Shown: positions 1 through 64,000, counted from the first letter of the stretch. The stretch: DNA of 64,000 nt from Lama glama (GCA_028534125.1 CM052816.1:43960001-44024000); one strand, 5' to 3'. A program made the numbers and translations. Notes: generated from the letters alone by a model not told the origin.

Positions 1-92
1 CATGCCATTGCAACTTCTGACCTTCAGAACTGTGGGAAAATATCTTGTATTGTTTTAAGTCACAAAGTTTCGGGTAATGTGTTACAGCAACA
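1..92 (+). mobile_element. MaLR LTR (MLT1-type) 3' end, cut by the window edge
   Basis: cttctgaccttcagaactgtg...ttgttttaagtcacaaagtttcgggtaatgtgttacagcaac resembles the recalled MLT1 terminus. Confidence 0.7.
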
Positions 93-3000
93 CTATGATG
101 CTACCATGTAGGCCGAAAGCAAAATCTTTACAGAAAACTTATTTCTTTCTTTTTCCTTCCTTCCTTTCTGCCCCCTCCCTCCACATTTCATACACGATTT
201 GAAGTGTTTGAGCAACATATAGTCAGGGGAACTTTATTTATAACCCACCAACTTCTTGGAGAGATATTATAAGTAGCAATTACTTCATGCTTTGACTCCC
301 CTCCACCTGGCTAATACTCTCACTCTTGGTTGGTTCCATGCAAAGGATAGATGTCCATTGCATCTTCCAATGCTAATTCTAATCAACTAATGGAAATACT
401 GGTGTTATTTTGGAGTGCAAGTTTTCGAAAGATTCTGAAGCTGTGTTGAGGCTTAGGAAAAAGCAATGTGACCAATTATCAATGTAAATATTTGCTGTGA
501 ACCCAGGAGGAGGGAAGTAGTGCCATGTTTCAAAGTGAGAGAGACCTGGAAAAGTGCTTTAGAGATAGGAAGGCAGATTGATTCATTGGATTACAAAGAA
601 GCTTGAAGTTATTGGGGTAAATGCTGAGGGAAGAGATGCCCAAAGGGAATAATCTTGTCTTATTTCAAATATTCTTCTTGGGAATCAACCTGGACTAATA
701 TTTCTTAGAGTCCATAACTGTGTATGTCACAGCGAACTGGAATAACAGCCCTTGCTAGGCTCCCAGTGTTCTACTGGGCTGTGATCCACACACAAAAATA
801 ATTCCTTTGGCCTAGGGAGATTCACAGGCTATATAAAACCATGAATGGTTTTGCTCATCATTACAGTTGATAAAAGTGCTGTGAGCAACTTTTAGTAGCC
901 TGACAAGTATCTCAAACTGAGAAGGTGCATGACCAAAGGAAAACTGAGGGTTAACTGGCATTGTTATAAACTTTAGATTGTGTTTGATGAGCCCTGATTG
1001 AATATCAGATTTGAGATGTCCCTTTCTCACAAAGTACTTGAGAAAAAGAAAAATACTTGTTAGAATTATTTTTCAGATGTCCTGTTTTATCATTACAGCA
1101 TGGCCTCAAAAGTAGCTGGAGGGAAATGTCAAAATACTAGTTTTTGCTTAAGAATCTCTATATATTGACCAAGAGCAATGCTTCCTATCTGTAGAGCTGT
1201 GAAGTCCATAGCTTTAGGGAACTGGATGGTCTAGAATGCATATTTGAGCAACAGACATTTCTCCTCAAATAGTAAACTCTTAACCTTTCATTTTCATGTA
1301 CATGTAACTTAGATATTTGCTTGAAGAATTTTTTTTTATTGTTTTTATCAGTGGAGATGGAGAAATCCCATTATCTAAGCCTAGGAAGAGAAAAGTCTCT
1401 TCTCAACTGATATGTATATCATTTTAATTGGGCACAGTTCTAATGATACACACTTGACAAATGACATGTTTACAATTAAGACTTCTTCACATTAGTTGTG
1501 ACATTAACTTACTACAGCCAACTCATCATTTAAATTTTGTGCTAATTTAATACTAGATATATGCTACAGTTGAAATACTCATAGTATCAAAATGTTGGAA
1601 GGTATAAAATAATGTACCTCCTTTATGCAATTAAATCTACTAATTAACAACCCATTCATGTTGGGTTTATGGCACAGAAACTTCTTACCAATCAAATGAG
1701 CTGTTGTCGGGTTAAAGAGAAACAAATGTTTCGTGAGTGTTGAAAACAATACAGAAAGTCCTAATACATAATAATTATTTAAGACTCAATCTCAATGTCT
1801 GTGGTTGAGTGTAAGTAGGACATACACAGGGAAGTGGAAAGAGAGCAATGTTTTAGGATTGATATACAGTGAATAGCTTTGCATGAAAAATTAAGATTCC
1901 TCTGAACCTACCTGAAATAAAGCATCCGGTGCGTGATAGAGATGGATCACTTGCTCTCATAAATCTGGCATTTAAACTGAACTAGTTATGAATATTTGTG
2001 ACAGAAAGATTTAGCTGTATGCCTCATCCCCCCACCAGTGACTAAATAATTAGTCTTTCAGTTAATCTTCATTACCATTGTCATCTTCCACCTTGTCCTT
2101 TGAAAACAAGATTGAAATAGAAGGAGATCCAGAAATTCATATTGAGAAATATGAGGGCTGTAAAGCCATTCAAATGACAAAGGTGCTTGGAAGAGACAGC
2201 AAAAGTTATTTCATCTAATCTATAGATACACCAATGTTAAATTGATTAAAATTTCAAAGGAGATTTTGGTGCATGTTAATGCTGATGAATAGTCCAGAGA
2301 CAGCAAAGGGTAAGATGAAATGCAGTCTAGGAGGAAGCACTAAATTGTCTTTCACATACCTTGTGCTCTCTCCCGTGCCTGCCCCCTGCCCTCAAATGCA
2401 TCTAGCCACTACTTCAGTCTTACAGCACAAATTCGCTTCTGGAAAGTTTATGTGATGAGAACTAAGATTGTGGATATACTTTTAGAATCCCCTCATGAAT
2501 TCCAGAAGAGAAAAAGAGAGACTGATGGAGAACTTAATTCCTACGGATAAGTTTCAGTCACTGGGAAGGCATCTTCATTTAGACACTTTTGACTGGTGTA
2601 TCTCCAGAAGCCCATTTATAGACAAATAAAACCAATTATATCACTATTTATTTAGCACCCACTGGGCATCGGACAATATGATCACATGTTATCTGATTCT
2701 GCCCACAATCCTGTCCTCTAGGTGTTAGTCTTCTTTTTCAGACAAGGCTATTGAGGCCCAAGAGGTAAAATAAAATTGTTGAGGGTAATTGCAAGTTTGT
2801 GGTAGAACACGAGCTTGAAACCATAGTTGTAAGATTTCAAGCAAAAGCTGTCAGATGATTTTGTTTGTACTATATTGCAAATACTTATTTCACTTTTTAG
2901 GTTTTCAAGGAGGTAGAAAGGGTGCAGAGAACAGTAGGCTGTGTGGAGAAAAGCAAAAGTAAAATCAGCAAAGAAATAGGCTTGACAAGAGGGATATAGT

Positions 3001-5844
3001 GTTTTCTTAAGATTAGCTGTATTTTTACCGGAAGTTATGCTGATCATAGCCGTTTTTTTTATTTAAAAAACCTCTGGATAGTCATCTGTCCAGGAACCAC
3101 AAGCTTCTGCATAGACAAGTTGTATTGGTTTTAGATCTTCTTTAACTGAAGTTATTGATAAAATGTGATTGTTTCAGCCATTTTTGCACATTCAAAGGCA
3201 GATAGCTCTTTTAGGAGGTCCTCTGAGTCCTTTACCCGGCTTGAGGTAGAAAGAATCATGCCACCTTCATTATCTGTTTGCAAGAGCACATAAACAGAAG
3301 CTTCACTGACATTCAACATGAAGGAGTGTTCCCAGTGAAATTTAGAGAAGAGTCACCTTCCTGCCAATAACAGATTAAAGGAAGCTTAGTTTTCAATATA
3401 GCTGCATAATTTGACCCACTTATTGTTCAGTACTTTCTTTCAGGGCATAGTATCTGAATCAGGCAAGAACATCTTGGATTGTCACCCAGTGATGAATTAT
3501 TTGTGAATGAAAAAGTTGTTCTTTTGTTTTTCATTTAGATATATATGCATTTTTCTTCCTAGACAGGAATTAATTAGTGCTTTTCTGTCCCAGACATCTA
3601 CTACATGAAAAGAATGTAAAGCCAGAACTATCAATGCAATTAACATTGGAAACATTAGAGTTGGAAAAAAGAAAGAAGTCTGACAATACATTTAGATACT
3701 TTAAGTCCATCATAAACTAATGAACTACATTGTGAATTAAAAGGATAAAGAAAACTCACTGAATTCCAGATTGGGTACTTTCAAGTTACGCTGAGCTATC
3801 TTCCATCTTATCTTCTTGCCACTGTAAGAGGTTACAATTGAAAGAGTTTATTAATTTCAACACAAAAATTAGGACATTTTGGGTACTCCATCTGGAAGAA
3901 ATCGCTGCCTTTGCTTATAGGTGCCTCTTTGCATGGTAGTGAAATTCTTTTAATCAGGTTCAAACATTAGTTGATATTGTTCTGACTTAATAACAGAAAG
4001 CTCTGGCACTTGTTTTAGAGACGCACATGCTTTGAAACTAAACAACAGTGCAAAATCATAGTCATCTGGGTTCTCTTCAAAAGTCAGTTTCAGGGAAGCA
4101 TTCAAGCATTCTTTAAAATACTGTTAACTCAAAACCTGCATTAGACCACCAGAAGAGCACATCAGGGAGAATTCAGATCAGGGTGGGTGAATATGGGGTC
4201 TTCCGTCATTTCCTCACCTTGAGGAAGACACTGCTATTTGAGGCCCTGCTGATTCCAGAACTAGCTATAAACTCATTCTGGAGAGTATTTGATATCTCCC
4301 TGAAATCATATTCACATAAAGTGTATTTTATTATTATGCGGTCAAGTTTTCTTAAAAAAACTGTTTAAGAAAATTTGAAATAAAATGTATATTTGTATTT
4401 GCCATACCATTTTTTGAGGAAACGGTATCCTATATCTAAGTCTGAGAAATTTAAATTCTTTCTCCTTTTTAATAAGGACAAATAATTATGTTTTCTATTT
4501 TGATTTCAGAGCTGAAAACTTCAGGTCTAAATTTTAAATGAGCACAAGCAGATGAGATAGGCAGGCTCTTAGTATCAACATATCTTTATACTTTTTTCCT
4601 TGGTTCTGATTTTCTGTTTCTCTTTCACTTTTTATTAAAGGTCTTTTCCTAGAATCTGCTTCAAATCCTCTGTGGGAAAAGGTGAGATTATACATAAATA
4701 AAAATTCTAAAAATACATGTGGTGGGACTGTAGATTATTGGATAGAAAATTGCCCACCAGTTTTTCAGTGAGGATGTTCACACTAAAAAAAAAACAAAAC
4801 AAAACTTCTGTTCCAAGTAAACTTTCACGTATTTGAGTACTACAATTTTAAAGCTCACACAACGTAATAAACATCAATGATGAGGTAAAAATTTGGGGTT
4901 CTGAGGTTCTTGACCCCGACAGCTAACTACATTGGTGCCTATGGATTTAGTCCTGTTGAGCTTGGGCTGTTCAGTGTTTCCACGCAGTTCAGTGCCTGCA
5001 TCCTCCATTTTCATGCTTCAGTTCCTTAAAACTTCCCTACAACTCTTGCTGTGAAAAAGAAGACAATTTTATTGTCATTTCTGTTCAAAACTACAAATGA
5101 CTTGTGCTGGACAGTAGAATCTAGGTGGTGGAGAGATATTGTATAAAAGCCAAAGTGAATAACTTTCATTTCAGGGAAGGAGAAATAAAAACCTTGAGAA
5201 TGTTAAATTTTAAAAGTATGCAAGGGATAGAGTTGAGAAGATGAAAATTTGTTGTTCAGAGATTTACTAACATTAAGAAAGATACGTTCTTATTTTTTCC
5301 TAGATACATGCTTTTTAAAACATTAAACATCGGCTTACCCATACTTTCCAACACTAATCATTTAGGCTCATTAGAAATTTACAGTTGAAAAGATAAAAAG
5401 ATTTTGTTTAAGTCCAGAAAGATTTCTGTTTGTTTTTCAAAGCAGTGGGTTTCTTTTTCCCTTTTAAAGATGAAAAATATTGACTTAAACTTTCTTTCTC
5501 ATCCTCTTCTAAAAAAAACAGTTATCTAAGACAGTAATGAGTATGAGATGGTGACCCACAAAAATTAACTTGTACTTCTGAAAACCAGTTAGTGACAATT
5601 GATATCTCACTATTTTGTAAGCTAAAGTTATATTCCTGTGAGTCCTTGTCAGAGCTGAAAATTTAATATTATGAATTCTTGCACCTATATGACCCATTTC
5701 CAAATACCCCCATGAGGAATCTATAATCTCTCGGCTTGGCAGGCATCTAAAAAACGTAGATAAGAATTATTATTAGATCTTTCCTAGCTGTGTCATAAAT
5801 TGGAATTATTTTCTTTAAAAAGAATAATTAAAATTAAAGAGATA

Positions 5845-6230
5845 TAGGACCAAAAATCAGTTACCAAGGATTAAGGAAGGCAAAGAGGGTGTGATTTAAA
5901 AGGGGCAGCATGAAGAGTTCCTTTGTGATGAAGAAACAATTCTGCATCTTGATTGTGGGGCTGGTTATAAGTATGAACATGTGGTAACACGCCATAGAAC
6001 TGTGTATAAAAACATACAAAAATGAGTGAATTCAAACACTGGTGAAATCTTAGTGAGATCTATGGGCTAGTTAATTGAATTGTGCCAACATTTTTCTGGT
6101 TTTGTTAATGTACTATGGTTATGTAAAATGTCACCTTTGGAGAAAGCTAGGTGATGGCCACCCAGGGCTTCTCTACAACTTAATGTGAGTCTAAATTATT
6201 TCAAACTAAAATCTTTTTTTTAAAAAAAGT
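5845..6230 (+). mobile_element. Old L1 (L1MC/MD-like) 3' UTR fragment
   Basis: ttctgcatcttgattgtgg, tgtactatggttatgtaaaatgtcacc and gtgagtctaaattatttcaaa motifs typical of old L1 3' ends, followed by an A/T run. Confidence 0.65.
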
Positions 6231-6679
6231 AATCAAATTAGCTAAAAGTGGGGCGGGTTTTATTGATTATGTTTTCAGTTTCAGTCACCTAGTATATAAC
6301 AAAAAGAAAATGAATTTATGTATCTAGCAGAAATAAATATATAAAGGAATCATATTTAAGTATTTTTGAAACTGATTCGCTACATTTTGATTCTACTGCA
6401 TATTATAATTGCTTAAAAGTTTATATACAGGGTTTGCTATTATTTTATGACAGAAAATCACATTTCCCATTCTCCCACTGATCTATTGATCTAGATGTGT
6501 GAGACCACTTCAGATGTGATGCCATTTTTTCTAAAGAAACTAAAAAGAACCTAGACTCCATTCAACACTTTCCCCAAAGGCTGCCTGAGCTACTTTCATA
6601 CCACTTCAGTGGATGACACAATTTATAGAGAATAATTCCTGTCAAAATCCAACAGCATCTTTTCTATGTACTTTATGAT

Positions 6680-6810
6680 AATAAATAGGTAATATTTATT
6701 AAGCATTTGTTACGTTAACAGGAACAGTGCTGAAACTTTTATAGATTGTCTCATTTAATATCATTCTCACCCAGTGAGGTAGGTTATTATCATTCCAGGT
6801 TTACAAGGTT
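6680..6810 (-). mobile_element. MIR SINE fragment
   Basis: atttattaagcatt...tctcatttaat...gtgaggtaggttattatcattcc matches the reverse MIR core. Confidence 0.65.
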
Positions 6811-7336
6811 GGCCTAAATATGTCAGAGGCTTTCTTTCTAAATGTGGTACTGCTGGATAGTGGTTTGAAAATTCCAAGTGTTTACTATTAATTTGTAGCT
6901 GCTGAAGTGTACACGTTGATCTGAGGACTGCATTGTCAGTTCTGAAGCAAACTCATTTTCTCAGGCTAGCCACAGTACACTCACTTTTCAAAGTTCTCTA
7001 GAGTTAGCACTAAATTCAACTCATCAAGTTCTTCCCAGTCATCAATGAACATAATACACCATCCCATACTCCCGTGAGAAAGCACCATTGTCCAGTGTCA
7101 GCTCCCAGAGAAGGTGTATCCTGCATATACTAGTTGAAACTTCTGCTTTGGCATTAAGGGCTTAATGGGATTTGCACAATTGTCTCAATTTGGAAGAAGC
7201 AATGTATTAATCCAGGCTTCAGGAGTTTAGTGATGTCAGTGTTGTATAATTAAGGCAGGTTTTAAAACACAAAAGAAAAGAAACAAAATAAACACTCTCC
7301 CCAAACTTCAAATGTACAGATTCTCAAAATTATAAA

Positions 7337-7365
7337 AGATGATGATGAAGATGGTGATGATGATG
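7337..7365. repeat. (GAT)n imperfect microsatellite
   Basis: gatgatgatgaagatggtgatgatgatgat seen directly. Confidence 0.85.
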
Positions 7366-8334
7366 ATACACAAAGGATCCATTTCCTTTTGGGGAAGAAT
7401 TTATTGATTCGCCTATAGCTATTTTTATGAATTAGGTTTTGGTGGTTGATTTGAAAGCACAACATAACATGTAGCAGCTGATTAAATTGTGCTGTTTCTT
7501 ATTCATGTTTAACAATTCATCTTTTCAAAGGTTAACTTTTCATAAGTTGAGTTCTTTAAAGTTCCCTGAAAGCAGAACCCTGTGATTTACATTTCCACTG
7601 TAAATTCCTAGCAGAGGGGAGACCCAGTAAACATGCAGTAAACTGATGTTTTGAGGCAAGAAGTGTAACTGAATCGAAAACAAGAACTATAATACACCAA
7701 ACCATTCTAATAAAACTGAATCATTGTATTTCTTCAAATTGTCACTGATGTTAGCAAATTCTTCATTCACATTTCTATTGATATAAGTTTTAATATGATA
7801 TACGGTGTTAGTATGATAAATTTTATAAATTATTAAATTATATTTATATATACATATGCATATGCATTCAACTTCTTACCAAAATAAATTGAAAACTGGG
7901 ACAAGAACTGTTTCCTATTTGAGAGATGAATTAGGAACACTGTCCTTACAGGTGCATATTGACACTTTGAGTTAGCTATCTGAGAGGAGAGATGCAATGC
8001 CAACTTTTGTTTGTTTGTTACTTCCCATAAAAGTCTGTTTCATCATTAACTTTGAGTGAATTCTCTCCATTTGCCACTCCTTCCTGGATAAAGTCTTTTA
8101 AATTAAATGGAAACTTCAAAATCCCTATAAATTATGATAGATATAATAAAACTATAAATATAAAATAAAATAGTAGATTCATGGCACTTAAATATAGCAT
8201 TTAGCATATGCACATAATTCTATGATTTAAAATGTATCATAAAATACATACAGATATTTGAAGGTAAATTTCAAAGAAAATTTTGAAGAAAGCACTTTTT
8301 TTCTAGCCCAACGTAGGAAGGCTTGCAATAATAA

Positions 8335-8535
8335 ATGCTGGTATCTGTGAAGTGTTTTCCATTGGCTAGGCACTGTTTTAGGCAATTTACAAAGGCTGTG
8401 TGCTTTGATGCCCACAATAACTCTATGATGAAGCACCAAGAGCTTAGGTAACTCACCCAAGGGCTCACACTTGGAAAAGAAAGGGCGAAGATTCACTCCA
8501 AACTATCGGTTCCCTAGTCCAACCCTTACCCACTA
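8335..8535 (-). mobile_element. MIR SINE fragment
   Basis: ctaggcactgttttaggc...cacaataactctatga...ggtaactcacccaagggctcacac. Confidence 0.6.
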
Positions 8536-11500
8536 CACCGGCTCTCGCCAAAGAGTCCAGTGATTTCTAGCTCTGCTCCTTCCAAAGTCTTGTGCTTTTA
8601 CACTGTCCCCTGCACAATTTACATTTTGGCTTTTACAGAAGGCATGAATTATAGGCTGCTTTCTTCACAGAATAACTGTGAAGATCAAATGAAAATGTTG
8701 GATATACTGTTAACCTGTCAAAGCACAATGAAAAATATGAGTTTTTATCCACATTACAAAAATTTTCCTGCTCATTTTTATTATTCGTATAGAAACTACA
8801 GATTGAAGACTCCAGACTCTCTGCGTATATACACTTCATGCAATCATTCCCCATCGTTTATTCAAATAATAAATATAAAATGAGCATGTATTATGAGCCA
8901 GTCTTTATAAGTGTTGAGAATACAGTGATGGACAAGGCGGTGAAGCTTCCTACCCTAATGAAACTTCGAAGGGTTTGTGGGTGGGGAAGGAGGAGGAGGA
9001 CTTTGCAGAACTTAAGCAACATTTTAGGAGATGTAGAGTTCCAAGATGATGCTAATAAAATTAGTCCAAAGGAAGTATAATTTTCTATACTTAACACCAT
9101 GAAAATCAATTCAGCTGAAGAAACATTTCATGAAGTTCTCTTCAGAATTAAAACCACATCATATTAGAAGGCAGAGTAATTCTTAAAACATATGAAATCA
9201 ATTATTATTTTAACGCTGTTACATCTCAAATCACCATTCATGGACGTTATACCAATCTAGAATAAGAGATTCTAAAGAGTAAAACTCTGAGTACTGTATG
9301 GTATAAAGCCTATAACTCATTTTATTTTAGGTCTGGGTTTTTAAAATCTAATATTTGAGAACTAAAGTTTTTGAGCGTCACTGCAAATCCAGGAAAGCAA
9401 CAACCAGGTCAAAACTTTCACTTTCCAGTTTCTGGAGGAAGCACACAACAGAATATCACCAAATACACAATCTAGCATTTTGTCAATACCTGAGGATAAA
9501 ATACTAGATTTAACTAATCTTAATAATTAGCCAGGAAAATCAGCCTAACTTCCATTAAATTGAATAAACCAGTAGAATTTGCTATGCCAGCCATTCTATT
9601 TTATCATGCGATCAATAAGCCAGGACATTAATTTAAGCCCAGTCTTTGGTTTTATTTTTGCTCTTGTCTCGTGGTTTGGACTGTGTCCCAGAGCCAATGT
9701 GACCAGAAGTGGAAGAGACTAAAGGAGACGCCATGCTCCAGGGTACATTTTGTATTGTTAAGAGAGAGCCTGCATGGTGATGAGTCTGTCGTCTTAGCCT
9801 TTGATGGTCTTCCCTGTTATAGTTTATTTATGGTGCATTTATACATGTACTTGTTCATTCATTTGTTTTTCCAGATACCCAGCAATAACATCTTAGTACC
9901 AGAACTTCATGAATAAAGTTCAGCTGTGATTTCCAAATTATAGCATAAAACATTCCACCAACTCACCTAAAACCACCCCCAAATCCCACCATAAGCCATT
10001 ATTTGAACCAGATTAGTTGAGCCAACTTCTTGAAAGATGCCAAATTTCTGCATCTACCCTTCTCATATTCTCTAACTCCCAAATCTGAGTAAGTTATTGC
10101 CTTAGTTTGATGTCTTAGCATTTTCCACTTTCCCTGGTGTCAGCTTTTGGCATTTTCTACTAGAATGCCAACACCCTCAGTATGAATAGTGTCTTTTTGT
10201 TGATCACTGCATCAATATCTTATAGTAGTGCTGATATAAAGTGGGTATTCAGTAAATATTTATTTCATAAAATTAAAAAATCATATTTCTAATAGTCAGA
10301 TGAGTTACTTAGTAGCCAAAACTATTGACAAATAAATTCAATCTGATAAAATAAGTAAGAGATTTCAGAATAGGAAGAATAACATTGAAATGTTAGAGTG
10401 ATATGTGCTCTCTTAATTTTTAGAAAGTTTTGAATTCACATGATGTATGGAACACTATTTTATTAGTTAAAGTGATTTCATCCTTAAAAGTCCAAAAATC
10501 CAAGAAGTATAATGTTTACCAGAAAATGTAGATTGTTATTGGCATGAATAATTACTTGTCTACATATCCACACACACAGTGGAAATGTGGCGTTCCCAAT
10601 TTCCAACCATTCCAATGCTGCTGTAAGTTTTAGGAGGAGGCTTTTCAGAGCTGGAACATATAGAAACTTCATTCCTTATCTTTTAATCAAAGGAAGGATT
10701 AATTTCCAAAAGCTGTCCTTCTGGTTCCTTTCATGCGCTCTAAATTTACATGATAAAAAGGCAGAAATATAATTAATATATTTTTTCAATAAGAGACAGT
10801 TTTAGGCGTGTGCTTCAGCAATGAATTGTGAAAGATTTGACACATCTAATTTTGAAATCTATGTCCCAACCCTCAGAGAGGAGAAAGGAGAAGGCAAGGC
10901 CTGCCACCTTCGGCTTCTGAGATCTTTTCTGTGATCTATAGCTGTAAACCATGGGAAGATTGTCTCAGTTTTGCTCTTGAAACATGTATCAGGCCCTTTT
11001 GCCAACACAGGCTTTCTTGTCACACATTTCACTGATTCTAAACCAGCAAAGGGGCTGTCATCTGGCAGCATTACTTACATTTGAACCTCTTATCTTTCAA
11101 ATCTAATCTGCAATTGCTAAACGTCGCAATCGGCATCCAAAAAAAGGGGGCAGTGACTGCTATGATAACATCAGGGATATTATGCCATAAATATTTCCAA
11201 TAAGAAGACTGATGAGAAAAGGAACTCCTAGAGCGGAGGGAAAAGAAGTTGTGGGAGAATCCCACTGTGTGTTTTCAAAAGAGGACAATGTGGGAGGGGA
11301 ACCAGATCAGACTGGTAGTCCAAGGTCAAATGCATTGATCTGACTCACTGCACAAGTTCAGCCCAACACCACCAGTGTGAGGCAGATCCCTACAAAAAGA
11401 GACAGAAGGGTATCATCAGAAACTCAGGGTCTTTGAGTCATAAATACTAGATTTGTTAATTTTTGCGTGACAAACTGCTTAATTTCAGTTGGCATTTTCT

Positions 11501-12444
11501 ATAAAATATGAGACATGGGTTGACTGTACCTAATGAAGTTCTTGTAATTAGTGCCAGAACTGGCACTTGGGAAGGCATTGCATGAAGGAGGCTTATAGTT
11601 TGAGGGGTCTGCGTCCAGGAGACTAGGAATCTCAGGCGTGTGTTTTAGAATCTGATTCTGTTGTAAGTTTTCAGACACATGTGTAAGGCACACAAGGAGC
11701 CTGGATCTTCTTCACTTGGCAGTATGGACTGGTACAAAAGTTCTGAAGATAGCAGTTTGTTAGAATATGTTTACGGAAGGACTATGAATGTTATTTACGC
11801 CTATACATCCATGCTAACTTCATACTGGGAATGAATCAGCGTCTATAGCGTGATCCCAGATGAACTCATCGACTCAGATGACTAGTGAGGGTGGGAAGGT
11901 GAGAGCAAGACAGGGACTGTTCACTTTTCCAATACTCTAGCATACATTGTTGGTAATTCAGTAACGTTTGTGTAGATTTGTGGAGTTAGCAGCTTATTTC
12001 CAAGTAATGGCAAGTTATTTTTGTATATGGCTTACAAGGTCCATATCTAAGCATACCAGGCTTCCGTGCCCAGAGAACGTGACTGGTCTGGTGTGCACAG
12101 AGACTTTTGACTGTGAGCTACAGTTCATCCAGGAAAGATATACATTCATAAGTATTTGGACCTAGTTAACCCTTGGCCAAGGGTAAAGAGAACAAACATA
12201 GGAAAAAAATGACATTGCTAAACACAAACTAGTCTTACCTATTAGTAAAGCCATCCTATTGAAGAAATAGAAGTTTTTTTCTTGATTTTTCTAGTGGGTG
12301 TTTTAAAAATCTCTTTGAAAAATCTGCTTTAGATTAACGTGTACATTCATATAGGTCCTCTGTCAACTTGTGATCAACTTTATTGGTTTTGAAAGGCCTA
12401 ACTCAGTTTTTTCCAAAATTGCCCAAACACAAACAATACTTTAA

Positions 12445-12580
12445 ATTCATTTTTAAAAAGGTATTTCCTGGTTCCCGTCCCATACATGTTGAAACTGAAT
12501 CCCCAGGGAGGGATTTGGGAATCTGTATATTTTTTAAAAAGAATCCCAAGTGATATTCCCAGACCTGTTTGGAAATCATT
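12445..12580. mobile_element. MER5-like hAT-Charlie DNA transposon remnant
   Basis: gggaatctgtatattttttaaaaagaatcccaagtgatattc...gtttggaaatcatt resembles the MER5 end. Confidence 0.55.
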
Positions 12581-13735
12581 ATCCCAAATTATTACCCTCA
12601 CCTAAGCCCTTTTTATAATATCTGTGAGCAGTCAGAATTCCACATATTGACTAAAACATACTTACTTTTCTGTATATTTCTCATTTTGAAGTCCATATAT
12701 GGAGCTTATTTCTTCTAGGTAAGTAAATGACAATCTATATTAATAATTATATTGTTGAAGACCAACATAGTTTGTGTCACAAATTCTGAATAATCTAAAT
12801 TATTTATTCAAGTCATAAAGAATGATTTGAGCATTCTTTGGACTCACTATGTAATTTTTAGTAGAAGTTCTAAGTGACTTGTGTTTCCATAGTTAACCAA
12901 ATTACATGAAAAATGTTAAATTAGGCTGATGATCTGTCATCATATTTTAATAGCTCTTACTATACTTATGGAATATTTTTATAATCTCATGTTAATTACT
13001 AACTGTCCTATTCTTGGAAAAAAAAGAACTAAGAGAATGAGGACTAAGAACCATCTAGAGCTTTGGATGTGGGGAAAGAATCAGTCTGGTATTTGATCCA
13101 TCTGCCCTTATGATGGCAATACATTTATTTAAACATTAAAAAAGGATGATAAGGTGGAATTTTCTTTTTTGATGAGCTATTTCCCAGGCGTAACTTTGTA
13201 ATATAAAAGTTTCCTATGTTGACTATATTTTCTTCCAAAAATTTCCTCAGTATCACTTCCCACGTGATGAGATTATTTACTCCTCAAGTCACTGGTCAAT
13301 TTAATACATAATTGAAAATCTACTACGGGCTAAGAGCTGGGGCAAATAAGTCAGATTTGCTTCTTACCTCCCTGAAACTCGTAGTAATGATGAAGTCAGG
13401 GTGGAGGGTGGAGTTTATTCCAGATTCACCTGGAAACTAAAAAGCAAACGGTACTGTTACCCACCTCCTCCCAGGGCCATGGATGGACACAGCCACAGTT
13501 GCAGGCGAGAGCATCACCTTGAGGTTGACCTCACTCCCTGCTCCCGTGAGGGTCGCTTCTCCTTGGACTGTACATCCCTATTTATCACACACTCCTGTCG
13601 ATGCCTCAGTCTTCCAGGTCATTTGTTACCAGAACAAGCAGACTTACCATGTTGTGCCCATTCCCCGGTCTGGTATTCCCACTCCCACATGCTCTCATCT
13701 CATGGGGACCTCCTGTCCACAATGGCCACCCTTTC

Positions 13736-13911
13736 CAGGCCTGGCTTCATGGGAATGCAGGCTGTGCAATTACACAGGGTCCCTACTCAGACAAGCTCCG
13801 TACTTGGCTCATTGCATTACTGTCACCATCTTCAACTTCTTAAAAATTTTTAAACAAGGGGTCTTGCATTTCCATTTTTCTCTGGCCCTGCTAATTTTGT
13901 AACCAATCGTG
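13736..13911 (+). mobile_element. MER91A-like non-autonomous hAT element
   Basis: caggcctggcttcatgggaatgc...cacagggtccc...aaacaaggggtcttgcatttccattttt...aattttgtaaccaatcgtg follows the recalled MER91A consensus end to end (~176 bp). Confidence 0.75.
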
Positions 13912-14234
13912 ATTACTCACTTTTGTCACTGCAGCATTACATCCTTGAGATTTGCAGTCATTTCTGCTTAAAATTGTTAACTCAGCTTGAAATAGCTGGT
14001 CCAGTTTTTTGAGATCCTAGCAAAAATTTCACCTTCTTATAGATACTTTTCTTAACCGTTATTTCTAAAAAAAAAAAATCCTCTCTGCCCAGTTACCTGT
14101 ATCCATGTGACAGCTAATTATCACTACAGCAACTATGACAATGGGGAGCTATTTTATTTGTTTACTTATTTCCCTACTATAGGTATATTCTCTGAAGGGA
14201 GGACCCTTATTTAGTCTTTTTCTATTTCTTTCTT

Positions 14235-14620
14235 TCTTTTTTTAACTGAAGTAACATTGGTTTATAGCATTGTGTACATTTCACACGTACAATGTCATAT
14301 TTTTACTTCTAAATACCCTACTGCGTGCTCACCACCAGAAATTTAGTTCCCAATCATCATCATATAGCTGATCCCCTTTATCCACTTCATCCTCCCCGAC
14401 CCCTTCCCTTCTAGTAACCACTACTGTTCTCTGTAACTACATGTTTGTTTTTGTTTATGGCTTTGTTTATTTATTTTGTTTACCTCTTGTGTTCCACAAA
14501 TGAGTGAAATCATACGATATTTGTCTTTTTCCGTCTGACTTATTTCACTTCATATAATACCCTCAAGATCCATCCATGTTGTTGCAAATAGCAAGATTTT
14601 ATCTTTTTTCTTTTTTTTTT
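14235..14620 (-). mobile_element. 5'-truncated L1 (3' UTR and ORF2 end) inserted in an L2 remnant
   Basis: T-rich tail, then ...ccacaaatgagtgaaatcatacgatatttgtctttttccgtctgacttatttcactt...ccatgttgttgcaaat, the reverse of the L1 ORF2 terminus. An L2 end (aatatttattgaatgaataaa) follows. Confidence 0.8.
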
Positions 14621-15744
14621 TAATTTGGTCTTATTCAGTATTTTACCTCCATGTCTCACACCATTGAGTCAATATTTATTGAATGAATAAATAAACGAAT
14701 GCATGAGATGCAGTGAATCTGAAGCACAGGAAGCATGAGGGAGAGTGAAAAAGATAAAGCTGCTGAAATAAGGAAGGACCATGAGTTGGGGAAGCTTATT
14801 TTTATCCTCTCAAAGGGGGAGAGATGTAAGTTGAGGTGCAGAGAATGTTTTCAGTATAAGAAAGTTTGACATTACATTTCTGTTTAAAACTGACTTTCCT
14901 GATCAAAATCTACTTCTCATTACAAATCATCATGTACTCTTATTTTTTTCCTTTAATAAAATATTACATTAATTGCTTTTTTTGTTTTTTGGACTTCAGA
15001 ATATTTTAATATTCTCCTTTAAAATTAAGCAAATACTGTATTCTGAATATGTAGATAAAAAAGACCAATGATCCTCAGTTTGGTGCTACCTAAAAATACA
15101 TAGCTGCCATTTTGTTAATATTCTTATCTTTTTTCAAGGGAATATAAAAAGGAAGGAGAAATAATATCTAAATTAAAATCTCAAGGGTCATTGTGTAGAT
15201 TACAAATGTTCAGGTCATTTAGCATGTAAGAGTGATATTAATGCAAATCATACTATTTTTCTTGTGAACATCATTTTTTTTTCTGGGCATGTATTCTTTT
15301 CCCTGAAAAAATTATATATTCAGTTAAAATGATCTTATAATCAAGTGAGTAGGTGTATAGAAATGTCAAATAGGAATGATAATATTTCCCACCTACCTGC
15401 CTTCACAGGATGCTGTGAGAACTGATATGAAAATGTCTTTGAAGTGTTTTGAAGTGCTTAGAAAAAAGATATGATATAAATACAGAGTTGTATTTTTAGA
15501 AGTATGATTCCAATGGACCCTATGATAAATCCTATGACTTTGGACTTAGAAGAGACAGAGTCACCTTCTTGCCCTAACTCTTCACTATAGATTTGAAGCC
15601 CAGGGAGGTAAATATTTTTGGTGCCACTAACTGTATAACACTTTAATTTTTGAAGCAAAATTAAACATTGATTCAGTAACCATTTAGCACTGATTTCATA
15701 ACTTTGGGCATTGAAAGGTGCTATCCTGGTAACTCATTTACTCA

Positions 15745-16245
15745 GCATTAGTTTGGTGGGCAGTCATAACAAAATATCACAGACTGGGTGGCTTAAACAA
15801 CAGAAATTAATTTTTTCACAATTCTGGAGGCTAGAAGTTCAAGATCAAGGTGTTAGCAAGGTTGGTTTCTTCTGAGGCCTCTCCCCTTGGCTTGCAGATG
15901 GCTGTGTTCTTGTGTTTTCACATGGTCCTCCCTTGTACTTGTTTGTATCCCAATTTCCTTTTCTTATTAGGACACTGATCAAAATGAAGTAATTAAATTG
16001 AAATGACCACATTTAAGCAGTCATTCTTTTTTTAATTTTAATTCATTAATTCATTAATTTTTTAACAAAAACATTGAACCCAGGACCTCATGCATGCTAA
16101 GCACATGCTCTACCACTGAGCAATACCCTCTCCCCTAATTACTTCTTTTAAGGCCCTATCTCCTTAAAAGTCACATTCTGAGGTACTAGGGGTTAACATT
16201 TTAACATTTAATTTCGAGGGGGGGTGTACAATTCAGCCTGTAATA
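15745..16245 (-). mobile_element. MaLR LTR (MLT1A/B-like), interrupted by a SINE
   Basis: cataacaaaatatcacagactgggtggcttaaacaacagaaatt...ttctggaggctagaagttcaagatcaagg...gtcacattctgaggtactagggg. Confidence 0.85.
16026..16135 (-). mobile_element. tRNA-derived SINE (camelid Vic-1-like)
   Basis: Minus strand reads ggggagagggtattgctcagtggtagagcatgtgcttagcatgcatgaggtcctgggttcaat, with Pol III A- and B-box-like motifs and an A-rich tail. It sits inside the MLT1 LTR. Confidence 0.75.
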
Positions 16246-16562
16246 CTAAGAGACCTGTGTTTGGGCCTTGCATAAAGACACTAGCCAGTCATTGCAGACA
16301 CCTTCACTTTCGGTCTTTTAATGCTTCCATTGCTTTTCTCAGATACACTGTTCTTTCTGGTTCTCAAATGTGCTCAGCCCTTTCTCTCCTAGGTTCTTTG
16401 CGCTTGTCTTTTCCTGGTGGGTTCTTTCTTAATTTCTTCATATCACTTTACACCAGGTCTTAGCTTAATGCCATCTTCACAAAGATGTCTTTTTTAGTCA
16501 CATTATGTACATTAGTCCTAGTGATATTTAGTATCTTATCTTCTTTATTTTCCAAAAAGCCT

Positions 16563-17012
16563 ATGAGAAAAAGAAGCAACCCCTGATGCCTGGGAACTAA
16601 TTAGACATTTAAGCCCTAGACCTCAGTGTTTTTATGGGACAAACTGATCACCCTTTTACAGCTGAGCCATGTTGTTCTCCTGCTGAAAGTAATGTCACAG
16701 ACCATTCACATCAGCAAGGTCACTGTGCAACCCGCAGAATAACTACCACCCCCTCTCATTAAATGAGTGACTATAGCTTTTTAAAACCAGCTACAACTTT
16801 AACTTTGCCTTAATCTGCCTTCTTTGTAGATAATTTATCGAGACAGCCAATCGTAGAATTGTCCCTTCTTGATGACAACACTCAACGCACCCCTAAATTC
16901 TCCCAAGTATTACCCAGCCAGAGCTCAGATTCTGAGGTGTGTGTTCTTCTTTGCAATGAGTAATACATACAACTTATTCAACTGCAGCTGTGCCCAGTAG
17001 TCTTTGGCTGAT
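16563..17012 (+). mobile_element. Solo ERV1-type LTR (MER34/MER39-like) inside an L2 remnant
   Basis: gttctcctgctgaa...cacatcagcaaggtcact...aaatgagtgacta...agccaatcgtagaatt...ttgcaatgagtaata...gtctttggctg. Confidence 0.55.
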
Positions 17013-19684
17013 CTATTCATCTAGATCATGGATTTGTTTACTCATTCTCTCTCTCCTCCATGAAAGCATAAACTCCATAAAGGAACGGGTCTGGGCTGAC
17101 CTCATCATTTCTTCATTACTAGTAGCTTTTATAGCAACACTCACTGTGCCCAGCATATAATAGGCAATCAGTTAACACTGGATGAACAATGGAATAAACC
17201 AACACCAAAATATTCATGACTTATTTTGTACCCATTCAAGTGCCTCTCTTTAGAACATCTTAGGACCTTTCTACTGATTTTAAGGATATATGAGAAGGAA
17301 CATATTTCCTAAATAGGGAATGACACATTGCAAATGATGCATGAAGATTATTTCTCCTGTTGGGAGCAGAAAAGAATGTGGGGGGAAGAGAATAAATATT
17401 TTTGGGTTAAGTAAATAAAGTTAGCTTGGGAGTGGACACTTCGATAAAGTGAGCAAATGGCCAATTTGATAAATATGCCACAGGCTTTGTTCCTTTAGTG
17501 TTCATTGGGTACAGAGACCCAAGATAACAAGTTAGACAAAACAGCTTCAAGATCGTGAGTCCCCAGAATTTTTGTTAGATTTCAGTCATTATTCTCAGTA
17601 AGTATTCACTATCTGTACCTGCAATGGAAATCTGTTAAAAATGTCAATTGTTTTCTTAGTCATTATAACCTTATCTTGTAAAAAGAGTTTGTATATATAC
17701 TCTTCAAAGCTATTTTTGCATAGAATGAACAGATAAATTGTTTTAGATCTTTACACTTCAAGTTATCATATAAAAACATTTGGTAACTTATGTGTCATAT
17801 AGTTCTTGATTTTTTAAATTGCTTGCTTTAAAAAAATTGAATTTTAGTTAAACCTTTGGTGGAAAAGAATCAACCCAATTAAGATGTCTGAGCCAAATTT
17901 AAAGACCTTTTAGATATTGGATAAGAAGCTATATCACACAAAGTATGAAATATGATATTAATAGAAAACTAATTTCACAAAAATTTTTAAGAGTGAAGCT
18001 TTTGCAAAACAACATGCAATGTGAAGACTGCAAAGATAGAAGAAATTTGATTTCTGTTTTGTATATGACTGATACAGATAATCCATGCAGTAATTCTAAC
18101 TCTAAATTTTTAATCTATGGCTCCAATGCTTTTTGGATAATCCTACAGAAAATTGCCTTTCTGAGTTTTATATTGGATTTTATTTTGCCCACAAAACAAT
18201 ACATTTTATACTTAAAATAATGAAGGATGTGTATTATTTTATCTATTGGTATAAAATATTAATTAAATTTCGGTAGGTAATAATACTGTGTATCTAGATG
18301 TTTCCAGTTCCACATAATCCTGTTTTGTGCTTAATGCAAAAACGAAACTAACAAAACAAAACTCTGATGGCTGAACTTAGCAATGTATAATTCTATGTGG
18401 AAATTACTGATGAGATAGTAAACAGTATTACTTACGTTTTATAAAAATTAACAAAGACTCACTTACAAAGCATCTACTTACAATCCATTTCTTTTTTCCT
18501 TTTAATTTATGAGATCCAATTATTTTAAGTGGCCAAAACAATTACAACTTGAAAGGAATACTTTGTTAATTATATTTCTTCTAATGTGGATGCCCAAATA
18601 TTTCATTTTTTAAATATTTAAGTGGATAGTTTCATGCTACTTTCCAATGGCTTAAGTTTTTTGTGACTTTTCATCTTTCACCATGAACTATTCTATTTGA
18701 TTTCACATCTTTAATTCTTTTGAGTTCAGAGTTACACATCTAAATCTCTGGCAAAACATAGGCTTAAATTCCATTGTTCCTATCAGAAGAGAAACTTTAT
18801 TTTGTGGAGTGTGAAGAGTTGTAGTAAACATTGACTTAATATTAGAATTACCACTGAAAACAAAAGTGTGGAGGTTTTCACCACTTTAATGAAAAAAAAG
18901 TCTTCAAGTGCCACCTTTAAAGTGTGACAAGGCAACAAAAGTAAGAAAAAACAGAGTAGAGAGTATTTCTTCATGTTACTGGGAAACAATCCACCAGGAG
19001 AACTTGGAATACCCCACTGTGGGTTGTCCCTTAGTATAGTTTTATTACTATATATCTCTGCATACAGCATGATGTACTTAAGTATTTACTTATTTTTTAA
19101 AATCAAGTTTTTTCCTGGCTCAGATCATTTCTCAACTAGTTAGCTTACTAGTTCTCCCATAAGTGGGGGAGTGGAAAAAGGGATTCTGGTGTAACTTTCA
19201 CATAAAGAGGCAAAGCTTAAGGCAGGATCAAGGCAACACTGTAGTGTGTTTGGCAGGAATTGATCTTGAATGATGTTCACAGTCTCCAAGTCATCTTGCC
19301 TCAAGACTAGCACAGGGAACTCCTTCATCTGGGAGAGTACAAAGGGATGATGGGGAAGAACATTAAGGCTGTCTTTTCAGTGATTCTCCAGAGGAAGAAG
19401 CCTATTATTTTTTTTAGTTTCATCAAAATGCTAGGCAAGAATGGCTGCCACAGAGAAAGCTTATTTTCTCTCATTTCTCTGAGGATTAAGCACGGGGCAT
19501 CCATGACCTAAATCTGGGCAGAAGGGATCAGCTTTTCTTTTGACCATGTTCTCCTTTCAGATTTTCAGGTATTTTGGGGAAAGAACAACCAGTCACCATT
19601 ATACCTATGACTCAGAGTGTTTGTTAGAATTAAAGGCAAAAATATATATACTATGATTTGTTTAATCCAATTAAAAATATTGAT

Positions 19685-20322
19685 TTCAGGTATAACACTT
19701 AAGTCTTTAATCCATTTTGAATTTACTTTTTATATGGTGTGAGGTAATGTTCTAAACTCATTGTTTTTTATGTGGCTGTCCAGGTCCCCAGCACCACTTA
19801 CTTAAGAGATCGTCTTTTCTCCATTGTATATTCTTGCCTCCTTTGTTGTAGATTAATTGACCATAGGTACATGGGTTTATTTCTGGGCTTATTCTGTTCC
19901 ATTGATCTATGTGTCTGTTTTTGAGACCTGAAACCATAAAACTCTTAGAAGAGGACACATGCAGAACACACTTTGGCATAAATCATAGCAATATTTTCTT
20001 TAGATCTCTCTCCTAAGGTAAAAAAAGTAAAAGCAAAAATAAACAAATGGGACCTTATTAAACTTAAAAGCTTTTGCACAGGGAAGGAAACCACCAACAA
20101 AACAAAAAGACAACTTATGGAAAGGGAGAAAACATTTGCCATGATATGACCAAGAGGTTAATAGCTAAAATGCATAAACAGTTTATATAACTCAATATCA
20201 AAAAAAAATCCAAATAACCCAGTCATTAAATGCGCAGAAGACTTAAATAGACATTTTTCCAAAGAAGGCATACAAATGTTCAACAAGCATATGAAAATTT
20301 GCTCAAAATTGCTAATTATTAC
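19685..20322. mobile_element. L1 ORF2 fragment with 5' inversion (antisense 19685-19923, sense 19924-20322)
   Basis: The minus-strand ORF gives [34 protein letters not shown] (L1 ORF2). The plus strand then continues agacctgaaaccataaaactcttagaag...aaacaaatgggaccttattaaacttaaaagcttttgcacag. Confidence 0.85.
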
Positions 20323-23300
20323 AGTGGATCAAATTTCTAAAAACCATTTATTTCACTTTCTATGGCAATGGGACTAATCCTTTAAAACTTAGAGCTCTTG
20401 ACTTATGTAACTGGGTAACTATAATCATTCCTACTGATTTCTGGAGAAAGAGTAACAAATGGGATTTGGTAGATTTTACAGAAATACATGCATGAAGGAA
20501 GAATAAGGTATTTTTAAATCTTTAAACTTCTCATTGAGAAGGAGTAAGAGCTAAGCCGCACAAAAGCCAGCACTATTTCCCTTTTACAAAATACATGCCT
20601 GGAGGAAAGGCACATCTTTGAAATGGAAAAGTTGGTTGCATCTTAAATAGTATTAGATCCTGCTGGTTGTCTGAAAGGTGTTTGCCCAAGGACATTTTGG
20701 CATTTCTTCTATGATTTGCACAGGCTTCTGATGTATTCTTGAAAAATCAAAGTTCAGTTCAGCATTTAATGTTTGTAGTTGACTGGGTTAAAGATGAAGA
20801 CAAACCATTAGACTGATTTCCCCTCCCTTATAGTTTTACAATATTTTATTTTTGAAGTGGGATTTTATACAGAAGAGATTATTGCTTTAATTTCACTAAA
20901 TGGATTTCCAGAAAGTCAAGACCTCTTTCACCCTTAGCTTTCCTCACTTTTCAGCCCACTTTTCCACGTTGTCTCTCCTGTAACAGCACATGCCAAGCCC
21001 CTCTCTGAAATATTTAGAGGTAGGAGTGATTAAGAGCTATTTGGAGCAGGTCTAGAAATGGCCCCAAGAAATTAAGGATCAAGCTCTAATATTAGCTGAT
21101 TTTTGGCCGTCTTGGCAATGTGCAGGAAATCAAAATTAAGACTAGATCCTAGTCTCCAAACCATCACTGTGTATTGCAGAATTTTCTTTTTCATTCAGAT
21201 GCTTTGAGTTTATTACCTATCTGCCAATATCTTTGATCTTCTCTAATTCTTTGTTCTCCATTTCAATATATTGTATGAAATCTTATTCCCACAAAAGTTA
21301 TACTATATATTTTACCAGTTATGAGGGGGCTAAGTGAGAAGGTAGAAGACAATGGCAGTAGAGTTATAGTTTTATTAATAAGCAGGACTCACTTAAAAAT
21401 GATAAAGTTGTTTTTTGGAGAAAATTAGAAATCAAAATGTGTGCCTGCCTGGCAAGATACCAGAGATGTTGGAGAGGGGAGGAAGGAGACCTTGCTGTCC
21501 ACTCCAGAAACAGCATAAGTACCCTCACTCCAGTCATTCTGGAAGGCAGTTGACATGGGGAGAGGTGATGGGGTTGAGGTGGGTGATAGGCATTTTTCGA
21601 GAAGTAATAGAGTAGATGGAAGCAATGATTAAAACCAATTCTCCACTCCACCAACTGATGCTGGAAACTGAAGCAACCAAACAAAGCATTTTTGTCTTTC
21701 TGCTTGAAGATGCTCTGAACATCAGTGTGTGGCAGTAAAAAGATGTGTGGGTTAAGTCCCAGCTCTAGTCATTCTGTGATGTTGGGGAGCTAGTCATGTC
21801 CCAGACAGGTCTCAATTTAGTCCTTCTATGAGGAACATTTTGAATTCAGAGCCCAATCAACACAAGCTTTGAAAAATAGTCATTTTTTCCCCTTATTTCA
21901 TTAGGGAATAGAATTTTTTGAAAAAACATAGGCAATAATAAAGGTCATCCCTAGGTGAATTAAGGCTTCAGGTGAAGAACTCTGTATTGCAGACAAATGA
22001 TCAGACCTCATGATTTCCTTAGGAGCTGCCTATTTATCTCAACCAATCTGTGCTCAGAGGTGCTTTGCCATACAGTGAAAATTGCAAAGAGCGACATTTT
22101 ACATGGCATAATTTTTTCAACTTTTTTTTTCACACTGCTGATTTCTGATACAATTGCTCAGCTCCTAGCTGATTTGTAAATCAAGATACCACTATATAGT
22201 GGCACAAGTAACAGACCACCACAATAGAATTAAAATAGAGAGACTAATAATATATTTTTATTATTGAATGGCAATTTCTGCTTTCTGTTAAAGAATATGT
22301 ACCAAATTAGTAGTTAAATTCGAGAATAATGCTTCCTTAGATGTGTCAGGTGTCCCTTATTGTGAAAGCTCTATGACTATCAATGGAGGTATCAGTTGGC
22401 TGAAAAATACAAATAGTTTATGCTTTTTTATCAAACTGATAATTTGTCTAAGGGGCCCTTTGAATGAGATGAAACTATTTGGGAGGATCATTTATCAGTT
22501 CCTGTTTAACATTAAATGAAATATAAAAATAAAATCCAGTGATTTCAGGGCTTAACTACATTTATAATTAATGTTCTTACTCATGTCGTTAAGTTAAAAA
22601 AATAGATAGAAGATAAATGTGATAGGGAGGAGCTGGAAAGAGAAAAACAATGTGAATTTGTTTCAGAATATTTTATTTTCACTCTGACTATGGAATATTC
22701 CAAAGAGAATTACATCAGTAAGTTTATTGTATTACCTAGGAACTACAATTAATTTCAGTAAAATGTAACTTTTCTTTGTAATACATTTTCCAGGACATTG
22801 CCTTTTAATCTCAAAAGTACATTTTATTTGTAAACCCAAATGATGACAGAGTTTGCTTTTCTTTCATTGTGATGGCTCAGAAACTTGAAATTACCTGGTA
22901 TAATTTTCAATTTCTGAAATTTGCTTTCCTGATGTTATATTTTGATGCTTCTAGTTACTGGTCCACGTATGGCTGTAGAGGGGTGGCCGTTACCAATGAG
23001 TGGTCATTTGTGAAAGTGCATTGTCTTGTGACAGGACGGTCTTTGCTAGAACAGAGTCAGTAGGTGGAGTGATAACTTCATTTATTGGCATATTTATAGG
23101 TTTCAATGGGATAGTGTTGGCAGTTGTTTAACCTGCACTGGGAAGTGAAGAGTAATTAGTGGTCTAACAAACTTTTCAGTGATGCAAGTATGCAGAAAGT
23201 CAGAAAAGCCTCAGGTTATTTCTTTCTATATTTTACCATTTTTATTTTGCAATTGTTGATATGTGTCTATAGGTTTCTGACAGAAGGAAGACACTTAGAA

Positions 23301-24224
23301 GGATCAGAAGGTAATATTTCACAGGGGAAAATGTATTTATACTCAGCAATAAAACTTCTCCTTTGAGTTCTAGGAAGAAAAAAGTGTGGGTCTTGAGCCA
23401 ACTGACCAGCTAGCTTGTGTTTTTTTGGAAGAAAGTGAAAAACCTAAATAGGAAATTCAGCTTTTGACTGTTATGGCTAAAGTGCTGTTACTAGGAACAA
23501 GTTAATTTTTTTTTTCAAATGTTGGATTTATTTAAGAAAAGAACGACCCTCACAGAATCTCTTTAATCTGCATGGAGAATTAGTCATTGTGTTTTGCTCT
23601 TTGATGTGCTGTGGCAATAATCACCCACACATAGATTCCATCCAACTTTGCTAATGTTCTATCAACTCTGGGACCTGCAGATTGAACCTCTAGAGAGAGT
23701 GTGGCTCTCTCTGGTAAAATCAAGTTGTTCTGAAAAGCACACATCATGCTTCTATCTTCTACTCTTGGGTATTTCCTTTCCAGAAAAATTCCCCTAATGG
23801 ATATTAGACTAAAATAATAGCATGGCAGTTAAAAAATATACTGTTTCTTTTCAAGTCTTTTGCTACAGAGACAAAAGAGAGGGTGTCGATTTTTTTCCTT
23901 TTATTCTCACGTAAAAATTAGTATTAGCTGAATCCCTGACAATCAACATTCAGTCAAATAAACAAATAAATAATAGATGTGATCTAAACTGTCACTATGA
24001 AAGGCCAAAGCAGAATGCATTTTATGCAGACCTCAAGCAACTTGGTGATGGTTTTAATGATGGCCTTAACTGAAATGTATATCTTAACGAGGCATATTTA
24101 CAGCATGTAATAAATGTTTAAATTAGATTAATTAGTATGTTTAGTTGAGGCTTTCTTACTGTTTGGAATTATTTGCCTTGCTAAAGTAGTAAATCTAGAT
24201 GAGCTGAGCACTCAAATGATTCTA

Positions 24225-24440
24225 ATAACAACACTTGGCATTTGTACAGTGCGTTATATTTTCTAAGTACTTTATAATTACAGTATTAATTAGTTAAGTG
24301 ACACAGTGATCTTGTGAAGAGGTCTGCATTATTATCCCCTTTCACAAATGAGAAAACTTTAACTGCAAAGGATAGTAATTCACATTGCAAATAAATCAGG
24401 TTAAGACTAAAAAACATTTTGCGTGACTTGTGCCTGGCTG
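24225..24440 (-). mobile_element. MIR SINE fragment
   Basis: attattatcccctttcacaaatgagaaaact core. Confidence 0.6.
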
Positions 24441-25254
24441 ATATGGCGTTTTACTGAGAACAATTTATTTTGATGTCATATTCTTTTGGTTCAAGAGGAA
24501 AAGGTTTTATCCCATGTACAGACTTTCAGAAAGCTAGCAGACTAAGAAAAGAATAGAAAAGAGAAGTTTCTTTAGTTTCCCTTGCATTTCTATATTCTAT
24601 AATAAACTTTCATTATATCCTCGAGGCTGAGTTGAGCATGGAATCTTCATGGTGAACTGAGTTGCCTCCTGGAGGATCCTTGGTCCCCTCTCAGAAGGTA
24701 GCATTGTCTGTTCTTTACTGAAGCATCTCTTGTGCTTCATATAAAAGAAAAAGGGAATAAGAACTTCAAAGTCCAGTGAGGCTGGGAAATTCACTTAAGT
24801 CTCTTTGGTTTATAATCTTTATGCAAACTAAGTAGTGCTCAAAATATTAAGCACTAGTAGTATAAAATATTATAGAATAAGATTATTTTAAGTAAGCAAC
24901 TTCATCTGGTATTAATTAGTTACTTATTTATGTTCTGGCTTCTAAAGGAAAACCCAAGAATTAATAGAACAAAAATAAACTACAAGTAAGTAGTTTATTC
25001 TTCTGTACCAAGCAATTTGTAGTTTAGCAGAAGGATACAAGCATGTTAGCAAATTAAAGCAATATGAACCAAATATTCGTTAGGCACTGGCCACTCATCA
25101 GGCGTGATTTCAGGGGAAATAGTGGTGAACAATACAGGTAAAAATCCCTGCCTTGATTTAGCATATATTTCAGAGAGTGAATAAAAAAAAATTAAAGGCA
25201 GTGTGATAAAAGAGGGGTAGGGTATTTATAGATGAGACACACACACCAAAAAAG

Positions 25255-27567
25255 GGAGATGGTTCAACATATAGAAGTAAAGCACTATAGTACACCACCT
25301 AACAGAATGAAGGCAAAGACAGCACATGATCATCCCTTTTGATGCAGAAAAAGCATTTGACAAAATCCAACACCCCTTTGTGATAAAAATGCTCAACAAA
25401 TAAGCTACAGAAGGAAACTACCTCAATATAATAAAAGTCATATGTGAACAGCCCACAACTAACATCATATTCAATGATAAAAGACATAATCGTTTTTCAT
25501 TAAGCTCAGGAAGAAGATGAGGATGCTCACTTTCACTACTTCTATTTAATGTAGTATTGGATGTCCAAGCTAGAGAAGTTAGGCAAGAAAAATAAAAGTT
25601 ACCCAAATTGGAAAGGAAGAAGTAAAATTATCTTTGTTCACAGATTTTATCTTTAGAAAACATTAAAGAGTGCACAAGAAAAAAATCTGTGAGAACTAAT
25701 AAGAAAATTCTGTTAAGTTGCAGGATATTAACCAACACATAACAATCAGTTGCATTTCTATCTACTAACAATAAACAATATGAAAAGAAAACTAACAAAA
25801 TAATTTTATTTTCAATTTTCTCAAAAAGAATGAAATACTTAGAAATAAACTTAATCAAGGAGGCAAAAGACTTGTACACTGAAAAGTAAAAAATGTATTT
25901 TAAAAGAAATTAATAAAGATACAAATAAATGGAAAGACATCTCAAGGTCATGACTTGCAAAAATTAGTATTGTTAAGATGTCAACAATACGAAAGTGATC
26001 TACAGATTTAATACAATCCTTATCAAAATCTCAATGGCACTCTTTTCAGAAATAAAAAACTCCACCCTAAAATTTATATGGAATCTCAAGAGACCCTGAA
26101 TAGCCAAAATAATCTTTAAAAGAACAAACTTGAAGGTCTCACATGTCCAGATTCTAAAACTTTTTACTGAGATACAGTAATCAAAACAGTACAGAACTGG
26201 CATAAAGATAGACATACTGACCAGTTGAATAGAATTTTAAGCCCAGAAAAGCTTTGCACATATGGTCAAATGATATTTGACAAGAGTGCCAAAACCATTC
26301 AATGGAGAGAGAGCAATTTTAAAAATAAATGATGTTGGAAAAATTGCATATCCACATGAAAAAGAATAAAGTTAGATCTTCAACTTACATCGTGTGCAAA
26401 AATTAACTCAAAATGGATCAAAAACTTAAATGAAAAAACTAAAACTATGAAACTCAGAATAAAACATGGTGAGGGGAACTTCATTGGATTTAGCAATGAT
26501 TTCTTGGATATGGTACCAAAAGCATAAGCAACAAAAGTAAAATTAGATAAATTGGACATCAAAATTTAAAACTTCTGTGCATTGAAAGACACAATGAACA
26601 GAGTGAAAATGCAATCTACAGATTGGAAGAAAATATTTGCAAATCATACATCTGATAAGTGACTAATACTTAGAATATATAGATAACTTCTAAAACCCAA
26701 CAACAACAAAAATCCAAATAATTTTAAAAAGTGGATAAAGGTTTCAATAGATATTTCCCAAAGGAAGACAAACAAATGGCCAAAAAGTACATGAAAAGAG
26801 GCTCAACATCACCAATCATGAGGGAAATACCTGATAAAATACTACCTCATATCCATTAGGAACTCTACTATAAAGAACAAAACAAAAACAGAAACTATCA
26901 AATTTTGGTGAGGATGTGGGGAAATTGGATTGCTGGTGCACTGTTGGTGTGAATATAAAGTGGTGCAGCTGCTATGAAAAATAGTATGACTGTTCCTCAA
27001 AAAATTAAAAATAGATTCACTGTAAGATCCAACAATTCCAATTCTAGGTACTACCCATTATAATTGAAAGCAGGGTCTCCAAGATATAGTTGCTCACTCA
27101 TATTCATTGCAGCATTATCCACAACAGCTAAAAGATGGAAGCAATCAAAGTGTCCAATGATGGATCAGTGAATTAAAAAAATGTAGTACATTCATATGAT
27201 GGAATATTATTTAGCCATCAAAAGGAAGGAAATTGACATATGTTATAATATGGATGAAACTTGAGGTCATTATGCGAAATGAAATAAGTTAGCTAAAATA
27301 AGACAAACACTATATGATTCCACTCATATGATATGCCTAAAATAGTCAAATTCATAGAGACATAAAGTAGAAATATGGTTGCCAGACACTGGGGAGATGG
27401 AGAAATGGAGAATTGTTTAATGAATATAGAGTTTCTGTTTTGCAAGATAGAAAGAGTTCTGGAGATTGAATGCATAACAATGTGAATGTACTTACTACTG
27501 AGATCTTTGCTTAAGAATGTTTAAGATGTTCTATGTTACATGCTTTTACCATAATTTAAAAATTGTT
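25255..27567 (+). mobile_element. 5'-truncated old L1 (L1MB-like): decayed ORF2 RT/C-terminal region and 3' UTR
   Basis: gatgcagaaaaagcatttgacaaaatccaacaccc ([12 protein letters not shown]), aaatggaaagacat, aactcaaaatggatcaaa, and the 3' UTR gagtttctgttttgcaagat...gttctggagat. Many stops and frameshifts. Confidence 0.9.
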
Positions 27568-27844
27568 TAAAGGTTACATAAAAGAAAGTTGTGGAATAAG
27601 AGTCATTTATATAACACCATTTTTACAAATAAATAAATCATAACTTAAAAATTGAATTAGGGCATAAGTACTAATTAAGGATAAGAGAGAAATGGGACAT
27701 TTTTGTATTTTATTTTTACCTTTAGTATATTTTAGAATTTGGTCCATGAGTATATATTATCTTTACTTTGAAAAAAGTATTTAGAAAGGTAGATTGATAT
27801 AGATAGGTAGACAGACAGATAGACAGATGAAAAGATGCACATAC

Positions 27845-27925
27845 AGTTGGGATGGACCATGTGAAATTGCTGACATTTGATCAGTTTTGACCCACAAAAA
27901 ATGGCAATCTCATACAACTCAATAA
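27845..27925. mobile_element. MADE2-like mariner-derived miniature element
   Basis: ccatgtgaaattgc...ttttgacccacaaaaaatggcaatctcata. ~80 bp with imperfect terminal inverted repeats. Confidence 0.65.
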
Positions 27926-29629
27926 CATACAAGAATTAGTAAAATAAGACAAAAATAGCAATATTTACAATCCTTTCCAATTTTAATTATATAAATGCCC
28001 AAAAAGATAGTTCTAAAAGTCTCAATTTAGTGTTAAAATGTTAGTAGTTGACCGAGTTTTTGATATCATAGCCCAAGTTGCTTTATTTGAAAGTTTGCTT
28101 GCAAGTATTCGTGTTTGTGAAATGTTTTAGCTCATTGAATTTCAAAGATTAGAATTTAGGTCTCACTGCATGGTTTACATACAATGCATGTTCTGAGACT
28201 TAAACAATAAAGACATATGCAGCATCTTAAAGAATATTTCTAAACCAGTCGACTTTGTTGATTGATTTTCATAGAATGTTTTTCATGTACTAATTATATC
28301 AAGAGAGAATATTAGAATGTCACTGAAGTGGAATTGCCCTTTTTGAAACCTGTATAAAAGACACAGAGCAGAAAAATCATGATTGTGAATGAGAAGCTTA
28401 TAGTGTTTGGTTCAAAAATCTTTCTTCATCTGTGATGGAGCTCAATTCCTTAGGCAGATAATGTATAGTAACATTTGAAGCATATAATAAATATCCTTTC
28501 TTACTAATGTATTACATTTTATTAGCTAGATCAATATTGCTGTAATTTCCACCCATTAGCATCTCATTGCTTTGAAGTACATAAAAATATTTACATTAAC
28601 ACTGATCAAAATTGCAACAGCGTGTATTAAAATATGAATGACATGTAATCAGAATTTTCCATTTCTACTGCCTCCAGTTATTTGTGACCCCAGATATGAA
28701 GTTCAAGTTTATACTTAATAGCACAATTATGTAAATCTGTAATTCTAACACTGAATTACATCTGGTAATGATCAATAATTATATTTATGTATGATGTGAA
28801 GTTAATACTGCCACCATAGATTAATGTAAACAACAAAATTATTTCTGCACTTGAGAGCTAACAAATCATCATAAACAAAGAGAACTAACACAATCTCTTC
28901 AGAGCCTAATTTCTCCAGCAGAGTAAACAGATTTTTTATTCCCAATGCATGTAAAGCCCCCAAATAAAAAGAACAGAACCCTACCAAAAACATCACGATG
29001 GCTGAATATTTCACTACACTTTTTAATTCTTATTTCAGCCTTCAGAAAAGTGAAGATATTCTGAAGTATCTAATAAGCCTTTATTGAGAAAATACTGGGA
29101 AAAGGTGAAAGACAGAAAAAAGTAGAAATTCTAGGACAATACAATTTAAAAACCAATTTGGAAAATTACATACACATTTCTATATATTATGGAGCTCAAG
29201 GTCTTTCCATTAAAAAATACTCTGCAAATATATCAGAACATTGTCAACAGCTATTATGTTATTTGACCCTTTCTTGAATTAGAGCCATAGTGGAAAGAAA
29301 CAAAAGCTTGAAATAATCAATATAAAATCAACTTTAATTTTCAACAGTTAGGAATGTCTCAACTAGGGAGAAGACATGGGAATCATGCTATGTATCTTTG
29401 CACTGCTTCGTGCTGTGTAAATTGTAGAGATGAACTAGACTGGAATTCAATGGAAAGCACTGAAGAGCAGATGCAGTATTATAAAATGATTACGCTCCTT
29501 GCTCAGACTAAAATCAATATCATATTTCTTATTTCAACAATAAGGTTAAAAGAGGAGGAACTGACAATAGGAGGTTAGGCATTTTACATCTGTTTCATTT
29601 ATTCATCATTTCATCATTCACTTAGCTTC

Positions 29630-29870
29630 AGCTGACATTCATGTAGCGCTTCCTATGGGCCAGCCACTGTGCTAGGTAGTTTGTACATAAGGACTTGTTG
29701 ATTCTCACAATTATTCCATGACATAGGTATTACTAATATCTTGATTTTACAGATGAGAAAACCGAGGCATATAGAGGGGTCCAAGCTCACATAGTTAAAA
29801 AATGGAGGAGGTAAGATTTAAACCAGTTTTGCCAGAAACTATAATCATGTTCTTTGCTTCATACCACACT
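29630..29870 (-). mobile_element. MIR SINE
   Basis: gccagccactgtgctagg...ttttacagatgagaaaaccgaggc...agatttaaacc. Confidence 0.8.
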
Positions 29871-29977
29871 GTATAATCCAAATTATCAGTATTATGTAGT
29901 GGAACTCTGTTAAAATACACTTTTTGGCTCTTTAATTTAGCCCAAAATAGAGGACTGGACATCACTCTGCTTCACTT

Positions 29978-30171
29978 CAGAGTTTCTCACCTTTGGCATT
30001 ATTGACATTTAGGGGTTAGATTCTTTGTTTTGGGGGCTGTGCTGTGCATTGTAGGATGCATGGCCTCATCCCTGGTTTCCTCCCTTTAGATGCCAAAGCA
30101 CCTTCCCACTCACGTGTGACAACCAAAATGTTCCTTGGGGAGCAAAACTACTCTCCTGCTGAGATCCACTG
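29978..30171 (+). mobile_element. MER20 hAT-Charlie DNA transposon
   Basis: cagagtttctcacctttggcattattgacattt...gtgcattgtaggatg...tagatgcca...gtgacaaccaaaatgt...gctgagatccactg, with CAG...CTG termini. Confidence 0.85.
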
Positions 30172-31262
30172 AATCCTAGCCAAATCCTATATATAGTAAA
30201 ACACACTTCTCAGTAAGTTCTTTTCAATAACCTAGAACACTTGTCCAACAAAGGCCAGATATGATCTCTATTTCCAATCTGCCTAGGAAACTTCACGTAT
30301 TGATTCCATCAAGGGTGAATCTGGGAAATGAAAACTGACAGCAAGAATGAGTCATTTCCATGTAACACCTTCTCCTGATGATGTCACCAGCCATGGGAGG
30401 CCCCCCTGTGCTTTATGGATTCTCATCTCTGACATAGCTTATTTTTCACTTGTGACTATATTGACAGTACACAGACATCTGAAAGGAGGTCATTTCTCCT
30501 GTTCCTTACTCACTGACACAACTACTCTACAGATTCAAAGATTGACTGCTTCTAAGATAAGGTAAAACCTACTTTGTGAATGTATTTCTCTTGTTAATTT
30601 AGATGAAGTTCTAGTTTCTTTTTAAAGGTCATCTTCTTTTCAGCGCTACCCAGACAGGGGTCCATACGGTGTTGCTCTGGATTTCCATTGTAACTTAAAG
30701 GGAAACTTTCACAATGTCCGGAGCCCCTGATGTCCTGCAAATGAAGGAGGAGGATGTCCTCAAATTCCTTGCAGCAGGAACTCACTTAGGTGGCACCAAC
30801 CTTGATTTCAAAATGGAGCAGTGTATCTACAAAAGGAAAAATGATGGCATCTACATCACAAATCTGAAAAGAACCTGGGAGAAGCTTCTGTTGGCAGCTC
30901 GTGCCATTGAAAACCCAGCTGATGTCAGTGTCACATCCTCCAGGAATACTGGCCAGCGAGATGTGCTGAAGTTTGCTGGTGCCACTGGAGCTACTCCCAT
31001 TACTGGCCGCTTCACGCCTGGAACCTTCACTACCCAGATCCAGGCAGCTTTCCGGGAGCTGAGGCTTCTGGTGGTTACTGATCCCAGGGCTGACCACCAG
31101 CCTCTCATAGAGGCATCTTACGTTAACCTGCCTACGATTGCTCAGTGTAACACGGTCTCACTTCTGCACTACGTGGACATTGCCATCCGGAGAAACAACA
31201 AGGTAACAGTTTTATGATCTGAACTAGAGCTTGAGAATAAGTGCTCTAGAAACAGGCATTCC

Positions 31263-31417
31263 TCGGCACATTGTTAGAGCTTGGAGTTGAGCCCTCTGGC
31301 TGGCCGATGAGCACATATATGTAGGTAGTGTGCTACATGAGGGGCAATTTTTTCGCTTAACACCACAGGATTCTCTGGCCCAGTGAGTGGAGTTTGATAG
31401 TAATACTTGCTACGAGT
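31263..31417 (+). ncRNA. SNORA62: Box H/ACA snoRNA SNORA62 (E2) retrocopy, probably inactive
   Basis: gcacattgttagagcttggagttgag...tggccgatga...gtaggtagtgtgctacatgaggggcaa...ctctggcccagtgagtggagtttgatagtaatacttgctacgagt matches recalled SNORA62. Basal stem gcacattg/tagtgtgc, H box ACATGA at 31335-31340, and the ACA box reads ACG (31412-31414), 3 nt from the end. Confidence 0.9.
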
Positions 31418-31418
31418 G

Positions 31419-31441
31419 AAATAACTAACTAACTAACTAAC
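31419..31441 (+). repeat. (AACT)n / A-rich tail of the retrocopy
   Basis: aaataactaactaactaactaac directly after the snoRNA end, consistent with a decayed poly(A). Confidence 0.7.
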
Positions 31442-31794
31442 TTAGATTAATTCTATTCACTTTCATGCCATAGAAACTTTCCTTGTGTTGGCAGTAAGAA
31501 ATTATTGGCTGATAGCCTAATTTTTTCTGAACAATCCTAGCCACCATCTTAACAAGGGAGAAAAAAACGCAGAATAATTTTAAGTGTCTCTGCAGAGGCT
31601 CCTTGTGACATGACATTCTCTTCACACTGTAAGTTTCCCCCCTAGCGATCTGGTTGATGGACTTACACTTCTTAACTGGTCCCTATAGGACTTTTCAGGC
31701 AACTTAACCAGGGATAATCTTGTTCATCCTACCTTTTTGGCACAAAAATGTTTCAAAGACAATACATTTACATGAAATGTATTTATTCAACAAA

Positions 31795-32045
31795 CATATG
31801 TATAGCAGTTACTGTATGCGAGTCACTGATTAAAGAGATTCACAAAAAGTAGCTTATGTAACTCTCATAGTACTATGAGGTGGGCACTACTATTTTCATG
31901 ATCACCTCAACTTTAAAACAAAGAAGCTGAGGCACAGAAGATTTAAATAATTCGCCCAAAGTCACGTGGCTAATGGGCAGCAGAACCAGGACTTAGAAGT
32001 GGGCAGTGTTTCCAGAGCCCACACTCCCAGCTCTCAGCCCTGCTG
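31795..32045 (-). mobile_element. MIR SINE
   Basis: tactatgaggtgggcactactatt...gctgaggcacagaagatttaaataattcgcccaaagtcacgtggctaa. Confidence 0.8.
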
Positions 32046-32199
32046 CCACTCCAGAATGCTCTGTATCATTTTTTAAGAGTCTTTTCTTTGCTAACTAGAA
32101 AACACCTCTACATTTCTGTAAAGAAAGGTTTTCTATTGTTAATATTTTTATTCATTTAAAGATTTCCCATTTGTCAGAATAGCTGAGGTTTTTGAGACA

Positions 32200-32556
32200 A
32201 AGCTCAAAACCCGAATTTGCAAAATGGAGCCCTGAGGCAGATTTTGCCCACAGGGGTGTGTGTGCGTGTGTGTGAGTGTGCGAACAGTAATGAAATTGCT
32301 ATTATTACATTATTTGCCAATATTTAAAGCTTTGGGAAATTTCTCAGAAAAACATGGATTTCAGATTTTTAAAAAATAACTGGAAGATAAGAAAATAACA
32401 GATTCCGTTTTCCTATACGGCAACAATCTGTCACAGCTTAGCAGCTGTCCTTTTTACATGGGACATGCAAGCCTCAACATTCCCTTCTACTTGCCTCTTG
32501 CCAATCTTATTATGTTTCTTGCTGGCTTCTGTGGGAATTTGAGTTTGAGACCCCTG
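32200..32556. mobile_element. hAT-Charlie-like DNA transposon remnant
   Basis: atttgccaatatttaaa...ggcaacaatctg...atttgagtttgagacccctg terminus. Confidence 0.5.
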
Positions 32557-32727
32557 CCCTAGTCCCTCAAAGGACTGAAAAGGAGTAAGACAGATCTTAG
32601 TTCTCAGAGGACACAGAATTCCAGGGAGGTACCATTTCTAGAACTTAAGAACAAGGTAAAATATTAGGCGTAGAAAAATGTCCCGAGGCCAGTGATTAAA
32701 TCTGCGTTACAAATTACAATAATGCAA

Positions 32728-33700
32728 TGTTATGATTTATAAGAAATATGTATTTAATCATTCAGATGTCCAGATGCATATTTCTCATACATGTTTGATC
32801 TTTGTCCATAGTTCCTGGCTCACAGCTCCCCGAACTCTTAGAATTTCCTGAGTGATGAGAGTAATAGGGGCATTTTTGGGTAGAATATTTCGTCTCTGGT
32901 CCTCAGTTCCTGAAAACGCTTCAGAAGCATAAAGCCAAAGTCTTGTTATTTATAACAAGCCCTTTAGCACCGCAACTAGGTTTATGTTAAGGAGGTAACT
33001 TTCGGAAAGCACCTAAGAGGACTGTTTGACAGACGAACCAATCAGGAATAGAAGAGCAGGCCTTTCGGTCCCACCCCCCGATTTCCGCAGAGAGGCAAAG
33101 GGGCTGGAGGTTGAACCAATCACCACTGGCTAACGATGTAATCAATCATGCCTGTGCCACAAAGCTACCACGGAAACCCGGAAGGGGCGGGTTCGGACGG
33201 TTTGCGCGGTGGTGGAGGTGGTGGGGAAATGGCGTGCCCTGGAGAGGGCGAGGGCGCGCCGAGCCCTTTCTCCCTGCCTTGCCCTACACGTCTCTTCAGC
33301 CGGCTGTTCCTGAGCTGTATCCTGCAAGAAACCAGTAATCTAGTAAGTAAGTGGGTTTTCTGAGTCCTTTGACCACTCCAGCAAGTTAATCAAACCCGAG
33401 GGCTGGGTGGGGGCTTGTGGGAATCTCTAACTTACAGCCAGTTGGTCAAAAGTGCAGGGAACAACCTGGACATGAGACTGGCGTTTGAAGGGCGTGTGTG
33501 GGGTGGAGGGCGGCGGAGGTGGTCAGGGGTAGGGGGGAGAGCAGTTTTGTCGGTCTGAGCCCTCAACCTGGAATCTAACTTTATCTCCCAGTAGTGTCAG
33601 AACTGAGCTTAACTGTAGGGTTCTCAGCTGGTGTCAGAACTGCTTGTTGGTGCGGGGCACCTCTCACTCCTACAGTGGAAACTGGATTCCAGAACCCTAT
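32728..33700 (+). mobile_element. Solo LTR, MER21-like (ERVL class), unusually CpG-rich
   Basis: TG start, gttcctggctcacagctcc...gaatttcctgagtgat...gctgttcctgagctgtatcct...agccagttggtcaaaagt...gtgtcagaactgag...cagctggtgtcagaa. Confidence 0.8.
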
Positions 33701-35204
33701 TAACTATAAAAGTCAGTAAGTCTGACTTTAAGTAGAATTACCCTGCCATTACCCTAGAGTAGGCATAATATCCTCCCCTTGATGAGAAATAGGAATTAAC
33801 TTAACAAGTGGGGCAGCATTGATTGTTAAATTGGCCCAGATGTGCAGAATGGAGGTTTGCAGAAGGGTCTAATTTTGTCTTTCCATTACTGAACACAAAA
33901 AATCTGGGCTATTTTGGTAAAAATATCATTGTATTTCTAGACTTTGCATATTACTTGGGCTTCATTTTGGCCAAAGAATTGTGTTAAAATACAAATTATT
34001 CTACATGATTCTCTAGTAAACAGATAGTGGAATATATTCTCTGAACTCCGTGAAAGGAGAAAATATTTAAGGATTTACTTACAGAAGAGAAGTCTATCAA
34101 AAATATTGTTAACTTTCCTTAGATATACACTGGAATTCACAAAAACTTAACAATGGTTAAACAGTTTAATTTGGAATGGTGGACAATTAGTTAGTTAGAG
34201 GAAGCAGCTGATACCTGTGAGACTCCAAATAGTCTGTAATGGGCATAAGTGGTTATGTAACAAAACCTTAGTAGGGAAGTTAGTGAAATGCTTTGAACCA
34301 AATCTGAGGGCACTTGATTATAAATAAAAAGTAACAATTAAGGAAGAAAGGATCAGGCACTTCATGAATGCCATTTTTAATGAAACTTTTCAGAAATCCT
34401 AGCACATTATAGGAACACTCACTGTAATTACATGGATATCTTCACCAGTATTTAGGTTCATAAATGTTTATGGTTTCTTGGTTTCTTGGTTGATGATCTG
34501 TGTGCAACTGATACTAGGCACTGAACAAATACTGATAGACCAGGCTGATTTGGCAATTAGCAAGTCAGTTTGACAACTAGAAGATTAAAATATATTTAGG
34601 GGGTAAAACCAATCCTGTGCATTTTAAAGGAAAATATGGACTTATGTATTTGGGGACCTAAGTTTAAAGACTTCACCAATACCCAGATGAAGAAAGCTTG
34701 GTAGTTAGCCCCTGAACCACAGGACACATGTGCTCAAGATTTTATGGTTTGTAGTATGTAAGCCAGTGTATATTACATTATATATTTATCCTTAAATTGC
34801 CTATTTAATAAATTCTCTGTCATTTAAGGTGTGAATTTGTTCTTATTTATTCATCTTTCTATGGCCATTTTCAAGTTCAGAATTAATTTTTTTTTGAAGA
34901 ATCAAAAAGGAAACTTACTGGTTGAATCTGACTGATAGGAAAAGATTCCATTCTGCCATATAGACAGAGAAGACCAGGTCTGTGGCATCCTGGATAAGGA
35001 GGTACATAATAAATAGGGCAGAGTGACAAGGTCTGGGTGGAGCAGAGGGACTGGCCATTCAGAGATTGGTTATCTTTACCATGGCTGCAGACCATGAAAA
35101 TGAGAAAGAAAAGTGCTCTTCCAGTGGTGTTTTAATAGTAGAAACTCGAAAAAACTCAGATAGGTGGTCCAAAACAGGTCATCCATCCAGGGGTCCTCTG
35201 AGAA

Positions 35205-35650
35205 GAAGATTAGGCATTATATAAATTGGCTATTGTTCACAACAAGCCAACCTCAAATTCTGTGGCTTAAAGCAGTATCAATTTACTGTCCAACGTGAAT
35301 TTGGGAAATTCCATTGCTGGTTTTGCCTCTTGGTTTCTTAGATGATTATATTTCACTGGAGAATCTGATGGGCAAGAATGTCCAAGATGGTAAATACTGT
35401 AGGCTGATGGCTGGGGAACCTTAGTTCTTCACGGACCATTATCCTATGGGAGTCTAGATTGGTTCCTTACATGGCAGTCTTAGGGCAGCATTGTTAGAGG
35501 GCGAAGACTTGCGGCCCAGGGTCCAGTACTTGTACAAACTCAGTTCTGTCATGTTTTATTCATTAAGCAAGTCATAAAACTAGCTCCAGTTCAGTGGGTG
35601 AGGAAATAGACTCAATCTCCTTATGGGAGGAGTTGAGAAGACTCTGTGGA
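35205..35650 (-). mobile_element. Old MaLR LTR (MLT1F/G/H-like)
   Basis: gtggcttaaagcag...gtccaagatgg...ttccttacatggcag...aagcaagtcataa...gaggaaatagactcaatctccttatgggagg. Confidence 0.7.
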
Positions 35651-36869
35651 TGCACAACAGATCAGAGACATTGAATCAATAGTGGGCACTGAAACCAGGG
35701 ACCCAAGACCGTTTCTATCAGAGTTAGAGAGTGGGGAAGTCTAGAGTAAATTTCTAGGCAAAATGTGGGTGCCCATAGTAACTGTAAATGTTTGAAGTGT
35801 TATTCCTGTGCTGACTTACACATGTTTTGGATATGTTTGAAGATTTCTAGGGGGAATGAACATCTAAAGAATGAGGCTCCTAAGCAGGGATTTTTCTGTG
35901 GTAGCATGATTTTATATATGTGGAACTATTCTTCATTTCTTTCACTAAAACAAGCTTTTAAGTGCTATGGTTATAGAATAACTCTCAAGTCATACTGGAT
36001 TTAGTGTCTTAAAGCTATATGAATAGGAAGTGTTTCCTACTACTTTTCATTGTAAAACAAACTCAGAAGGATTGTTTTCACAGGATCAGGAGCCAACGGC
36101 AATTATGCATGGATCTCAGAACTCTAGGGCGTTTTTTCTTATATCTTGGAGTTGACTTCTGCTTTCTAATGACTACTCAGTACAGCCAGAAAGCAGAGGA
36201 TACCTTATAGTTCTGGTGGTGATTTCAATAAAAGGATCATAGTTCTAAGCCTTTGTTATTTTAAGTGAATCTTAAATCCAGGTTTATGTAATCACATGAA
36301 TGACTGGTTTGGTTTGGTATTTTGTATTGTCCGCAACTGATTAGGTTTATCTCTATGTTATCATTAGATTACACTACAGTGATCATGCAACCGACATAAC
36401 TCAGAGCCCTGAATACATTTAATGAGTGAAAGTGATTATCTGAGTTCACTCTTCAAATGTCTAGTGTATTCTATAGGGTGGTCTACATATTGTTCCCAAT
36501 GAGATCTTGACTTAGTGTTAATCTTCATTTGACTTCTTAATTATGGCAGATAATAGATCTAAATTACCTTCCTTAAATTAGATCAGAAAGATATGATTAA
36601 ATTGCACTTCTGACCAAAGTATCATTTTTCACTTACTGAAGAACAGCATGAACAATTCCTATGTTTCCCACACACGTTAAATTCTAAGGTTTCCTCCACT
36701 GTGCAAAGGTGAGCTCTATTTCCCTGTTATGTTCTTTGCACCAGGAAGCACACACCACTTCTATTTAGCATGGATTTGTATCAGATTTGGGTTTAGCTGC
36801 ACTTTATATGTCTTCTAAGTAACTGTGAGCTAAAAAAGTTAATTTTTCTCTAGTGTTTAAAATTCCCTG

Positions 36870-37240
36870 AAGTTGGCAGAACAGGGCTGGACTGGCAGCT
36901 TCAAAGCTACCTCAGGTACAAGTTCCTTTTAGGTCACCCCTTTTATCATTCCTAGGGTGTGCCCATAGAATCCAAGTTGACTAGTGGAAATCCTGGCATC
37001 ATGTATGTGTTCTAGAAAGCAGGATAAGGGAAGAAGGGATAAAGGATACCTCCTTCGTCTTCAGGTATATACTACTTACTTTTAATCTTACTGACGCAGT
37101 CACATAGCTGCATCTGCAAAGGAAGCTGGGAAATGCAGTTTTTGAACTGGGTGCGTGGCAGCCCATCAAAAATCGGGATTCCATTGTTAAAAAAGAAGGG
37201 GCGAATGGATATTGAGAGGCAACTTTCAGTCTTTTCCACG
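36870..37240 (-). mobile_element. Old MaLR LTR (MLT1J/K-like)
   Basis: gtcacatagctgcatctgcaaaggaagctgggaaatgcagttttt...gaatggatattgagaggcaac. Confidence 0.7.
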
Positions 37241-38267
37241 GTACTTAGTAAGACCTAGTTGAACTGAATATAAACCATTATGCGGAGACTTTTGATATGT
37301 GCTTTGAGAATCACTACGTGGCAAGGTGTTTGAAATCACTTAACATATCATTGTTTGGTGCTTCATGTTATTTCAAGCATAACCTGAATTTAGATGATCA
37401 GAAGATGCTATAACATCTTAAAGTATGAATCCATTTATCTTCAATTTTTGTACTGATGGCAACAGCTGCATCTTACCAATGAACCCACATCTGATAGAAA
37501 CATGTGTCTGATTTCTATTTTAATCCTGGCATAGTAACTGTGAAAGACTTTGGTTGGCACTTAGTTATATTGCTAATATGTCACCTACTATTATTGCTAC
37601 TGAACCAGCTTTTCTGTCACATCTCTTATCATGTAGCAGATCTGTAATCCTCACAAGTGAGCTAGAATTATATACTTTGACAAAAATTTACATCTTAATT
37701 CTATGCCTAAATATATACACCCCCCGACTCATGCATTTCACATTTTGTCTTCTATTTTCACTTAAATTCTAATACTATTATCTAAAAATTGTCAAACAAT
37801 CAAGACTGAAAAGAAGGAAGTCAACTAGAAAATTATACAGTTGGCAACACTATGTACAAAATGATAAAATTGTGTATATTTATTACTTTAAGAAACAAGA
37901 TGATTATTTTGTTTGCTTTCTTTTGGTTTCTTGGACAGGACATTACACCTTACAATTCTTACTTGACTCAAAAGTTTGTTCTTCATTGCCATTAGTTAGA
38001 GTACTGTCAGTATCCAGAAATCAAAATGTCAGGTTTAAAGATTTTTTTAACAAAATGTTCTTTATAGGTAGTTGTATTCGTTTATTATAAAAGTTCCTAA
38101 GACTATTTAATAATTATGATTATTTCATTTTTTGTATGTTTTTGAGTCATTATTTCAGGTAGACAACCCCAATGGACCAGATCTTAGTTTCTTAATAATT
38201 CTTAGTTAATTTTCGTTTTCTATGCATCACCTTGATCTAGGACTTTATTCTCCTACTATAGTGTCCA

Positions 38268-38776
38268 TTTTTTTAAAGTGTAAACTTTTAGTAAAGTATA
38301 AAATAGCTACAGAAAAGTAAAATATCATAAATGTATATCATGAGTTTGTGACAAGTGAACATATATATGTAACCAGCCCCAAGATTAAGAAATAGAACTT
38401 TACTAGACCCCAAATGCCACTTGTACCTCTTTCTAGTCACTGTCCTCTTTCCTGACTTCTAGCACTAAAGATTGGAGGCATCTATTTTTATAATTTATAT
38501 AAATACAATTATGCAGTACATAAAAATTTTTGCTCACCTTCTCTATTTAAAAATATGTTTTTAGATTCATAGATATTTTTTGTGTAGTATAGTTCATTCT
38601 CGTTGCTGATTGATTTTCTGTTGTCTTTGCTTTTCAGTAGTCTTCCTATAGTGTGCTTTTGTATAGTTTTCTTTTGTAATTTATTCTGCATGGATTTCAT
38701 AGCACTTCTTAAATCTATTGGTCAGTGCCTTTTATAAATTTTGGAAAATTTGCAGCCAATATCTCTTCAAATACTC
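38268..38776 (-). mobile_element. Old L1 (L1ME-like) remnant, left part of the host of the full-length L1
   Basis: T-run, tacagaaaagt...gtaaccagccccaagattaagaaatagaac (old L1 3' UTR), then ORF1-like ttttggaaaatttgcagccaatatctcttcaaata. Confidence 0.65.
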
Positions 38777-39123
38777 TTTTTAAATTGAGGTATAGTCAGT
38801 TTACAATGTTGTGTCAATTTCTGGTATACAGCACAATGCTTCAGTCATACATGAACATATATATATTCATTTTCATATTCTTTTTCACTGTCAGCTACTA
38901 CAAGATATTGAATATAGTTCCCTGTGCTATACAGTAGAAACTTATTTATCTATTTTATATATATTACACATCTGCAAATCTCAAACTCCCAGTTTATCTC
39001 TTCCCAAATCTCTAACTCCCAGTTTATCTCTTCCCCAACCCCTCCCCAATGGTAACCATAAGTTTGTTTCCTATGTCTCTGAGTCTGTTTCTGTTTTGTA
39101 AATAAGTTCTTTGTCTTTTTTTT

Positions 39124-42100
39124 TTAGATTGCACATATAAGTGATAACATATGGTATTTGTCTTTCTCTTTCTGACTGACTTCACTTAGAATAACATTCT
39201 CTAGGTCCATCCCTGTTGCTGCAAATGGCATTATTTTATCATTTTTATGGCTGAGTAGTATGCCATTGTGTAAATATACCACAGCTTCTTTATCCAGTCA
39301 TCTGTCGACGGACATTTAGGTTGTTTCCATGTCTTGGCTATTGTAAATAGTGCTACTATGAACATTAGGGTGCAGGTGTCTTTCTAAATTAATGTTCCCT
39401 TTGGATATATGCCCAGGAGTGAGATTGCTAGATCATATGGTAAGTCTATTTTCAGTCTTTTGAGGAATCTCTATACTGTTTCCCACAATGGCTGCACCAA
39501 ACTGCATTCTCACCAACAGTGTAAGAGAGTTCCCTTACCCTCTCCAGCATTTATCACTTGTGGACTTTTGAATGATGGCCATTCTGATTGGTGTGAGATG
39601 ATACCTCATTGTAGTTTTGATTTGCATCTCCCTGATAATTAGTAATATTGAGCATTTTTTTGATGTGCCTTTTGTCCATTCATGTCTTCATTGGAGTATT
39701 GCTTTTTTAGGTCTTCTGCCCATTTTTGAATTTTTTTTATTATTAAGTCTTATGAGCTATTTATATATTCTGGGAATTAAGCCCTTGTCAGTTTCATGTT
39801 TTGCAAATATTTTCTCCCATTCTGTAGGTTGTTGTTTTATTTTGCTTATGGTTCCTTTGCTGTGCAAAAGCTTGTTAAGTTTAATTAGTTTAATTTTTGC
39901 TTTTGTTTCTATTGCTTGTATAGACTGCTCTAGGAGAACATTGCTGAGATGTATGTGAGATAATGTTTGCCTATGTTTTCTTCTCGGAGATTTGTTGTCT
40001 CTTGTCTTATGTTTAAGTCTTTGATCCATTTTGAGTTTATTTTTGTGTATGGTGTGATGGGGTATTCTAACTTCATTGATTTACATGCAGCTGTCCTGTT
40101 TTACCAACACCATTTGCTGGAGACTGTCATTACTCCATTATATGTTCTTGCCTCCTTTGTAAAAGATTAATTGACCAAAAATTTGTGGGTTCATTTCTGG
40201 GCTCTCTGTTCCATTGATCCATACGTCTGTTTTTGTAGCAGTACCATGCTGACTACATTTTGATTACTGTAGCTCTGTAGTATTGTCTGAAGTCTGGGAG
40301 AGTTATTCCTCCAGCTTCTTTCTTTTTCTTCACTATTGCTTTGGCAATTCTGGTCTTTTGTGATTACCTATAAATTTCAATATGATTTGTTCTAGTTCTG
40401 TGAAATATGTCCTAGGTAATTTGATAGGGATCGCATTAAATCTATAGATTGCCTTGGGCAGTATGGCCATTTTAACAATATTAATTCTTCCAATCCAGGA
40501 GCATGGGATATTTTTCTATTTCTTTAAGTCGTCTTTAATTTTCTTAATCAATGTTTTGTAGTTCTCCATGTATAAGTCTTTCCCCTCTTTGGTTAGATTT
40601 ATTCCTAGGTATTTTATTAATTTGGGTGCTATTTTAAAAGGGATTATTTCTTTACTTTCTTTTCCTTTTGATTCATTGTTAGTGTAAAGAAATGCAACTG
40701 ATTTCTGTACATTAATCTTGTATCCTGCTACTTTGCTGAGTTCTTGTATTAGCTCTAGTAATTTTTGTGTGGAGCTTTTAGCATTTTCTATATATAGTAT
40801 CATGTCATCAGCATATATTGACAATTTTACCTCTTCTTTTCCTATTTGAATCCCTTTTATTTCTTTCTCTTGCCTGATTGCTGTGGCTAGGATTTCCAAG
40901 ACTATGTTGAATAGGAGTGGTGATAGTGGGCAGCCTTGTCTTGTCCCAGATTTGAGTGGGAAGCTTTTGAGTTTTTCACCATTGAGTACTATGCTGGCTG
41001 TAGGTTTGTCATAAATAGCTTTTATTATGTTGAGATATGTTCCCTCTATACCCACTTTGATAAGGGTTTTTATCATAAATGGGTGTTGAATTTTACCAAA
41101 TGCTTTTTCTTCATCCATTGAGATGATCATGTGGTTTTTGTCCTTCCTTTTGTGGATGTGGTTTATCACATTGATTGATTTCCATATGTTGAACCATCCT
41201 TGTGTTCCTGGGAGGAACCCCACTTGATCATGCTAAATGATCTTATTTATGTACTGTTGGATTCTGTTTGCTAATATTTTGTTGAGGATTTTTGCATCTA
41301 TGTTCATTAGTGAATATTGGTCTGTAACTTTCTTTTCTGATAGTGTCTTTGTCTGATGTTGGTATCAGGATGATAGTGGCTTCATAGAATGAGTTTGGGA
41401 GTACTCCCTCCTTTTCAATCTTCTGGAATAGTTTCAGAAGGACCAGTATGAATTCTTCTTTGTATGTTTGGTAGAATTCCCCAGTGAAGCAATCTGGTCC
41501 TGGACTTTTATTTGTAGGGAGGTTTTCTATTGCAAATTCTATTTTATTTCTAGTGATTGTTCTGTTCAAGTGGTCAATTTCTTCTTGAGTCAGTCTTGGT
41601 GGACTGTATGTTTCCAGACATTTGTCCATTTCTTTTAGGTTATCTGTTTTGTTTCCATACAGTTGTTCATAGTATTCTCATATGATATTTTGTATTTCTG
41701 TGGGATTGGTTGTAATTTCTTCATTTTTCTTTCTTATTTTCCTTATTTGTGCTTTCTCTTCTCTTCTCTTTGTAACCTTGGCCAGAGGTTTGTCAACTTC
41801 ATGTACTCTTTCAAACAACCTCTTGGTTTGATTGATTTTTTCTATTGTTTGTTTAATCTCTATTTTATTTATTTCCTCCCTGATCTTTATCATTTCTTTC
41901 CTTCTGTTGACTTTTGGTTTTGTTTGCTCTTCTTTTTCTAATTCTTTTGGTTGGTAGATTAGATTGTACATTTGAGATTATTCTTTTCTGAGAAAAACCT
42001 ATATCATTATGGATTACCTCTTAGGACTGCTTTTGCTACATTTCATAGATTCTGTGTGGTTGTGTTTTAATTGTCATTTGTCTCAAAGTATTTTTTAATT

Positions 42101-42928
42101 TCTTCTTTGATTTCATCATTGACCCTTTTTTTTTTTTTTAGTAGCATGTTGTTTCATCTCCATGCAGTAATTTTTTTCTCCTTTTCTTTTCTGTAGTGAT
42201 TTCTAGTTTCATGGCATTGTGGTCAGAAAAGATGGCATTGTGGTCTGAAAAGATGCTTAAAATCATTTCTATCTTCTTAAATTTGTTGAGGCTTCTTTTG
42301 TGCCTGAGTACATGATCTATCCTAGAAAATGTTCCATGTACACTTGAAAAGAATGTATATTCTATTTTGGGGGATGTGATGTTCTGAAAATATCAGCCAA
42401 GTCTAATTGTTTAATTGTATCATTTATTTTCTCTGTTGCCTTACTAATTTTCTGTCTGGAAGATCTGTCCAGTGATGTTAATGGGGTGTTAAAGTCTCCT
42501 ACTATGATTCTCCTTGTATGTCTGTATTTGCTTTATGTATTTAGGTCCTCCTATGTTGGGTTCATAAATGTTAACGACTGTAATATCCTCATTTTGTATT
42601 GCTCCTTTAATGATTATATAGTGTCCTTCTTTATCTTTCTTTGTTTTAAAGCCTATTTTGTCTGAAATCAGTATTGCTACTCCTGATTTCTTATTTCCAT
42701 TTGCATGGAATATCTTTTTCCATCCTCTCACTTTCAATCTATGTGTGTCCTTCTCCCTAAAGTGGGTCTCTTGTATGCAGAATATTGTAGATTCTTGTTT
42801 TATTATCCAGTCTGCCACTCTGTATCTTTTGAATGGAGCATTTAGTCCATTGACATTTATGTTAATTATTGATTATAATTATGGTAAGTATTGTTTATTG
42901 GTAATTATAGATGTATGTTTATTGCCAT
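39124..42928 (-). pseudogene. L1 ORF2 (endonuclease / reverse transcriptase), disrupted
   Basis: ORF fragments: CIQETHF...KKIFHANGNKKSGVAILISDK (endonuclease), [33 protein letters not shown] and YADDMILY (RT), QPTEWEKIFA. Confidence 0.95.
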
Positions 42929-43233
42929 TTCAAACTTAGTCTTACAGTTTGTTTCATATTTCCTCTTTGCTCCTTTCTTTTTCTTTTTGTGGTTTGATAA
43001 TTTTCCTTTGTGTTATCTTGGTTTCTTTTTAGTTTTTGTGACTCTATTGTAAGCTTTTGGCTTGTAGTTACCCTGTTTTGTATGTATATTAACCCATTAC
43101 CATATCTGTTTGTTTTAAATGGATAGTAATATAAGCTTAAACCCATCCTACCAAGAACAACAACAACAACAAAAACAAAACTCTGTATTTTCTTGCTCCC
43201 CTCTCCCACCCTTAATGATTTAGATGTCTTCTT

Positions 43234-44205
43234 CTACAACTTCATGTTTGCTCTGTTGTAATTCATTGTAGTTACCGCCTTTCCAATTATGGTTTTCTCC
43301 TTTCTGTAGCATCCTGCTTCTTTTCTATTTAGAGCAGAACTTTCAATATTTATTTTAGTGTTGCTAAATTCTTTTAGTTTTTGTTTGTCTGTGAAGTTCT
43401 TTATCTCTCCTTCTATTCTAAAGGATAACCTTGCTTGATAAAGTATCCTAGGTTGCATCTTTTTTTCATTCAGGACTTTGAATTATATCTTGCCACTCCC
43501 TTCTGGCCTGTAGTGTTTGTGTAGAGAAATCCGCTGAAAACCTTATGGGGTTCCCTTGTAACTCACTCTTTGTTTTTCTCTTGCTGCCTTTAGAATCATT
43601 TCTTTATTCTTAATCCTGGCCATCCTACTTATAATATGTCTTGGTGTGGGTCTGTTTGGGTTCTTCTTGTTTGGGACCCTCTGTGCTTCCTTTACTTGGA
43701 TATTTGATTCCTTTTCTAGGTTTGGGAAGTTTTCAGTTATGATTTCTTCAAATACCTTTTCAATCCCCTTTTCTTTTTCTTCTCCTTCTGAGACCCCTAT
43801 TATGCATAGGTTGATATGCTTTATATTATCCCATATGTCCCTTCTATTGTTTTCATTGGTTTTTGCTTTTCTCTCAGCTGTTCTGATTGGGTGACTTCTG
43901 TTGTCCTGTCTTCTAGGTCACTTATTCATTACTCTGCATTATCTAGCCTACTTTTTACAGCCTTTAGCTCAGCTCTCATCTCGGAAAATGAGTTTTCCAT
44001 TTTTAGTTGGCTCCTCTTTATAGTTTCAATTTCCTTTTGGATGTATTTTCTGTCTCTATTCACAATTTCTTTTAGTTCCTTCAGTATTAATATTCCTTTT
44101 TTGAAATCATGATCTAGTAGATTATCAAGGTCTATTTCATTGATCATTCTTTCAGGGGATTTCTGTTGTTTAATTGGGAGTGGTTCCTCTGCTTCTTCAC
44201 TTCAT
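43234..44205 (-). pseudogene. L1 ORF1 (RNA-binding chaperone), disrupted
   Basis: Coiled-coil fragment (IQKEIETIKRSQLKMENSFSEMRAELKAVKSRLDNAE) and C-terminal QPRILYQARLSFRIEGEIKNFTDKQKLKEF. Confidence 0.9.
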
Positions 44206-45822
44206 TTATATCTCTCTGGCACTATGGCTTATGGAGTATCAGTTACCTACTGTGGTCCTGAAGGGGTTTGTTTGTTTGTTTATCTAACGTGGATGTGGAA
44301 ACAAAACTAAAAAAAAAAAAATTTTAAAGAAGAAAAAAGATTTGAAAGCAGTGTAATCAATAACAGAAGAACAAAACAAAGAGAAATAAAAATCAAATTG
44401 TGACAAATTTTAAAAGAATAATATTTTAAAAGACAATTTTAAAAGGGATTAAAAAATGTAAAAAATTATAAATTAAAAAAGAAAATTAAATAGAAAAGGA
44501 AAAAAAGGTGGATGTGTTCCCGTGGAGACTGTGCGTTCTTAATTTTGTCCAGAGGTCCTTCTTAAGTATGAGTGGTTGCCAAGTCTTCCTTCTGTGCCTT
44601 TTGTCTGTTATCCCTTTGGTTGAGGGTGTGGCCAGAGCCTGCCCTGGCTATTAAGCGGGGCCTCTTTTTTGTTCTGTGGTTGTAGCCGCTCCTGCTCCTG
44701 CTCTTGCTCTGATGTGTGAACTCTGCTTGCTGTTTCCAGAGGCCCCCTGGTGGCACTCCAGATCTGTGCTGCTCATAGTAGGCGGGCGGGTTGCACCTGC
44801 TCCTGAGGCCAAGTCCTGGTGCCATGCCCAGGCACTGCATGGTAGGTGTTTGGGTCACTCCCTGTTCAGTGCTGCTCCCCGCGTTGCATAGGGTCCACGC
44901 TCCACTGGCAGGCTCACAGAAAATGGCGGACCAGCCCTTACCTCTGCTCTGTGCCAGAACTCTGCACCTCGTTCATTTGTCTTAGAGACACTGAGTTCAC
45001 AGAGGCCCTGGTGCAGAACAGTCCCCTCTTCCTGGGGCTGTAAACAAATCTCACCCCTGCCGAAGAGTTTGCAGAGCCCCTAGGTAAGGATTCAGATTTC
45101 AACTCCACCTTCACCTGGGAGCCTGAGAATATGGTGGCTGTGGCTGAGCCCCACCTCTCTTCTCCTGAGAACGCGCCGGTAATAGTGCCATGGGTCTGTG
45201 GAGACAAAGGCCACAGTGCCTCTCCCCACAGGGCACACCAGCAGTGTTGCTTTGCTTTTTTTTTTTTTTTTTTTTTGTATTTTCTGAGGGAGCCAGTCTG
45301 TTCTGACCTGTATACCCTCCTAGCCATGGCACACAGCCAGCACACTGCAGTCCCCAAGGTGGCCTCTGTGCAGCCTGCCCCAGTCCTCTGCCCAGCTTGG
45401 GCAGCCTGTCCCATTCCCCACGTGCCAGTTCGTGTCTAGGGCGGAGGGTTGTGGGGAAATTTTGTGCCCATTTAACTGTCAGCCAAGGGCTATTCTGTAC
45501 AGATCTGAGCCTTGGAGGCTCCCTCTCCGTCCTGCTGACCTCTCTGCTAGAGAGGGGGAGACTCAGCAAACCGGCACTGGTCCTCCTTTGCCACTCCCTC
45601 CCTGCGGGACTGGTCCCTCACTGTTTTGCTTTTTCTTCTTTCTTTTTTCCTTTTCTCCTACCAGACTTGTGGTGAGTTTTGTCTTTTGAAGAAGATGATG
45701 TTCTGTCAAAGTTCAGCAGGTGTCCTGATTGAATGGGTGGGTCCATGGATTTCACTGTTGGTGTATTTGTGGCAGAGTGTGAGCTACAAGTGTCCTGCTC
45801 TGCCATTTTGGCTCTTCCCTCT

Positions 45823-46290
45823 CATCTCCTATTTTTTTCTCTCTTTCCTCTCCTTCTGGGAGTTCAGTTACACACATGGTAGACTTGTATTTTTTTAATT
45901 TGTCCAACATTTTTTATGCTTTTTGTAGTCTTTAATGTATCTTTTTTCCCCCCTGCCTTTGTTCATCATTTTGATATATTCTTCTGACCTGGACATATTC
46001 TATTCTGTTGAACAGTTTTGTGCTGTGTCTAACATGCTGTTGATACATCCCAAATTTCACGTATTTTATTTTTTAGTTCTAGAATTTTCATTTGTTTCTC
46101 TTTAAAGATTTTAGCTTAGTGTTAAAAATTTTACTCAGTTATCTTCATTTTTCTCATCTCATAGATATATTTATTATAATTATTTTAGAACCTGTCTCTT
46201 ATCTTTAACAATTAGATAACTTGTAGACCTGGGTTTTTTTTCCCTTGTTGATTTTGTTGGTTTTCAGGCATGGAGTTCTGTCTTTGATGT
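45823..46290 (-). mobile_element. Old L1 remnant, right part of the host element
   Basis: ctctttcctctccttctgggagttcagttacacacatggtagac continues the old L1 ORF1-like sequence interrupted at 38776. Also tttttagttctagaattttcattt. Confidence 0.6.
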
Positions 46291-46294
46291 GCTG

Positions 46295-47670
46295 AGGAGA
46301 GAAGAAGGTGGTTCTGACTAGGATGGTCAGGAGAGGTGAGAGATAGATCCTAGATGTTTGAAGGAGCAGCTGATGAGATTTGCAGATGGATTAAACATGG
46401 CTTTTGACCTGAATAACTGAAGGTACAGCTGTCATCAACTGCAGTCTAAAAGGCTGTAGTAGAACAGATTTGGGGAGAGAAGATCAAATTTAGATGTATG
46501 TTGGATTTGTCTATTAGACATTCACATGGCTATATCAGGTCTCAATTTAGGAGAGATAATTAAACTGGAAATAAATGTTTGAGAGTGTAAGAATATAGAT
46601 ACTTTTTTAAAGCCATGGAACTACGTGGTGTAAGCAAGGAATGGGGAAAGAGGCAATGCGAGAATGAGTTCTAGGAAACATTCAAATTAAGAAGCCTAGG
46701 AGAAGAGGAAGAACCAGTAAAGGAGTCAGAGAACAAGGCACTAGTCAGTCAGTAGGAGGAAAATCAAGAGACTGTGACCTGGAAATAAGGTGAAGGAAAT
46801 GTCTCAAGGAAGAGGAGTCATCAACTCTGTTGACTGCTGATAAGTCAAGTGCGACTTGGATTTACTATAATGGAGTTGTGATCAAAGAGAGGAATTTGGT
46901 GGTGGTGGCAGTGGTGGTGGTGGTAGGGACTAGGGTAACATCAATAGAGAATGGGAGGAGAGAAATTGAACATAGAGTAGAAAGGACGGATGAGGAGTTT
47001 TGCTGAAAGGGAACAAAAAGATGAAAACAGTTTATTCTAAGATAGGAGAAATAATACTATAATAATCAGTGTATTATTTTCCATATATGCCTATGGGAAA
47101 GGTGTAGCAAAGAGTGAGTAGTAGATGTTATAGGAGAAAGTGAGGGGCAGAATTTCTGGAGCTATGTCCTTGAGTAGAAATGAAAGACGGGAACTTGTAT
47201 GAAAGTCAGACTTCGAGTGAGAAAAGAGCTTGGGAATGACATGAACGGCATCAGGCAGGAAGTACGGGAGCACAAGTACTGGGGAATGTGGTGGATAGGT
47301 TCTTTGGAGGGTCTCCTCTGAGTTCTTCAGTCTTTTTCAGTGAAGGAAAAAAATGTCACCAGCTGACTCAGGACAAGAAAGAGGAGCTTGAGGTGTGAAG
47401 AATGAGAAGATGTGTAAAACTTGTCTAGAGAATAGAAGTGTGAATGTACTGGAGACATATTTAATGATTACAGACATCATCAAGAGCCCAGTGTAGGCTA
47501 TGAACAGGAATATAAAGTGAGACTAGTCAGCATGATGGGGTGCTGTTCTCCAGCCAGATTTAGCTGTGTAGGAGCAGAGGAGGAGGAAATCTGGTTTTAA
47601 CCAGAATCAAGAGAGGGGCAAAGGAATTAAAGGTATATGTAAGGAAATAATTATAATGCTTGACCATGGA
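46295..47670 (-). mobile_element. L2 LINE remnant
   Basis: Purine-rich, with gatttgcagatggattaaa, tgtctattagacattc, aaagccatggaact and gactgctgataagtcaagt motifs. Confidence 0.7.
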
Positions 47671-49594
47671 GGTTTGTTTTTTTTAAATTTCAGGTTAAAT
47701 TAAAATCAAACAGAACTCTTATTTTTGTAAACCAAGATAATCTCTGAAAATAGGATGATGATATTAATGTGTTCATTAATAATAATGTACCAAATAAAAA
47801 TCCAATTTGAAAATTTAAGTTCTAATGTTATTTATAAAGTTTCTTCATCTCTTTTTTAGAACTTCAGTGAGATACCACCATTGACATTTCAGCATTTGAT
47901 TATGTGTTTGTTCTCTGAATGGAAGCGTTATTAACTACGAAGGTAAGTAAAATAATGAAGTTCAAAAACAAGGTCTGTGACTGTCCAGTCATTTGAAGTA
48001 TCTCTTCTGGATCAGATAATATGTGAGGAAACAACTGAAATAGGAGAGAATAACAACACACTGCAGGGCACTGAATTCACTTTAAAATCTCATTTTCAGA
48101 ATTGTTATTAGCACAGTGTACATATATATACATTGTTTAGCTGACCATTGAAATTATGCTGAAAATATAGGAAAAAATGAAAACTGCATATTCAGTGAAG
48201 TATTGTATCTTTCAAACAAGTACAAAATAGTTTTTCAATGATCCTGTTCCTAGAAGAGGTAACTCAGATGAATTGGTATATTCCTTTTGCAAATACACAT
48301 TTTGTTGTCCATGAGGAATGGCCCATTATTTGAAGTAAAACGTTTAATTGATTTTCATAACATGGTACCTAATTCCTTATTTCCCATATGATTGTTTAGA
48401 AACTCTTTTCTCTTTAAAGTATCATTCTTTTGACACTAAAGGAAATTGATTTTAAAATAATTCTGTTGAAAGGGCTCTTAACCTGACATATGTGAATATC
48501 CTCATATTTTTTTGAAAAATGTTGTGTTTGTGTGTGTGTACTTATACACAAACTTGTGGATAGAGGTCCCTACCTTCTGTAAACTTTTCAAAGGGATATG
48601 TGACCCCCCCCCCCACCAAATAGTAGTGATAACCGCTAAGTACATGATAAAGGGGACACATTTGTTCCTGTGTTTCAAAGAGGAGTAATTCTATCACATC
48701 CTTTGATCTATTACACAGCATAAAAATTTGTATGTCTGTTTTGCATATAATGAAACTGGGTTACAAACGGAACAGGGGAATGTACCCAAATCACCCAGAA
48801 GACAATAGTGTCAAACACAAAAGCCACATCTAAAAAATTCTCTTTCCATTGGACTAACCAGGAGCATGCAGTTTTTCAGCTATGAGCAATTGGCTACTGA
48901 TGACCTTGTTCATTAACAAATCAAGCAGCTGTTCAGATCTGCAGAAAAGCCCCCATGTTGTCCCTAAATACTCCAGTACAAAATCAGTGTAAACCAATTA
49001 AGTTACATGATGGGAAAAACATCAGATGTGTAACTGATGATTCACTTAACCTCATCCCACTCTTCTTTTAGCTTTCAATAATCATCAAGCTCCAGAAAAT
49101 GATAAGCTTTTACATCAAACATGAATAAATATTCCAGGGTGAATTCTACTATTTAAAGAGAAACACATTTTAGAAACTTTTAATTTTTTTTCTGGTGTGG
49201 CTACCTCAACTTTAATCACTTTTTACACTTAAAAATAATCTTAAATAGTGACTGAAAGTAATGTGACCCAAAATATTCTTTTATGTTAGGAAATACTGTT
49301 TGCACCTAAAAATTGTACAATTATCAATGGAAAAAATGATGAAGATATCATTACTTTCAAATTATATTATTGCAAATGAACCAGTACTTAGTTCACATAA
49401 GAGGTAAAAAGACATCTAAATGGAGATTTAAGGGGTGTGGCAAGTTTAACGCACAAAATTATTCATATTGTTTCTATTTTTCACAAAAATGGAGTAAAGC
49501 CTATGGTCTACCCCAGCCTTTGTAGCTATTAGTATTTTAGAAATAATTCATTTCAAAACATTATGCAAGAGTTGAAATGATTTTACCCATATCT

Positions 49595-49720
49595 TTTTTT
49601 TAAATTTATTTAAAAAATTTTTTATTTGATATAGTCAGTTTACAATGTTGTGTCAATTTCTGGTGCACAGAACAATTCTTCAGTCATACATGAATATGCA
49701 TGTATTCATTTTCATATTCT
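49595..49720 (-). mobile_element. Very short 5'-truncated young L1 with target-site duplication
   Basis: atagtcagtttacaatgttgtgtcaatttctggt... is near-identical to 38792 onward. Flanked by tgattttacccatatct (49578-49594) and tgatttttacgcatatct (49721-49738). Confidence 0.85.
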
Positions 49721-52700
49721 TGATTTTTACGCATATCTTTATAATTGGTTGGTTAGGTATATCAAAATTGTGGTAAATATTTACCTTAAAATCATGAAAT
49801 TTTTAGAACTTCAAAGGACTCTCAAAGGACCCTGGGTCCAACTCCTTTATTTTACTTCCTCTATAAAAACTCATTAGGAAAATAATGCTATTTTTCACAT
49901 TCATTTGTAAAAGGAACACAGATTTCTATGCTCTGTCACCCAGCCCAGCACTCTCAATGAAAGGGGTGACCTTGAATTGAACTGTAGAAAGTAAATGGAA
50001 GAAAAGTTTACTGGAAAAGTTTAGCAAGGATACAGAAGATGAATGCATATATTTGTGTTGGACACCCTTCCCTGTGCTGCATATTCAAAGGGATGGGATC
50101 ATGTTATTTATTGTATTTTTCAGATCATTTGCAATGTTAATTTATATGAGTTTGATATCCCTTTTGTCTTTTAGTTGTGTGTTATTCTGAGCAATCCCTG
50201 GGGAAGCAAAGGATTTATATGCTTTGTGTACATGTTCTGCAGACTAAGCGCTCTGGCATAATTATTTTTGGCACTCACTAACTGATTAAAACATCCAATT
50301 TAACTCATGATCAGTAAGATTAAACCTTTTTAATATACCTCAAAAGTAAATTATCATTTACTACTCAAACATCCCTTTATGCACATGTCCCCAATAAAGC
50401 TGTTCTTTTTTCGTTAATGTACCTTTTAACGAGGATTCCCTTTTATTTCTTCCTTTGGGCAAAACTGCCTTATCCTTTATAGAGAGGTAGGAACAAAGAT
50501 GAGATGGAGGCTGACTAGATGAGTACATGGTTTCTAATGTCATACCAATTACGTCTTTATTTTTGTTATATTCTGTAAAGAATTTGCTGTTAAGGAAAAA
50601 TATCCCTGCTTTGAGTTTACTTGGTGGGTAGACAAATGGGAACAGTTAGAAGAAAATACTATTTGAACAAAAAATCATTTACATGACTTGGAAAAAGTGT
50701 CATCTTTTATTTCATCTTAAATTAGTTACTTTTAAAAACTTGAGAGTTACATTTCAGTCTTGCAGTGAATCCCCCTTTGCAGAATATCCAAAACACATTT
50801 CAGTATTAGAACGATTTGAAGAGGAAAAATAACTTCCCAAGGATTAAAAAAGCATGATATAATCCTAAATTAGAATAATTGCAATTTGTAAGTCCTCTAA
50901 CCTGCTGAGGACCCTTGCAGTGGTTTATCACTGTAATGAGAGAGGAGGAAAATAAAATGTAATAGATAACACACATTGGTTAAGTTAGGGCCTCCTGGAG
51001 CTTTGAAACAGTCATAGGTGTAAGCACCTCACACACTGAGGGAGGCAGGGGGTGAATCAGATTAGTAGAATCCTCCTGTGTGGATGCTAGAGTGTTACTG
51101 TGTACAAATGTCATAGTTACTCCCTTTTATGCATAGGATTAACATCAAATGAAACAAGAATTATGGAGTAGGGCTTTAGATAGAAAATAGGTCAAGTCAA
51201 TGCAATAAATATCCTGTCAGAATTTTGATCCAGATTTACAAATACTTCACCAGATTGCTAATAAGCTTGTAGCCTTGCATGTAAATATTTGAACATTATG
51301 AAAAAGTGCTTCTGCATTAAACAACACTCCTGTGTCCCAAATAGGTTGAGCTACTGAAATGTTGTCATAAACCAGGCAGACGGGACACTTTTCTGGAATA
51401 TGTGGTAGACAGACCAAAAGCACATGCCAGAACTTTTTCCTAAAATGTCAGGAAGTCAAAAATCTCAAAATTAACTGAATTTAGCAGTCAGTTACACAAA
51501 TTTTAAGAGCTACAAGAAGCAAGCTTACAAAAGCTTTGCATAGCTTCCCATTCTTGGATCTAGAAGAGTTGGCGTCTTCTGGAAATACCAAGAAAAAAAC
51601 TTGGTCCCCTTTAAAAAAAAAGTCTTTAAAATGACTGTACCCATAGCTTGGTCCCTACTTCAAGATATATTCTGGACCTGGGACTATCCTGAGGAGTCAC
51701 TGATAAGTGTGATTTTTTTATTAGGTGTTTTTGTGCCAGTGCTCTGGACCTTAGGGGCTGCAGGCATTGCATAAGCTCACTTGGCAAACATTTTATCCAT
51801 TTCCCCATTCCATATAAAATTAGAGAATACTTCACTGTTGAGGTATAAGATAATGAATTCCTTGGTTAGTATATTAGTTTCAACAGTTTCTACTCTACCA
51901 TTGAAACTATTTATGATCTTGATTTTTTCCCTTAGTTTTTTGGCCAAGTACACGGCTAAAGACTTCAAGTAAAACATTTTTTTTTTAAACATGAAAACAG
52001 TAATAATAAATGTTCTACTTTCTCTCTTCCGGCCCTACCAGCTATTATACTGAACACCTGATGTATTTACTTGATGCTAATTGATGAAATGATAATGGGC
52101 ATCCTTTGCTAATAAGAAGTAAGTTCAATTAGTGAGCACACCATTTGTAAAAAGGCAGTGTTCTATCACTTTCCAAGTGTGTGATTTATTTTTAACTATG
52201 AATGAAAACTTAGCTTTGAATGTGGGAGGGGTAAGCTTGTTGTGCTTCAGTTTTCATAAATGGGCAACTTTTGGCACAGGTGCCAAAGAGAGAACGAGAA
52301 TAGATGTCTCAAGCCTTGGTTGTTAGGGTCTGATCATAAGCGTCGGGGTGTAGAGTTCATGGATTATTCATGTGTAATTACAGATAGCTATTGTGCTCCT
52401 TTAAATCATCCCGATGGCCCATTATGGTCCATAACAACTGAAATAGCAATTGTCATAGGCAGGTTTGGGCTCTGTCACAGAGTGTGGACTCTAATCAATG
52501 GTGATGAATGGTAAAATTCTACGTCAAGCAGTCCAAAGTCTGGTTGGCCCCCTCCATAAATCTGTACAAACACCAAGCAGAGCAGCTGCAGGGTCTGGAA
52601 ATTTAAAAGCCAACACTTGCCTTACCCCCTACATGCATTTACCTCTGTCAAAGTTTAAAAAAAAAGAAAAAAGGGAGGAGGAGGAAGGAGAAAAGGAAAT

Positions 52701-52783
52701 GCTCAATATATCAGTTCTAATAATTCACGTGCTATTAGACGAATTTCCCCACTATTTAAATGAGAGTGAACCCTAGGTTGTTT

Positions 52784-52846
52784 TCAAGGTCAATTTCAGG
52801 TGAAAAGGGGGTCATCTAGAGGTCACTCCAGCTCCCATGCAGGTCA
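52784..52846 (+). promoter_or_regulatory. Candidate compound nuclear-receptor element (chained DR5s, RARE-like)
   Basis: AGGTCA atttc AGGTGA aaagg GGGTCA tctag AGGTCA (52787-52825), plus AGGTCA at 52841-52846. Motif evidence only. Confidence 0.5.
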
Positions 52847-55529
52847 ATAACGCCTCTGCACTTCCACAGCAGACAAGCCGCTCACACCCAATCAATCCAC
52901 CAAGGCTGCGCTGCACCCAGCGTAATGAACAGTGAATAAATGTAGCCTATCATCACAACATGCTTTTTAAGTACCTTTCCTTTTCATGTAAAACCTCTGG
53001 CTGTCAAATTCTACATTCACTCATCCAGCAGTGAGTAGCAAAAGTGAGAAATCAGACTCTCATTGGGGTTGGTAAAAGGTCACAGCTGACAGACAAGGAG
53101 GTTAAACTGCCGAGTTAAAATACTGTTCATTACCCACTGCAGCTTTTTGCTAACTACACTTCTTTGTGTTAGAGTCAAGCAGTACATCAATATGCCCCTC
53201 CTCCTAATTTATTAGCAATTGTTGAATTGTATGAGGTGGGCGCGAAAAGGGAAATTGATGTCTTATAGGTGGCATATATATGTATAAATTCTTTTGCTTT
53301 TGCCAACTTCGAATTCCTTATCTATTTTCATCCTCAGTATCCTATCCAGCATTGTGTCTACTTGAGGTGCACCCTGATTCTTGGGGAAGCATGATGTCTA
53401 AGAACAGAAGAGACTGAGTGATCTGAATTTCAAAGGCCCAGGGTCAGTTGTTGGGAGACTTTTTTTTTAATTTAGATTTTTTTCTTAAAAGAATTGTGTA
53501 AAACATTGTTTTTTTTTCAGTCAAAATTTTGATATAGGAAACTATAATTTACACCAAATTATGCAAAAAATGCATGTTAAATATACACAATGTTTCAAAA
53601 TATGATTTATTAAAAATTGTTAAGATAGTCTTAAGGTGACAAGATTAGCACCCATCAGACACATTATCAGTCCAGAATATAATGTTATTTTTTTTTCAGA
53701 GAAGTGTGTAATACCTGCATTTTTTTTCTTTAATTCTGATGTAGTCAAAGGAGACTTTAATAGCGGTGAGTAATCTCAGGAGTCTAAGTGGAAATAGTAC
53801 TTTTTCTGAATTCAGTTGACTAAATGAAATGGTTTGCTGTGAAACCTGAATGGCTTAGAACAGTTTTCCAAAAATGAAATTTCATTCTTTGATTAATTAG
53901 TACGTAGGTGGAATTCCCTTTATTGAAATGCAGAGGCTTTGTATTTAAAGATCCCAATATGAAAACAAGTCGTGGAGTATTATTCCACTACAAAATCACA
54001 AATCATGAATAAAATAAAGGTTTATTTACATGCTCTCTACAACAATAATTCGACTCAACAAAATTACCATTATCTATTTACATCTTTAAAAGATGCATTC
54101 TGAGATTTATTCTAGAAAAATATATCTTTTTTCCTCCCTCCTGTATGCCTTCTCTCTCGGTGGGACTGAAAATAAAATGTTATGACTTAAATCACAAGAG
54201 GCTAACATCATTTTTAGCAACAAGGGCTGCATAATTTCAAGACTATGAGTGAGTGGCTGACTTTAACTAAAATGTTTCAGTTCTCTGCGTATATAGGTAC
54301 ATAAATAATTCAGAATTAATCCCTGCAGAGGGGACAATGGGAATCGTAAATTATCCATGTGCCGTCCTCAACATTAGAGGCAATGAACCTATAGTAACAA
54401 ACTATGAGTGTTACTCATTACATACATTTCACAGACACCTTAACCTTTTGAATATTAATTTCCCTCTGCAGCTTGTAGCTAGGCAGTTTCATTTTTTTTT
54501 CTTCCACTTCTCCTGCCTTCATTTCCTTCTTTCTTTTTTCTCTTTCATGAAATCTCCCAAATCATATTTAAGCCACAGCTACTGAGTAGATGTATTGGAA
54601 TACATTGATTTGTTACAGAAAGGCTTTTTTTTTTTTAAGCTGCATGTTTTTCTGTAAAAATCCCTTAATATTACATGTAGGCCTTCTGTAGAATGTAAGG
54701 TGAGGTGTAATAGTCAGACTGTCTTTATGAAGATAAACAGGTTTGCAAATCTGGGCCAGTCTGACTCCACTCGGGTTGACAGTGTCCCTTAAATTTCAAT
54801 AATGTATACTTTTTTAAAATTAGGAAGATATTACAGAATTGTCATAATTTTTATCTGAAGATGAAAATAAAGTTAAAAGAAGTACAATAGCTCCTAATTA
54901 TAAAACTTATTAGGTCTTTGCTCAATTAGAGAGCTTATTTTAAAAAAAAGGCTTAATGAGCTATAATAATGGATATTCTCATTTTTGTCTCTAAATTACC
55001 CTCCCAGTTAAAAATATTCTGAGAAGCTTTATAACTCTTATTTTGTATGATATACAGAGTAAAGAAAGATTTCTTTCTAGTCTAATTCATTCTGTTCCAT
55101 TCCTGTCTATTAAATAAGAAAATTGAAATGTTTATTGTGAAAATTTTTTTTCATAAATAAAATTTGTAAAAAATATAATGCATCCTTGTATGAGAGGATA
55201 TACATAAATATAACACACATGCTTATGTGTATTCTATATATATATGAATTTATATGAACAGAATTATAAAATCCCACCATCCAGCTGAACAACACATACC
55301 ATGAATGGGGCCCACAGACATAGCTAGAATGACATTCAACAAAACTGTGTCAGCATCAGGCTTTTCAGCTGTTTCATCACGTCCTTCTTTGGCGTGGTCG
55401 CATGTCTTGCCCCCTCATCTTTTTCAGGTCTTTAATTACCTTTCTATACCTTCCATCAGTACCCAGTTAAACATTACAAACCTTCTGATACCAAGATCTC
55501 AGTTTTCTTTCCTTGCTTTGTTCATCTGT

Positions 55530-55692
55530 GAAGCTCTTTTAGCTCTGACATAATATATAGGGTGCTTATTTATACGCTTCTTGTCCTGGTTGGAAGTTCT
55601 TTGAGGGAAGGGAGTTGTGTTAATTTTGCTCACTGTTACACCCAGAATGCCTGAGACATAGTAGAAGCTCAATAAATATGTTGAAGAAATGA
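55530..55692 (+). mobile_element. L2 3' end
   Basis: ttttgctcactgttacacccagaatgcctgagacatagtagaagctcaataaatatgttgaagaaatgaa. Confidence 0.7.
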
Positions 55693-58600
55693 AACACAGT
55701 AGTGAATTTGAGGTGTCAAGAACAATTTGAGAATCAGTGTAGTCCCAGCATGACTGGATGATGGGTCTAATTACGACATTAATCTAAGGCAACACTGCTT
55801 TCTCTTTGTGTAGCAATACCCCTCCCCACCAGTATGTTAAGTTTGGTCATCTGCTGCCTTCAGACTCTTCCTCCAGCTGCTTTTATTAAAGTTAAAACTT
55901 CCGGTCCAAGTCTGATATCATTCATTTACAAATTATATTATTCTTGTCAATTTGTCCCATAAAATGCATTTGCCCTTTAAGCTTTATCTCATGTGATACA
56001 ATTAAAGGATTTGTTTTCTGTTGAAAAAGTTTCTAGTATAGACAATGTTTAGGTAATTTTTTTTTTCATTTTGGTTTAGTAGATTCTCAGTTTTTTGTTG
56101 TTGTTGTTTGGGTTTTTTTTTTTTTTTGATCCTCAGTTCGTATTATTTAAATTCCTATTCTTCTCACCAATATATAAGGACAGTTCTGTCTATGGTTTAT
56201 TTAAATAAACTGGAAGTTGCTTTACCACGAGCTGAGGGGAAGGGAGCACCAGGCACATGCACCCAGACACACACACATCCACACATCCACACTTTTTCAC
56301 AGAGGGCAAAACTAATTCTTAGTATATTGAATTTTGAAATTCAAATTTTGAAAAAAAAGTATTTTTTAAATTAAAAAGCCGTCAATTTAATCTAAAGTCC
56401 AAAGAGCTGTTTGAAATTACTGAAGATCTGGGTTTAGCTTTTACTTAGGTAATAGAATTTTTATTTATGAAGGAAAGCAAAGAAGCTTCACCTTGAAAAT
56501 GGGCTATCTGTTCCCAGTTTTACCCCAAGAGACAATTTAGTGGAAACTGAGTCATATTTTATCCTATAAATGTTATTTGTGTAAAATTATGATTAGGAAA
56601 TCACAATTCATGAAAATAACATGCATTCAGGTATAATCCAATTTTTATGAACAAACCATCATTGAAGCTACAGCATTTGATTAAGCTGTTACTCTGCATA
56701 TTATGTAGGCTTCTGAAAGCAAAGACCCAATAAATGAACAGCAGCCTTTCTATACCAAGTAGTATGTTATTTGAATATATCTTTTGAAATATATCCCTTT
56801 TCATAACGTAATCTTCATCCATCCCATTAGCAGAAGTGATCATCACCTAGTGAAGAATGACAGTGTTGTGAGGAATGAATCTCAGTACTCAGTGCGGTTG
56901 TTTAAGAAGAATAACATTTTAATTTTCTATTAACGAACTTAGGTTCTACTTCAGTTCTTCACTTGGAAGATAATGTCAGCCATTCAGGGTGCTCTCTACC
57001 CGTATCTGTTCATACATTTCTGGGGCTTACACAGTGGCCAACCTTGGAGCAGAGGATAAGCATTTTGCTTGTCACCATTGCCATCACCTAAACTGGCATC
57101 TGCAGGGGCATCTATTTACTTAAAGATTTTGGCTTTTGGACCAAGAACATCCCACTTGAATCCTTCCCTCATGAACCCACATGACTGCTCCTTCAGAATT
57201 GCTTTAATAACCTCTTTGATACATAAGATGTTGCAATTTTTTGCCTCTCTCTAGGGCCACAGGAAACTTCCAGCTGTTCCTCTGACTTATTAGGGTGCAG
57301 GTTGTGTTGGGGCTATATGAGTAGACACCACACTGATCCATTTTTACTCACCCTCTCCTGCACCATCCATGCTGGTTGAGAAGGTAACACCAGGGTGGCA
57401 TAGCTCTCCTAATCACTACAGTAAATGTGAGCAGGGAGCACCAATCTTTGTCCTTTGATTTTCCCAAACCCATTTGAACATGGCTCTCCCCTTGCCTTAC
57501 TTTTCTGTGATTACTCCTTGAAGAAGCAGGACATTAGATCCTGATTGTAAAACAGACTTTTAGGATAGAATTACTTATGGTACTTGTGAAAATCCTTCAT
57601 GATGCCATATGCATTTTTAGAAAAGACTATTATAGAATTGACATGTTCGCACATCCAATCAGCTATTAAGTTGGGTTATCACTGTGACTATTTGTTATCC
57701 CACAGTGAGATGGGTAATGTCTGGAGTAGGTACTTCATTTTGGAGCAGAAGAGAATAGAGCACATTCTCTTTCTGTAGGAATTAATGAGAACAAGTGGAA
57801 AAGCAGACATCTCTGCGACTTATTTCAGCATATCCTTGAAGAGTACAGAGTAGTGGGAGATGATTTCCAAGTGAGGAGACCCAACTCAGAAGAGTTTTGA
57901 GTTACAGGTTCCTAAAGGGCCAGGTTTCTATTAGTCCAGAGAAAGAAGTTTCCTTAAGTCCTATTTTTCTTGGTGGAGGTGGGGGAGGAGCACACATTTC
58001 TAGTGGTTGTCAGACTACAGTTTAGCAGGCAGACATCTACTTGTGAAATGTGAATGTTTACTTCCTTATAAAATTATCCTCATTCTGCAGAGAAAGAAAT
58101 TAGTTAACATATGCCCTGTTTCTTCACTTCCATCATTCTTCTTCCCCAGACCCTAAGTATATGGATATAGGTGCTGGGTGTCCATTTTTAATAACCTTCC
58201 TTAAAAGTTAGTTTATTAAGAGCAAAAAGAGAAGCCAGTTACAGGCAAACCTGCTATTTAGTGACATTCCATAAACAAAAGATTAATTAATGTGGTTAAA
58301 ACATCTTCTCAATGCATTTAAACTGAGTGATCTGATTGTTAGAAGTGGACCTGAAGAGGTGAAAAATTAAAGTATTATCAAATGATTAAAATGTTTATTC
58401 ACATTTAAATAAACTCCATTTCTGTGACTCGGACAACCAGGGTAATTTGGAGTATACAATGGAGACCATGTTGCCAAAAGACTCTGTGTGTGGTGTGAAA
58501 TGAACATACCAGTGTTCCAGCCATTTTCAGCTCTTTGCACACAGTACATGCTAATTAAATGCTTGCTGAACTACTTTAAAGGACCATCCCTCTCCATACT

Positions 58601-59767
58601 CATACCTGCCCACAAATTATTTCTTCCTGAAGGAATTTTAAGTCAGTTTCTATGGATGTACCATCCTTAGCAATATAGTCTACTGACTTAAAGCATGTTA
58701 ATATAATAAATAAAATAATTTAGTAATCTGCAAATACTTGGCAGAGAGTTAACATAACTAGCTATAGATGGGTTTCTCTGAAAACTGTATAAATAAATAC
58801 AAGCAGGTATGTAATGAGACTATGAAGCTGCTAAACATTGGAAGGTGGAAGTGGTGCCAGAGAGATGATAAATGATTTTTTAAAAAATGCAGAGGCTGGT
58901 GACCTCAGTGAAGTGTTTGGTTACCTCTCAATGTTGGCATGCATTATTGTTGTTCTTATTTATAGGCTAGACAATGACTTCCATCAACTACTTAAAATTT
59001 ATGTGTTCATCCTGTGAAAATGAATACCTAAATTATTCTGTTGTAGGAAAACATATACACCAATCAACTTTAACTTAATTAGATAAATAAATGGTAATGG
59101 AAGCATTGATTGCAGCCATGAAAAATACTATAGGGATTGACAGAAGTACCCTTTTATTTGCTTATAATTGATATACAAAACTCTACTCAAAAATACAAAT
59201 TATTTCTAGGCAGTGTTTTCTCCAATGCATTCTTAGTCTATTAGAAATAATAATATTACGTATAATATTAGAATAATATATTTAATGATAGTGTTATATG
59301 AAAACTTCTTAGTGAAGGTAACAAAGATGTGCTTTCTTTTGCAAATAAAAACTGTTTTTAAAAGAACTAATCTAACTTTTAAAATTTTGTAATTGTGACA
59401 TACAACCACTAGGACATTTCTAAAAATGGTATTATACTTACTACTCAATTTTTCCTTGTCTCATTTTACCCTTGAAATCTTGTAATCTACCATGATCAAA
59501 CACTGTGCCCAAGGCTATTACTTCTTTGAGATCGTATTTCAAGGAATGAACTTATAATACTATCAGACATATTATTGCTGCCAACATTTGGTAATACTGT
59601 GTAGAGAAAGGTCTAGGACTTTACTGTAGGGACTAGGCAAAACTACTGGAAAACACTGAAGTTTAGAGGCCCCAGAAGTTTAACTCATATATGAATGTAT
59701 ATATATGTACATAAGCACACACATATATGGTCATATATATGACTCCAAAAAAAAAACTTCCTAATGT

Positions 59768-59797
59768 ATACACACACACACACACATATATATATGT
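59768..59797. repeat. (CA)n(TA)n microsatellite
   Basis: tacacacacacacacacatatatatatg seen directly. Confidence 0.85.
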
Positions 59798-62700
59798 ATG
59801 ATTGTATAGTTCATTGAGTGATTCCTATGTAAAATGTCCTGTATGCAATGTACATGCCCCAAGGTACTTAAAACCCTGAAAGTTCTCTACAAATTTTAAC
59901 ACCAATAATAATCCACTATTGTTAGTGTTATAGGATAATCTACATTATAAAGTTTTTCTAAGGCTAGATTCCTGAAGGCTCCACAGGTCCTTTTAAATTT
60001 TCTTTAAAGCTCATGGATGGATTGAATGACTGAAATATCTTAAAAGTTGATGAGTCAATTAGAGAGAATCTGGTGAAGCAAAAATGTGCATCTACTCAAG
60101 ATTTTCCATAACCAGCCTTGGGTCAGAAAGTTGAAAAAGTAGCAGACATACTGACTTACTTGGGTATTTCTTCAGGATGTCATTTGGTAGATGGAAGAAA
60201 CAAAAGCTATTTATTGAGTTAATAAAGTTCCAAGATTAGATGAACTTTCAAGAAAAAAATGTGGATTAAAACAAATCCTCCAGGCTTGGATTAGGTAACA
60301 GTAACTGCCCATTTCCTTCATGGAATTAGGCTACAGGTCCCTTTATAGCAGTAATGTTAGCTTTTTAATGGTTGTATCCTTGGCATCCAGGACATAGTAG
60401 ATATTCAACTAATATCAGCTGAATTGAGAATAAATGAATGAATGAATGAAGGACTGGGAAAAAAACAATTGAAAAACTTTTTCAGTTTGTCAAGTTATAA
60501 GTACATTGTGGTTTTGCTAGCAAAACACATTCTACTATAAACATGATTGGAGAATAAAATGAATAAAGGTATAGTAAAATAAATACAATATTTGTAAATG
60601 GTAATCATTAAAATAAATATTTCCCTCAGAGGCAAGTATGAGTCAAATCAGTTGTATCCTTTCACAGTGTTGTAGTTATATGACCCTCAAATGTTTGATT
60701 TATTATAGGGGGCACTTTTTAATTTTTCTTGATCTTTAAATTTATGTTAGAATTAAACAAAGAGTACATTTTTATTCAAAAAAAAACTCTTAAGTGAACA
60801 GAAAACTATTATATGAATTTTCTGGTGAAAGAAAATGAAAAAATCTATGCTTGAGTGTTTATCTGTAGTTATGTTAAACAAGCACAAGATAATTGTGTGC
60901 TTCTAAAGAATAAATCCAGTAAGCCCACTTTACCGGCACTTACAGATTATGTGGTTTTCTTAGAGGGAAAAGAAAACCCTCATGAACCACAGTCCAATTA
61001 TTCAATTTTGCTTACTAACTATGGAAACTACTCATTTCTTGGCCTCAAGCAGTATATGATACATCTCGGAAGGGTGACACAAAATCTGTCACCATCTATG
61101 GCTCATTTTCAATGTAAATATTTTTGGAAAACAAAAATAAATAGTTTAGAAATTCCTGCATTCAAGGTGGTTGGGATACGCATCACTTCAGATATATGAA
61201 CCTTAGTTCATATCCTCCTTTTGGTAAGATTGTGGGGTAGGCTTTTCTCTTCTGGGCAGTGAAAACCACAGAAAGACAGCTATTGGAACATAGCTATAGA
61301 CATGTTTTCTCATAATAAAAGCTGATGTTAAATCTATCAATAAAATTGAATTAAATGGGGCCAATAGCTTATATTTTTAGAATTATCATTTGAGAAATGA
61401 TATCTATTTCTCTCCTATATGCCACAAAAGGGATGTTGCAGAGTAACAAATTAAAATAAAGCTCCTTCCATACCTTCTCAAAGGTCCTCTGAAGGAGCTG
61501 AAGATTCAGAGCCAAATTAAGCTCTTCAAATTATGTGTTCTAAAACAGTTTTAAAGATTATGGAGAAGATTAATGAGATGATATGTATGGCATGCTTTCC
61601 ATGTAATCATGGAATCCTGTACTAAATATAATTATTATTAAAATTTCAAACAAATTTCAGAGCAACCATCCCTTATAGGATGTGGAACTCCCAGATGCAG
61701 AGGTATTGGACAGGAGATAAAGATTTGAAAAAATGTTTCTACTCTAACTTAAATATTTTACCTAGAAAAGCTGGCCCTCATATTTATTTACAGAGCAGCT
61801 GTTCTTGACATTTTTGCTTCTTTTTTGGATAGTTCTCACTGAATTGTTTTAAGAGCTTTGTGAGGAGTTAGGAGCTTATTGACTTTACTTATGAAAATAT
61901 ATTGGTGGATTTTAAAGACAGGAATCGTAAATTATGAGACATGCTTTTTATTTAGCTTGTAGTTTACTTAGTATGAACTTAAAACAATGGTGATAGCAAA
62001 TTCCCATTTATAAAAAATAATAAATATTAGAAGTTAATATTGGAAACCATTTAAAATAAATACATTTCCAGAATTTTTGAATCAGCCTTCATATATTAGT
62101 AAAGAAACATTATTTTATGAAATCAAGAAGGGTAATATTTTGAGAATCATGTTTAATTTGAAACAATGGATCATTTTAGAGAGAGAAATATGAAGTAAGG
62201 CTAACAATATTTAAGTAATTGGAACTCAGAAGAAAATTCCTGACTGGGCATTTTTAAAACTAGGAGAGACTTAAAAAAAAAAAAAAAGTTGAGCTATCAC
62301 CAAATGAAAGAGAGGACATGGAATACTATTCTAATAACTGTATTGCCTTTTAATGATGCATTCTACAATATAGCAATAGAAGAAATTCAAGGGCTAGACT
62401 ATTAACTTGTTGAATCACATGTTTTGTAGAGTGTAATATACAATTACTTATATAATAATATGAATCAAAATGACTAGGGAAATCTTAAATAAGGAGGCAC
62501 GTATGTGCAAATTAAATCACTTAGCATTATTCTGCCTGCTAAACATTAGTTGAATTGGATTGTTAATGTTTCATCATTAGGAAATATTTTAGGTCATTTG
62601 AGGTCTTATATAACAGATAAACTATCAGTTAGATTTACTGGATAATATTCCCTTGTTATTGCCTTCCACTTCATATTTTAGGCAAAATAAAACTTACTGA

Positions 62701-62859
62701 GCTGGAGGGGTGTCATAATAGGAAATACAATAGAGAAAAATCATACTGTTAACATCATTTGGATCATAGACTAAATGAGTACAGGGTACTTTCCAGCCTC
62801 TTGTTATTTGTGTGTCCTGCATTTTATACATAAAATTTATTACAACTTAACATATTCAA

Positions 62860-62975
62860 TCTCCTCCACTAGATCGTGTACCCCAGGGGAATAAGAACTT
62901 GATCTGTTTTGTTCACGTCTGGATCCTCAGAACCTGGTATGTAGTTGAATTTGAATAAATATTTGTGGAATGAAA
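62860..62975 (+). mobile_element. L2 3' end
   Basis: ccactagatcgtgtacccc...tctgttttgttcac...aataaatatttgtggaatgaa. Confidence 0.65.
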
Positions 62976-64000
62976 TATTTGACATCAAAATTCATATAGG
63001 CACACTTGTGGAAACATGCTCTTCTATGAGTAGAAAAGATAGTGATATGAATTACTCCCAGTGTTTTCTAGTAGGATTTCTCTCTTATGCTTCCTCTTGT
63101 TGGTTTATATTTATTATTACATGTGAATGATTTCATACAAATCATTTTTTTACAAAGAAGACATAGGTACTATTCATAGGAAACTCATAGACTAGCTATG
63201 CAAAAACTAAAGTAGGAGATAGAAAAGACTCTCCAAACTAACAAGAAGTATTTTATTTTTGATAGAATTTTAGTTGGCCAATATTGGTATATGCACGAAA
63301 TTATAGCCTTATCTCTAGGATGTATGGCTCCTGGGTGTGTTAGTTCGGTAAAGACCAACTGGACAACTTTTCTTTTTAAAATAGAACCAAGGATTACATT
63401 CAATGTAGGTATTCCATGTGAGAATAAAATACTTGTTTAGATTTGAAGAAGAAGGAGAAATGCCTAAAGAAATACAAAGATTTGGGATGCTAGGTGATAA
63501 AAATCTTACTTTGATTTAAATACTTATAACATGCAAAAGATCACTTTCATATTTTAGCTCACTAACTGTATCAATGATATTTAACACTCATGTATAAATA
63601 ACCACAGACCACAGACTAATAAATGTCTTTCTAGTAGATGAATCTCTAGTATTTTATAGTATGAATCTGTTTTCTTTGCAAGCATTTAGAATGCCATCAG
63701 ATAATCCTTTTTGAACTTTTGACAGTAAGGAATGAAACTCTGTAAATTCACCATATGGCTGTGACTAAGATCATATATTCTCATCTCAACTTCACTTAAT
63801 AATTAAGAGAAAACAAACTTCTGTGACCTCGAAAAAGGTGGGCTCCTCAGGAACTCCTCTAGAATTGGTTTCATAAAATATATACCCTGCCTAACAGTAA
63901 AGGTGTAGTGTTGATTTTACTGTGTGGTAGTTTTCATTTTCTTGAAATGGTTTTGAAATTTGAAAACTTTGAATGTGCCCACAGAATGCTAACATAGTCT

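Follow-up and report, generated by a model that had tools for sequence, protein, structure and literature searches.

Positions 30636-31442 of a 64,000-nucleotide stretch of Lama glama DNA (the window, whose coordinates are used throughout) are most probably a LINE-1 (L1)-type retrocopy of one hybrid RPSA-SNORA62 RNA, a template that would have been capped, freed of introns 1-3, left unspliced at intron 4, trimmed back to the boundary of the H/ACA snoRNP, and A-tailed. The element, read directly from the window sequence, lies on contig C1 and on the plus strand of the window, as do the parts of it described here. It opens with RPSA exon 1, which comprises the 5' TOP sequence and 5'UTR (30636-30680), starts at the mRNA cap site, and matches parental exon 1 at 39 of 44 positions. 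Exon 2 (30681-30846), which contains the ATG (30714-30716), is joined exactly to exon 1 and is 94% identical to its parental counterpart; it is followed by exon 3 (30847-30956), which has undergone an in-frame 9-nt deletion, and by exon 4 (30957-31202), which is 90.3% identical to parental exon 4 and ends in ...AACAACAAG. Next come 60 nt of the 5' part of RPSA intron 4 in unspliced form (31203-31262), colinear with 63 nt of the parent at 82.8% identity and keeping the 5' splice site of the intron (GTAACA vs. GTAACG in the parent). Exons 1-4 and this piece of intron together place 627 nt of host sequence ahead of a full-length copy of the H/ACA snoRNA SNORA62 (E2) at 31263-31417. The element closes with an A-rich tail, GAAA(TAAC)5 (31418-31442), whose TAAC repeat at 31422-31442 is given by TRF as having a period of 4 and 5.2 copies.

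The parent is a seven-exon, intron-containing RPSA gene on the minus strand of contig C16 (locus L021, fetched as 10 kb), with exon bounds set by GT-AG rules and the open frame. A SNORA6-type Rfam match (143.5 bits) is present in its intron 2, and a SNORA62-type match (150.1 bits) is present in its intron 4, 63 nt beyond exon 4. When the copy is aligned to this gene, exons 1-2-3-4 are found to be joined exactly and introns 1-3, which are present in the parent, to be gone. The alignment thereby bears out the original prediction, in which spliced RPSA exons 1-4 were said to be followed by GTAACA and about 60 nt of intron 4, and the A-rich tail placed directly after the snoRNA is likewise there. 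A search of the element against its own genome (2.35 Gb) gave 127 candidates, the best 40 of which were scored. Of these 40 matches, all but one extend no further than query position 572, where exon 4 ends; the remaining one lies on contig C16, covers query positions 320-782, and runs from exon 4 to the end of the snoRNA.

The snoRNA part of the copy is recognized by the Rfam model RF00091 (SNORA62/SNORA6) with 119.3 bits, compared with a gathering score of 80, over model positions 1-154 of 154, and is the sole Rfam match within the whole 64-kb window. It is about 82% (81.9-82.5%) identical to parental SNORA62, vs. 67.1% to SNORA6. A functional H/ACA snoRNA requires an intact ACA box 3 nt from its 3' end. 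In the copy, this box has been mutated to ACG (the end reads ACGAGT, whereas it is ACAAGT in the parent and in most other copies), and because of this mutation the SNORA62 copy, complete in length, is probably dead, a snoRNA pseudogene. Thus, the complete H/ACA snoRNA that had been predicted at 31263-31417 is correct to the base in its coordinates and is full length, but its ACA box has not survived.

The BLAST alignment between copy and parent stops at 31417, which is the final base of the parental snoRNA match, and this end is the last position of the Rfam model in both copy and parent. Homology, whose loss had been predicted near the snoRNA 3' end, is in fact lost at the last snoRNA nucleotide; beyond it, the parent continues CCCTTTTTAATG, and the tail of the copy is non-templated. 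The original prediction had named an A-rich tract or a poly(A) signal in the parent at this place as another way of explaining the priming, and neither such a tract nor a canonical signal is seen there. Direct reading of the sequence behind SNORA62 in the present-day parent found no A-rich tract, and direct reading of the last 40 nt of the parental snoRNA found neither AATAAA nor ATTAAA. A global alignment had hinted that the copy continues into the downstream intron. This possibility was rejected, as local alignment with controls is at chance: 31418-31540 shows no similarity to the parental downstream intron, the score being equalled or exceeded in 1889 of 2000 shuffles and in 297 of 307 genomic controls. 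There are three matches in the window to downstream intron 4, all of which map to a single part of it, its positions 510-1006. That same part also matches sequence flanking unrelated loci and is therefore a dispersed repeat located within the parental intron. The end point and the non-templated tail together support, at the DNA level, the proposal that the template ended at the snoRNA 3' end.

Other RPSA and SNORA62 copies in the same genome indicate how rare this architecture is. In 17 of the 18 other RPSA retrocopy loci fetched, exon 4 is joined directly to exon 5, and at the remaining one (L006) the match ends inside exon 4; neither intron 4 nor the snoRNA was found at any of the 18. When SNORA62 together with the 63 nt of parental intron ahead of it was searched against the genome, 16 places were obtained, namely the parent, the SNORA6 paralogue, the window copy, and 13 dispersed copies. 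None of these 13 contains the upstream intron, and each starts at or within the snoRNA. Furthermore, when 11 SNORA62 retrocopy loci were inspected (10 of them distinct, L028 and L029 being identical), an A-rich tract was seen at or within a few nucleotides of ACAAGT/C in 10, the end of the other being degenerate. The inspected dispersed copies are classical type-1 snoRNA retroposons, and they show that an A tail at the 3' nucleotide of SNORA62 has repeatedly served retroposition in this lineage. No dispersed copy of SNORA6, the snoRNA of RPSA intron 2, was found in the genome. Genome searches by Rfam family were also made for SNORA64 and SNORA63, in which the best 43-49 of more than 100,000 candidates were scored; this shallow search gave at least two SNORA64 and at least four SNORA63 matches, paired at one or two loci. 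In an equally shallow DNA search, in which each query joined the snoRNA to 200 nt of its upstream sequence, no copy running from upstream sequence into the snoRNA was found for SNORA64/RPS2 or SNORA63/EIF4A2.

These observations bear on how the 3' end arose. Intronic polyadenylation and internal priming each commonly give rise to 3'-truncated retrocopies, and the element could accordingly have come from an intron-4-retaining pre-mRNA that was prematurely cleaved and polyadenylated, or that was primed internally by L1 on an A-rich tract, the coincidence with the snoRNA end being an accident. However, in the present parent the snoRNA is followed by CCCTTTTTAATG, and AATAAA and ATTAAA are lacking in the 40 nt before that point; the end of the copy, moreover, agrees with that of the Rfam model to the nucleotide in copy and parent alike. 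In addition, 10 of 11 other SNORA62 loci are tailed at or within a few nucleotides of the same position, an agreement that ties the tailing to snoRNA 3' processing. An accident of polyadenylation or priming is, for these reasons, an improbable source of the element.

RPSA exon 5-7 sequence was not found anywhere within the 64-kb window, as had been expected from the original prediction that no downstream RPSA exons follow; the idea that these exons had been displaced by an insertion was rejected on the same grounds. A different way to lose them would be the later cutting back, by deletion or rearrangement, of a longer intron-4-retaining retrocopy that once possessed exons 5-7 and a normal poly(A) tract. 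Full-length mRNA isoforms that retain a snoRNA-containing intron have been documented in human cells (PMC12152556), and the element, in which a 9-nt deletion is present, is old enough to have undergone secondary deletions. Such a history, however, needs a breakpoint no more than about 1 nt away from the end of the snoRNA, among about 1,000 nt of intron and about 500 nt of exons, and needs an A-rich tract to follow that breakpoint directly. Neither a remnant of exons 5-7 nor one of RPSA-specific downstream intron was found in the window, and a sheep pseudogene of the same organization, RPSAP9 (discussed below), is independently without exons 5-7. A deletion of this kind must be considered very unlikely, and a template that itself ended at the snoRNA remains the preferred reading.

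Identity between the exons of the copy and those of the parent ranges from 88.6 to 96.3%, with an exon dS of 0.160 and dN of 0.053. For the intron part, the Jukes-Cantor distance is 0.196, and for the snoRNA (82.5% identity) it is 0.200. The neutral distances therefore agree over all segments, as expected for a single retroposition followed by drift. Given a silent-site distance to the parent of about 0.16-0.20, the age of the copy would be in the tens of millions of years, a value that depends on the mutation rate of the lineage.

The copy has 3 nt fewer than the parent (a gap of four alignment columns) exactly at the boundary between the intron and the snoRNA 5' end, a difference that is read as a later deletion; small indels are present at other places in the copy as well. 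If, instead, this gap marked a junction at which L1 reverse transcriptase, having copied an A-tailed mature SNORA62, jumped to a fragment of RPSA RNA, then an acceptor RNA with an end no more than 3 nt from the genomic position that directly precedes the snoRNA would be required, and no RNA species of this sort is known. Chimeras made by L1 template switching form a recognized class (cited in PMC1802619), but with the whole element colinear with one gene, the neutral distance equal over all its segments, and its indels not confined to this boundary, such an origin is extremely unlikely.

The RPSA reading frame of the copy is open for 167 codons from the ATG, despite the 9-nt deletion in frame. 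It ends with RPSA residues, followed by VTVL and then by a TGA five codons into intron 4. With 19 nonsynonymous and 17 synonymous differences, pairwise dN/dS is 0.33; for a neutral copy set against a constrained parent, a ratio of about 0.5 is expected. Selection on the open frame was considered, and there is no case for function, the observed ratio being compatible with a neutral copy of a constrained parent. The element is a pseudogene in decay and shows no sign of having a function.

The 5' end of the copy, at CTTTTC (30636), resembles that of other full-length RPSA retrocopies in the genome. Those that reach the 5' end have a common CTTTTC(C) start, often with an additional G before it, a known signature of the cap. 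Carry-over of promoter sequence in 30585-30634 was rejected, since 550 of 2000 shuffles score as well against the parental promoter. The common CTTTTC start and the chance-level promoter similarity together lead to the conclusion that the template carried an authentic mRNA 5' end, and the normal mRNA start that had been predicted for it is consequently upheld.

The target site is less distinct. A direct repeat, formed by a weak candidate 5' target-site duplication at 30595-30621, which lies 14 nt away from the insert, and its weak 3' partner at 31437-31463, has 21 of 27 matches. It is equalled by 25 of 2000 shuffles and by 6 of 391 genomic controls; the repeat is thus weakly above chance, and no secure target-site duplication was found. 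For a duplication adjoining the 5' end of the insert (30635), nothing better than 6 of 8 matches was found. The sequence TTTTT/AAAGG just 5' of the insert resembles an L1 nick site, its 3' partner being absent. Both flanks are unique in the genome, and a genome search did not find a paralogous empty site.

Taken together, these results can be accommodated in a model in which the template RNA would start at the normal capped RPSA start site and would have introns 1-3, including the SNORA6 intron, spliced out. SNORA62 begins just 63 nt inside intron 4, and an H/ACA pre-snoRNP would assemble on it during transcription; splicing-independent, co-transcriptional assembly of H/ACA RNPs has been reported in studies cited by PMC9351541. 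Splicing of intron 4 would then fail, or the transcript would be cut or terminated downstream, and 3'-to-5' exonucleases would trim the RNA back until stopped by the H/ACA snoRNP that protects it. The template would consequently end at the mature SNORA62 3' end, three nucleotides beyond the ACA box. A short A tail would be added at this end, much as PAPD5 does for mammalian H/ACA snoRNAs, whose 3' processing involves PAPD5 adenylation and PARN trimming (PMC5519232). Both trimming to the RNP boundary and adenylation are suggested by the 10 of 11 other SNORA62 loci tailed at or near the same nucleotide. The 25-nt tail of the copy, now a (TAAC)n microsatellite, would be what remains of a decayed oligo- or poly(A) tail. 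L1 reverse transcriptase would have primed on this A tail, presumably in a germline or early-embryo cell, and since its insertion the copy has undergone neutral drift. Precedents for every step are on record, among them the hybrid mRNA-snoRNA transcripts of yeast discussed below.

The architecture itself has already been published. The study of sheep RPSA by Van den Broeke et al. 2010 (PMC2850357) noted, as "a remarkable observation," that RPSAP8 and RPSAP9 contain a portion of intron 4 together with SNORA62, and it named both semi-processed pseudogenes. In the supplementary alignment of that study, RPSAP8 has exons 5-7 only, and RPSAP9 runs from the mRNA 5' end through exons 1-4 to ...CAACAAG, with nothing beyond. 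RPSAP9 has no poly(A) signal, and a (CATA)n repeat lies at its 3' flank. It is thus like the present copy in its host gene, in having exons 1-4 and part of intron 4 with SNORA62, and in the simple repeat at its 3' flank; it is unlike the present copy in being far younger and in having intact SNORA62 boxes. RPSAP9 is 98% identical to RPSA of sheep and has no orthologue in cattle; it is therefore a separate, young event, independent of the copy described here. The account of RPSAP9, in its passages on this pseudogene, gives no statement of a stop at the snoRNA 3' end and draws no link to snoRNA processing or to a hybrid RNA. An interpretation of such retrocopies as records of hybrid mRNA-snoRNA transcripts (hmsnoRNAs) was not found in the literature, where the sheep paper provides the structure only.

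Retroposed snoRNAs (snoRTs) have been placed in three types, all of which, in the scheme outlined by Weber 2006 (PMC1687206), begin at the mature snoRNA 5' end; the third contains downstream intron and processed downstream exons. Among snoRNAs, according to the same author, substantial upstream sequence had been found for U99 only. The present copy is like type 1 in that it ends at the mature snoRNA end and has a short A-rich tail directly after ACGAGT, and it is like type 3 in that it carries processed exons of the host gene. Unlike all three, it does not begin at the mature snoRNA 5' end. As far as this scheme describes type 3, the copy is its mirror image, consisting of cap, upstream exons, upstream intron, and snoRNA end. 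It is not filed under types 1-3 because 627 nt of host sequence precede the snoRNA; rather, it is a semi-processed, L1-type RPSA pseudogene containing SNORA62, outside the published three-type scheme, the term semi-processed being used because intron 4 is partly retained. In the survey of H/ACA retrogenes by Luo and Li 2006 (PMC1802619), 5 of 182 are of a 5'-flank type, and the exon-containing examples given there have 3' exons.

The closest parallel at the RNA level comes from Saccharomyces cerevisiae. The hmsnoRNAs of this yeast (Liu et al. 2022, PMC9351541) are trimmed by the exosome to the mature snoRNA 3' end and are bound as snoRNPs; they are seen as RNA after inactivation of splicing and are mostly without poly(A). 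Their anatomy, in which one or more host 5' exons and an unspliced intron lead to a mature snoRNA 3' end, is found again in the DNA of the copy. The copy is unlike them in that it is a DNA fossil only, in a mammal-sized genome, with three upstream introns removed and with an A tail. In a 2024 review (PMC11028025), yeast hmsnoRNAs are described, and their occurrence in human cells is presented as hypothetical. Human transcripts that keep a host intron containing an H/ACA snoRNA have been reported (PMC12152556, PMC9394076). They comprise polyadenylated isoforms of full length and 3' fragments starting close to the snoRNA (PMC12152556), and a 5' fragment ending at the snoRNA, as in the copy, is not among the forms set out in the sections of that paper that deal with them; RPSA and SNORA62 are not mentioned in that paper. 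A search of sequencing runs with the parental intron 4 stretch pointed to 24 runs, and the RNA or probable-RNA runs among them contained 0.12-0.20 of the sampled words, shares that count neither for nor against a living RNA.

Hybrid mRNA-snoRNA transcripts have so far been shown directly as RNA only in yeast with disabled splicing. If the origin proposed here is correct, the retrocopy is a physical record of such an RNA in the mammalian germline, one that had a tail on which L1 could prime, and its value lies in its being the second independent fossil of such a transcript from a mammal. That separate records have come from one and the same intron in two genomes, the present one and that of sheep, suggests that RPSA intron 4 produces the hybrid RNA repeatedly. 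On balance, we lean toward a broader hypothesis, in which a capped, oligoadenylated RPSA-SNORA62 RNA that is spliced upstream and terminated by the snoRNP, a true mammalian hmsnoRNA, is a normal low-level product of mammalian germ cells and has been captured by L1 independently in at least two lineages (that of this genome and that of sheep RPSAP9). If this is true, a fourth class of snoRNA retroposon, mirror-image in structure, would be needed for such copies. Furthermore, a cheap route would be opened, in which mammalian genomes are searched for retrocopies that extend from a cap site to a snoRNA 3' end and the corresponding living RNAs are then sought. Genome mining of this kind would yield a catalogue of mammalian germline hmsnoRNAs without any perturbation of splicing.

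The RPSA portion of the window copy, a retrocopy of RPSA exons 1-4 joined to part of intron 4 and SNORA62, retains a truncated reading frame (window 30714-31217) in which 167 codons are open and the stop is a TGA lying within the intron sequence. The frame has stayed open although the silent-site distance to the parent is about 0.16. In this respect it is like sheep RPSAP9, a semi-processed RPSA pseudogene with SNORA62, which has kept a 171-codon frame (PMC2850357). Comparison of the window copy's RPSA frame with that of the parent by dN/dS gives no indication of selection.

Of the words sampled from the parental intron 4 stretch (L021:2761-4051), only 12-20% occur in each of 14 RNA or probable-RNA runs. 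In size alone, such a share would roughly equal the edge of exon 4 plus the 63-nt intron piece plus the snoRNA. The downstream part of the same intron also contains a repeat, about 500 nt long, that is dispersed in the genome: copies of it lie in the window at 38766-39318, 49609-49721, and 14562-14608, and several unrelated loci have it in their flanks as well.

Elsewhere in the llama assembly, one contig carries two RPSA retrocopies on its minus strand, separated by about 2.1 kb. The first (G000:C7:59829305-59829881) is full length, with exons 1-7, while in the second (G000:C7:59832038-59832549) the match to RPSA breaks off within exon 4. Both are 93-100% identical per exon to the seven-exon RPSA gene on contig C16; the pair may consist of a very young retrocopy and its partial duplicate, or may be an effect of the assembly.

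Among the SNORA62 retrocopies, a snoRNA-only (type-1) copy at G000:C25:26737749-26737899 has a tail that begins with A5 and goes on as a (TCAA)n-like microsatellite, a parallel to the window copy's own (TAAC)n tail. Two others, at G000:C260159:552922-553035 (minus) and G000:C260159:414245-414358 (plus), are identical in sequence and flanks. About 138 kb separates them, and one is inverted relative to the other, an arrangement that suggests either an inverted segmental duplication or a duplicate created in assembly.

Genome-wide searches of this assembly yielded no dispersed copies of SNORA6, the SNORA62 paralogue in RPSA intron 2, and at least 14 of SNORA62 itself, from intron 4. Mobility is strongly asymmetric between these two snoRNAs of a single host gene, being greater for SNORA62.
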